The translations under genes and the position numbers were made by a program. From Kiritimatiellia bacterium (GTDB lineage Bacteria; Verrucomicrobiota; Kiritimatiellia; RFP12; UBA1067), in assembly GCA_017507065.1 (NCBI GenBank), contig JAFWBO010000063.1:1-44179 (forward strand): a stretch of DNA of 44,179 bases. The letters run 5' to 3'. This document shows positions 1-44,179 of the stretch, piece by piece (position 1 is the stretch's first letter; each line of letters starts with the position of its first letter). The notes under the pieces are model-generated. The model ran no database searches. It was not told where the DNA came from and saw only the letters and a list, made by a program, of their open reading frames with translations.

Positions 1-21
1 GGCAGGCTTTTCGATACGTTT

Positions 22-1917
22 ATGGCATTCGGATTTTTAAAGAAGATAGTCTCTGTTCTGTCCGGCAGCGAAAAGAACTCCCGCAACGGCGGGAAGAATT
101 CCTCTGGGCGCAAGGATCAGGGGCGCAAGGGCGGCAAGAAGCGTCAGGGCGGCAGTCAACAGCGCCAGGAGAAGAAGGGCAGCCGTCAGCAGAAGCAGCC
201 CCAGGGGGGCGAATCGAAGAAACAGCAGCCCCAGCCGCGCCGCTCCGAGCAGCCGCGCCGCGATGCTTCCAGGCAGGATCCCGGCGAGTCCCAGGGGCGC
301 CGCGGCAGGCGCGGCGGAGACAGGGTCAAAGGGCGTGCTCCCCAGGGAATGACGGCGCCTGGCGAGATGCGTCCGGGCGGCGAGATTTCCGAACGCGAGC
401 TTGCGAGGCGCAAGGCCGCGCATGCCGCGTGGGATCCTGCATCGTTCCAGGTGGAGCCTGTCGAAGGCAAGAAGCGTTTCCACGATTTCGATCTTCCCGG
501 CGAGGTTATGCACGCCATCGCTGATCTCGGCTTCAAATATTGCACCGAGATTCAGGCGCTGAGCCTTGAGCAGGCGCTCGCAGGCAACAACATAGCCGGC
601 AAGGCTCAGACAGGTTCCGGCAAGACGGCCGCGTTTCTCGTAGCCATTCTTACGCGGTACCTGAGAACTCCCGAGAAGCGCGCCAAGACGGGGTCTGCCC
701 CGCGGGCGCTTGTCATCGCCCCTACGCGCGAGCTTGTCATACAGATATGCAAGGATGCCGACGCGATCGGCAGATATTCGGCTCTCAGGTGCCTTGCCGT
801 GTACGGCGGAATGGACTACGACCGCCAGAAGCGCGAGGTATCCGGCGCTCCCGTGGATCTGCTCGTCGCCACCCCCGGCAGGCTTCTTGATTTCGTCAAG
901 TCGCACGTCCTCAGCCTCTCCAACGTCGATACGCTCGTCATCGACGAGGCCGACAGAATGCTCGACATGGGCTTCATTCCCGATGTCAGGCGCATAATGA
1001 GCTATCTTCCTCCCAAGGAGAAGAGAGCCACAATGCTCTATTCGGCCACTCTGAACGATACGGTCATGCGCCTTGCTTCGCAGTGGATGGAGAAGCCTTT
1101 CAAGGCCGAGGTGGAGAGCGAGACGAACGCGACCGACACCGTCAAGCAGGTTGTCTACACCGTCCGTGCCGAAGACAAATTCAAGGTTCTCTACAACCAC
1201 ATCGCCCTCCATCCGCAGGCGCGCACGCTCGTTTTCTGCAACAGAAAGGCCACCACCGAGGATGTCTACGAATCTTTGAAGGTGAGAGGCGTGCAGGTTG
1301 AGATGCTTTCCGGCGACGTAAACCAGACGAAGCGCCTCAAAGTGCTCGATCTCTTCCGCGACGGAGAGGTGAGGATAGTCGTGGCGACCGACGTCGCCGG
1401 GCGCGGCATCCACGTGGACGGCATCGAATACGTGACCAACTTCGATTTCCCCTACGAAGCCGAAGATTACGTCCACCGCATCGGGCGCACAGGCCGTGCG
1501 GGCAACACCGGCATCGCGATATCGTTTGCCGACGAGGACGAGTCGTTCGCCATACCGGAGATCGAGAAGTACATCGGCGAAGAGCTCAAATGCACGATGA
1601 TCACCGACGACGATCCTCTTCTCAAAGATCTTCCCCCGCGCGGTTCAAAGCTCGGGAGCGTGGACGAAGCGGCGCAGGCCGCCGTCGATGCGCGCGAGGC
1701 CGTGGGCGACGAGGAGAAAGCGGCTGCCGCCGCTGTCACCGGCGCGAACGCATACACCGCCGCAGGGCGGCCGGCCGTCCTCAAGGACGAGCATCTCGTG
1801 AGAGAGATGCCCGAGTTCAAAAAGGCGTTCGAGCCGCAGCCGCAGCCCAGAGACGAGAGCAATGTCTACTCCGAACCGGTGAGACAGAGCGAGAAATTCG
1901 AGGAGTGGAAATGTTAA
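22..1917 (+). CDS. DEAD-box ATP-dependent RNA helicase with basic low-complexity N-terminal extension
   Basis: 631-aa ORF. Core motifs are visible: GFKYCTEIQ (Q-motif region), AQTGSGKTAAF (Walker A), PTRELV, VIDEADRMLDMGF (DEAD), YSATL (SAT), HRIGRTGRAG (motif VI). Residues 1-150 are K/R/Q/G-rich; the last ~120 aa are Ala/Glu-rich. Only 21 nt lie upstream in the window, so the start is the most upstream ATG; internal Met110/Met116 are not excluded. Confidence 0.9.
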   Translation: MAFGFLKKIVSVLSGSEKNSRNGGKNSSGRKDQGRKGGKKRQGGSQQRQEKKGSRQQKQPQGGESKKQQPQPRRSEQPRRDASRQDPGESQGRRGRRGGDRVKGRAPQGMTAPGEMRPGGEISERELARRKAAHAAWDPASFQVEPVEGKKRFHDFDLPGEVMHAIADLGFKYCTEIQALSLEQALAGNNIAGKAQTGSGKTAAFLVAILTRYLRTPEKRAKTGSAPRALVIAPTRELVIQICKDADAIGRYSALRCLAVYGGMDYDRQKREVSGAPVDLLVATPGRLLDFVKSHVLSLSNVDTLVIDEADRMLDMGFIPDVRRIMSYLPPKEKRATMLYSATLNDTVMRLASQWMEKPFKAEVESETNATDTVKQVVYTVRAEDKFKVLYNHIALHPQARTLVFCNRKATTEDVYESLKVRGVQVEMLSGDVNQTKRLKVLDLFRDGEVRIVVATDVAGRGIHVDGIEYVTNFDFPYEAEDYVHRIGRTGRAGNTGIAISFADEDESFAIPEIEKYIGEELKCTMITDDDPLLKDLPPRGSKLGSVDEAAQAAVDAREAVGDEEKAAAAAVTGANAYTAAGRPAVLKDEHLVREMPEFKKAFEPQPQPRDESNVYSEPVRQSEKFEEWKC

Positions 1918-1925
1918 ATTACCTC

Positions 1926-1955
1926 TTGAAATAAGAGGGGTGAATTTGATATAAT
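1926..1955 (+). promoter_or_regulatory. sigma70-type promoter for rpsL-rpsG (TTGAAA-18 nt-TATAAT with TGn extended -10)
   Basis: TTGAAA at 1926-1931 and TGATATAAT at 1947-1955, in an AT-rich island 38 nt upstream of the rpsL ATG. The CCTCTT/AAGAGG hairpin (1922-1938) overlaps the -35. Confidence 0.55.
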
Positions 1956-1992
1956 ACATAGAAATCCTGAAAAAGCAAGGAACAAAAGATAA

Positions 1993-2376
1993 ATGCCGAC
2001 AATAAACCAGTTGATCCGCAAGGGGCGTTCCCCCTTGGCGAAGCATTCGAAATCGCCTGCGCTGAAGGCCTGCCCCCAGCGTCGCGGCGTGTGTCTCGTC
2101 GTCAAGACGATGACCCCCAAGAAGCCTAATTCCGCTCTCCGGAAAGTGGCGCGTGTGCGTCTCACGTCCGGTTACGAAGTGACGGCCTACATCCCCGGCG
2201 AAGGTCACAACCTCCAGGAGCACTCCGTTGTTCTCGTGCGCGGAGGCCGTGTGAAGGACCTTCCTGGCGTCCGTTACCACATCGTCCGCGGCAAACTCGA
2301 TTCGCTCGGTGTCGCCGGCCGCAACCGCAGCCGTTCGAAGTACGGTATGAAGCGCCAGAAGAAAGAGGAGAAGTAA
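1993..2376 (+). CDS. rpsL: 30S ribosomal protein S12
   Basis: 127 aa. N-terminus [12 protein letters not shown] and the [16 protein letters not shown] segment are diagnostic of S12. Confidence 0.97.
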
Positions 2377-2379
2377 GAC

Positions 2380-2904
2380 ATGTCCAGAAGAGGCAAAGCG
2401 ATCGTAAAGACGGTCACTCTCGATCCCAAATTCAATTCGGAGCTTGTGGCGCGCATGATCCGCGTGATCATGAAAGACGGCAAGAAGTCCGTCGCCGAGA
2501 AGATCGTCTACGGTGCGATCGACAAGGTGAAAGAGGCTCTCGAGAAGGACCCTGCCAAATTCACGAAGGACGAAAAGGCCTATACCGATCCTCTCGAGGT
2601 GGTCGCGGCGGCTATCGACAACATGAAGCCGCAGGTCGAGGTAAAGACGCGTCGCGTCGGCGGCACGACTTACCCCGTTCCCGTTCCGATCGCCCCCAAC
2701 CGTCAGCTTTCTCTCGCGCTCAGGTGGATGACGCAGTTCGCTTCCGCCCGCCACGGCATGGGCATGCCCGCCGCGGTTGCGGTCGAGATGGTCGATGCGT
2801 TCCTCGGCCAGGGCAATGTCATCAAAAAGCGCGATGATGTCCACAAGATGGCTCAGGCCAACAAGGCGTTCGCCCACTACGCGTGGGGCAACAACGCCGG
2901 CTGA
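2380..2904 (+). CDS. rpsG: 30S ribosomal protein S7
   Basis: 174 aa, starting 3 nt after the rpsL stop. The MSRRGKA...DPKF...KDGKKS..AEKIVYGA pattern is typical of S7, and the rpsL-rpsG order is conserved. Confidence 0.95.
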   Translation: MSRRGKAIVKTVTLDPKFNSELVARMIRVIMKDGKKSVAEKIVYGAIDKVKEALEKDPAKFTKDEKAYTDPLEVVAAAIDNMKPQVEVKTRRVGGTTYPVPVPIAPNRQLSLALRWMTQFASARHGMGMPAAVAVEMVDAFLGQGNVIKKRDDVHKMAQANKAFAHYAWGNNAG

Positions 2905-2933
2905 AGAAGCGGAGCCTCGCTTTTTCGGGATGA

Positions 2934-2966
2934 ATGCTCCGGATTGTTCCGGGGCATTTTTTTTTT
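2934..2966 (+). terminator. Rho-independent terminator ending the rpsL-rpsG unit
   Basis: 10-bp stem ATGCTCCGGA/TCCGGGGCAT (one G-U), loop TTGT, followed by a run of 10 T. A weaker AAGCG/CGCTT hairpin plus T-run lies at 2907-2925. Confidence 0.85.
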
Positions 2967-2986
2967 GCATTCAGAGAATGTCCGAT

Positions 2987-3015
2987 TTGCAGAATATCGG
3001 ATAAAGTGGTATAAT
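2987..3015 (+). promoter_or_regulatory. sigma70-type promoter (TTGCAG-17 nt-TATAAT, TGn extended -10)
   Basis: TTGCAG 2987-2992 and TGGTATAAT 3007-3015, 42 nt upstream of the ATG at 3057. A TCCGAT/ATCGGA hairpin overlaps the -35 and spacer. Confidence 0.55.
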
Positions 3016-3056
3016 ACGCATCACATAAATTTAACGAAAAAAAAGGAAAATACAAC

Positions 3057-3422
3057 ATGAAAAAACTCGTAGCAGTAGCGGCAATCGCGCTCGCGGCCGT
3101 GTCGGCAAAAGCCGACGTAGCATGGGACTGGTGGTTCATGAACGGCACTAAAACGCCCGTCGTCCACCTCGGAATAGCCTGCAAGGCGCTCACGGTAAAG
3201 GCCGCGGAAGTTTCGCTCGTCGCCAACATGACGCCCGTCGTCCGCAACGGCGCACAGGTCAGCCTCTTCTTCAACAAGGCCGAGACTGTTTCGTGGGTCC
3301 AGGGCGCTCTCGTGAACACGGCTTCGTCCGCGAAAGTCCAGGTGGGGCTTCTCAATTTCAACAAGAACGGATTTCTTCCTTTCTTCCCGTTCGTCAATCT
3401 CGACAAGTCGCTTTTCGACTGA
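3057..3422 (+). CDS. small secreted repeat protein, function unknown
   Basis: 121 aa. Signal peptide MKKLVAVAAIALAAVSAKA followed by D. About 5 degenerate short repeats of the form (V/Q)x(L/G)(L/V/F)xN.A (VSLVANMT, VSLFFNKA, VQGALVNTA, VQVGLLNFN). C-terminal NGFLPFFPFVN. A-rich leader with AAGGAAAA before the ATG. Confidence 0.6.
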   Translation: MKKLVAVAAIALAAVSAKADVAWDWWFMNGTKTPVVHLGIACKALTVKAAEVSLVANMTPVVRNGAQVSLFFNKAETVSWVQGALVNTASSAKVQVGLLNFNKNGFLPFFPFVNLDKSLFD

Positions 3423-3453
3423 TTGCCGGCCGAAGCGCAGGTGAGACCGGACG

Positions 3454-4074
3454 ATGGCCGGAATAAAATTGACAAAGACCGAACTCAAGGCGCAGAACGA
3501 CGCCTTGAAAAGGTTTTTGCGTTTTCTTCCGATGCTCCAGTTGAAGAAACAGCAGCTTCAGGGGGTGATCGCCGGTATCGTCGCGAAGACGGAGGAAGTG
3601 CGGGATCGCGAGAGCCGTCTCAAGAAAGAGGTTGACGGCTGGGTAGGGCTTCTCGCCGAGCGGCCCGATCTTGTCAATGGCCTCGTCAAGCTCAAGGAAG
3701 TGAAAGTGTCGTCGGCGAACATCGCGGGCGTCACCATTCCCACGTTCGAGTCTATCGAGACGGAAACTGCCGTGATCGATGCATGGGATACGCCCGCCTG
3801 GCTCGACGACGCCGCTGTCGCCGCCCGGGAATACCTTTCTTTGCAGGCTCAGCGCGACGTGTTCGAAGAACAGCTCCGTCTCGTAGAGAGCGAGCTCAAG
3901 CAGACTTCGCAGCGGGTCAACCTTTTCGAGAAGGTAAAGATCCCCCGTTGCAAAGAAGCCATACGTCTCATTAAAATCGCGCTCGGCGACGAACAGACTG
4001 CCGCCGTCACGCGCGGCAAGATTGCAAAGTCGAGGTCTCCTGGCGAGCCGGACGGAGAGGAGAGCGCGGCATGA
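3454..4074 (+). CDS. ntpD: V-type ATPase subunit D (central stalk)
   Basis: 206 aa. Coiled-coil N-terminus (TKTELKAQNDALKRFLRFLP.L.LKKQQL) and the C-terminal RVNLFEKVKIP motif are typical of V/A-ATPase subunit D. Confidence 0.85.
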   Translation: MAGIKLTKTELKAQNDALKRFLRFLPMLQLKKQQLQGVIAGIVAKTEEVRDRESRLKKEVDGWVGLLAERPDLVNGLVKLKEVKVSSANIAGVTIPTFESIETETAVIDAWDTPAWLDDAAVAAREYLSLQAQRDVFEEQLRLVESELKQTSQRVNLFEKVKIPRCKEAIRLIKIALGDEQTAAVTRGKIAKSRSPGEPDGEESAA

Positions 4075-5729
4075 TTGTCAAGATGAAACATCTCGATCTT
4101 GTCGCTCTCAAGTCTTCGCGCGATGCCGTCGTCGAACGTCTCCGCGCGCTCGGCGCCGTTCATCTCGATCTTGCATCGGCATCGGGTGCGGAGGTTTCTG
4201 CGGCGAAGAGCGAGGCTGCCGATGCCGAAAAAGCCGTAAGATGCATCCTCAAGGCGCGGCGCGATCTCGGTGTCAGGAAGGGAACTGCCGAGCTTTCTCC
4301 CGCCGAAGTGCTTTCGCTCGAAGCCGAAGTCGCAGCCCTCGAAGAAAAAGCCGATTCTCTCCGCCGCGATATAGCGAAGGCGGCCCCTTACGGCGATTTC
4401 GATCCGGCGCTTGCAAAAAAGATCATCGAAGCCGGCGTGGACATTTCGTCTGTAGCCGAGCTTCCTCCCGAGCTGCCCGCCGTGCGGCTTTCCGAAATGG
4501 AAAAGTCGCTCGTCGAGTGCATCGGCGAGAGGCGCGAGGTGCTTTTGCGCATTGCAGGCGCGGATGACGGGCGCATAACGGCCCGCTTTCCCTCGCTTTC
4601 CGCTAAAATAGCTTTTGAAAGCGCGAGGGAACTCATGGCCGACCGTGGCGAGGTGGCCGTCATTTCCGGATGGATTCCTGTAACCGCCGAAAGCCGTTTC
4701 GTGTCCGCAGCGAAGCAAATGGAGGCAGGCTATCTTCTGCGCGATCCCGAAGAAGGGGAGACGCCCCCGACGCTCGTGGAGCCGCCGCGCATATTCAGGC
4801 CGATGAAGGCTCTTTTTGCTGGCCTCGGCATCGCGCCGGCCTACACCGAGAGCGATGTGTCGGTGCCTTTCATGTGTTACTTTTCGCTCTTTTTCGCGAT
4901 GCTTGTCGGCGACGGGGCCTACGGAGCGATTTTCCTTCTCGGCACGCTTGCTTTGCGCAAGAAACTCCCTTCGAGCTGGTTCAAACTTCTCGTCGTGTTT
5001 TCTACGGCGACGGTCGCGTGGGGCGTTCTGTCGAACACGTGGTTCGGCGCGTCCATTCCGGCGCTCGCCGCATTGCCTACTGTGAAGTGGCTCGCCGATC
5101 CGAGTTACAAGAACATGATGTTCCTCTGTTTCACCATCGGCGCGAGCCATCTCATGCTCGCGAGGCTGTGGAACGGCATTTGCCGTTTCCCCGATTCCAC
5201 CGCACTCGCCGAATTCGGCTGGGCGGGGATTCTGCTTTTCATGTATTTCGTGACGAATTCGATCGTCGGCATCTTTTCTTCGATTCCGAATGCCGTATTC
5301 TGGGTTTTCGGCGTTTCGCTCGCGCTTGTTTTCCTTTTCACGGTCAAGCCGTCGCAGCTGAAGACGCGCGGCGCCGAGCTCGGCATGCTGCCGCTCAACA
5401 TAATGAGCACTCTCGGCGACATCATAAGCTATGTGCGTCTTTTTGCGGTGGGGCTTGCTTCGGTGAAGGTCGCGGAGAACTTCAATTCAATGGCCGTTTC
5501 GCTCGTCTCCGACGCTTCGTCTCCCTTCGTGACGGCGCTGATGTCGGTGGCTACGGTGGCGATTCTTCTCGTTGGCCATGCGCTCAACCTCGCCATGGCG
5601 GCGCTTTCGGTGCTCGTGCATGCGGTGAGGCTCAACACCCTCGAATTTTCAAACCACAAGGGCGTAAGCTGGTCTGGCTATGCTTTCGCTCCGTTCTCGA
5701 AACCTCAAACAAACGAAAGGAAAAACTAA
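4071..5729 (+). CDS. ntpI: V-type ATPase subunit I (membrane a-subunit homolog)
   Basis: 552 aa with ATGA overlap onto ntpD. It has a soluble N-terminal coiled-coil half and a multi-TM C-terminal half ending in ...HAVRLNTLEFSNHKG, the conserved R-containing helix region. Confidence 0.85.
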   Translation: MIVKMKHLDLVALKSSRDAVVERLRALGAVHLDLASASGAEVSAAKSEAADAEKAVRCILKARRDLGVRKGTAELSPAEVLSLEAEVAALEEKADSLRRDIAKAAPYGDFDPALAKKIIEAGVDISSVAELPPELPAVRLSEMEKSLVECIGERREVLLRIAGADDGRITARFPSLSAKIAFESARELMADRGEVAVISGWIPVTAESRFVSAAKQMEAGYLLRDPEEGETPPTLVEPPRIFRPMKALFAGLGIAPAYTESDVSVPFMCYFSLFFAMLVGDGAYGAIFLLGTLALRKKLPSSWFKLLVVFSTATVAWGVLSNTWFGASIPALAALPTVKWLADPSYKNMMFLCFTIGASHLMLARLWNGICRFPDSTALAEFGWAGILLFMYFVTNSIVGIFSSIPNAVFWVFGVSLALVFLFTVKPSQLKTRGAELGMLPLNIMSTLGDIISYVRLFAVGLASVKVAENFNSMAVSLVSDASSPFVTALMSVATVAILLVGHALNLAMAALSVLVHAVRLNTLEFSNHKGVSWSGYAFAPFSKPQTNERKN

Positions 5730-5730
5730 A

Positions 5731-6183
5731 ATGAGTGATGCAGCCATGGTAGTCGCAGGGTCTATAGCCTGTCTCGGTCTTGCCGGCGCGGGAAGCGCGT
5801 TCGGTACCGGGCTCGCCGCAGCCGCGGCCGTCGGTGCGTGGAAGAAATGCTATGCGGCGAACAAGCCTGCGCCGTTCCTTCTCCTTTCGTTCGTCGGCGC
5901 GCCCATAACGCAGACTCTCTACGGGATGATTCTCATGTTCATCATGCTCGGCAAGACCGGCGTCGCCGGTGCCGGCGTGCCCGTTCTCGTGTCTGGCATA
6001 TTCGCAGGCCTCGCGATCGGTCTTTCGGCTCTTTTCCAGGGGCGCGCCGGCGCGGCCGCATGCGATGCGCAGGCCGAGACGAATCAGGGCTTCACCAATT
6101 ATCTCGCCGCTCTCGGCATAGTCGAGACGGTCGCCATTTTCGCGATGGTCTTCGCGCTCATCGCCATAGGCAGCATAGGCTGA
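5731..6183 (+). CDS. ntpK: V-type ATPase proteolipid subunit K
   Basis: Start taken at the ATG 1 nt after the ntpI stop (MSDAAMVV...), giving 150 aa. It is a four-helix Gly/Ala-rich proteolipid with PITQTLYG, LFQGRAG and IVETVAIF motifs. The track ORF starting at 5680 overlaps the ntpI 3' end and is probably too long. Confidence 0.85.
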   Translation: MSDAAMVVAGSIACLGLAGAGSAFGTGLAAAAAVGAWKKCYAANKPAPFLLLSFVGAPITQTLYGMILMFIMLGKTGVAGAGVPVLVSGIFAGLAIGLSALFQGRAGAAACDAQAETNQGFTNYLAALGIVETVAIFAMVFALIAIGSIG

Positions 6184-7970
6184 TGCGCCTGCGGCCGTCG
6201 ACAGCGGCGTTCGCTGCGTTCGCCGCGCTTTTTGCGGCGCTGGCCGTGTTTGTTTTCTGGGGGACCTGGGGGCTCGACGCCGCTCCGGTCATGCCCGACT
6301 GCCCTGTCTGGCATCCGCAGGATCATCTTGCGAGATGGTTCGCTGGATGGCTTGAAAGCGGCAAGTTCGTGCCGGGCGATGTCAAGGAATTCCTCGGCTC
6401 GCCGTATTTCTGGCAGGAGCTCCAGTATGCGGCGGCGCTTTTCTTCGCCGCGCTCGGTGCGGCGTATTTCCTGAAAGGACGCGGCCTTTCGCGCGTTTCC
6501 TCGTATGGCGCCGGTCTTCTGCTGGCGTTCTGCGGATATTGGTGTTCGCTTTTCTCGGCGGGGCATCTCGGCTGGTTCCGGTGGATGACATACGGCGTGT
6601 TCGCTTTCGCGCTCGCCGACCGCGCAGCACGGAAGGGGAAACCCCGTCATTGGATATTCCTCGGCGCGACACTTGCATGGGGCTCGTTCTATCAGCCCGA
6701 CCTGTGGCTTCTCTTCACGGTGTTCACCGCAGCGTATTTTCTTTTTGCCTCCGTAAAAACTTTCATCGAGGCAAAGCGGTGCGGAGACGCGCGTGGCTTC
6801 GTTCTGTCTCGCGCTCTCGGCGCTCTCGGCGCTCTCGCGGTTTTCGCCGCGATAGGATTTCCTTCATTCAGGAGTGCGATTGTCAACGATCTCGCCGGCC
6901 GCGACAGCCAGATATCTTCCGGCGAGACTCTTCCTGGCGGCGCATTGGATCAGGCGGAGCGGCGTTGGATATTCGTGACCAACTGGTCTATGCCGCCGGA
7001 AGATACGCTTGAATTCGTCGTTCCCCGCATACACGGCGATACGAGCTGCCCCAATGTCCTCTCTCTCGGCGCTAGGCAGGGTAGCGGCGTAAAACCGTAT
7101 ACAGGGCGCCTCGGGAGGCCGTACGGCGCCGACAAAGGCAACTATCGCCAGCATTCGCTTTATGTCGGCTGGGTTACATGCGTTCTTGCGGTTCTCGGCA
7201 CGGTGTATTTCAGACGTCTGGCCGAAGTGCGTTTTTTTGCGGCGGCCGCGGCGGTGTTCTGGCTTTTTTCGATGGGGCGCTACTGCGAGCCGATCTACAG
7301 GCTCGTTTACGCTTTGCCGATGGGAGACTATCTGCGCGCGCCCGTGAAATGGCATCATCTCACCGAATTCTGCATCTGCATGCTCGCGGGATGGGGGTTG
7401 GAGAGCGTATATCGGCTTCTTGCGGCCAAGGGGGTAAAGCGCGGCACGGCGGCGTGTGCGGTTTTCGCCGTTGCCGTTTTCGGCGCATGCGATCTCGCAA
7501 GGGTGGACAGGCTTTATCTCGCCGTCATGGACATTTCCGCCGTGCGCGGCCGGAACGATGCCGCAGACGACGTAAAGTCGCTCGGAGGCGGGAAAGTGGC
7601 CGATTTCATAGAGGGCGGGTACGGCCTTGCCGCATGGTCGTTCGCTTCTAAAGGTATCGAGATGTCGGCCGATCCTGCCGGGGCGAGATTCCTTTGGATG
7701 CCGGTCGCGCACGCTGCTGCGGCTGGCAGCCGTCTCAAGGCGGCCGGATTCGAGATGGCGGGGACTTACGATATCACGACCGGCGGAATACGCAGGTCTG
7801 CCCGCGGAAGAGCCGTGCTCTATTTCTCGCGCAACGTCAAAACTCCAGTCGCGGAGAAGAAGAGCGAAGGCGCTTTCCCGGCGACGGGCGCGGTGTCGGC
7901 TTCTGTCACGCTTGCCGTGGTGTTCGGGGGAATGGCGGCGTTTTTCGTCAGGATGCGTCGCCGCCCGTAA
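6183..7970 (+). CDS. polytopic integral membrane protein, function unknown (possibly GT-C/YfhO-like)
   Basis: ATG at 6183 overlaps the ntpK stop (TGATG), giving 595 aa. There are many hydrophobic helices in both the N-terminal part and the centre, plus a final TM followed by RMRRRP. The upstream part of the track ORF (5838-6182) is out-of-frame read-through of ntpK. The family assignment is a weak impression only. Confidence 0.6.
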   Translation: MRLRPSTAAFAAFAALFAALAVFVFWGTWGLDAAPVMPDCPVWHPQDHLARWFAGWLESGKFVPGDVKEFLGSPYFWQELQYAAALFFAALGAAYFLKGRGLSRVSSYGAGLLLAFCGYWCSLFSAGHLGWFRWMTYGVFAFALADRAARKGKPRHWIFLGATLAWGSFYQPDLWLLFTVFTAAYFLFASVKTFIEAKRCGDARGFVLSRALGALGALAVFAAIGFPSFRSAIVNDLAGRDSQISSGETLPGGALDQAERRWIFVTNWSMPPEDTLEFVVPRIHGDTSCPNVLSLGARQGSGVKPYTGRLGRPYGADKGNYRQHSLYVGWVTCVLAVLGTVYFRRLAEVRFFAAAAAVFWLFSMGRYCEPIYRLVYALPMGDYLRAPVKWHHLTEFCICMLAGWGLESVYRLLAAKGVKRGTAACAVFAVAVFGACDLARVDRLYLAVMDISAVRGRNDAADDVKSLGGGKVADFIEGGYGLAAWSFASKGIEMSADPAGARFLWMPVAHAAAAGSRLKAAGFEMAGTYDITTGGIRRSARGRAVLYFSRNVKTPVAEKKSEGAFPATGAVSASVTLAVVFGGMAAFFVRMRRRP

Positions 7971-8832
7971 TTCGATTGCGGTGCTTTTCGACAACCGCTT
8001 CGTAGCGGCGTTTTGTTTTAAGGAAAATCATCGCCGAAAGCGGAATCGTCGCGAGATAGATGAGCCCGGCGATCCCGAGGGTAAGCCACACGTTCGAAAT
8101 CAGAAGGGCGATCGTCAGAAGCGCGACGGCCATGAAGAGCCTGAGCTGCCCGCGCGATTTGAAGTGGATCGCCTTGAGCGATATCGTTGGAAGTCGCGAG
8201 GCCATGAGCAGACCGACGAACAGGAGCATGAAGCATCCGAGCGCCGGATGCTGGAGAATATCCTGGAGAAGCGGGAATTTGCCCTTTGCGTCAAGCGCGA
8301 TGGCGAGAATCGCCGGCGTCAGAACCATCCAGCATCCGCCCGGCGCCGGCACGCCGGTGAAGAAGTGTTTCCAGTACGGAATGGCCGGCGCTTCGAGCAT
8401 GGTGTTGAATCTCGCCAGACGAAAGCAGTCGCAAAGCGCGTAGAAAAGCGAACATCCGAGCACGAGACGCACGGTTTCCTGCGAGAAGCCTTCGTGAACC
8501 GGGCCGCCGGTGAGCCAGAAGAACATGAACATTGCCGGAGCTACGCCGAAATTCACGAAGTCGGCGAGAGAGTCGAGCTCGGCACCGAGCTTGGAACTCG
8601 CTTTGAGGAGCCTCGCGACCCGACCGTCCATTCCGTCGCACACGCATGCGATGAGAAGGGCGTAGAGAGCCTGCTGGAACCTGCCTTCGCTCGAAAGCGT
8701 TATCGACGTGATCCCCGCGCACGCCGCCATGGAAGTGACGAGATTTGGAACGATCGCTTTTATAGGAACGTTGCCGTCGCGCGCGTTTTCGCGGCGCTTT
8801 GAACGGCGCGACCTGAATCTGAAACGGCTCAT
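7948..8832 (-). CDS. pssA: CDP-diacylglycerol--serine O-phosphatidyltransferase (phosphatidylserine synthase)
   Basis: CDP-alcohol phosphatidyltransferase motif DGMDGRVARLLKASSKLGAELDSLAD (DGx2ARx8Gx3Dx3D). Start taken at MSRFRF (ATG 8832) with ACGGAG upstream. The gene lies immediately downstream of psd, and its 3' end overlaps the convergent gene by 23 nt. Confidence 0.85.
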   Translation of the reverse strand: MSRFRFRSRRSKRRENARDGNVPIKAIVPNLVTSMAACAGITSITLSSEGRFQQALYALLIACVCDGMDGRVARLLKASSKLGAELDSLADFVNFGVAPAMFMFFWLTGGPVHEGFSQETVRLVLGCSLFYALCDCFRLARFNTMLEAPAIPYWKHFFTGVPAPGGCWMVLTPAILAIALDAKGKFPLLQDILQHPALGCFMLLFVGLLMASRLPTISLKAIHFKSRGQLRLFMAVALLTIALLISNVWLTLGIAGLIYLATIPLSAMIFLKTKRRYEAVVEKHRNRITGGDAS

Positions 8833-8848
8833 GGAAAAACTCCGTTTT

Positions 8849-9568
8849 TTATGCAAGGCGGCCCAGGATCGTCTCTCCCGCGACCATGATCTGGCCGAGG
8901 CGCACATTCGGCTCCGTCCCGGCGGGCAGATACACGTCAAGCCTCGAACCGAAGCGGATGAGACCGAAGCGCTCCGCACGGCCGAGCCTGTCGCCGTCTT
9001 TCACCTGAGGCACGATGCGTTTGGCCACGAGGCCTGCTATCTGCGTGACGGCGTAGATTTCGCCGGATGCGGCCTTGACGAGATAGTTGCACCTCTCGTT
9101 TTCCTTCGAAGCTTTGTCGAGAGACGCGTTGAAGAATTTGCCTGCGGCGACGTATTCCTTTTTGAGTATCTCGCCCGCGGTGGGCATACGGTTCACATGC
9201 ACGTTGAACACGCTCATGAAGATGGAAACGCGCCAGAATTCCCTGCCCTTGTATTCTTCCATTTCGCCGAGCGAATCCGGGAAGGGAGCCTTTGTTATCA
9301 TGCACACGCGCCCGTCGGCGGGGGAGAGAACGGCCTTTTCGTCGTCCGGCGGATATCGTTCGGGATCGCGGAAGAAAAGAAAAGTCCCGTATGCCAGAAG
9401 GAAGAGAATACCCTCGAGGAACCCGAGGCCCGGCAGAAACCGGTCTATGACAACTGAAGCGGCGGCGGCGATGACGAGCGCAATCACGCCGAACTTCACG
9501 CCTTCGCGGTTTATGTGCGGAAGAAGATACGCCCTGTTCGAGAAATCGGGCTTGGTTTCGTCTTTCAC
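8849..9568 (-). CDS. psd: phosphatidylserine decarboxylase (short, membrane-anchored type)
   Basis: PHINREG...N-terminal TM, and IRFGSRLDVYLP (GS autocleavage site region) near the C-terminus. There is no in-frame ATG before residue ~130, so the start is assigned to GTG 9568, 10 nt after AGGAGA. The upstream part of the track ORF overlaps infC. Confidence 0.8.
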   Translation of the reverse strand: MKDETKPDFSNRAYLLPHINREGVKFGVIALVIAAAASVVIDRFLPGLGFLEGILFLLAYGTFLFFRDPERYPPDDEKAVLSPADGRVCMITKAPFPDSLGEMEEYKGREFWRVSIFMSVFNVHVNRMPTAGEILKKEYVAAGKFFNASLDKASKENERCNYLVKAASGEIYAVTQIAGLVAKRIVPQVKDGDRLGRAERFGLIRFGSRLDVYLPAGTEPNVRLGQIMVAGETILGRLA

Positions 9569-9594
9569 GGCGAAAATTCTCCTGTGATGAAAGT

Positions 9595-10173
9595 TCAGCT
9601 TACCGAGATGCGCACGGCGCCAGGCTCGGACGGCGCGGCTTTCGGAGGCTTGGGCGCGTTTTTCCGGGGCGGACCGATGAGCGCCCCGTGCACGCGGCCG
9701 AGGGTTTTCGGGGCCTGCTCCACGAAACATTCTTCGGCGAGATTTTCAAGAACGCGGCTTATCACGTCTTCGCCGATTTCGCGGTGGGCGTTTTCGCGGC
9801 CGCGGAACTGGAGCGTGAGCTTGACCTTGCAGCCTTCCTGGAGGAAGCCGCGTATCTGGCCGAGCTTGTAGTTGAAATCGTTCGTGTCGGTGCCGGGATG
9901 GAATTTGATTTCCTTCACCTTCTGCACCTTCTGCGCTTTTCTCGCCTGCTTCGCCTTGATGGACTCTTCATACTTGAATTTCCCGTAGTCCATTATTTTG
10001 CAGACGGGAGGGTTGGCGTTGGGGGTTATTTCGACGAGGTCGAGACCGTTTCGGTCCGCCAGGCGCTGGGCTTCGTGTGTCGGCATGACACCGAGCATTT
10101 TTCCAGTGGAATCAAGAACGCGAACCTGCGGAACGCGGATCTTGTAATTTACGCGAGTGAACTGCTGTGAGAT
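9595..10173 (-). CDS. infC: translation initiation factor IF-3, probable non-AUG (ATC) start
   Basis: VNYKIRVPQVRVLDSTG...NPPVCKIMDYGKFKYEE and the C-domain are diagnostic. ATC at 10173-10171 is preceded by AAGGGG, then a 6-nt spacer. The only in-frame ATG (10209) directly abuts the tRNA CCA end and has no room for an SD. The start is uncertain among 10173, 10206 (ATT) and 10209. Confidence 0.85.
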   Translation of the reverse strand: MSQQFTRVNYKIRVPQVRVLDSTGKMLGVMPTHEAQRLADRNGLDLVEITPNANPPVCKIMDYGKFKYEESIKAKQARKAQKVQKVKEIKFHPGTDTNDFNYKLGQIRGFLQEGCKVKLTLQFRGRENAHREIGEDVISRVLENLAEECFVEQAPKTLGRVHGALIGPPRKNAPKPPKAAPSEPGAVRISVS

Positions 10174-10209
10174 AAGGCACCCCTTTTTTTGTTGGTCCTC
10201 GTGAATCAT

Positions 10210-10294
10210 TGGTGCTCGGGGCGGGACTCGAACCCGCAAGGATCTCTCCACATGCACCTCAAGCATGCGTGTCTGCCAATTTCACCACCCGAGC
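10210..10294 (-). tRNA. tRNA-Leu (anticodon GAG), CCA encoded
   Basis: Hand-folded at 85 nt: acceptor GCTCGGG/CCCGAGC, anticodon arm CATGC-TTGAGGT-GCATG, long variable arm, T arm GCGGG-TTCGAGT-CCCGC, discriminator A, CCA. Confidence 0.9.
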
Positions 10295-10313
10295 AGGTGA
10301 TTGATTGGCGCAT

Positions 10314-10342
10314 ATTATACCATATTGTTTCGGTGAATGCAA
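10314..10342 (-). promoter_or_regulatory. sigma70-type promoter for tRNA-Leu(GAG)/infC (TTGCAT-17 nt-TATAAT, TGn)
   Basis: The minus strand reads TTGCAT (10342-10337), a 17-nt spacer, then TGGTATAAT (10322-10314). The predicted start is about 13 nt before the mature tRNA 5' end. Confidence 0.6.
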
Positions 10343-10386
10343 CCCCCTCTTTTTTTGTTCTTTCGGAACGCGAAAAGAGGAATTTA

Positions 10387-10395
10387 TGGTATAAT
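10387..10395 (+). promoter_or_regulatory. extended -10 element (TGGTATAAT) upstream of purE
   Basis: TGGTATAAT at 10387-10395, 41 nt before the purE ATG. No good -35 is visible. It is divergent from the tRNA-Leu promoter in the same AT-rich island. Confidence 0.5.
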
Positions 10396-10435
10396 ATCGG
10401 AAATCAACGATACTAAACGAAGGAGACTTTTTTGT

Positions 10436-10936
10436 ATGTCAGAGCTTAAAGTCGGCATTGTCATGGGCAGCGATTCTGATTGGCCGCAGGTTAAGAAAAC
10501 CTGCGAGACTCTCGACAGGTTCGGCGTCGGATACGAGACGCGCGTCATTTCCGCGCACAGGACGCCGGAGGAGGCGATAGAATATTCCAAGAGCGCCGAG
10601 GCGCGCTCGATCGGCGTGATCATCGCCGCGGCCGGCGGCGCGGCGCATCTCGCTGGCGTGCTTGCGGCCGGAACGGTTCTCCCCGTGATCGGCATCCCGA
10701 TGGCCGGAGGAGCGCTGAACGGCCTCGATGCCCTCTATGCGACGGTCCAGATGCCCGGCGGCGTGCCCGTGGCCACGGTCGCCGTCGGGAGCGCGGGGCC
10801 GGTGAACGCGGCGCTCCTCGCGGTGCAGATACTCGGCACGGCCGATCCGGAGCTGCGCGAAAAATTCCGCGCCCACAAGGAAGAGCTCAAGCGCAAAGTG
10901 GCCGCGGCAGACGACAGAATACATTCAGAGGCATGA
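10436..10936 (+). CDS. purE: 5-(carboxyamino)imidazole ribonucleotide mutase
   Basis: Start at MSELKVGIVMGSDSDWP (AGGAG 10 nt upstream). GSDSDWP and AAGGAAHLAGV motifs are present; 166 aa. Confidence 0.93.
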   Translation: MSELKVGIVMGSDSDWPQVKKTCETLDRFGVGYETRVISAHRTPEEAIEYSKSAEARSIGVIIAAAGGAAHLAGVLAAGTVLPVIGIPMAGGALNGLDALYATVQMPGGVPVATVAVGSAGPVNAALLAVQILGTADPELREKFRAHKEELKRKVAAADDRIHSEA

Positions 10937-12618
10937 GCGGATCGTTTGCAGAACTCGTTCTCAAGGCGACGGGAATCTATTCCGACGCCCAGGTTTCGCG
11001 CATAACAGAAGCGCGCGACGCCAATCCCGGTATGGGGCTCGCGGAAGCCGCGGTGAAATTCGGCGGGCGGAAAGAAGCCGAATTCATCGAAGCGGCGGGG
11101 CGTTCGCTCGGTCTCGAGACGGTCGATCTCTCGCGCCGCCAGCCGAGCCCCGACGCCCTCGCGGCGCTTCCGGCGAGCGCCGTGTACCAGTACGGCGTGC
11201 TTCCTTTCAAGATCGATGCGGCTTCCATAACGGTTGTGACCGGCGACCCGTTCGATACGAAGGCTCCTGACGGAATACGCCTTATCGCGCAGCGTCCGGT
11301 GAAAGTCGCGCTCGCTCCGCGCGACGATGTCGAGAAGGCCGTCAAGAAATATTACGGCGTCGGCGCCGACGCGATCGAGAAGATGATAGAGGACGGCAGA
11401 TACGCCGTCGACGAAGACGCCGGCTCGATGACGAAGATCGACGTCAACGAGATGGGCGAGGAGGCCTCGATCGTCAAGTTCGTCAACCAGATCATCGCCG
11501 AAGCAGACCGCCAGGGCGCCACCGATATCCATATAGAGCCGCAGGAGACCGAACTCAGGATCCGCTACCGCATAGACGGCATGCTGCACAAGGTGGACGT
11601 GCCACCGCAGCTCAACCGCCTCAAATCGGCCATCATTTCCCGCATCAAGGTGATGGCCAACCTCGATATCGCTGAAAAGCGCCTGCCGATGGACGGCCGC
11701 ATAGGCATCCGCATCGCCGGGCAGGACATAGACATCCGCGTGTCGACGATGCCGGCGGCGTACGGCGAATCTGTCTCGCTGCGTCTTCTCGCCAAGAGCG
11801 GCAGTTTCGTGAAGATGGACGATCTCGGTTTCAACGAGCGCGACTATGCGGTGGTCAACAGGATCATCCACCGTCCGAACGGCATATTCCTCGTCACAGG
11901 ACCTACCGGCTCTGGAAAGTCGACGTCGCTTTATTCGTTCCTCTCCGAAGTGAACAAGATCGACGTGAGAATAATGACGGCCGAAGACCCCATCGAATAC
12001 CACATGGCCGGCATCAACCAGGTTCAGATGCAGAGCGACATCGGCATGACGTTCGCCCGGGCGCTGCGCGCGTTTCTCCGCCAGGATCCAGACATAATAA
12101 TGGTCGGCGAAATCCGCGACCGCGAGACGGCCGAGATCGCCATCAACGCTTCGCTCACGGGCCACATGGTGTTTTCAACGCTGCACACGAACGATGCGGC
12201 GGGCGCCTTCCCGCGTCTCATCGACATGGGCGTGGAGCCGTTCCTCATCGCCTCGGCCGTGGCCGGCGTGATGGGGCAGCGCCTTTGCAGGCGGCTCTGC
12301 CCGAAATGCATGCGCGAGATTCCGCTCGACCGCAAATGGTACACGCTCGGCTATCCGCCCGAAAAAGACACCGTCTTCGAGCCGGTCGGTTGCGACGAGT
12401 GCACGCGCACCGGATACAAGGGGCGCCGTGCGCTTTTCGAGGTGCTCGAGGTCGACGAAGACATAGAAGGAGCCGTCGTGCGCCGCGAGAACGCCACCCA
12501 GATACGCAATATTTCGCTGTCCAAAGGCATGAAAACTCTCCGCGAAGACGGATGGGCGAAGATTTTCCGCGGGGTGACGAGCGTAAAAGAGGTGATGCGC
12601 GTCACCGAGGACCAGTAG
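10933..12618 (+). CDS. GspE/PilB-family secretion or type IV pilus assembly ATPase
   Basis: 561 aa with ATGA overlap onto purE. It has an N-terminal T2SSE_N-like domain, Walker A GPTGSGKST, an Asp box and Walker B (IMVGEIRD), a His box (GHMVFSTLHTNDA) and the tetracysteine CRRLCPKC...CDEC. No pilC/gspF or pilM-Q genes are nearby. Confidence 0.88.
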   Translation: MSGSFAELVLKATGIYSDAQVSRITEARDANPGMGLAEAAVKFGGRKEAEFIEAAGRSLGLETVDLSRRQPSPDALAALPASAVYQYGVLPFKIDAASITVVTGDPFDTKAPDGIRLIAQRPVKVALAPRDDVEKAVKKYYGVGADAIEKMIEDGRYAVDEDAGSMTKIDVNEMGEEASIVKFVNQIIAEADRQGATDIHIEPQETELRIRYRIDGMLHKVDVPPQLNRLKSAIISRIKVMANLDIAEKRLPMDGRIGIRIAGQDIDIRVSTMPAAYGESVSLRLLAKSGSFVKMDDLGFNERDYAVVNRIIHRPNGIFLVTGPTGSGKSTSLYSFLSEVNKIDVRIMTAEDPIEYHMAGINQVQMQSDIGMTFARALRAFLRQDPDIIMVGEIRDRETAEIAINASLTGHMVFSTLHTNDAAGAFPRLIDMGVEPFLIASAVAGVMGQRLCRRLCPKCMREIPLDRKWYTLGYPPEKDTVFEPVGCDECTRTGYKGRRALFEVLEVDEDIEGAVVRRENATQIRNISLSKGMKTLREDGWAKIFRGVTSVKEVMRVTEDQ

Positions 12619-12625
12619 GAAAGTC

Positions 12626-14035
12626 ATGGCGGTGCAGTTCACGCAGTCTGTCTCGCAGCGGCAGACGATTTCTCCCAGGCAGCGTCTCGGCATCGAGATG
12701 CTCGGCAAGAGTCTCCCCGCGCTGAGAGAATATCTATACGGAGCGATGGCGGAGAACCCGTGCATAGAAGATATAGAGCCCACGCTTGAAAAGACGACCG
12801 TTTCCGAGGCGGAACGTGCGGAAGAGCCGGATGGCGCCGCCGGAGACAGCGCCGAGTGGCCGGACGACGACGACGGCGGCGAGAGCGCCTACAGCGCCGA
12901 TGCCGACGCGATGGAACGTCGGCGCCGATTTCTCGAATCGCAGGCGGCCGAAGAGACTCTCGAAGAACATCTCATGGCCGAGATAAGGGTTTCTGACATC
13001 CCGGAATCCGATAAGCCCCTCGCCGAAATACTCGCGGGGGAACTCGACGGCAACGGATATTTCGCCGGGTCGGTGCCCGACCTCGTCATGGTGACCGGCG
13101 AGAGCGAAGAGAAAATCCTCTCGGTGCTTTCGATGATAACGGCGCTCGATCCGCCAGGGTGCGGGGCCAGAAGCCTTTCGGAATGCCTTTTGGCGCAAGT
13201 GGAAAAGCTCGATGGCGCGCCGGGCGCCGGGGCCGTCAGGGGAATTCTCGAAAAGGGGCTTCTCGAAGCGGTTGCCGCGGGAGACTACGGCAGGATATGC
13301 AGCGCGCTTTCGATAAGCCGCGATGAATGCCGGAAGGCCGTGGATCTTCTCAAGTCTCTCGAGCCCAAACCTGCCAGAGCATATCCTTCGCGAGGCAAAG
13401 GCGTGGAATTCGTAAACCCGGAAGTGCATGCCGTAAAAGGGGCGGACGGCCGCTGGATGGCGGAGGTCGACGAGAGAAGCCTTCCGGAAATACGCATTTC
13501 GCAGCGCTATCTCGACATGTTGAAAGATTCCCGGACCGACGACGAGACGAAGCAGTACATAAAAGGGCGCATCGCCGCCGCGAATCTTCTCGTCGACGCC
13601 GTGGCCAGAAGACAGGAGACCGTGCGGCGCATAGCGCAGGCGATATTCGACGCGCAGAGCGGCTTTTTCACCGGCGGCCTCAAGGCTCTCAAGCCGCTCA
13701 CGATGTCCGAGATAGCCCGGAAGGCCGATGTCCACGAGACGACGGTATCGAGGACGGTGCGCGACAAATACGCTTCGACGCCGAAGGGCACCGTGGAACT
13801 TAGGCGGTTTTTCACCGGCGGAGGTTTCGCCGCGGCAGGAGGGGAGAGCGTCACAAAAGACTCCGTAGAGGAGATGATAAAGGAGATGATCGGACGCGAA
13901 GACAGGGCAAAGCCGCTTTCCGACGACGCCGTCTCCAAGGCTCTTTCCGCAAAGGGGCTTTCTGTCGCCCGCCGCACGGTGGCGAAATACCGTTCCGTTC
14001 TCGGCATCCCGTCCGCATCGGAGAGGCGCAGATGA
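12626..14035 (+). CDS. rpoN: RNA polymerase sigma-54 factor
   Basis: 469 aa. Region I (QSVSQRQTISPRQRLGIEML), an acidic region II, and the C-terminal HTH plus RpoN box (ARRTVAKYRSVLGIP). Confidence 0.93.
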   Translation: MAVQFTQSVSQRQTISPRQRLGIEMLGKSLPALREYLYGAMAENPCIEDIEPTLEKTTVSEAERAEEPDGAAGDSAEWPDDDDGGESAYSADADAMERRRRFLESQAAEETLEEHLMAEIRVSDIPESDKPLAEILAGELDGNGYFAGSVPDLVMVTGESEEKILSVLSMITALDPPGCGARSLSECLLAQVEKLDGAPGAGAVRGILEKGLLEAVAAGDYGRICSALSISRDECRKAVDLLKSLEPKPARAYPSRGKGVEFVNPEVHAVKGADGRWMAEVDERSLPEIRISQRYLDMLKDSRTDDETKQYIKGRIAAANLLVDAVARRQETVRRIAQAIFDAQSGFFTGGLKALKPLTMSEIARKADVHETTVSRTVRDKYASTPKGTVELRRFFTGGGFAAAGGESVTKDSVEEMIKEMIGREDRAKPLSDDAVSKALSAKGLSVARRTVAKYRSVLGIPSASERRR

Positions 14036-16305
14036 CGCCGGCAGAATTCATCGACGATCCGGAGTGGTGGAAGTTTCTCCCCGAGACGAAGGATCCGCCG
14101 TCGCGCAGGCATCTTCCTGCGCATGAAGACTGCTCGCCCGTCGATCCCGGCGCGGCCGCATCGCATCTGATGGCGGGCGGAGTCCTCGGCTCGATGAGCG
14201 GCTATGAAGAGCGTCCGGGGCAGATAGACATGGCCCGCGCCGTGACGGAAGCGTTCGATTCCAGGCGCCATCTCATGATAGAAGCAGGCACGGGCGTGGG
14301 AAAGTCGCTCGCGTATCTCGTCCCTTCGATACTGTGGAGCCGAGTCAACGACACACCGGTCGTCGTCTCCACGGCCACGCGCAATCTCCAGAGCCAGCTC
14401 ATCGCCTCCGACATTCCGAAGGCGCTCGGCGTGCTCGGCGACGATGCCGCGAAATACAAGGTCGCGCTTCTCAAGGGGCGGTCGAACTATCTCTGTCTCA
14501 GGGAGCTTGCCGAATTCTTCTCTTCCGGCTACTGGACCATGTCGCGCGCCGATCAGGCGGCGATGCCGCGATTCATCGAATGGCTCAAATCCACCGAAGA
14601 CGGGGATCTCGACGGCATGGACATGCTCGACAGGAGCATGCTGTCATGTCCAGGCGAGGAGTGCGGCGGCAGGAGATGCCGCTTTTATTCGCGGTGTTTC
14701 GTGTACAGGGCTCGCAGGAACGCTTCAGCCGCCCATCTCGTGATCGCGAACCACGCGCTTGTCATAGCCGAAGCTTGCGGCGGAACGGGTTCGATACTTC
14801 CAGCGTACGCAAGGCTCGTGATGGACGAAGCCCACAATCTCGAGTCTATCGCGACCGACCAGTTCAGCCGCGAAGTTTCCCAGCCTGCGATGAGGCGCAT
14901 ACTCGACAGGCTTCACCGGGCGGGGCGCGGCAGGCGCTCGTCGGCCTCCGGGGCCCTTGCCAATATCGGGCGTCTCGTCGCGCGCGGCGCTGCGCCCGAT
15001 GGTGTGGAGAGGCTTCTCGAAAAGGCCATGGTCTCGCTTGCGGCGATACCGAAAAAACTGTCGGCTCTTGTCGAAGAGGCGGGCAGGATGCTGCGCTTCT
15101 CCAATGCCGGCGCAGGCGCGGTTGTCAGATACAAGATTGAAGACGGGAAACGCCGCTATTCTCTGCATGGCGTTTTCAAAGAGTTCGACGGCGACGGCTG
15201 GGACGAGGACCGTCTCCGTTCGCTGAGGCTCGCGCTCGAGAGCGAAATCGCGGCAGAGGTTAATATTCTCCACGAAATCATGGCGGTTTCCGACGGCGGC
15301 GAAGAAACTCCCGCGGATCTCGCCGAGGCTTCGGCGCAGCTCGCCGGCGCGGCGGAAAGCCTCGTGGCTTTTTCCAACGACGTGTTTTTCACGCTTGCCG
15401 GAGAAAGCGCCGATTACGCTTATTGGTGCGAGCGTACGGCAGCGCCGAAGCGACATTCGTACGTGAGGCTCGTGGCGGCGCCGCTTTCCGTCGCGGGAGA
15501 GCTCGAGAAGATTCTGTACGACCGCAAAGACAGCGTCATCCTTTCTTCGGCCACGCTGCGCGTCGGCAACGATTTCAGATACACGGCAAGCCGTCTCGGC
15601 GCGGAAGGCGGGCGGTTCTCGGCGCTCGTCGCTGCTTCGCCGTTCGATTATTTCCGCCAGTCGTGCGTGCTTGCGGCCGATTTCGCGCCCGATCCTTCGA
15701 AGAACGCCAAAGCGTACGCCTCCGCCGTGGCGGAGATGTCGGAGAAGGCCGTCGCTGCTGCAGGAGGGCGCACGCTCGTCCTTTTCACGAGTTACGAGAT
15801 GATGAATGCCGTCGCGGACATTGCAAGGCCTGCCATGGATGCGATGGGAATGAGGCTTATAGTGCAGGGCGAAGGCGTAGGGCGCGAGGCGATGGGCGCC
15901 GCGCTGCGCGAACGCGGCGGGGAGGGCACCGTTCTTTTCGGGGCGCAGTCGTTCTGGGAGGGCGTGGACATTCCCGGAGAAGCGCTTTCATGCGTGATCA
16001 TCGCGCGGCTTCCTTTCGCGCAGCTCGGCGATCCTGTGGTGGAGGCGCGCGGCGAGCGCATCGAGCAGGGGGGCGGGAGTGCGTTTCGTGATTATCTTCT
16101 TCCCGATGCGGCGATAAAGTTCCGCCAGGGGTTCGGGCGTCTCATACGTTCGAAGCGCGACAGGGGCGTGGTGATAGTCGCGGATCCGCGCATAGTGACG
16201 AAGAATTACGGCTCTGTTTTCAGGAAATCGATTCCTGCATCGGTGCATACCGTATCCGACATCGACTCGCTTGCCGAAAAGACAGCAGCCTTTTTCGACA
16301 TCTGA
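14032..16305 (+). CDS. dinG: DinG/Rad3-family ATP-dependent DNA helicase (Fe-S type)
   Basis: 757 aa with ATGA overlap onto rpoN. It has EAGTGVGKSLAYL (Walker A), DEAHNLE and a four-Cys cluster (CPGEECGGRRCRFYSRC), with C-terminal helicase motifs (FGAQSFWEGVD, ...RLIRS). Confidence 0.85.
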   Translation: MTPAEFIDDPEWWKFLPETKDPPSRRHLPAHEDCSPVDPGAAASHLMAGGVLGSMSGYEERPGQIDMARAVTEAFDSRRHLMIEAGTGVGKSLAYLVPSILWSRVNDTPVVVSTATRNLQSQLIASDIPKALGVLGDDAAKYKVALLKGRSNYLCLRELAEFFSSGYWTMSRADQAAMPRFIEWLKSTEDGDLDGMDMLDRSMLSCPGEECGGRRCRFYSRCFVYRARRNASAAHLVIANHALVIAEACGGTGSILPAYARLVMDEAHNLESIATDQFSREVSQPAMRRILDRLHRAGRGRRSSASGALANIGRLVARGAAPDGVERLLEKAMVSLAAIPKKLSALVEEAGRMLRFSNAGAGAVVRYKIEDGKRRYSLHGVFKEFDGDGWDEDRLRSLRLALESEIAAEVNILHEIMAVSDGGEETPADLAEASAQLAGAAESLVAFSNDVFFTLAGESADYAYWCERTAAPKRHSYVRLVAAPLSVAGELEKILYDRKDSVILSSATLRVGNDFRYTASRLGAEGGRFSALVAASPFDYFRQSCVLAADFAPDPSKNAKAYASAVAEMSEKAVAAAGGRTLVLFTSYEMMNAVADIARPAMDAMGMRLIVQGEGVGREAMGAALRERGGEGTVLFGAQSFWEGVDIPGEALSCVIIARLPFAQLGDPVVEARGERIEQGGGSAFRDYLLPDAAIKFRQGFGRLIRSKRDRGVVIVADPRIVTKNYGSVFRKSIPASVHTVSDIDSLAEKTAAFFDI

Positions 16306-16360
16306 CTTCAAAATTTTCCAGCCTCCCATTGTCCAACTTTCATTTTCCTCTCGCGGCCTA

Positions 16361-16389
16361 TTGACATTATGCGATCAATATGAGATAAT
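16361..16389 (+). promoter_or_regulatory. sigma70-type promoter for the tRNA-Leu/tRNA-Glu-led unit (TTGACA-17 nt-GATAAT)
   Basis: Consensus TTGACA at 16361-16366 and GATAAT at 16384-16389, 12 nt before the tRNA 5' end. Confidence 0.65.
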
Positions 16390-16400
16390 ATGCGCTCGTA

Positions 16401-16485
16401 GCACCCGTGGTGAAATTGGCATACACGCCAGATTCAGGTTCTGGTGCCGCAAGGTGTGTGGGTTCAAATCCCACCGGGTGCACCA
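16401..16485 (+). tRNA. tRNA-Leu (anticodon CAG), CCA encoded
   Basis: Hand-folded at 85 nt: acceptor GCACCCG/CGGGTGC, anticodon arm CCAGA-TTCAGGT-TCTGG, long variable arm, T arm GTGGG-TTCAAAT-CCCAC, A, CCA. Confidence 0.9.
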
Positions 16486-16494
16486 AAACTATAC

Positions 16495-16569
16495 GGCCCC
16501 TTCGTCTATCGGCTAGGACATCTGGTTCTCATCCAGGCAAGAGGAGTTCGACTCTCCTAGGGGCTGCCA
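16495..16569 (+). tRNA. tRNA-Glu (anticodon CTC), CCA encoded
   Basis: 75 nt, closely parallel to the bacterial tRNA-Glu layout (GGCCCCTTCGTCTA...AGGAG-TTCGACT-CTCCT-AGGGGCT-G-CCA). The anticodon loop is TTCTCAT. The acceptor closes with a G1-U72 wobble as I folded it. Confidence 0.85.
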
Positions 16570-16616
16570 GTTCCGCAAATGCGGATTGGGCGGAATACGG
16601 GACGGCATTGAAGACG

Positions 16617-18452
16617 GTGAAGAGAATTTTCTTTTTCTCGATCAAGGCGGTGAAGTGGATCTTCATCGCCTTTCTGGTTTTCGTCGCAAGTCTTTTCTTC
16701 CGCGATCAGACGATTCCGCAGCCGTTGCTCGAGCGTATGGTCGCAGATCTCCCCGCCGTGGTGAAATGCGAGCGCGCCAGGTTCGGCTTCCGTCACGGAT
16801 TGACGCTTGAAAATCTGCGGGCCTACACGGGCGGAGCCTCGCTCGAGCCGATGGTTTCGGCCCGCTCCGCGACGATAGATATTTTCGCGCGCAAGGTCGT
16901 CGTGGAAGGCTTGAAATACCAGCGGCTTCCCGAATCGTACTACAAGCCCGGATGGAGCGAGAAAAACGAACCGCTTGCGGTCGAATTGCCCGATATCGGC
17001 GAGTTCGACATCGTCCTCGCGGATTGCGACATACTCGGCCTCAGGCCTCGCAGGGTGCAGGCCAGAGCTTCGGTGCGGCCCAAAGCCATGTCTGCCGAAT
17101 CCGTGCTCATCGACTGGCCCGAGCGCGGCAAGATGCTCGTGATCTGCGGGATGTGCACGGTCGATTTCGGTTCGCAGACGCTGCATGCCGAGGTGTCCGG
17201 TTCGGCGTATCCTTCGCAGATACGGCCGCTGCTCGTCGCGCTCGACGTCCCTGTGGCGCTGCCGTACATGGATGCCTTTACCGAGATCGAAAAACCAGTC
17301 CCCGCTTCCGGCAAGTTCGACGTCAATCTCGTCAACAACGATTTCCGCATGTCTCTCGACCTCAAACCGGATCTCGGATGCTACAACAACGTGAAGATGT
17401 CTTATGCGGAAGGGACTCTCGACCTGTACGCCTACGTCAGAGGGACCAATTCGAACGCCCGCTTCTCGGTAACTCTCGACAAGGCGCTCGACAGGAATGG
17501 CCGCGATCTCTCCGGAAAGATATCGATTTTGTCGGAGAGAGACCTTGTCCGGCTCGACTACGACGTCGCCAGCCGTCTGCTTTTCGAGGACATTCTCGCA
17601 ATCGCCGATTTCCTCAAGCCCTCCGACCTTCCCGCGCTGAAGTTCTTCTCTGCGCCGCAAGTGACGGTGAAGGGCACGAGCGGAGTTTCCGCCGCGGATT
17701 CGGGGGCGAACGACCTCGCGTTTTCCGTTTCGGCCGCCGATATGTCGTTTCTCGATTTCGCGATGAAAAACGTCAAAGCCGATTTCGTGCTCAGAGGCGA
17801 AGATTTGGTGTTCAAACGCATTTCCGCCACGGGCAAGGACGGAGGCGTTCTGGAAGGGACGGCGAAAGCGTCGTTCCCCGGCATGGAGGCCGACAGGGCG
17901 TCTTTCACGACGGCGTTCACGTACGACAACGGAACACTCGAAGAGATGTCCGATTTCTTCAAGTTTGATCTCGGCGAGCGCCACGGCTCCGTTTCCGGCG
18001 TTTTTGAATTTTCCGGGCCGGTGCAAACCAACGCCGTCCGCCGCCTGGACGGTCGCGGTTCCGTAAAGATAAAAGACGGGCAGCTCGCGCAGATGAAACT
18101 TTTCGCCGGGCTCACCGACGCATTGGCCAAACGAGTGCCGGGCATCGGTTTTATCGTCAACCAGACGGACGCCTCGTGCGATTTCACGGTGACGAACGGC
18201 GTTTTCGCGACGGAGAACCTTTATATCGAGGGAGGCCTTGTTTCGCTCAAAGCCCGCGGCACGTACGACATCGTCTCCGACAATCTCGACTTCATCGTGA
18301 GGGTCCGCTTTTCGAAAAACGAATCGCTGGCGTCCAAGCTGATCCATCCCGTCACGTGGCCTTTCACCAAACTGCTTCTCGAGTTCAAAGCAACAGGTTC
18401 CATAGACAGCCCCGATTGGGAATATCTGAGCATAATAGACAAGGTGTTATGA
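16617..18452 (+). CDS. AsmA-like envelope protein (N-terminal anchor, AsmA-type C-terminal region)
   Basis: The track ORF starts inside the tRNAs. The first plausible starts are TTG 16608 and GTG 16617 (VKRIFFFSIKAVKWIFIAFLVFVASLFF is a TM anchor). The C-terminal segment (GSVKIKDGQLAQMKLFAGL...NLYIEGGLVSLKARGTYD...DFIVRVRF) resembles AsmA/TamB-like C-termini. The family call is from memory only. Confidence 0.6.
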   Translation: MKRIFFFSIKAVKWIFIAFLVFVASLFFRDQTIPQPLLERMVADLPAVVKCERARFGFRHGLTLENLRAYTGGASLEPMVSARSATIDIFARKVVVEGLKYQRLPESYYKPGWSEKNEPLAVELPDIGEFDIVLADCDILGLRPRRVQARASVRPKAMSAESVLIDWPERGKMLVICGMCTVDFGSQTLHAEVSGSAYPSQIRPLLVALDVPVALPYMDAFTEIEKPVPASGKFDVNLVNNDFRMSLDLKPDLGCYNNVKMSYAEGTLDLYAYVRGTNSNARFSVTLDKALDRNGRDLSGKISILSERDLVRLDYDVASRLLFEDILAIADFLKPSDLPALKFFSAPQVTVKGTSGVSAADSGANDLAFSVSAADMSFLDFAMKNVKADFVLRGEDLVFKRISATGKDGGVLEGTAKASFPGMEADRASFTTAFTYDNGTLEEMSDFFKFDLGERHGSVSGVFEFSGPVQTNAVRRLDGRGSVKIKDGQLAQMKLFAGLTDALAKRVPGIGFIVNQTDASCDFTVTNGVFATENLYIEGGLVSLKARGTYDIVSDNLDFIVRVRFSKNESLASKLIHPVTWPFTKLLLEFKATGSIDSPDWEYLSIIDKVL

Positions 18453-19264
18453 ATCTGACAAGTCCTACGCAGGTGAAGTCCTGGTGCATCGAGAACGGTT
18501 TCCATCCGAACAAGACGCTCGGGCAGAATTTTCTCATCGACCGCAACACGCTCGTGGCGATAGCGGACGCTGGGCTCGAGGGCGCCGCTCCCGGCGAAAC
18601 GGTTCTCGAAGTGGGGCCGGGCCTGGGCGTTCTCACCGAAGAGATGCTCGGCCGCGGCATGCGCGTGACGGCGATCGAGAAAGACCCCGTCCTCGCCGAG
18701 CGGCTCGCCAGGGAGTTCGCCGGCGAGGAGCGCTTTTCCGTTGTCGCGCTCGATGCGCTCGACCGCCGCGCCGAGGAGGAGGCGTGGAAACCTTTCGGAA
18801 AGGCGAAAAGGCTCGTCTCGAATCTTCCCTACCAGGCCGGCACGCGCATTCTTCTCAATTTCGTTCTCGAGCACGAACTGGATCATATGACGGTTCTTCT
18901 GCAGACGGAAGTGGCGCAGCGTCTTGCCGCGAAGGAGGGGTCGAAGATGCGTTCGCTGTCCGGAACATGGGCCCAGCTCGACTACGACGTCAAAATCCTG
19001 CGGAATGTCGCGGCGGCCTGTTTTTGGCCGCGCCCCGAGATCGGTTCGACGCTCGTGAAATTGTCGAAACATTCCAGAAATGCGTCATTAACCCCGAAAG
19101 AACGCGAAATGTTCCGCTTTTTGACGAAAAAAGCCTTCGAGCACAGACGCAAACAACTTGGCAGCATATTCAAAGATATGGTAAAATCTACGGCAAGGGC
19201 GGAGTCGCTCTCGAATGAAGAATGGGTAAACCTATCGAAAGGAACAGCAAATGAAAACTCCTGA
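18449..19264 (+). CDS. rsmA: 16S rRNA (adenine1518/1519-N6)-dimethyltransferase
   Basis: Start at MNLTSPTQ (ATGA overlap with the upstream gene). KTLGQNFLID and the SAM motif VLEVGPGLGVLT are present; 271 aa. Confidence 0.9.
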   Translation: MNLTSPTQVKSWCIENGFHPNKTLGQNFLIDRNTLVAIADAGLEGAAPGETVLEVGPGLGVLTEEMLGRGMRVTAIEKDPVLAERLAREFAGEERFSVVALDALDRRAEEEAWKPFGKAKRLVSNLPYQAGTRILLNFVLEHELDHMTVLLQTEVAQRLAAKEGSKMRSLSGTWAQLDYDVKILRNVAAACFWPRPEIGSTLVKLSKHSRNASLTPKEREMFRFLTKKAFEHRRKQLGSIFKDMVKSTARAESLSNEEWVNLSKGTANENS

Positions 19265-20546
19265 AGAGTTCTTGAAAGAAAACGGATTTGTGCCTGCGGA
19301 CGAAATCGACCGCCAGGAACTCACGGGCACGTTCATCTCCGAAATGGAGAAAGGGCTTCGCGGCGAAGAGTCTTCTCTCATGATGATACCGACCTATGTC
19401 GGAGTGGACGGCAAGGTTCCGCAGGGCGCGACGGCCGCGGTTCTCGACGCAGGCGGCACCAATTGCCGCGGGGCGCTCGTCTCCGTGCCTCCGTCGATTT
19501 CGGAAAAGCAGAACCGCCCGATGCCCGGCACGAAGGGCGAAGTGGACGAAGAGACTTTCTACAAGGCCTTCGCCGACGAGGTCAAGAGGCTTCTTCCAGC
19601 GGCGTCTTCGAAAAAAATCGGCTGGTGCTTCTCCTATCCCGCCGAAGCCACTCCGGCGCTCGACGCCAAGCTCGTGCACTGGACCAAGAACATCGAGGCT
19701 CCCGCGATCGTCGGGCAGTACGTGGGCGCCGAACTTCTCAAGCGTCTCGGCGAAGACGGCAAGGGCGGCATCGCCATCGTCAACGACACGGTGGCCACGC
19801 TTCTCGCGGCGAAAGCGACGGAGGGCGACAAGACGTATTCGTCGTACATCGGATTCATCCTCGGCACCGGCACGAACGCGGCGTATGTCGAGCGCACTTC
19901 GAACATAGCCAAACTCGACGCGAAGGATGTGCCGGCGGCAATGATCATCAATGCCGAATCCGGCGGTTTCGGAAAAATAGAGCAGAGCGCCTTCGACAAG
20001 GCGGCCGACAGAAAGACGGGCAATCCCGGCTTCCACGTTTTCGAGAAGATGATCGCCGGCGCCTATCTCGGCCCGGTCGGGCTCGAGATATTCAAAGGCG
20101 CGGCGAAAGAGGGCATGTTCTCTAAAAAAGCCGCCGACCAGATTCTCGGGCTCGGATCGCTCGAGACGATGGATCTCGACAACTTCGCGGCTTCTTTCAG
20201 GAAACCTGGCCGCGACAACATCCTCGACGCGATTTTCGCCGACGAAGCCGATGCCGCGCTCGCACGTCGTCTCGCGCTTCCCGTCTTCGAAAGGGCTGCC
20301 GTGCTCACGGCGGTCCATCTGGCGGCGTTCGTGATCAAGTCCGGCGAGGGCAACGATCCCGCGTCGCCCGTCGCCATAAACGCCGACGGCTCGACGTGGT
20401 ACAAGACGCGCGCCATTCCTTTCGCCGAAACAGTGAAGAAGGAGCTCGACGAAATGCTCGTCGTGCGCCGCAACATCCACTACGAAATAACCCCGCAGGT
20501 CGAGGATGCGCCCATGGTCGGCGCTGCCATCGCCGCTCTTCTCTGA
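19251..20546 (+). CDS. hexokinase-family sugar kinase (eukaryote-type hexokinase fold)
   Basis: 431 aa. An ordered series of hexokinase motifs is visible: LDAGGTNCR, FSYP, HWTKNI, IVNDTVATL, GFILGTGTNAAYVE, IINAESGGFG, FEKMIAGAYLG, NADGSTW. The start overlaps the rsmA 3' end by 14 nt. Confidence 0.85.
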   Translation: MKTPEEFLKENGFVPADEIDRQELTGTFISEMEKGLRGEESSLMMIPTYVGVDGKVPQGATAAVLDAGGTNCRGALVSVPPSISEKQNRPMPGTKGEVDEETFYKAFADEVKRLLPAASSKKIGWCFSYPAEATPALDAKLVHWTKNIEAPAIVGQYVGAELLKRLGEDGKGGIAIVNDTVATLLAAKATEGDKTYSSYIGFILGTGTNAAYVERTSNIAKLDAKDVPAAMIINAESGGFGKIEQSAFDKAADRKTGNPGFHVFEKMIAGAYLGPVGLEIFKGAAKEGMFSKKAADQILGLGSLETMDLDNFAASFRKPGRDNILDAIFADEADAALARRLALPVFERAAVLTAVHLAAFVIKSGEGNDPASPVAINADGSTWYKTRAIPFAETVKKELDEMLVVRRNIHYEITPQVEDAPMVGAAIAALL

Positions 20547-20551
20547 ACGAT

Positions 20552-21439
20552 ATGAAACATACAGCATTCGCCGCGGCCGCCGCCGCGATCGCCTTCTCGC
20601 CGCTTTCCGCCGCCGAAATAGACGGCGTGGCGGCCGAGGTCGGCGGCCACATGATCCTGAAAAGCGACGTCGTATTCGAGATGCGCCGCCTCGGCTTCGG
20701 GCCGGAGCGGTACGGCGAGGCGCTCAACTCGCTTGTCGAGAGGCGTCTTGCCGTGGATGCCGCGGGCAAGGCCAAGATGTCCGTGCAGGACTGGGTCGCC
20801 GAGAACAGGATAAGAGAGATCGTCGACAATGTCTACGGCGGCGACCGCAACAATCTCACGGCCGCTCTCGCGCGCGACAAGATACCTTACGCCGAATGGG
20901 AAAAACGCGTGAAAGAGGATATCATCGCTGCGGCGATGCGCTGGAACATGGTGGAATGCCATGTCAGGGCCACGCCTTCCGAGATGCGCGCCGAATACGA
21001 GGCCAACAGGCAGAAGTATTCTTCCGGCGGCACGGTTACGGTCGGCGTGATTCTTCTGAAGCCGGAGGACGTGCATCTCAAGGAGACGGTCGACGCAGAA
21101 CTCAAGACGAACAGCTTCGAAAACGCGGCCCGCGCATACAGTGCCGATTCGCATGCGGCCGATGGCGGGCTGTGGAAAGACGTCGTCCCCGGAGAAGTTT
21201 TCCAGGACGTCGTTGTCGAGGAGCTCGAAAACATGCCTGTCGGCACGCTGTCGCGGTGGATCGACGTGTCGGGATGGAGTTTCCTTCTCAGAAAAATCGA
21301 CGAGAAGGGCCGGAAGACGATGTCGTTCGCCGAGGCATATCCGAAGATCGAGGCCGAAGTCAAAAAGCGCAACCGCGACAGGCTGTACAAAGAATGGATA
21401 GACCGTCTAAAGGCCGAGACCTACATCAATATAAAATAA
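20552..21439 (+). CDS. SurA-like periplasmic chaperone / parvulin-type PPIase
   Basis: Start at MKHTAFAAAAAAIAFSPLSAAE (signal peptide). It has a SurA-N-like region then a PpiC-like region (TVTVGVILLK...ADSHAADGGLW); 295 aa. Confidence 0.65.
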   Translation: MKHTAFAAAAAAIAFSPLSAAEIDGVAAEVGGHMILKSDVVFEMRRLGFGPERYGEALNSLVERRLAVDAAGKAKMSVQDWVAENRIREIVDNVYGGDRNNLTAALARDKIPYAEWEKRVKEDIIAAAMRWNMVECHVRATPSEMRAEYEANRQKYSSGGTVTVGVILLKPEDVHLKETVDAELKTNSFENAARAYSADSHAADGGLWKDVVPGEVFQDVVVEELENMPVGTLSRWIDVSGWSFLLRKIDEKGRKTMSFAEAYPKIEAEVKKRNRDRLYKEWIDRLKAETYINIK

Positions 21440-21453
21440 AAGGAGAAACAGAA

Positions 21454-22017
21454 ATGGCAGGAGTACACAAGGTAGGCGCGCGTATAAGGTCCTACCGCGA
21501 GAATCTCGGAATGAGCGTCGAAGAGCTCGCCGCGAAAAGCGGGGTGTCCCGCGAGGCGGTGGAAGATGTGGAGAACGGGAAGGTCCTCCCGGCCCTCGGG
21601 GCGCTCACAAAGCTTTCGCGCGCCCTCGGGCAGCGGCTCGGCACGTTCATGGACGACCAGTTCAAACCCGATCCGATCATCACGCGCGCGGCAGATCTCG
21701 ACGCCAGGAAAGTGGCCTGCGAAGGGTTCAACGACCACGGCTATGCATCGTACTCGCTCGCTCTCGGCAAACCCGACCGGCACATGGATCCGTTCAGGAT
21801 CGAGTTCTCCGCAAACGGCGTAAGCGAGGCGTCGTCCCACGAGGGCGAGGAGCTCATCATCTGCCTCGCGGGAGAGGTCGAGCTTGTCTACGGCGGGGAG
21901 ACGCACGTGCTCAAGGCCGGAGACACCGCATATTACAACAGCGTTGTCAAACATACGCTCAAGGCGCTCGGCGGCAAGCCCGCGTCGATATACGGAATCG
22001 TGTTCATGCCGTTCTGA
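21454..22017 (+). CDS. XRE-family HTH transcriptional regulator with C-terminal cupin domain
   Basis: Start at MAGVHKVGARIRSYRENLGMSVEELAAKSGVS (HTH), with AAGGAG 8 nt upstream. The cupin core is HEGEELIICLAGEVELVYGGETHVLKAGD; 187 aa. Confidence 0.8.
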   Translation: MAGVHKVGARIRSYRENLGMSVEELAAKSGVSREAVEDVENGKVLPALGALTKLSRALGQRLGTFMDDQFKPDPIITRAADLDARKVACEGFNDHGYASYSLALGKPDRHMDPFRIEFSANGVSEASSHEGEELIICLAGEVELVYGGETHVLKAGDTAYYNSVVKHTLKALGGKPASIYGIVFMPF

Positions 22018-22049
22018 CGGGCGGGTTTGCGTTTACGAGGGAGATTCAG

Positions 22050-22880
22050 ATGAGCTGGTTCGAAAAGAAAAAGGAAAAAGTCGCGATCGCTCCGGAGAAG
22101 GCGATATGGGCAGTGTGCCCGAAGTGCGCGAGCCGTTTTGCGCCCGAGGAGTGGAAGAAAGCGTCGTCCATATGCCCGAAGTGCGGTTATGCCGGACGCG
22201 TTTCCGCTCGCGCGCGCATCGCCATGACGGCCGACGAAGGCACGTTCAAGGAGGTTTTCCGCGAAGTGTCGTATTCCGATCATCTCAAATTCCGCGATGC
22301 GGCCGGAGCGTACAGGGACAAGATCGAAGCGACGATTCGCAAAACGGGCGAAACGGAGTCGATCGTCATGGGGACGTGCGAGATCGGCGGCATCAGGGCG
22401 ATGCTCGGCGTGATGGACTTCTCTTTCATGGGAGGAAGCCTCGGCACCGGGACGGGCGAGAGGATCGCCCGCGCGTGCGAGCAGGCGATAGAGGAGCGGC
22501 GGCCGCTCGTCATCTTTTCCGCGTCGGGCGGGGCCCGCATGCACGAGGGCATACTTTCGCTCATGCAGATGGCCAAGACGTCCGCGGCTATCGGCAGGCT
22601 CAAGGAGGCGGGGCTGGCATACATTTCCGTTCTCACCGATCCTACGACGGGCGGTGTCTCGGCGAGTTACGCCATGCTCGGCGATATAAACATCACCGAA
22701 CCTCGCGCGCTCATCGGCTTCGCCGGCAGGCGTGTGATCGAAAACACGATCCACCAGAAGCTCCCCGACGATTTCCAGTCGGCGGAGTATCTGCTCGAGC
22801 ACGGTTTTATAGACAGAATCGTCGAGCGCAAGGACATGAAGGCGTTCATCGCGAAGATGCTCCGCTATCTTTCGCGCTGA
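22050..22880 (+). CDS. accD: acetyl-CoA carboxylase carboxyltransferase subunit beta
   Basis: 276 aa with an N-terminal zinc ribbon (CPKC...CPKC) followed by the carboxyltransferase domain (FSFMGGSLG, SGGARMHEG). Confidence 0.93.
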   Translation: MSWFEKKKEKVAIAPEKAIWAVCPKCASRFAPEEWKKASSICPKCGYAGRVSARARIAMTADEGTFKEVFREVSYSDHLKFRDAAGAYRDKIEATIRKTGETESIVMGTCEIGGIRAMLGVMDFSFMGGSLGTGTGERIARACEQAIEERRPLVIFSASGGARMHEGILSLMQMAKTSAAIGRLKEAGLAYISVLTDPTTGGVSASYAMLGDINITEPRALIGFAGRRVIENTIHQKLPDDFQSAEYLLEHGFIDRIVERKDMKAFIAKMLRYLSR

Positions 22881-22897
22881 AAAGGAGGAATTTGAAA

Positions 22898-23719
22898 ATG
22901 GCTTCTGAAAAAACGACAAAGAATCTTTCCGCCTGGGAGCGCGTCAAGCTCGCCCGCGATCCGAACCGTCCGCATTTCCGCGATTTCATCGCTCTCGTCG
23001 CCTCCGATTTCGAGGAGCTCCACGGCGACAGGCTCGTCAGCGACGACAAGGCTCTCGCGGGCGGCTTCGCCACGATAGACGGCAGAAAAGTGCTCGTCCT
23101 CGGCCACAACAAAGGAAAGAACGTAGAGGAGAACATGGCCGCCAATTTCGGCATGGCCAATCCCGACGGCTACAGGAAGGCGATGCGTCTTGCGAAACTG
23201 GCCGAGCGCTTTTCCATACCGGTGGTCACTTTCGTCGATACGCCCGGCGCGTATCCCGGCGATACCGCCGAGGCCCGCGGCCAGGCGGAGGCTATCGCGA
23301 AGTCGCTCGAGTTTTTCTCGCTCCTGAAAACGCCGGTCGTCGTAGTCATAACCGGCGAAGGCGGTTCCGGCGGCGCGCTCGCCATAGCGGTGGGAGACAA
23401 GGTTCTCATGATGGAGAATGCGGTATATTCGGTGATTTCCCCGGAAGGATGCGCCGGCATCCTCTGGCGCGACGGCTCGAAGGCGCCCGAGGCGGCCGAA
23501 GCCCTCAAGATCACCGCTCAGGATCTCAAGTCGCTCGGTGCGGTCGACGAGATCGTCAAGGAGCCGGCAGGCGGAGCCCAGAAGAACCACGCAGCCGCGG
23601 CCAAGGCGGTGAAAAAAGCGATAATCGCGGCTCTTGACGAGCTTGAAGGCGTCGATGCGGAAGAACTCGTCGCGCGAAGATACGAAAAAATCCGTTCCTA
23701 CGGCCGATTCTCCAAGTGA
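22898..23719 (+). CDS. accA: acetyl-CoA carboxylase carboxyltransferase subunit alpha (short N-terminus)
   Basis: Start at MASEKTT (GGAGGA 9 nt upstream). RPHFRDF, NFGMANPDGYRKA, FVDTPGAYPG and GEGGSGGALA motifs are present; 273 aa. The longer track ORF (from 21884) is an out-of-frame read through accD. Confidence 0.92.
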   Translation: MASEKTTKNLSAWERVKLARDPNRPHFRDFIALVASDFEELHGDRLVSDDKALAGGFATIDGRKVLVLGHNKGKNVEENMAANFGMANPDGYRKAMRLAKLAERFSIPVVTFVDTPGAYPGDTAEARGQAEAIAKSLEFFSLLKTPVVVVITGEGGSGGALAIAVGDKVLMMENAVYSVISPEGCAGILWRDGSKAPEAAEALKITAQDLKSLGAVDEIVKEPAGGAQKNHAAAAKAVKKAIIAALDELEGVDAEELVARRYEKIRSYGRFSK

Positions 23720-24606
23720 AGGTTCTTTTTCTGTTCATCGACGGCGTGGGCCTCAGGCCGAAAGCAATCGACAACCCCGTGAACAACGAGGTTTGCCCCG
23801 CGCTCTGCCGGTTGATAGAAAAACATTCCAGGCCCATTGACGCCCGGCTGGGCGTCGAAGGGCTGCCGCAGTCGGCGACCGGGCAGGCGACGATGTTCAC
23901 CGGGGTGAACTGCGCGGCCGCCATGGGCAAGCATTGCGAAGGCTTCCCGGGGCCGGCGCTCAGGTCGATAATAGAGGAGAACAATCTTTTTCTCCAGCTG
24001 AAAAAACGCGGCAGGTCGATAGCGTTCGCGGACGCGTATCTCATCGACGGCGCGGCGGAGCTCGCGGCCAAGCGTTTCAAGTCTGTAACGACGGTGATGG
24101 CTCTGAGCGTGCCCGAGACGATTTCGACGGTGGCCGATCTGATGGCCGAGCGCGCGGTGATGCAGGATCTCACGCGCGTCACCATCCAGGACCGCTATCC
24201 CGACATCGCGGTGATTCCTCCGCAGAGGGCGGCCGAGCACCTTTTCGCGATTTCGCGGCGGCACGATTTCACGCTTTACGAATTTTTCCAGACCGACGTC
24301 TCAGGCCATTCTCTCGACTACCCGAGAGCATGTGCCGTTCTGCGGATGTACGACAGATTTCTTTCCACGCTCGTCCGCTTCGTGGAGGCGGCCGGCATTA
24401 CGCTCGTCATGACGTCGGATCACGGAAACGTCGAGAACATGTCGGAGCGTTCGCACACGCTCAATCCGGTTCCGTTCATCGCTTTCGGCCCCGGCGAGAA
24501 GCGACTCCGCGACGCGGTTTCGTCGCTCAAGGACGTCACTCCGGCGATTCTTGCGGAATTCGACCGTGAAGGCGCATCTTCCCGCGCGAAGGAGAGCGTG
24601 CCATGA
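23716..24606 (+). CDS. alkaline-phosphatase-superfamily metalloenzyme (cofactor-independent mutase / phosphopentomutase-like)
   Basis: 296 aa. The GTG start overlaps the accA stop (GTGA). Metal and nucleophile motifs appear in order: FIDGVG, PQSATGQATMFTG, QTDVSGHS, MTSDHGN, HTLNPVP. Confidence 0.65.
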   Translation: MKVLFLFIDGVGLRPKAIDNPVNNEVCPALCRLIEKHSRPIDARLGVEGLPQSATGQATMFTGVNCAAAMGKHCEGFPGPALRSIIEENNLFLQLKKRGRSIAFADAYLIDGAAELAAKRFKSVTTVMALSVPETISTVADLMAERAVMQDLTRVTIQDRYPDIAVIPPQRAAEHLFAISRRHDFTLYEFFQTDVSGHSLDYPRACAVLRMYDRFLSTLVRFVEAAGITLVMTSDHGNVENMSERSHTLNPVPFIAFGPGEKRLRDAVSSLKDVTPAILAEFDREGASSRAKESVP

Positions 24607-25625
24607 CCAGAAGGACGCTTGCGGTAGGACACTTTTTCAACGCGCCGTTCACAGAGGCGTGTTCGAAGCATTTAGGCCGCATTCGCGAGGTCTTTTTCGC
24701 GTGGCCCGGGGTTGTGAGCTGCAGGCCGGCCCCGGATTTCACGCCGGCCGTGAGAGAGCGGCTTTTCTCCGATCTCGCCTGGGCGCGTTCGAACGGCATT
24801 CTCCTCGACACGCTTTTCAACAGCAACTGCTACGGCGACGAGGCGATATCTGAAAGCCTCGCCAGGCGTGTCGCCTCGGTTTTCGGCGAGATGGATCGCG
24901 AGGGGCTTTTCCCGGACATAGTCACCACCACTTCGCCTTTCATCGCCACGCTCGTCCGGCGCGAATTTCCCGGCGTCGAAATACGCTTCAGCGTAAACAT
25001 CCGCGTGCACGGATGGATCGGCTTCGAGAGCATCCTCGAGCTTTTCGATTCGTTCTACGTTTCCCGCGAACGCCATCGCAGCGCCGCTTATGTGGCGGAG
25101 GCCGCCGCCTGGGCCCGCGCGCACTCCAAGCGCATCGGCATGCAGGTTAATTCGGGCTGCCTCAGAGAGTGCCCGTTCCAGCAGTTTCACGACAATCTGC
25201 ACGGCCACGGCGACGGCAGACGGCCGCAGGATGTCGAGGCCGCGAAAAAATACGATTTTTCGTTCTTCAGGTGCAAGACGCACTATTCGCGCGGCAACGA
25301 AGAGGATTTCCTCCGGGCGACGTGGATAAGGCCCGAGGACCTGCCCGAGTTCGAAAAACATGTCGATATCGTGAAAATCGCGACGCGCCGCCATCCAGAT
25401 CCCGTCAAGGTGCTCGATGCCTACGCTACATATTCGTTCGACGGAGACCTTGCTTCTCTGATGGATCCTGCGCATGTTTTCCGCGGGCGCTTCGACAACA
25501 AGGCGTTTGATTCATCGCCTCGGTGGAAAGAGGTTTTTTCGTGCCCGTCGGCGGCAGACTGCCGGCGTTGCGGCGCCTGCGCCGAAGTCCTGGCCGATGT
25601 TTTCAGAAAGGAACAAAAACGATGA
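24603..25625 (+). CDS. hypothetical Cys-rich protein (weak resemblance to peptidase-U32-family barrel proteins)
   Basis: 340 aa with ATGA overlap onto the upstream gene. The layout (ILLDTLFNSN..., DIVTTTSP..., EIRFSVN..., VNSGCLRECPF with Cx3C, C-terminal CPSAADCRRCGAC) recalls U32-type proteins. I cannot confirm this without a profile search. Confidence 0.5.
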   Translation: MTRRTLAVGHFFNAPFTEACSKHLGRIREVFFAWPGVVSCRPAPDFTPAVRERLFSDLAWARSNGILLDTLFNSNCYGDEAISESLARRVASVFGEMDREGLFPDIVTTTSPFIATLVRREFPGVEIRFSVNIRVHGWIGFESILELFDSFYVSRERHRSAAYVAEAAAWARAHSKRIGMQVNSGCLRECPFQQFHDNLHGHGDGRRPQDVEAAKKYDFSFFRCKTHYSRGNEEDFLRATWIRPEDLPEFEKHVDIVKIATRRHPDPVKVLDAYATYSFDGDLASLMDPAHVFRGRFDNKAFDSSPRWKEVFSCPSAADCRRCGACAEVLADVFRKEQKR

Positions 25626-26392
25626 ACAGACAAACAGTGTTCGCTCTCGCGGCCTCATTGGCCGTCTCATGCGTTTCGGCGGCGGTGCCTAAAGGTTTCA
25701 CCGTCGATTTCGAGGAGGCGAAGAAAGCCTCTGCCCAGTCGGGGCGTAAGATATTCGCCGTGTTCACCGGCAGCGACTGGTGCCCGTGGTGCGTCAAGCT
25801 CGACAAGGAGATTCTTTCCAAAAGCGAGTTCACCGCGGAGGCGTCGAAATATTTCGAGCTTCTTTATCTCGACTACCCCCGGAACAAAGGGGAGATGTCC
25901 AAGAAGACGATTTCTCAGAATGCCGCGCTTGCGAAAAAATACAGAATCGGAGGCTTCCCGACAGTCCTCATTCTCGATGCGTCAGGCGCGGTCGTCGCCA
26001 AATCGGGATATATGAAGCTCACGCCGAAGGAATATGTAGACGCCACGCGCGAGCGTGCCGGAATCGGCGAAAGGGCGGCAGCCGCGCCCGCGGCGGCGGC
26101 GCAGGACAAGGCGGTTCCTCTCGATGCGATCGCATTCACGCGTTTTGCCCGTTACAAAACGAAGTACGACCAGATCGTGAAGTCGCACACGCGTGAAATC
26201 GAGCGTACGCGCGATCCTGCGCTCAGGACGTCCGATCCGGAGAAGAAGGACGCTGCCGCCAACAAACGCGCGGCGAAGAAGCTTGACGATCTGATCCGCG
26301 ACGTGAAAGCGCTTTCAGCCCGCGACGACAAGGCCAAGAAAGAGCAGAAGGCGCTGATCGCCGCTGCCGAGGCGTTCAAAGCGAGCCTTTGA
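25622..26392 (+). CDS. secreted thioredoxin-fold protein (CPWC) with Lys/Ala-rich helical tail
   Basis: Start at MNRQTVFALAASLAVSCVSAA (signal peptide), with ATGA overlap onto the upstream gene. The redox motif is FTGSDWCPWCVKLDKE, and ...GGFPTVLILD (cis-Pro region) is present. The C-terminal ~90 aa are K/A/D-rich. Confidence 0.75.
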   Translation: MNRQTVFALAASLAVSCVSAAVPKGFTVDFEEAKKASAQSGRKIFAVFTGSDWCPWCVKLDKEILSKSEFTAEASKYFELLYLDYPRNKGEMSKKTISQNAALAKKYRIGGFPTVLILDASGAVVAKSGYMKLTPKEYVDATRERAGIGERAAAAPAAAAQDKAVPLDAIAFTRFARYKTKYDQIVKSHTREIERTRDPALRTSDPEKKDAAANKRAAKKLDDLIRDVKALSARDDKAKKEQKALIAAAEAFKASL

Positions 26393-26483
26393 ACGCATTG
26401 CAGTTGCCATAGAAGGCGTGACGGCAGCTCTGCTTTGTCGAACATGTTTAACACGATCTTAACCCGAATAAGTTCGCGTTATT

Positions 26484-27524
26484 ATGAAAGCAATCAAGAC
26501 GGCTGTTTTCGCGGCTTTGGCTTTTGCCTTCTCCGTTGAGACGTTCGCCCTCGGAACGGCTATCCCGCCCAAAGTCGCCGCACAACTGAGGAAATACACT
26601 CCGGCGGCGCTCTCTCCGGTGCCTAAATCGGTTTACGGCAAAATCACGCCGTTCAAATCTCAGACGCGGCGCTACCCGGAAAACAAATATTCGGTCGAGA
26701 CCGGTTCGGAGCCATTCGTGCTCGTCTCTCTGAGCGACGATGCAAAAGCGGTGGAGCTGCGCGTCGCCGACGGTTTCGGCGGATACACAAACCGCTGGTT
26801 CGGGAGCGAAGACGCTTTCGGGCCGGTGAAGTGGAATCTGGAAAAGTTCGTTTTGCCGTGCCGCCATCTGGCTTACCATATGTTCAAGAAAAACACGCTC
26901 GAGCTTTTCGCGTCGATCCCGGAAGGAACGGTGTGCGCTTCGCTCGGGACCGTCCATGCCGGAATACGCAAAATTCCGCACAGGCTCGTTCTCCTGCGGC
27001 GCTCGTCGCGCGCGGCCGGCATGAGTTGCGAGTTCACCATCGCGATATTGCGCAGCGCGCCTCCCGTCAAGACGAAGGCCGAATACGACAGGCGGGCCGA
27101 AGAGCTGATGGCCGAGCATGCATACCGCAACGGCAGGGAATGGGGAAAGATGCATCCCGCGATTCTGACGAACGAAGGGTGTTTCGAATGCGCCGGCATG
27201 GCGTCGGATTTCAAGTGTTACATGTTCGACGGCGGGTTGAAAACCGGCGAAATGTTCACCGACCCGTCCGAGATACGCGCGGGCGACACGGTGTACATGA
27301 AGTCGCATTATTTCGCCGTCGTCCAGAGACATGGCGAAAAACTCGTGACTATAGAAGGCAACATGAACAAGAAGGTATGCCAGTCGTCAAAGCGCTATTC
27401 CGTCCGCGGAGGAGAGCTTTACTGCGGCAAGGAAAAACGCGAGTTCGTGCGCGGATGGCACGGATTCATGCCGGGCGGCGGCGCGTCTTCCGCCGGCAAG
27501 AGCAAAGGCGTGGGGAAAAAATGA
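26484..27524 (+). CDS. secreted protein with C-terminal CHAP/NlpC-P60-like (papain-fold) domain
   Basis: 346 aa with signal peptide MKAIKTAVFAALAFAFSVETFA. The C-terminal region has a candidate nucleophile (EGCFECAGM) and GDTVYMKSHYFAVVQRHGEKLVTIEGN, a typical His...EGN signature. The N-terminal ~220 aa is unassigned. Confidence 0.5.
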   Translation: MKAIKTAVFAALAFAFSVETFALGTAIPPKVAAQLRKYTPAALSPVPKSVYGKITPFKSQTRRYPENKYSVETGSEPFVLVSLSDDAKAVELRVADGFGGYTNRWFGSEDAFGPVKWNLEKFVLPCRHLAYHMFKKNTLELFASIPEGTVCASLGTVHAGIRKIPHRLVLLRRSSRAAGMSCEFTIAILRSAPPVKTKAEYDRRAEELMAEHAYRNGREWGKMHPAILTNEGCFECAGMASDFKCYMFDGGLKTGEMFTDPSEIRAGDTVYMKSHYFAVVQRHGEKLVTIEGNMNKKVCQSSKRYSVRGGELYCGKEKREFVRGWHGFMPGGGASSAGKSKGVGKK

Positions 27525-27538
27525 CAGCGGGGTGAAGC

Positions 27539-28681
27539 ATGTTCAGGATTTTTTTCAATATCGCTCCTTTCGGGTTCGCGCTTGCGGCGATGCTTTTTTT
27601 CGTGAAAACAGCCGAGAAGAAGCCGCGGCGGCAGGCGGTGTGGGCGGCGGTGCTTCTGCTGTGCGCCGCCAAATTCGTGTGTTTCCAGGCGCTCGGCGGA
27701 GATTCTTTCGCCCCGGAGCTTCCTGAAAAACTTATATGGGCATGGAACTGGGCGTATTCCGGAATGTGCATTTTGTGCGGAATGTCCGTCGTCATGCTGC
27801 CGCTGCGGCCTCTCGCGCGAAAGCTGTGCGCGTCGCCAAAGGGCAGGGCTGTGTACCTCGTCGCGATCCCGCTTGCCGCCTGGGGAGCCGCGGCCGCTGG
27901 CGTGTGGAACGGCATAAAGGTGCCGGAAGTCGTGGAGATGGAGCTCGAGTTCGAGAATCTACCGCCTTCGCTCGACGGCTACCGCATCGTCCACATCGCC
28001 GACATCCATGCGAGCGCCGCCGCCCGCATGTGGCGGACCGAGGCTATCGTCGGGCGCGCTAACGCGCTCGAAGCCGATCTCGTTTGTCTTACGGGCGATT
28101 TTTCGGACGGGCTTTCGGCAGACCAGGCCGTCAATGTGCGGCCGCTCGGGGCCCTCAGAGCCAGAGACGGCGTTTTCGCCGTGACCGGAAATCATGAATA
28201 TTATTTCGATATATCCGGCTGGACCGCATTCTACCGTTCTCTGGGGATTCGTTTCCTTGAAAACTCCTGCGTTTTCCCGCGCCCCGGGCTTGCCGTGGCG
28301 GGAGTGCCGGATCCCGCGTGCATGCAGAAGATGTGGCTCGTCCCCGATCCCGACAGGGCGTTCGCCTCCGCGACAAACGGCGAGTTCAGGGTGCTTCTCC
28401 AGCACAGGCCGTTCGTCGATTACGCCCAAGCGTGCGGGATCGCGGCTTTGGAGAAGTGCGATCTTCAGCTTTCCGGCCACACGCACGGCGGGGTCGCGCC
28501 GCTGATGGCGTCGCTCGTAAAAAAGTTCAACGGCGGAATGGTGCGCGGCGTTTACAAGGGCGCGGACGGCAGGACGGTTTTCGTCTCGTCCGGCGCAGGC
28601 CAGTGGGCCGGTTTCCCGATAAGGTTTTTCGACGACCCCGAGATAGTCCTTGTGACGCTCCGTCGCGCTGCGGAGAAGTGA
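27539..28681 (+). CDS. membrane-anchored metallophosphoesterase
   Basis: 380 aa with about 4 N-terminal TM helices. Calcineurin-like motifs appear in order: IVHIADIH, LTGDFSDG, GNHEYY, LQHRP, SGHTHGG. Confidence 0.85.
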   Translation: MFRIFFNIAPFGFALAAMLFFVKTAEKKPRRQAVWAAVLLLCAAKFVCFQALGGDSFAPELPEKLIWAWNWAYSGMCILCGMSVVMLPLRPLARKLCASPKGRAVYLVAIPLAAWGAAAAGVWNGIKVPEVVEMELEFENLPPSLDGYRIVHIADIHASAAARMWRTEAIVGRANALEADLVCLTGDFSDGLSADQAVNVRPLGALRARDGVFAVTGNHEYYFDISGWTAFYRSLGIRFLENSCVFPRPGLAVAGVPDPACMQKMWLVPDPDRAFASATNGEFRVLLQHRPFVDYAQACGIAALEKCDLQLSGHTHGGVAPLMASLVKKFNGGMVRGVYKGADGRTVFVSSGAGQWAGFPIRFFDDPEIVLVTLRRAAEK

Positions 28682-28690
28682 GTCTGCCGC

Positions 28691-28719
28691 ATTGACTTTT
28701 TGGCGCGTTTTAGATATAA
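28691..28719 (+). promoter_or_regulatory. sigma70-type promoter for the transporter-galK unit (TTGACT-17 nt-TATAAT)
   Basis: TTGACT at 28691-28696 and TATAAT at 28714-28719, 39 nt before the ATG at 28758, which has an AAAGGAG SD. Confidence 0.65.
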
Positions 28720-28757
28720 TTCTACACATCAACTCAAACAAAGGAGATTAATCCACC

Positions 28758-30029
28758 ATGGATACGCTTGAAAAGAAGGGCGGCAACATCGCCGCGATCG
28801 CCACAATGTTTGCATTGTTCTTCATGATTGCCTTCGTGACGAACTTCGCAGGGTCGATGGGAGTGATCGTCAAAAACCAGTTCGGAGCTTCCAACACCGC
28901 TTCGCAGCTCGGTTCGGCGGCCAACTTCTTCGCCTATCTCTTCATGGGCATCCCGGGCGGCCTCATCCTCAAGCGCAAAGGCTACAAGTTCACGTCGCTT
29001 CTCGCCGTGGCGATCGGTTTCGCCGGCGTGGGCGTGCAGCTTCTTTCCGGATATGTCGAGAGCTTCAGCGTGTACGTCACCGGCGCGTTTGTCGCGGGCT
29101 TCTCGATGTGTCTGCTGAACCTCGTCGTCAATCCGCTTCTGAACACGCTCGGCGGAGAGGGCAAGAAGGGCAACCAGCTCGTCCAGATCGGCTGCTCGCT
29201 CAATTCCGTCGGCGCGACGATCGCCCCGATTCTTCTCGGCTATCTCATCGGCGGCGAAGTCGCCAACGCCAAGGTCGCCAACGCCGCGCCCGCGCTCATG
29301 ATCGCCATGGGCCTCTTTGCGCTCGCGTTCGCCATCATCGCGCTGTCCGCCATCCCCGAGCCCCACAAGGAGACCGAAGCCGAGAAGGCCGCGCGTCTCG
29401 CGGGCGGTTCGTCGGTGTTCAAAGACATCGCGGAGACGCTCAAATTCCGCCACTTCACGTTCGGCGCGCTCGGCATTTTCTTCTACATCATCATCGAATG
29501 CGGCATCCCGAACATGGCCAACCTCTATATGACGCAGGAAGGCCAGAGCTGGTATGTCGGCGCGGCCGTTGCCGGTTCCGTCGTCGGCGCCTACTGGTTC
29601 TGCATGATGATCGGCCGTCTCGTCGGCAGCGCGATCGGCGGCAAAGTTTCGTCGAAGGTCATGGTTACCTGCTGCTCGCTCGCGGGCATCGCGCTTCTCG
29701 TCGCGGCCATGTACGCGCCCGTCAGGATGATTTCCGTCTTCGGCAAGGAAATCCCGCTTTCGATGGCGCTCGTCGCGCTGTGCGGCCTTTGCACGTCGGT
29801 GATGTGGGGCTGCATCTTCAACCTCGCGGCGGAAGGCCTCGGCAAGTACGTCCCGATGGGTTCTGGCATCTTCATGGCGATGGTATGCGGAGGAATCGCG
29901 CTTCCCGTCCAGGGAATGATCGCCGACAAGATCGGCATTCTCAACAGCTACTGGCTCACGGTCGCTCTTCTCGCGTACGTGCTCGTTTACGCGCACGTCC
30001 TCTCCAGGCCGGCCAAGCGCGCCGAGTGA
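28758..30029 (+). CDS. sugar MFS transporter (FucP/GluP glucose-galactose type)
   Basis: 423 aa with 12 predicted TM segments. The N-terminal pattern (FALFFMIAFVTNFAGSMGVIVKNQF...NFFAYLFMGIPGGLILKRKGYK) is typical of the fucose/glucose-galactose permease subfamily. The gene is adjacent to galK. Confidence 0.8.
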   Translation: MDTLEKKGGNIAAIATMFALFFMIAFVTNFAGSMGVIVKNQFGASNTASQLGSAANFFAYLFMGIPGGLILKRKGYKFTSLLAVAIGFAGVGVQLLSGYVESFSVYVTGAFVAGFSMCLLNLVVNPLLNTLGGEGKKGNQLVQIGCSLNSVGATIAPILLGYLIGGEVANAKVANAAPALMIAMGLFALAFAIIALSAIPEPHKETEAEKAARLAGGSSVFKDIAETLKFRHFTFGALGIFFYIIIECGIPNMANLYMTQEGQSWYVGAAVAGSVVGAYWFCMMIGRLVGSAIGGKVSSKVMVTCCSLAGIALLVAAMYAPVRMISVFGKEIPLSMALVALCGLCTSVMWGCIFNLAAEGLGKYVPMGSGIFMAMVCGGIALPVQGMIADKIGILNSYWLTVALLAYVLVYAHVLSRPAKRAE

Positions 30030-30065
30030 AGAAAACCGGCACAACCTGAAAAAAGGACGGATACT

Positions 30066-31256
30066 ATGCTCAACCAGGAGATATACGACAAGGTAGTCGC
30101 CAGATTCGAGTCGGAATTCGGCGCAAAACCGGAAACCGTGGCTTATGCTCCGGGGCGCATCGAGGTTCTCGGCAACCACACCGACTACAACGAGGGATAT
30201 GTCTTTTCGGCGGCCATCGACAAGGGCACGTTTTTCGCAGTCTCGCCGTCGGCCGATGAGAAGGTGACGCTCGTCGCCCTCGATATCGGCGCAAGCGGCC
30301 AGAAGTTCGAGTGCGCGCTCGCCGACGTCGCTCCCGTCAAGTCTGGCGCGACGTGGGCCAACTATCCGCTCGGCACCTTCAACTGGCTCATGGGCGGCGC
30401 GCCCGCCAAGGCCGGCAAGGGCTTCAAGGCCGTCTTCGGCGGCAATATTCCGCTCGGCGCGGGGCTTTCGTCTTCCGCCGCTCTCGAGATGGCCACGGCC
30501 ATCGCGCTCCAGAAAATCTACGGCACGTCGTTCGGCAAGACGGATCTTGCCAAAATCGGACAGAAGGCGGAGCACACCTTCGCCGGCTGCCCTTGCGGGC
30601 TTCTCGACCAGGCTTCGTCCATGTACGGCAAGGCGGGTGCGCTCGTCAAGAGCGATTTCCGCTACAACACTTTCGAAACCGTTTCGATGGGCGAAGGTGC
30701 GGCGTTCATGATGGTGAAGTCCAACGCGAGGCATGCTCTCGTCGACGGTGCATATGCCACGCGCCGCCAGGCCTGCGAGGATGCGGCGAAGTATTTCGCC
30801 GGTGTCCTCAGAGGCAAAGAGGTCACACACCTCAGAGATGTCACGATGGCGGAATGGGTGCTTTACCGCGGCGGTCTCGGCGAGACGACAGCGAGAAGAG
30901 CGGTCCATCCGATCGGAGAAGACGAGCGTGTCATTCAGGGCGCGGCGCTTCTCGAGAAGGGCGATATCAAAGGCTTCGGCGCTCTCATGTACGATTCGCA
31001 CGAATCGAGCCGCAACTGGTTCGAGAACTCCTGCGAGGAGCTTGACGCGATCGTCGATGCGGCCAAGGCCATCCCCGAAGTCTACGGGGCGCGTCTTTCC
31101 GGCGGCGGATTCGGCGGCAGCTGCTGCCTTCTCGTCGATCCTGCGGCGGCCGACGGCATCGCGGCAAAGATCGTAAAAGAATACAAGGCGAGATTCGGCG
31201 ACGAGCCGGTGTGCTCGCTCATTTCACCGTCTGACGGGGCCAGCCTCGTCGGTTGA
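30066..31256 (+). CDS. galK: galactokinase
   Basis: 396 aa with the galactokinase signature APGRIEVLGNHTDYNEGYV and the GHMP motif GGNIPLGAGLSSSAALE. Confidence 0.92.
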   Translation: MLNQEIYDKVVARFESEFGAKPETVAYAPGRIEVLGNHTDYNEGYVFSAAIDKGTFFAVSPSADEKVTLVALDIGASGQKFECALADVAPVKSGATWANYPLGTFNWLMGGAPAKAGKGFKAVFGGNIPLGAGLSSSAALEMATAIALQKIYGTSFGKTDLAKIGQKAEHTFAGCPCGLLDQASSMYGKAGALVKSDFRYNTFETVSMGEGAAFMMVKSNARHALVDGAYATRRQACEDAAKYFAGVLRGKEVTHLRDVTMAEWVLYRGGLGETTARRAVHPIGEDERVIQGAALLEKGDIKGFGALMYDSHESSRNWFENSCEELDAIVDAAKAIPEVYGARLSGGGFGGSCCLLVDPAAADGIAAKIVKEYKARFGDEPVCSLISPSDGASLVG

Positions 31257-31283
31257 AGAACATTGGAAGCGGAGAAGAAAAAA

Positions 31284-32561
31284 ATGAAAGTCGTGACGTT
31301 GGCGGCGTTTGCCGCCGTTGCAGCTTTGTCGATCGCCGCAAAGGCTGACGGCGACGATGATTTTTTCGCGCAGCTCGTCGGTGAAAACGATGCTGCCTCC
31401 GCTCCCGCGGCAGAGACGCCGGCCGCTGGATCCGAGGCTCCGGCCGATGCCGCGGCCGCCGGCGCAGACGCGGCATCTTCGCCCGCGCCGGAAAACAGCC
31501 CCTTCGGCGAGGAAATGCGCAACGATCTCAAGGAAGTTCTCGGCGAAAAATTCGAAGAGGCCGCAGTTGCCGCGGGCGAGGAAAACAAGCGCCTTTATTT
31601 TGTCATTCCCGAATGCTCGCTGATCGAAAACGGCAAGGCTGAGGTTCTTCTGCCGGGCGCGAAGGAATGGCAGGAGATGAAGGAGCTCTCCCATTATCCC
31701 CTCGGTTCTTTCTTCAGGACCGTGGGCCGCAACACGAAGCTCACGATGACTTTCGGCCTTGGCGTGACCGTGAAGATAATCGGCGAAGCTTCGTTCGGCA
31801 CTCTGGCGCAGCCGCTCGGCGTGAAGTCGAGGACTGTGGTGCTCTCTTCCGGCGTTATCACTGTTTCCGTGCCGAGCACCATGCCGCGCGGTCTTTTCGT
31901 CGTCTCCGCTCCTGGCTTCAAGGCCGTGAATCTCACCGGCGTGTCGCGTTATTCGTACAAGATGCTCGGCGACGGCGACGAAGCCACGATCCGCTGCGTG
32001 ACGGGATTTATGGATATCGAAGGGCGCCATTTCCGCGCGGAGAAAGTGAAGACCGCCAGCGTCGTCAGGATACGCACGTCGCTCGACTGTCTGCTCACTT
32101 CGATTTTCGGCATCCGCGGCGATGTGGATGTCAGGCTCGATCAGGGCAGATTCGTAGTGAAAGATCTTGAATCCGGCGAAGACAAAGTGGAGGACCGATA
32201 TCTCGACTGGAAGCTTTCTCCCGAGACAGCCGTGAGAATCTACAGAGCGGTGCCGTCGATAGGCGCGAACATGTCCGTATCGATTCTCACTTTCAACGAG
32301 TCCGGGCATATGAAAAACCGCTGTGCTTTCACCGAGGGGAGGTTCGAGATCAACACGGGAGAGCTTGGCCCGACATCGAAGAAAGACCGCGAAGAGCTCG
32401 CGCGCAAGGCGGCGCAGGCAACCGAGACTGTTACAGTGGAGATGGCCGCTCCGGCAGCCGCTCCGGCCGCGCAGCCAGCCGAGGCCGCTCCGGCAGCGGA
32501 GAGTGCGCCGGCCGTGGCGCCCGATGCCGGCAATGCAGATATTGACGATCTGGGCCTGTGA
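31284..32561 (+). CDS. secreted protein with Ala/Pro/acidic low-complexity termini, function unknown
   Basis: Start at MKVVTLAAFAAVAALSIAAKA (signal peptide; GGAG upstream). The track's TTG at 31263 is probably too long. There is a ~60-aa acidic A/P/E linker, a ~300-aa beta-rich core, and a C-terminal AP-rich tail ending in DIDDLGL. Confidence 0.6.
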   Translation: MKVVTLAAFAAVAALSIAAKADGDDDFFAQLVGENDAASAPAAETPAAGSEAPADAAAAGADAASSPAPENSPFGEEMRNDLKEVLGEKFEEAAVAAGEENKRLYFVIPECSLIENGKAEVLLPGAKEWQEMKELSHYPLGSFFRTVGRNTKLTMTFGLGVTVKIIGEASFGTLAQPLGVKSRTVVLSSGVITVSVPSTMPRGLFVVSAPGFKAVNLTGVSRYSYKMLGDGDEATIRCVTGFMDIEGRHFRAEKVKTASVVRIRTSLDCLLTSIFGIRGDVDVRLDQGRFVVKDLESGEDKVEDRYLDWKLSPETAVRIYRAVPSIGANMSVSILTFNESGHMKNRCAFTEGRFEINTGELGPTSKKDREELARKAAQATETVTVEMAAPAAAPAAQPAEAAPAAESAPAVAPDAGNADIDDLGL

Positions 32562-32608
32562 ACGATTTTTGAAAAAAAAAACAACAAGAAGAGAAAGAAT
32601 ACGGAAAA

Positions 32609-34258
32609 ATGGTTATCCAGAAATTCAACAAATTGATCCGCAACAAGTGGCTGTGGGGTGCATTCGCGATATTGGTGTCTGCGGCATTCTGTTTTGAAGG
32701 GCTTTTCGACACGCGCCGTCCCGATGAAAGACGCGAGATCGACGCCGGTTCGTTCGCGGGCGAGCCGATCGCTGTAGAGCGCCTTGAGGAGTGTGTGAAG
32801 GACGAACAGCGCGACTCTGGGACGTCGCGCACATCCGAGGAGATCAATCTCGCGGCGGTCAAGAAGCTCGCCGCCCTCGAGACGGCCGAAAAGGCAGGCA
32901 TTGCCGTTTCCGACGAGATGCTCGCCGAAAGGATATTCGCGATGTTCGGCGGGCGCGAGGGTTTTTCTTCATCGCGTTATCGCGCTATGACGGCGCAGTT
33001 CGGCTGGACCGTCGAGGATTTCGAAGCGCGACTGCGCCGTTCGATCGCCGTAGACGACGGCCTCAAGCGTTCGCTTCTCTTCTCGTCCGTCTGGACCTCG
33101 CCCATGGAACTTGAGCGCGATGTGGAAGACGCCAACGACGAGATAACCGTCAGGATAGTGCCTTTCCGCCAGACGAAAGCCGAGGCCGACGCCGTCAAAC
33201 TCGACGATGCCGGACTCAAGAAATGGTACGATGCCAATGTCAAGAAACTCGAACTTCCAGATCTCGTCCGCATCCGTTTCGTGAAATATTCGTCGTCCGA
33301 CACGAACGTTCTCGCCAGAATGGTCGTGTCCGAGGACGATATGCGCGACCGCTATGATGCCGATATCGCCTCGTATACGTCTACCGACACGAACGGCGTC
33401 GAGACGGTGAAGAAGTTCGAAGAAGTGAAGCCTGCCATCGAAAAGCAGCTCCGCAAAACGGAAGCGATCTACTACTACGAGACGAACCTCACGAGAAGGG
33501 CGTATGCCGACAGGAAGGCCGGCGAGGGGGCTGCCTCCCGTCTTGACGAGATAGCGGCCGCCGACGGCAAGAAGGTCGAGACGAGCGGCTGGTTCGCGCT
33601 CGGCGGCGAATATGTCGAGGGCTTCACCGTCCGTCGCGAGAGCGTGCTCCCCGGTGCTTCCAATTTCGCTGCGGCTCTCTCGGAGGTGGATCCCGATTCC
33701 GAAGATCTCCGCTACGGTGTCGTTTCGTCCGACTCGTCCACATGGCTTTTCGAGCGTTGCGATTTTGCAAAGGCCCACACGCCTTCGTTCGAGGAGGCAA
33801 AGGACAAAATCAAGTCTGCCGCTCTCAGAGACGCCAAGTCCGATGCGTTCAAGGCGGCGGTGGAGAAAATAGTCGCGCAGGGTGTAGACGCGCTTCTGAA
33901 GCGCGACGGAGTTTCGACCAATATCGTCTTCACGGCGGCCGAGACGATGCGCGGCGCGTTTCCCGATTCGGCGGCGGTAGTCCCCGAGGCCGTGAAACTC
34001 GCCAAAGGCGAAGTTTCGTCGTTCATCAAGACGGGCCCCGGCCGCGCCGTCGTGGTATACGTTGCAGACCGCAAGCAGGGCGATGCCGTCAAAGCCATCC
34101 AGCTCAGGCGGCAGCTGCGCGCTTCGGCCGATATGGCCGAAGCAGCTGTTGTGGCTGAAACGTGGGATGAGCGCAACCTCGAGCGTCTCGGATTTGTTCC
34201 GGGTGCGGACTATCCCGTGAAGGCCGTTTCGGAAGCCGATGCCGAGAGTGTGCCATGA
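32609..34258 (+). CDS. PpiD-like periplasmic chaperone (N-terminal anchor plus SurA-N-like domain)
   Basis: 549 aa. The N-terminus (MVIQKFNKLIRNKWLWGAFAILVSAAFCF) matches the PpiD-type anchor pattern. The rest is an elongated soluble domain in which I could not see a clear parvulin core. Confidence 0.5.
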   Translation: MVIQKFNKLIRNKWLWGAFAILVSAAFCFEGLFDTRRPDERREIDAGSFAGEPIAVERLEECVKDEQRDSGTSRTSEEINLAAVKKLAALETAEKAGIAVSDEMLAERIFAMFGGREGFSSSRYRAMTAQFGWTVEDFEARLRRSIAVDDGLKRSLLFSSVWTSPMELERDVEDANDEITVRIVPFRQTKAEADAVKLDDAGLKKWYDANVKKLELPDLVRIRFVKYSSSDTNVLARMVVSEDDMRDRYDADIASYTSTDTNGVETVKKFEEVKPAIEKQLRKTEAIYYYETNLTRRAYADRKAGEGAASRLDEIAAADGKKVETSGWFALGGEYVEGFTVRRESVLPGASNFAAALSEVDPDSEDLRYGVVSSDSSTWLFERCDFAKAHTPSFEEAKDKIKSAALRDAKSDAFKAAVEKIVAQGVDALLKRDGVSTNIVFTAAETMRGAFPDSAAVVPEAVKLAKGEVSSFIKTGPGRAVVVYVADRKQGDAVKAIQLRRQLRASADMAEAAVVAETWDERNLERLGFVPGADYPVKAVSEADAESVP

Positions 34259-34683
34259 AGGTTCTTTTCAAGAAGATTTCTCCTCTCGCCCAGCTTCCGT
34301 CGTACGCCCACGAGGACGATGCCGGGATGGATATCAAGAGCGCCGAGGCGCTCAGCGTGCCGCCCGGCGGGAGGGCGCTCGTCCATACCGGGCTTGTGAT
34401 GGAGCTGCCGTCAGGTTACGAAGCGCAGGTGCGTCCGCGTTCGGGGCTTGCGCTCAAACGGGGAATCACCGTTCTCAACACGCCCGGAACGATCGATGCC
34501 GGGTATCGCGGCGAAGTTGGCGTGATACTTTTCAACTCTTCGCCCGAGCCTTTCGCGGTGGAGATCGGCGATAAAATCGCGCAAATCGTCGTATCTCCGG
34601 TCACGCATGCCGAAATCGCTTTGACGGACGATGTCGGCTCGACCGACCGCGGCGAGGGCGGCTTCGGATCCACGGGGGTTTGA
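34255..34683 (+). CDS. dut: dUTP diphosphatase
   Basis: 142 aa with ATGA overlap onto the upstream gene. Motifs DAGMDI, RSGLALK, GTIDAGYRGE and RGEGGFGSTG are present. Confidence 0.93.
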   Translation: MKVLFKKISPLAQLPSYAHEDDAGMDIKSAEALSVPPGGRALVHTGLVMELPSGYEAQVRPRSGLALKRGITVLNTPGTIDAGYRGEVGVILFNSSPEPFAVEIGDKIAQIVVSPVTHAEIALTDDVGSTDRGEGGFGSTGV

Positions 34684-34684
34684 C

Positions 34685-35230
34685 GTGGTTCTCAAAATCA
34701 GGAAATACGGAGACGCCGTCCTCCGTAAAAAATCCGGCGAGGTCAGTGCTGTGACGCCCGAACTTAGGCGTCTTGCCGCCGATATGATCGACACCATGCG
34801 CAAAGCGGGCGGCGTCGGGCTCGCCGCACAGCAGGTGGGCCGTCTCGAAAGAGTGTGCGTGATAGACGTCCCAGAAGGATGCGATGAAGGCACAGACGCG
34901 GCATTCAACGCTCCGGTCAGGATGCCGCTTGTCATGTTCAATCCTTTGATAATCGCGAAGGAAGGTGCCGTGAAGGGCGGCGAAGGATGCCTGAGCTTCC
35001 CGAAAATCGGGGGAAGCGTGGTGCGGGCCGAACAGGTCGCCGTGTCTTATTTGAATCTCGACAACATGCCTCAGGCCGTTACGGTCAGAGGCTTTCTCGC
35101 GCGCGCCGTCCAGCATGAAGTAGATCACCTTGACGGCATTCTCTACATCGACAGGATGACTGCCGACGAGAGGCTTTCACATTCAAAGCCGCTTGAGCGG
35201 CTTGCGAAAGCGAACGGCGCGGCGAGGTAG
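34685..35230 (+). CDS. def: peptide deformylase
   Basis: GTG start 1 nt after the dut stop. Motifs GVGLAAQQVG, EGCLSFP and HEVDHLDG are present; 181 aa. Confidence 0.92.
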   Translation: MVLKIRKYGDAVLRKKSGEVSAVTPELRRLAADMIDTMRKAGGVGLAAQQVGRLERVCVIDVPEGCDEGTDAAFNAPVRMPLVMFNPLIIAKEGAVKGGEGCLSFPKIGGSVVRAEQVAVSYLNLDNMPQAVTVRGFLARAVQHEVDHLDGILYIDRMTADERLSHSKPLERLAKANGAAR

Positions 35231-35234
35231 TTTT

Positions 35235-35588
35235 TTATTTTACCGTTGCAACCGAGTTGAACGTGCCCTGGTCGTTCCTGACCGAGTTGACGTTCTCGGG
35301 GTCGGCGCACCATACGCCGTCGATGACGAACTTGTACTGGTATTCGCCGGGAGCAAGCTTGATCGTCGTGGCATAGTAGCCTTCTTTCGCCTTCCACGCG
35401 AGTTTCTTGGCGGAAACGCTCCAATCGTTGAACTCGCCCGCAAGATACACGGCTTTGCCTTTTTCGGCGCGGATCGTGAACGTAACGGGCTTCGTGGCCG
35501 GAGCCTTGGGAGTTTTGGCCGTGCGCACGGCACATTTCTTCGTCACCACTTTAGTGGCGCATTTTTTCGTCGTCTTGCTGATCTTCAT
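35235..35588 (-). CDS. standalone CBM48 (AMPK-beta/glycogen-binding type) domain protein with Lys-rich N-terminal tail
   Basis: The CBM48 pattern is FTIRAEKGKAVYLAGEFNDW...YYATTIKLAPGEYQYKFVIDGVWCADPEN. There is no signal peptide and the N-terminal ~35 aa are K/T/A-rich. Start is ATG 35588; the alternative GTG at 35609 adds 7 aa. Confidence 0.75.
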   Translation of the reverse strand: MKISKTTKKCATKVVTKKCAVRTAKTPKAPATKPVTFTIRAEKGKAVYLAGEFNDWSVSAKKLAWKAKEGYYATTIKLAPGEYQYKFVIDGVWCADPENVNSVRNDQGTFNSVATVK

Positions 35589-35675
35589 TTTTTTTCTTCT
35601 TTCTGCCACTTCAGGAGGATATAAGCCTTCTTTTTAGGCGGTAAATATAAAGTATCTCATATTTTTGCCAAAAAG

Positions 35676-36314
35676 TCAATCTGATTTCAACTTTTTTTGC
35701 GGATTTTTTGTATCCTGGCGGTTTCTCGCCGTGATAAGCCTCTCGAGGAGCTCGACCGATTTTATCCCGTGCGATGTTTCGATGGAACTGCTGACATCGA
35801 TTATATCGGCTCCAGTCGCTTCGGCGAGGGCGATGTTCTTCTCCGAAATCGCTCCGGCGAGAACGGTTCTGGCGCCCGCGGCCTTGAGTCTGGGGACGAG
35901 AGACCAGTCTGCGAGACGGCTTTCGTTTCCGATTCGCCCGTCGACGAGGACGACATCCGGCGCTGAGCAGCTGCCGATATCGCCGGAAAAAAGCCGCCAC
36001 ACTTCGAAGCCTTCCTTCTTGAGGGCGTGCACCGTTCCGTCGTCCGCGTTCCAGTGGAGCTGGACTATATCGAGCGAGGCGCGGCGTGCGGAGGCTGCTA
36101 TTTCTTCCGCTCCGCCGCATGTGAACACGCCGGCGAATCGCGGTGCGCGGAGAGCGGATTGCCTCGTCTGCGACACGATGATGCCGGCTTCCTCCGCGCC
36201 GATCCGCCGCACTGAGCCGTCGGCGAACACGAAGCCGAGAAAGTCAGCCCCGAGACGCGCGGCTTCGATAGCGAACGCGCCGTCGGTGACGCCGCACACT
36301 TTCAGGAGAGACAC
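35676..36314 (-). CDS. trpF: phosphoribosylanthranilate isomerase
   Basis: GTG start at 36314 (GGAG 7 nt upstream), overlapping the trpA 3' end by 13 nt. LLKVCGVT..., DFLGFVF and ...VLAGAI are TrpF-like. The Arg-rich upstream part of the track ORF (to 37052) is an out-of-frame overlap of trpA. Confidence 0.85.
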   Translation of the reverse strand: MSLLKVCGVTDGAFAIEAARLGADFLGFVFADGSVRRIGAEEAGIIVSQTRQSALRAPRFAGVFTCGGAEEIAASARRASLDIVQLHWNADDGTVHALKKEGFEVWRLFSGDIGSCSAPDVVLVDGRIGNESRLADWSLVPRLKAAGARTVLAGAISEKNIALAEATGADIIDVSSSIETSHGIKSVELLERLITARNRQDTKNPQKKLKSD

Positions 36315-37060
36315 GGTTTTTCTCCACGCATCAGTTTTTTCACGAGCGCTGAACCAACGATGTATCCGTCGGCGTGGCGCGAGATTTCCTCGGCCTGCGC
36401 TTTCGTCGAAATGCCGAATCCGGCGGCGACGGGAAGGTGCGAAACAGATCGGATTTCTTCGAGCCTCGCCGCGAGATCTTCGGGAAGGCTCGTCCTTTCT
36501 CCTGTCGTGCCTTTTACGGTCATCACGTACAGAAACGAGTTTTCGAGACCCTCGCCGATCTCTTTTACGCGTTCGAGCGGCGTGTTCGGGGCTATGAGAG
36601 GTATATAGCCTATTCCTTTCGGAGAGAGAGCCTGGAGAAGTTCTCCGCGCTCTTCGAGCGGAAGGTCTACGACGAGCACCGCGTCTATCCCCGCATCCGC
36701 CGCCGCATCGGCGAATCTCCCGGTTCCGAACGAGAAAATCGGATTGTAGTAGGAGAAGAGAACGAATCCCGTATCCGGATGGCGCTCGCGAAGGCGTTTG
36801 GCCGCTGCGAGAGATTTCTCGAGCGTCATGCCGTGCCTGATGGCTTCGTAGGAAGCCGATCTTATCACGCCGCCGTCGGCGAACGGGTCGGAGAAGGGCA
36901 CTCCTATCTCCACTATGTCGGCTCCGGCCGCTATCACGTCGCCCACTGCCTTTTCGCCGGCCTCTGGAGTCGGGCAGCCCATGGTGAGATAAGCGGTGAA
37001 CGCTCCTCGCGATTCGGCCTTCGCTTTCCTGAACGCCTCTGTTATTCTGCATCGTTTCAT
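36302..37060 (-). CDS. trpA: tryptophan synthase alpha chain
   Basis: Start at [10 protein letters not shown] (ATGA overlap with the trpB stop). [16 protein letters not shown] and ...GFGIST... motifs are present; 252 aa. Confidence 0.92.
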
Positions 37061-38235
37061 ATCGAATTCCTTTCTTTGTACAGCGTCACGCTCTGCATGT
37101 CTTTGTCTCCGCGTCCAGAGAGATTCACGAGGATGATGCCGTCTTTCCCGAGGCTTGGCGCGCGCTTGATCGCTTCGGCTACCGCATGGCTCGATTCGAG
37201 CGCCGGAATTATCCCTTCGAACCTGCACAGCATGTCGAATGCGGCGATCGCTTCGTCGTCTGTTATCACGGTGTATTCGGCGCGGCCCGTGTCGTGCAGG
37301 AAGCAGTGTTCCGGACCCACCCCGGGATAGTCGAGGCCGGCCGACACGGAGTAGGTGTCGAGTATGTTGCCGTCGGCCGTTTCGAGAAGCATCGTCTTCG
37401 CCCCGTGCAGCACGCCCGGGCGTCCGCCGTTTATGGAAGCGGCGTGTTCGCCGCTCTCGAGCCCTTTCCCGCCTGCCTCGACGCCTACGAGTTTCACTTC
37501 TTTGTCGCCCATGAAACCGGCGAAAAGGCCTATGGCGTTGGATCCTCCGCCGACACAGGCGATCGCTTCGTCGGGGAGACGGGAGAATTTCTCGAGGCAC
37601 TGGCGCCTGGCTTCAGCCCCTATCACGCTCTGGAAATCTTTGACCATTTCCGGATACGGGGCCGGCCCGGCGGCGGTGCCGATCACGTAGAAGGTGTCGT
37701 CGCAGTTCGACACCCAGTCGCGCAGGGCTTCATTCATGGCGTCTTTGAGCGTCGCGCTCCCTTCGCTTACGGCATGGATGCGTGCGCCGAGCATTTTCAT
37801 TCTCTCTACGTTCGGCGACTGCCTTTCTACGTCGATCGCCCCCATGTAGACGTCACACGGCATCCCGAAGAGCGCGGCGACAGTCGCCGTGGCGACTCCG
37901 TGCATCCCGGCTCCGGTTTCGGCGATGAGCCGCTTCTTGCCCATCCTCCGCGCGAGAAGAGCCTGCCCAACAGTGTTGTTTATCTTGTGCGCGCCCGTAT
38001 GGTTCAGGTCTTCGCGTTTGAGCAGTATCTTCGCGCCTCCGAGATGTTCGGACAGCCGCCTGGCGTACGTCAGCGGGCTTTCGCGCCCCACGTACTCGCG
38101 GAGGATTTCGCCGAATTCCCGCTGGAACGCAGGGTCGGCTTTCGCTTCGACATATGCCGCCTCGAGCTCTTTCAGCGGAGCGACGAGCGTTTCGGCCACA
38201 TATTGCCCGCCGTATTGTCCGTAATGTTTTTTCAT
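37057..38235 (-). CDS. trpB: tryptophan synthase beta chain
   Basis: Start at [13 protein letters not shown] (AAAGGGAAC upstream). [14 protein letters not shown] carries the PLP lysine; 392 aa. An alternative ATG at 38271 would add 12 aa. Confidence 0.93.
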
Positions 38236-38272
38236 GGTGTTCCCTTTGTTTTTCCGTGCCGTTTCCGGCATG

Positions 38273-39055
38273 TCAGTTTCCGCGCAGCAGGCATTTGAGT
38301 TTTTCGCCTGGAGAGGCGCTTTTCATAAGCGCCGTCCCGACGAGAAACGCGTCGGCTCCGGCCGCTTCGGCTCGTGCGATGTCTTCGGGCGAATGCATGC
38401 CCGATTCAGCCACGCGGATGCAGTTTCCCGGTATCGCCGCCGTCAGGCGCCCGAAGAGCTCCGTGTTGGTGCTGAAATTTCCGAGATCGCGGCAGTTTAC
38501 TCCGACGATATCGGCGCCTGCTGCTGCGGCCGTGGCGATTTCGTCTTCCGAATGCGTTTCCACGAGCGCCGCGATTCCCGTTTTTTCCGCAAAGGCGAGA
38601 AGAGAGGCGAGTTCGCCTGCGCCGAGCGCGGCTGCGATGAGAAGCACCGCGTCCGCTCCCGCCGCGCGCGCTTCCGCGATCTGGTACGGCGTCGTGACGA
38701 AATCCTTCCAGAGGAGAGGGAGCGAGCACGTCTTGCGCACGCGCTTGAGATAGTCGCCGCTTCCGAGAAAACGGTGCGGCTCGCAGAGGACCGAGAGCGC
38801 GGCCGCCCCCGCCTCTTCGAGTTCGCGCGCGAGTTCTTCGGGGCGGAAGTCTTCTCGTATCAGGCCCTCGCTCGGGCTCGCCTTTTTGAGTTCCGCTATT
38901 ATTCTTCTGCCTTTTCCCGTCAGAGCTCCGGCGAAGTCGCGCGGCGGGGGGGCTTTCTCCGCCAGACGCATGATTTCGCCGATAGGCACGGTGGATGCGC
39001 GTTTTTCTGCATCGGTCCGACGCATGTGCACCAGTTCTTCGAGCACGCCTTTCAT
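38273..39055 (-). CDS. trpC: indole-3-glycerol phosphate synthase
   Basis: Start at MKGVLEEL (ATGA overlap with the trpG/D stop). [20 protein letters not shown] and VGVNCRDL motifs are present; 260 aa. Confidence 0.9.
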
Positions 39056-40662
39056 TTGAGCGCCTCCTTCATGGCTGCGAGTTTTGCCGCGGCGCGCCCG
39101 GAGTCTATCGATTCCCCGGCAAGGGCGAGGGCTGCGGAGTAGTCTCCGGTGATGCCGCCTGCGATTATCGCGGCCGCGGCGTTTTCTATCGCCGCCGCGC
39201 GGCACGCTCCCGTTTCTTTGCCGTCCAGGACGGCAAGGAGCTTTTCGGCGTTGGCCGCGCTGTCCGCGCCCCTTATCGCCGAATTCGGAAAACGCTTCCC
39301 GTATGCGCCTCCGGCGTCGAGAAGCGTGTTTTTCACCGAGCCGTTTTCGAGCGACGACACGAAAGTGAAGCCGTCCGGGCTTATTTCGTCGAGACCGCCG
39401 GCCCCGGTGACGACTATCGCGCGCGTCGAACCGAGAAGTTTGAGGGCGTTGGCCATGGTTATGGCGAGTTTTTCCTGCGGCACGCCGATGACATGCCGCC
39501 TGACCGATGCCGGGTTCGTGAGAGGCCCGATGAGGTTGAAGAGCGTCCTGAAGCCGAGCATGCGTCTCACGCCGGCGGCGAATTTCATCGCCGGATGCAG
39601 GTTTTTAGCGAACAGAAAGCCTACGCCCGTCCGTTTTATGCATTCGGCCGTCTTCTCCGCTCCGGCGCCGAGATTTATCCCGAGCGCGGCGAGGACGTCG
39701 GCCGATCCGCACTGCGAAGTGGACGCGACGTTGCCGTGTTTCGCCACCGTCACGCCGGCTCCTGCGGCGATGAATGCCGCGCATGTCGAAACGTTGAACG
39801 AGTTGGATCCGTCGGCGCCCGTTCCGACTATGTCTACCGGGTCGAGCCCGCCGAGATCTATTTTCACGGCCGCTTCCCGCATGGCTCTCGCAGCACCGGC
39901 GAGTTCTTCCGGGGTGACGGGGTTTTTCGCGATTGCCGTCAGGAATGCCGCGAGTTCGCTTTCTTCGACCTCTCCTTCGAGTATCGAAGAGAAAAATCCT
40001 TCGGCTTCGTTTTCGTCCGGTGTCGCACCATCGAGCGCGCGCATGGTCACGGCCCGGCGCACGGTGCGCGGCATCGTCTTGCGCGTTCGTCTGCCGGTCG
40101 CGAACTCCACTATGTTGGCGATCTGGCGCATCCCTTCCTGCGTGCCCACCGATTCAGGATGGTACTGCACGGATTCTATCGCGAGCGTTTTGTGCCGCAG
40201 GCCCATTATTTCTCCGTCTTCGCTTTCCGCGGTGACGGCGAGTTCGTCCGGCAGAGAGGCGCGGTCGACGGCGAGAGAATGGTAGCGCATCGCGGCAAAC
40301 CCCTGTTCTACGCCGGCGAACACGCCTTTCCCGTCATGCCGCAGGCGGCTTGTCTTTCCGTGCATTATCTTCTTCGCCCTGACGATTTTTCCGCCGAACG
40401 CCTGCGCAATCGCCTGGTGGCCCAGGCATATGCCGAAAATCGGCGTTTTCCCGGCGAACGCCCTGATTGCATCGAGCGTGACGCCCGCGCTGTCCGGATT
40501 CCCTGGGCCTGGCGAGATCACGACGGCTTCCGGCTTCATCGCCAGCAGGGCGCCGACATCCGCTTTGTCGTTGCGCACGGTTTTGACTTCCGCGCCGAAC
40601 GAGGCGATGGCGTGCACGATGTTGTAAGTGAACGAATCGTAGTTGTCTATCACCAGTATCAT
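39052..40662 (-). CDS. trpGD: bifunctional anthranilate synthase component II (glutamine amidotransferase) / anthranilate phosphoribosyltransferase
   Basis: 536 aa. The N-terminal GATase has MILVIDNYDSFTYN, GICLGHQ and the HPES triad. The C-terminal TrpD has DIVGTGADGSNSFNVST, KHGN and NLIGPLTNP. It is one continuous ORF with ATGA overlap onto trpE. Confidence 0.92.
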   Translation of the reverse strand: MILVIDNYDSFTYNIVHAIASFGAEVKTVRNDKADVGALLAMKPEAVVISPGPGNPDSAGVTLDAIRAFAGKTPIFGICLGHQAIAQAFGGKIVRAKKIMHGKTSRLRHDGKGVFAGVEQGFAAMRYHSLAVDRASLPDELAVTAESEDGEIMGLRHKTLAIESVQYHPESVGTQEGMRQIANIVEFATGRRTRKTMPRTVRRAVTMRALDGATPDENEAEGFFSSILEGEVEESELAAFLTAIAKNPVTPEELAGAARAMREAAVKIDLGGLDPVDIVGTGADGSNSFNVSTCAAFIAAGAGVTVAKHGNVASTSQCGSADVLAALGINLGAGAEKTAECIKRTGVGFLFAKNLHPAMKFAAGVRRMLGFRTLFNLIGPLTNPASVRRHVIGVPQEKLAITMANALKLLGSTRAIVVTGAGGLDEISPDGFTFVSSLENGSVKNTLLDAGGAYGKRFPNSAIRGADSAANAEKLLAVLDGKETGACRAAAIENAAAAIIAGGITGDYSAALALAGESIDSGRAAAKLAAMKEALK

Positions 40663-42080
40663 TGCAGTTCCTCCGCTTCTTTCAAGGCTTCGAACACGGC
40701 TTTCGATTTGTTGATCGTTTCGTCGTATTCCCTGTCGGGGTCGGAATCGGCGGTTATGCCCGCTCCGGCGCGCATCGTCACCGATTTTCCTTCTTTCACC
40801 AGCGTGCGTATGGCTATGGCGAAATCCATTCCTCCGGTGAACGAGAAGTATCCGGCTGCACCTCCGTATATTCCGCGCGGAGATTTTTCGATCTCGGCGA
40901 TTATCTCCATCGCGCGGATTTTCGGCGCGCCGGAAAGGGTGCCTGCGGGGAACACCGCCTTCACGAGATCAGACGGCGTGTGATTTTCCGCGAGCGTCCC
41001 TTTGACGGAACTGACCAGATGCATGACATGGGAGAATTTTTCGACGCGTGCGAAAGATTCCACTTTGACGCTTCCCGTCTCTGCGACTCTGCCGAGATCG
41101 TTGCGGCCCAGATCTACGAGCATCACGTGCTCGGCGTTTTCCTTTTCGTCGCTTTTGAGTTCTCTTTCGAGCGCGGAGTCCTCGGCCGCGGTTTTCCCGC
41201 GAGGCCGCGTGCCGGCGATGGGCGATGTTTCCATGACGCGTCCTTCGAGCTTCACGAGTTCTTCTGGAGAAGAGCCTATGAGCGTTTTCCGGCCTATCCG
41301 CATGAAGAATTCGTACGGAGAGGGGTTGATGGTCCTGAGCGCCCTGTAGAGCGAAAGGTCGGAAGAGCGCGTGACGCCGGAGAATTTCTGCGACGGCACG
41401 ATCTGTATCGCCTCGCCCGCGGCTATCGCGTCTTTGCACTGCGATACCATTGCGCGGAACTCGTCTTTCGACATTTCCGGGACGAGGACGGCCCCGCCGG
41501 CGGAACACTCCGCTTCGCCATTGCGTCTGACGGTTTCGGCGATCGATTCGGCGCTCAGGAGTTTTCTGCACAGCCGCTCTATTTCGGCCATGGCTTCGCC
41601 GTAGCCGCCCTCTCCTTTGACTACGGCAACGGTGACCGTTCCGCGCACATCGTCGAAAACGAGGAATTTTTCGCAGATGAGAAAGTCCATAGGCGGCGTG
41701 CCGCTTTCGCATTTCACCTTGTTTGCGAGTTTTGGTTCGAAAATTCCGGCCGCGTCGTATGCGATATATCCTGCCGCGCCGCCCTGGAAGGGCGGAAGCT
41801 CCGGGGCGGGGACGAACTCGTTCGCAGCAAAAAGGGCGTCGATGCGCTCGAGCGCGTCTTTCCCTGCTATCCGTCCAGACGGTTCGACCGCGAGAAACGA
41901 GTATCGTCCCCTCGCCTCTCCGCCAGATACGCTTTCGAGAAGTACGGCCTCTTCGTCTTCCCGCAGGCGCGAAAGCGCGGCGACGGGAGTTTCCCTGTCT
42001 GCGAGGAATTCCTTGAATACCGGCGTTCTTCGCCCCGAGGCGGTGCGGCGAGCGAATTCGTCTTCTGTCAGGATTTTCAT
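40659..42080 (-). CDS. trpE: anthranilate synthase component I
   Basis: 473 aa. LLESV..., VDLGRNDLGRV, GTLSGAPK and ...GGAAGYFSFTG... motifs are present, with AAGGAG 7 nt upstream of the ATG. Confidence 0.93.
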   Translation of the reverse strand: MKILTEDEFARRTASGRRTPVFKEFLADRETPVAALSRLREDEEAVLLESVSGGEARGRYSFLAVEPSGRIAGKDALERIDALFAANEFVPAPELPPFQGGAAGYIAYDAAGIFEPKLANKVKCESGTPPMDFLICEKFLVFDDVRGTVTVAVVKGEGGYGEAMAEIERLCRKLLSAESIAETVRRNGEAECSAGGAVLVPEMSKDEFRAMVSQCKDAIAAGEAIQIVPSQKFSGVTRSSDLSLYRALRTINPSPYEFFMRIGRKTLIGSSPEELVKLEGRVMETSPIAGTRPRGKTAAEDSALERELKSDEKENAEHVMLVDLGRNDLGRVAETGSVKVESFARVEKFSHVMHLVSSVKGTLAENHTPSDLVKAVFPAGTLSGAPKIRAMEIIAEIEKSPRGIYGGAAGYFSFTGGMDFAIAIRTLVKEGKSVTMRAGAGITADSDPDREYDETINKSKAVFEALKEAEELQ

Positions 42081-42106
42081 TTTTCCGGCTCCTTTTTATG
42101 TTGTTT

Positions 42107-43228
42107 TCAGGCGTAAGCACCGAGAAACTGGAGGGCTTCTATTTCAGGATCCTGCGAAAGCTCCGAGAGAAGGGCCAGTGCAGCCGTGCCCGATGCGGAC
42201 GATTCGAATTCGAACGTGAAGCGGAATTCGAAATCCATGCCGGGGATCGGGCGCGATTCGAGTTTGGTGAGATTCACCCCGGCCGCGGCGAATTTGGCGA
42301 GAATGGAGCTGAGCGATCCCGGGCGGTGCGGAAGGGTGAGCATTATGCCGAATTTGTCGGCGTCCGGCGTTATTTCTATTTCGCGCGAGATGCAGATGAA
42401 GCGCGTGTAGTTGAAGGTGTTGTCCGAGACGTTTTCGGCAAGAATGTCGAGATCGTATATTCCGGCGCACGCGCGTGAAGCGATGACCGCCTGCTCTGCA
42501 GTGCCTTTCTCCGCGAGATCGCGCGCCGCCGTCGCCGTGTTGGGCGCCGGGACGGTTTTCACGCCCGGCATGGCCTTGAGGAAGTCTCGGCATTGCGCCA
42601 GCGCGTGAGGATGGCTGGCCACTTCCTTTATTCCGGCGAGGGACGCGCCGCGCCGTCCGAGCAGGACATGGTTGACTTTGACGCGTTGCGACCGGACGAT
42701 GTGGAAATGGTGTTTCACCATGAGATCGTAGACCTGCGCCACCGAACCGGCAGATGAATTTTCAATCGGCAGAACGCCGTACGGGCATACTCCTTTTTCC
42801 ACCATTTCGAAGACGCTTTCGAAATCGCGGAGGAAGACGATGGTGGGAGCGGCGAACATGAGGGCCGTGGCGGCCGCGGCATATGAGCCGTCGGTTCCCT
42901 GGCAGGCCACGAAGGCCCTCTGCGGCAGCGGTTTCGACTTCTGTGCGGCCGCTGTTATAGTGGATACGAGCGGCGACGGGCCGCGCACGTTTGCGCGGAT
43001 TCGCGCTTTGGAAAGTTCAATCATCGTGGAGAAGAGAGTTTTCATCTCGCGGCCGAGCCCGTCGCCTGCGATTTCGAGCGCGCGGGAAACGCTCTCCCTT
43101 TCCTGTTCGCCGTCGCATACTTGATCGCCTCTTTCTCTCGCCGACTGCGCTTCGGCGAGCGAGATGTCCATCCTCTGCTTGAAGAGGCGGGCGATTTCTT
43201 CATCGGTTTTCATCAGCTGGTCGTTCAT
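42107..43228 (-). CDS. pheA: bifunctional chorismate mutase / prephenate dehydratase (P-protein)
   Basis: Start at MNDQLMKTDEEIARLF (AAGGA upstream). It has an N-terminal chorismate-mutase helix region, a PDT domain (VACQGTDGSY..., LPIENSSAGSV, TRFI) and an ACT domain with TKLESRPIPG; 373 aa. Confidence 0.88.
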   Translation of the reverse strand: MNDQLMKTDEEIARLFKQRMDISLAEAQSARERGDQVCDGEQERESVSRALEIAGDGLGREMKTLFSTMIELSKARIRANVRGPSPLVSTITAAAQKSKPLPQRAFVACQGTDGSYAAAATALMFAAPTIVFLRDFESVFEMVEKGVCPYGVLPIENSSAGSVAQVYDLMVKHHFHIVRSQRVKVNHVLLGRRGASLAGIKEVASHPHALAQCRDFLKAMPGVKTVPAPNTATAARDLAEKGTAEQAVIASRACAGIYDLDILAENVSDNTFNYTRFICISREIEITPDADKFGIMLTLPHRPGSLSSILAKFAAAGVNLTKLESRPIPGMDFEFRFTFEFESSASGTAALALLSELSQDPEIEALQFLGAYA

Positions 43229-43262
43229 TTGTTTCCTTTTTGGTGGTTGTTTGTTCGCGTGT

Positions 43263-43304
43263 AAAAAAAATCGGGCCGAGTCTCGTTTCTTCGAGATTCG
43301 GCCC
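43263..43304 (-). terminator. intrinsic terminator of the pheA-trp leader (attenuator)
   Basis: The minus strand reads GGGCCGAATCTCG-AAGAAA-CGAGACTCGGCCC (12 of 13 positions paired) followed by GA and T8. It ends 34 nt before the pheA ATG and lies downstream of the promoter and leader ORF. Confidence 0.85.
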
Positions 43305-43335
43305 TGGATTTCCCTGCTGGCGGATACTTCAGCGA

Positions 43336-43413
43336 CTATGCCGCGAAGCGCGCTGCGAGACCGAATCCGCAGCGACGCCACCAGCAGTTGCTAAAGTATT
43401 CCCTGTTTGACAT
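43336..43413 (-). CDS. candidate leader peptide with tandem Trp codons (MSNREYFSNCWWRRCGFGLAARFAA)
   Basis: Hand-translated 25-codon ORF, too short for the ORF track. It runs from ATG 43413-43411 to TAG 43338-43336, with TGG TGG at 43383-43378. Six of 25 residues are aromatic. It sits between an extended -10 box and the terminator upstream of pheA-trpE. No SD is present and the ATG is about 8 nt after the -10. Confidence 0.6.
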   Translation of the reverse strand: MSNREYFSNCWWRRCGFGLAARFAA

Positions 43414-43420
43414 GCCGCAT

Positions 43421-43429
43421 ATTATATCA
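43421..43429 (-). promoter_or_regulatory. extended -10 promoter element (TGATATAAT) for the pheA-trp leader
   Basis: The minus strand reads TGATATAAT (43429-43421) in an AT-rich island. The -35 region is poor (A/T run). Confidence 0.5.
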
Positions 43430-43496
43430 TAATTTTTTTCGAAAAAACGTGAAAAGACAAAAAAGTTTTGTTTTTTTTTCCGGAGCGTTTAGCTCC

Positions 43497-43526
43497 TTGA
43501 CATGATTAGACGTCTGATGGTATAAT
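43497..43526 (+). promoter_or_regulatory. sigma70-type promoter for the ABM gene (TTGACA-18 nt-TATAAT, TGn)
   Basis: TTGACA at 43497-43502 and TGGTATAAT at 43518-43526. It is divergent from the pheA-trp promoter and leaves a ~100-nt 5' UTR. Confidence 0.6.
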
Positions 43527-43630
43527 GTGCGCCGATAAAACACGATGCTGTCATGCTGATAAGGCAGTCAAGTGCTTTGTGATCTTTGTGTGCTTTGCGG
43601 ATAAAAACAGAAAAAGAAAGGAAAAGTGAA

Positions 43631-43906
43631 ATGATACGGATCAACTGTTTTCTGGCGACCAAGGAAGGCCGCCGCGAAGAGGCGCTCGAAGCGGCCAAGG
43701 CGCTGACCGCCGTCTCGCTCACGCAGGACGGATGCGTTGCCTACGACGTGTTCGAGAGCGCGACTCGCCCCGGCGTCCTCGTTATCTGCGAGACGTGGCG
43801 CGATCAGGCGGCGCTCGACGCGCATTCCGCCAGCGAGCCGTTCAAGAAGTACGTTGGCGTGATGAGCGAGACGAGCGAGCTCAAGATCGAGAGCTTCAAT
43901 TTCTGA
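43631..43906 (+). CDS. antibiotic-biosynthesis-monooxygenase (ABM) domain protein
   Basis: Start at MIRINCFL (AAAGGAAAAG upstream); 91 aa. ...DGCVAYDVFES...ICETWRDQAALDAHSASEPFKKY is the typical ABM ferredoxin-like fold signature. Confidence 0.8.
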   Translation: MIRINCFLATKEGRREEALEAAKALTAVSLTQDGCVAYDVFESATRPGVLVICETWRDQAALDAHSASEPFKKYVGVMSETSELKIESFNF

Positions 43907-44042
43907 CGATCGTAGCGCCGTCACGAGGGCTCTGACGGCATGTGTCGCCGCACTTGCTGCGCGTGCAAAGATTTTCTTGCCGGAGTTTAGCAGACGGTTC
44001 GAATGTTTCCGCTGCCGGCAAACTGCGATGGCAAACTCGGGG

Positions 44043-44071
44043 TTGAAGAAACTGCGAAATTTTGGTAAAAT
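44043..44071 (+). promoter_or_regulatory. sigma70-type promoter for rpmH (TTGAAG-17 nt-TAAAAT, TGn)
   Basis: TTGAAG at 44043-44048 and TGGTAAAAT at 44063-44071, 36 nt upstream of the rpmH ATG, which has an AAGGAG SD. Confidence 0.55.
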
Positions 44072-44106
44072 ATACGAACATTTGACAATCAAGGAGAAAC
44101 AGAATA

Positions 44107-44179
44107 ATGAAAATGACATGGCAGCCGTCGAAGATCAAGCGGAAACGGAAAATCGGTTACCGCGCCCGTAAAGCGACCA
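44107..44179 (+). CDS. rpmH: 50S ribosomal protein L34 (5' part, truncated by window end)
   Basis: Hand-translated MKMTWQPSKIKRKRKIGYRARKAT..., matching the L34 pattern (M.RT.QPS...R.R.HGFR.RM.T). The track ORF 43977-44171 is in a different frame and is spurious. Confidence 0.85.
   Translation, partial: MKMTWQPSKIKRKRKIGYRARKAT

Follow-up and report, generated by a model that had tools for sequence, protein, structure and literature searches.

What governs transcription of the mixed pheA-trp operon at this locus, and to which amino acid would it respond? The window, i.e., the whole stretch of 44,179 nucleotides analyzed here, carries on its minus strand a pheA gene followed by trp genes, and a preliminary description had read the sequence in front of pheA-trpE as a Trp leader peptide, a terminator and an antiterminator, together making an attenuator. 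The conservation of this arrangement in 12 of 12 leaders supports that core reading, and sequence comparison and folding models lead us to give a probability of about 0.8 to a trpL-type, tryptophan-responsive, ribosome-mediated transcription attenuator controlling pheA-trpE-trpGD-trpC-trpB-trpA-trpF. The operon is laid out as follows:

35676..43228, minus strand: the operon (Pfam scan).
43228-42107, minus strand: pheA, with CM_2+PDT+ACT (Pfam scan).
42080-40659, minus strand: trpE, 26 nt from pheA (Pfam scan).
40662-39052, minus strand: trpG-trpD fusion (Pfam scan).
About 39205-38273, minus strand: trpC (Pfam scan).
38271-37057, minus strand: trpB (Pfam scan).
About 37052-36302, minus strand: trpA, assigned by position and reading frame only.
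About 36300-35676, minus strand: trpF (Pfam scan).

The start of pheA lies 34 nt past the T-run, as had been described, with its ATG at 43228-43226 and not at 43229. A longer in-frame ORF with a GTG start (43381-42107) was rejected as an N-terminal extension of PheA. It would read through the terminator and its U8 tract; alignments with homologues begin at residue 1 of the protein started at 43228, with CM_2 beginning at residue 4; a Shine-Dalgarno sequence, AAAGGAAAC, stands 5' of 43228; and in relatives the leader adjoins trpE, not pheA.

The leader in front of pheA contains the following elements, in which leader nucleotides are numbered from the start codon (nt 1):

43421..43429, minus strand: extended -10 promoter element TGATATAAT, by direct reading of the strand.
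43336..43413, minus strand: leader ORF of 25 codons plus TAG, encoding MSNREYFSNCWWRRCGFGLAARFAA, from the ORF list.
43389..43402, minus strand: 5' strand of the outer helix, formed by leader nt 12-25 (codons 4-9, among them Tyr6 and Phe7) and pairing with 43322-43333 in the MFE fold.
43378..43383, minus strand: tandem Trp codons TGG TGG, codons 11-12, the putative regulatory codons.
43347..43379, minus strand: inner '1:2' hairpin, leader nt 35-67, -20.2 kcal/mol, from the MFE fold.
43358..43368, minus strand: antiterminator 5' strand GGAUUCGGUCU, leader nt 46-56, codons 16-19, Gly-Phe-Gly, pairing with 43294-43304.
43322..43333, minus strand: 3' strand of the outer helix, leader nt 81-92, directly past the stop codon, from the MFE fold.
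43314..43323, minus strand: CCGCCAGCAG, complement of the Trp-codon segment 43378-43387, a pairing specific to the window.
43273..43304, minus strand: intrinsic terminator hairpin GGGCCGAATCTCG/CGAGACTCGGCCC, leader nt 110-141, with one A-C mismatch, -22.6 kcal/mol.
43263..43270, minus strand: terminator U8 tract, by direct reading, 34 nt before the pheA ATG.

The ORF, the -10 box, TGG TGG, the hairpin and U8 were thus all found where the preliminary description had placed them, the ATG beginning at 43413, the TAG stop ending at 43336 and the peptide including 3 Phe and 1 Tyr. The locus holds the parts expected of an attenuator, i.e., at least two adjacent cognate codons in a short upstream ORF (TGG TGG), an intrinsic terminator between that ORF and the first structural gene, an antiterminator that uses the terminator 5' arm (nt 46-56 with 110-120) and an upstream sequestering pairing, which in the window model is opened by a ribosome on the Trp codons, with 7 of the 12 homologues favouring the antiterminator ribosome-free.

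The window leader folds at -73.5 kcal/mol, as against -51.6 +/- 4.1 kcal/mol for shuffled sequences (z = -5.35; none of 200 shuffles as good). A simple terminator scan of the window missed its hairpin, presumably owing to the internal A-C mismatch. The terminator 5' arm (43294-43304) doubles as antiterminator partner in a duplex, GGATTCGGTCT/GGGCCGAATCT, of 8 Watson-Crick and 3 G-U pairs (-15.6 kcal/mol), and the pairing CGCTGCG/CGCAGCG corresponds to the inner hairpin, whose 5' strand begins in the second Trp codon and whose apex holds the antiterminator strand. These two pairings and a 10-bp helix between the Trp-codon segment and its complement (CTGCTGGTGG/CCGCCAGCAG, duplex energy -18.2 to -20.3 kcal/mol) had been noted by eye, and duplex energies and the fold of the inner hairpin show all three to be real. 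The Trp-codon helix is present in the window (p=0.002) and not significant in the 11 relatives; it was accordingly rejected as a conserved anti-antiterminator, its significance being confined to the window. As judged from the aligned sequences, the conserved anti-antiterminator is the hairpin of nt 35-67, joined in most homologues by the outer helix, which links codons 4-9 with bases directly past the stop codon.

GC-rich DNA often contains short ORFs and hairpins, and a chance ORF beside an ordinary terminator or a structured 5' UTR, with no regulation, would account for the bare presence of both. Against this, the upstream neighbour is divergent, so that there is no co-directional gene for the hairpin to terminate; the fold stands well apart from shuffled sequences by its z-score; and the architecture is kept, with covariation, in all 12 leaders. 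We consider such a coincidence exceedingly improbable: on comparative grounds, the leader element is not a chance ORF plus hairpin.

The 11 homologous leaders come from related Kiritimatiellia metagenome and MAG contigs (L048, L049, L128, L131, L132, L133, L138, L142, L143, L145 and L146, making 12 with the window; alignment A1). The metagenome scan with TrpE yielded 3 usable close relatives, the other loci having 39-47% identity and belonging to other groups, and a regex search of all the loci collected returned already-known leader copies only. In two TrpE relatives, L050 and L135, the leader is absent and the upstream gene nearly abuts trpE. Loss of the ORF or its Trp codons with retention of the hairpin, which the preliminary description had named as telling against it, is the opposite of what was found, since all 12 leaders retain ORF, WW(W), terminator and antiterminator pairing. 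The ORF measures 22-27 codons with WW (3/12) or WWW (9/12) at codons 10-13 throughout, and the Trp-codon columns T31-G36 are invariant. There are no in-frame stops in the first 22 codons of the 12 homologues, as compared with 13 and 4 in the other two frames, and the lone length difference upstream of the Trp codons is 3 nt (in L131), by which the frame is kept.

The RNA pairings are conserved as well. Of the 132 cells of the antiterminator helix in the 12 sequences, 97.7% are paired; one-column shifts of the partner lower this share to 64% and 54%. In L143 and L146, U-A becomes C-G at two pairs of the helix, turning the peptide segment GFG into GSG or GPG, so that the constraint lies on the RNA and not on the peptide; this covariation is modest (3 double-change cells in 2 sequences), most columns being highly conserved and the 12 sequences related. 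At the eighth position of the terminator 5' arm, 11 of 12 leaders have A; in 9 of the 12 this base finds no partner within the terminator, but it has one in the antiterminator. All 12 homologues have a predicted terminator (-19 to -27 kcal/mol) with a U-rich tract behind it, with 85.6% of cells paired and 4 compensatory pairs, and the terminator and inner hairpin together show 16 double-change cells, a number reached by 0 of 500 shuffles. The RNAalifold consensus of the inner hairpin comprises 9 pairs, of which 3 show compensatory changes, and the helix 40-46/57-63 is 88% paired across the 12 sequences. The outer-helix duplex is significant relative to shuffles in 8 of 12 homologues, although its sequence is different in each.

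Given that the terminator/antiterminator alternative is conserved on its own and that RNA pairing explains many of the 'peptide' residues, the switch might instead be controlled by a protein or a ligand (T-box, TRAP-like or riboswitch-like), the short ORF being incidental. However, no Rfam leader family, T-box and Trp_leader RF00513 included, matches 43100-43700 even at E<=10; the gathering-score matches in the window are three tRNAs only, and in 19 related leader loci no family was found at gathering score. A Bacillus-type, TRAP-regulated trp leader has nine to eleven (G/U)AG triplets at 2-3 nt spacing, whereas the 151-nt leader has only 3 such triplets, 54-55 nt apart, and no TRAP array. Furthermore, conservation extends to frame, ORF length, start position and WW(W), in-frame stops are absent, and the Trp codons stand exactly where a stalled ribosome would free the antiterminator, leaving a protein- or ligand-controlled switch very unlikely.

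How translation could set the switch was modelled by ribosome-footprint folds on transcripts cut before the terminator 3' arm, with P(AT) as the mean antiterminator pair probability. Equilibrium folding of the full-length leader was rejected as a demonstration, because it nearly always retains the terminator, even when a stalled ribosome is modelled; the switch would accordingly have to work kinetically, as does the classical E. coli attenuator. On cut transcripts of the window, P(AT) stands at 0.00 in ribosome-free RNA and when codons 2-6 (Tyr6 included) occupy the A site, rises to 0.35 at Phe7 and 0.56 at Ser8, reaches 0.87-0.89 at codons 9-12, which include both Trp codons (0.89 and 0.87), declines to 0.59 at codon 13 and returns to 0.00 at codons 14-23 (Phe17 and Phe23 included), where the modelled ribosome covers the antiterminator strand. 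This last feature is general: every one of the 12 leaders shows a P(AT) of <=0.05, mostly 0.00, from the third to about the tenth codon past the first Trp codon. In 7 of 12 homologues the antiterminator is favoured at equilibrium even in cut RNA without a ribosome (P(AT) 0.5-0.99), and the '1:2' hairpin is thus not uniformly dominant. When the ribosome reaches the end of the window leader ORF (last sense codon or stop codon), P(AT) is again 0.87-0.89, the antiterminator strand being unmasked, so that termination in Trp excess would depend on timing or on refolding after release.

These models suggest the following course of events. Transcription from the extended -10 promoter would start at, or one base before, the AUG, and translation of the 25-codon leader would make use of neither a 5' UTR nor a Shine-Dalgarno sequence. 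Untranslated RNA is predicted to zip into a long hairpin (nt 12-92) in which GGAUUCGGUCU is buried at the apex, leaving the terminator (nt 110-141 plus U8) to form; alternatively, GGAUUCGGUCU can pair with the terminator 5' arm as the antiterminator. When charged tRNA-Trp is scarce, the ribosome would stall when Trp codon 11 or 12 occupies its A site and cover approximately nt 16-46, as footprints suggest, unzipping the 5' strand of the hairpin while nt 46-56 stay free; the antiterminator would then form once the terminator 5' arm has been transcribed, and RNA polymerase would read into pheA. When Trp is plentiful, the ribosome on codons 14-23 would cover the antiterminator strand, and the long hairpin could re-form on its release. 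By both routes in Trp excess the terminator would form, transcription stopping some 35 nt before pheA with a predicted terminated RNA of ~150 nt.

The presence of pheA at the head of the operon raises the question of whether phenylalanine is sensed too. The leader lies directly 5' of trpE in 11 of 11 relatives, which indicates a Trp leader for which pheA is a movable passenger; the family heads trp operons with pheA first, third or outside the stretch seen, and in the window genome pheA would have been inserted between attenuator and trpE and so brought under Trp control. A genome scan based on PheA gave 47 loci, none of which (0 of 47) has a WW leader. The same loci revealed a Phe-rich leader family and the mobility of pheA: among relatives, Phe-rich leaders occur at stand-alone pheA, and a mixed F/W/Y leader occurs at aroG-pheA-trpE in L141.

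The preliminary description had stressed that the peptide mixes Trp, Phe and Tyr codons ahead of a combined operon, and an aromatic attenuator with two inputs, sensing Phe and/or Tyr besides Trp, can be formulated: opening of the outer helix by a stall at Tyr6/Phe7 would allow partial read-through, and opening of the inner hairpin by a Trp stall would allow full read-through. Consistent with this, 11 of 12 leaders have an aromatic codon (mostly Phe) at codons 5-9, the intermediate P(AT) at Phe7 and Ser8 of the window has a similar counterpart in L145, leader codons in relatives track operon genes (Phe-rich at stand-alone pheA, F/W/Y at L141), and the Phe-Tyr-Phe leader of C. glutamicum aroR responds to Phe limitation (PMC11802643). 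However, the identical leader family, with its upstream aromatic codons, also precedes trp operons in which pheA is third or unseen, and the UUU/UUC codons lie in the covarying outer helix, paired with GAAG/AAAG past the stop, so that RNA structure alone could suffice to explain them. The P(AT) of 0.00 at Tyr6 also argues against this reading, as does that at Phe17 and Phe23, where the ribosome covers the antiterminator strand; Phe17 is itself part of this strand, and where Ser or Pro replaces it the terminator arm has changed to compensate. Phe and Tyr codons, moreover, occur singly and not in runs. Operon contexts, Phe17 swaps and stall models hence do not support combined sensing, and a Phe/Tyr input appears unlikely. 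A nested two-input sensor, joined to a wider Kiritimatiellia set of leaderless or near-leaderless attenuators retuned as aromatic genes move, is likewise doubtful. If real, the nested sensor would couple Phe/Tyr limitation to partial, and Trp limitation to full, read-through of the mixed pheA-trp operon, and the retuned set would embrace the three types observed, with Phe-rich leaders at pheA, WWW leaders at trpE and mixed F/W/Y leaders at aroG-pheA-trpE.

Sensing of tryptophan thus being the preferred reading, it remains to consider how the leader would be translated. The preliminary description had placed the ATG about 8 nt after the -10 hexamer with no Shine-Dalgarno sequence and proposed a possibly leaderless ORF. 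The spacing in the window is 7 bases, which leaves no room for such a sequence, and a TGn plus TAnnnT box ends 7-10 nt 5' of the leader start codon in 12 of 12 homologues, window included, with a TTGnnn-type -35 at 17-18 nt in 11 of the 12. A scan of the 44-kb window for TGnTAnnnT boxes with a start codon 6-10 nt downstream found the leader's own and no other leaderless-looking start. Transcription in the window therefore probably starts with the A of the ATG or with the base preceding it, giving a leaderless leader ORF, as far as promoter spacing indicates.

The attenuator could also have a conventional start, with an upstream promoter, internal initiation of the ORF without a Shine-Dalgarno sequence, and the TGnTAnAAT box as another or a secondary promoter. 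The window has a poor -35 (CGTTTT/ACGTTT at 17/18 nt) below an A/T-rich tract, within a divergent promoter region of ~200 nt that is A/T-rich, and the promoter scan chose an overlapping hexamer, TATGAT, with TTTTCA or TTCACG as -35; in addition, two homologues would need initiation at a 5'-terminal GUG, and a second leader type of the relatives (L136, L141) has a 5' UTR of 15-16 nt. Nevertheless, a TGn-extended -10 at constant distance in 12 of 12 diverged sequences, accompanied in 11 by a TTG-type -35, is hard to explain unless it is a promoter, no Shine-Dalgarno sequence fits within 7-10 nt, and leaderless AUG and GUG leader peptides are documented in other organisms (PMC4007540; bioRxiv 10.1101/834739). 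A conventional start consequently seems improbable next to the leaderless one.

In a full-text literature search, no description of attenuators in Kiritimatiellae or Verrucomicrobia was found. The leaders analyzed here would represent a family of leader-peptide attenuators in Kiritimatiellia, understudied gut and rumen bacteria of the PVC group, that lies outside present Rfam models, and a third lineage, after Deinococcus and Actinobacteria, with apparently leaderless attenuation leader peptides. Leaderless attenuators bear on how ribosome and RNA polymerase are synchronized without Shine-Dalgarno-mediated loading, and pheA as a movable passenger in Trp-controlled operons predicts cross-regulation of Phe synthesis by Trp in this clade. 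The leader ORF is currently missed by gene callers, and the 12-sequence alignment could seed a covariance model for annotating such leaders in MAGs.

Comparison with known systems shows that a leaderless attenuation peptide is not the unusual variant it had been taken for. In Deinococcus deserti, leader peptides including that of trpEGD start at or 1 nt before AUG/GUG, as mapped by dRNA-seq (PMC4007540); in the ilvB leader of Corynebacterium diphtheriae the transcription start coincides with the leader start position (PMC5784534); and amino-acid-responsive attenuation by leaderless polycysteine uORFs was shown experimentally in mycobacteria (bioRxiv 10.1101/834739). The Deinococcus leaders resemble the window leader in being predicted attenuation peptides upstream of amino-acid biosynthesis genes and, probably, in their leaderless start, and differ in belonging to another phylum, in their sequences, which are unrelated as far as could be judged, and in that the window start is predicted from promoter spacing. 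The actinobacterial trp leaders (C. diphtheriae MTNMNAHNWWWRA, PMC5784534; C. glutamicum trpL, PMC11802643) share a W-W-W-R motif, although their peptides are shorter and end soon past WWW, and their RNA structures are not homologous (no Rfam match in the window); convergence probably explains the likeness. E. coli pheL-pheA and C. glutamicum aroR (PMC11802643) are likewise leader-peptide attenuators, standing before pheA (CM-PDT) or DAHP synthase, whereas the window leader belongs to a Trp family (WW; homologues before trpE) and its Phe/Tyr codons are single and not where a stall would free the antiterminator.

The closest counterpart in logic is the E. coli trpL attenuator (Yanofsky 1981, summarised in PMC4007540 and PMC11802643). 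The window leader has no sequence or covariance-model similarity to it (no match at E<=10), is predicted to lack both Shine-Dalgarno sequence and 5' UTR, and extends its ORF 13 codons past the Trp codons so that it contains region 2; in the model its antiterminator is masked by the translating ribosome and not by a stop-codon ribosome, its first regulated gene is pheA, and its host is a member of the PVC group and not a proteobacterium. What the two have in common is a short ORF with tandem Trp codons before trpE-led biosynthetic genes and a set of mutually exclusive pairings, 1:2, 2:3 (antiterminator) and 3:4 (terminator plus U tract), among which a stall at the Trp codons would free region 2.

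The putative attenuator occupies the intergenic region that separates pheA from a divergent ABM-family gene; its extended -10 box was read from the sequence, its short frame comes from the ORF list, and the neighbouring gene was assigned by Pfam.

Features of the leader locus in the window
43229-43630: intergenic region between pheA (minus) and the divergent ABM-family gene (plus)
43429-43421, minus: extended -10 box TGATATAAT
43413 (ATG) to 43336 (end of stop), minus: leader ORF, 25 codons, peptide MSNREYFSNCWWRRCGFGLAARFAA
43383-43378, minus: tandem Trp codons TGG TGG
43304-43273, minus: terminator hairpin, 13 bp, one A-C mismatch, -22.6 kcal/mol
43270-43263, minus: U8 tract, 2 bases past the hairpin
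43631-43906, plus: ABM-family gene (PF03992)

The leader ATG stands 7 bases after the -10 box, and the U8 tract lies 34 nt before the pheA ATG, itself preceded by a AAAGGAAAC Shine-Dalgarno; the window leader folds at -73.5 kcal/mol, versus -51.6 +/- 4.1 for shuffles (z = -5.35). Re-reading the sequence confirmed all coordinates and pair counts that the preliminary description had given for the attenuator; the pheA ATG is at 43228, not 43229. A GTG-initiated ORF of 424 codons in the pheA frame (43381-42107, minus strand) stays open across leader, terminator and U tract, and a gene caller could take it as a longer PheA, so hiding the leader. The ABM-family gene has a 12/12 consensus promoter (43497-43526, plus strand; TTGACA-18-TATAAT with a TG extension), a 5' UTR of ~100 nt and a normal Shine-Dalgarno, and extended runs of A and of T lie between the two divergent promoters, at about 43430-43490.

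The operon comprises, according to Pfam, pheA (CM_2+PDT+ACT), trpE, a trpG-trpD fusion, trpC, trpB, trpA (assigned by position only) and trpF, with gaps of <=26 nt. Relatives with 50-70% identical PheA and TrpE are almost only rumen and gut MAGs labelled Kiritimatiellae, Verrucomicrobia or Lentisphaerae, which places the window in Kiritimatiellia (PVC group). TrpE relatives picked from 14 clusters (~80% identity grouping), together with close metagenome matches, yielded 11 more, mutually distinct, leaders of the window's own family on related contigs (loci L048, L049, L128, L131, L132, L133, L138, L142, L143, L145 and L146) and a second leader type at two loci (L136, L141), while no leader is present at L050 and L135. 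L140 (~370-516), whose TrpE is that of L138 and L139, matches their leader only from just past the Trp codons (CGTGGCGCTTGGGATTCGG onward), preceded by unrelated sequence with neither promoter nor leader start; either chimeric assembly or a leader-cutting rearrangement could explain this.

Because trpE comes immediately after the leader in all 11 relatives, the window being the sole case seen with pheA in between, the element is predicted to be a Trp leader. Elsewhere pheA is third in the operon (L129, L131, L143), follows an amidohydrolase gene (L146), is absent from the stretch seen (L049, L132, L133, L138, L145) or, in further relatives, sits at the operon end or alone. Across Kiritimatiellia, pheA (CM-PDT; 42107-43228 in the window) varies in its place within or beside the trp operon, being first, third, last or separate: it follows trpGD at L008, L012, L129, L131 and L143, and trpB with the genes after it at L003, L005, L020, L021 and L023, and a DAHP synthase gene precedes it in several genomes.

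Alignment of the 12 leaders upheld the proposed Trp-codon ORF, which is kept throughout with WW or WWW at codons 10-13 and compensatory changes in the stems. The peptide has 22-27 residues (exactly 25 in 9 of 12), the TGGTGG columns are invariant, and the first 22 codons hold no in-frame stop in the 12 sequences, versus 13 and 4 in the other frames. Sequence varies freely over codons 1-10, whereas length changes only once before the Trp codons are reached, by a frame-keeping 3-nt gap in L131.

The RNA structures are likewise conserved (nt 1 being the first start-codon base; window coordinate = 43414 - nt). The terminator (nt 110-122/129-141) is found in 12/12 leaders, with energies of -19 to -27 kcal/mol and a U-rich tract behind it; 85.6% of its cells are paired, and 4 pairs show compensatory changes. 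The antiterminator suggested previously, nt 46-56 (GGAUUCGGUCU) with nt 110-120 of the terminator 5' arm, is paired in 97.7% of 132 cells, against 64% and 54% with the partner slid by one column and <30% with further slides. In L143 and L146, U-A changes to C-G at two pairs while Gly-Phe-Gly becomes Gly-Ser-Gly or Gly-Pro-Gly, which argues that selection acts on pairing rather than on the peptide. Base 8 of the terminator arm, mismatched within the terminator in 9/12, is paired in the antiterminator. The inner hairpin (nt 35-47/56-67), whose 5' strand opens at the end of the second Trp codon, is the RNAalifold consensus of the 12 sequences, with 3 compensatory pairs. An outer helix joins codons 4-9 to bases just past the stop and is significant versus shuffles in 8/12 leaders, although its sequences differ (UACUUUAGC/GCUGAAGUA, UGCUUUAGC/GCUGAAGCA, CUACUUCU/AGAAGUAG and others). 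The helix originally drawn between the Trp codons and CCGCCAGCAG is strong in the window (p=0.002), whereas none of the 11 relatives has it at significance, and it is, by this comparison, a local extra outside the conserved design.

At equilibrium, the terminator wins in every state of the full-length leader in 10/12 cases, so that the choice must fall during transcription, as in classical attenuators. Transcripts were therefore folded as ending just before the terminator 3' arm, with a 28-nt ribosome footprint (-15 to +12 around the A-site nucleotide) forced unpaired.

P(AT), the pairing probability averaged over the 11 antiterminator pairs, in the window leader by modelled A-site position
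ribosome-free: 0.00
codons 2-6: 0.00
Phe7: 0.35
Ser8: 0.56
codons 9-12, including W11 and W12: 0.87-0.89
codon 13: 0.59
codons 14-23: 0.00
codon 24: 0.58
codon 25 and stop: 0.87-0.89

With its A site on codons 14-23, the modelled ribosome covers the antiterminator strand, and in 12/12 leaders the masked stretch spans the 3rd to ~10th codon past the first Trp codon. The Trp codons thus fall exactly in a narrow zone where a stalled ribosome would open the sequestering hairpin and leave the antiterminator strand free. The model has two weak points. The first is that a ribosome resting at the stop codon leaves the antiterminator strand unmasked in these folds. Termination in Trp excess must accordingly depend either on timing, with the ribosome still reading codons 14-23 when RNA polymerase arrives at the terminator, or on refolding of the leader once the ribosome is released. 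The second is that in 7 homologues ribosome-free RNA cut before the terminator 3' arm already prefers the antiterminator at equilibrium.

A leader sensing Phe, Tyr and Trp in combination appears improbable. The partial effect of a Phe7 stall would fit it, but modelled stalls at Tyr6, Phe17 and Phe23 yield no antiterminator, and 11/12 leaders keep an aromatic codon at codons 5-9 regardless of where pheA lies. These codons sit within the covarying outer helix and the antiterminator strand includes Phe17, which, with the stall models, makes combined sensing a minority reading beside tryptophan-responsive attenuation.

A TGn-extended -10 (TAnnnT) ends 7-10 nt ahead of the start codon (ATG in 10, GTG in 2) in 12/12 leaders, and 11/12 have a -35 TTGnnn at 17-18 nt spacing; the window promoter, without a good -35, has a perfect TGnTATAAT. 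Since transcription usually starts ~7 nt past the -10 hexamer, the 5' end is expected to coincide with the start codon or to precede it by 1-3 nt in all 12, with no room for a Shine-Dalgarno. This promoter spacing gives strong indirect support to the predicted leaderless translation, previously raised as a possibility. At L009 (~2430-2450), L033 (~2415-2438) and L034 (~2430-2453), pheA itself has a TGGTAnAAT box 8-11 nt ahead of its start codon and no Shine-Dalgarno, which suggests that leaderless or near-leaderless mRNAs serve ordinary genes in the clade too.

Relatives in which pheA stands alone have another kind of leader, with a short ORF rich in Phe (for example MNKYFDFRFFFFFASLA, MRNEKEFFGFSFFLARL and MQKQNMFGFYFGFYFAFWERKAG) followed by a GACCCCCGC/GCGGGGGTC-type terminator, which looks like a pheL-type attenuator family.

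Other aromatic leaders in the clade
L014, 43-96: Phe-rich leader
L016, 2298-2381: Phe-rich leader (-10 box ends 8 nt upstream of ATG)
L018, 2288-2341: Phe-rich leader
L024, 2267-2347: Phe-rich leader
L031, 2306-2389: Phe-rich leader
L035, 1086-1157: Phe-rich leader
L136, 2794-2892: second type, four scattered Trp, peptide MKEPFNRTIKVFGSTYWRSWCAFSGAWRPWFG, before trpE
L141, 368-466: second type, mixed Phe/Trp/Tyr, peptide MKEVNGRTAQTYSSLFWGYWRGYFAFSDAGRL, before aroG-pheA-trpE-trpGD-trpC-trpB

The two second-type leaders are homologous to each other, with a 5' UTR of 15-16 nt, and the L141 operon also carries DAHP synthase and pheA; the codons of a leader appear to follow which genes its operon holds.

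Rfam matches in the window are three tRNA genes only (10213-10294, minus; 16401-16482 and 16495-16566, plus; two with long variable arms). The leader belongs neither to Trp_leader nor to any other Rfam family, a T-box being ruled out on the same ground, and contains no TRAP site; our literature search found no report of leader-peptide attenuators in Kiritimatiellae/Verrucomicrobia. Conservation in 12 leaders and the footprint folds support the original reading of a ribosome-mediated Trp attenuator: the element is real, conserved and hitherto unannotated, and we infer its function as a leader-peptide attenuator from sequence and modelling. Its leaderless start, as predicted here, is less unusual than first supposed, with precedents in the 14 predicted leaderless leader peptides of Deinococcus deserti, whose trpEGD leader is transcribed from 1 nt ahead of its start codon (PMC4007540), the Corynebacterium diphtheriae ilvB leader (PMC5784534) and the polycysteine leaderless uORF attenuators of mycobacteria (bioRxiv 10.1101/834739); aromatic leaders include trpL and aroR of C. 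glutamicum (PMC11802643). The C. diphtheriae trp leader MTNMNAHNWWWRA has a WWWR motif in common with the Kiritimatiellia family (PMC5784534). With a regulatory logic common to E. coli trpL, the attenuator brings a new sequence family, from a new lineage, to a well-known mechanism and a start mode known elsewhere.
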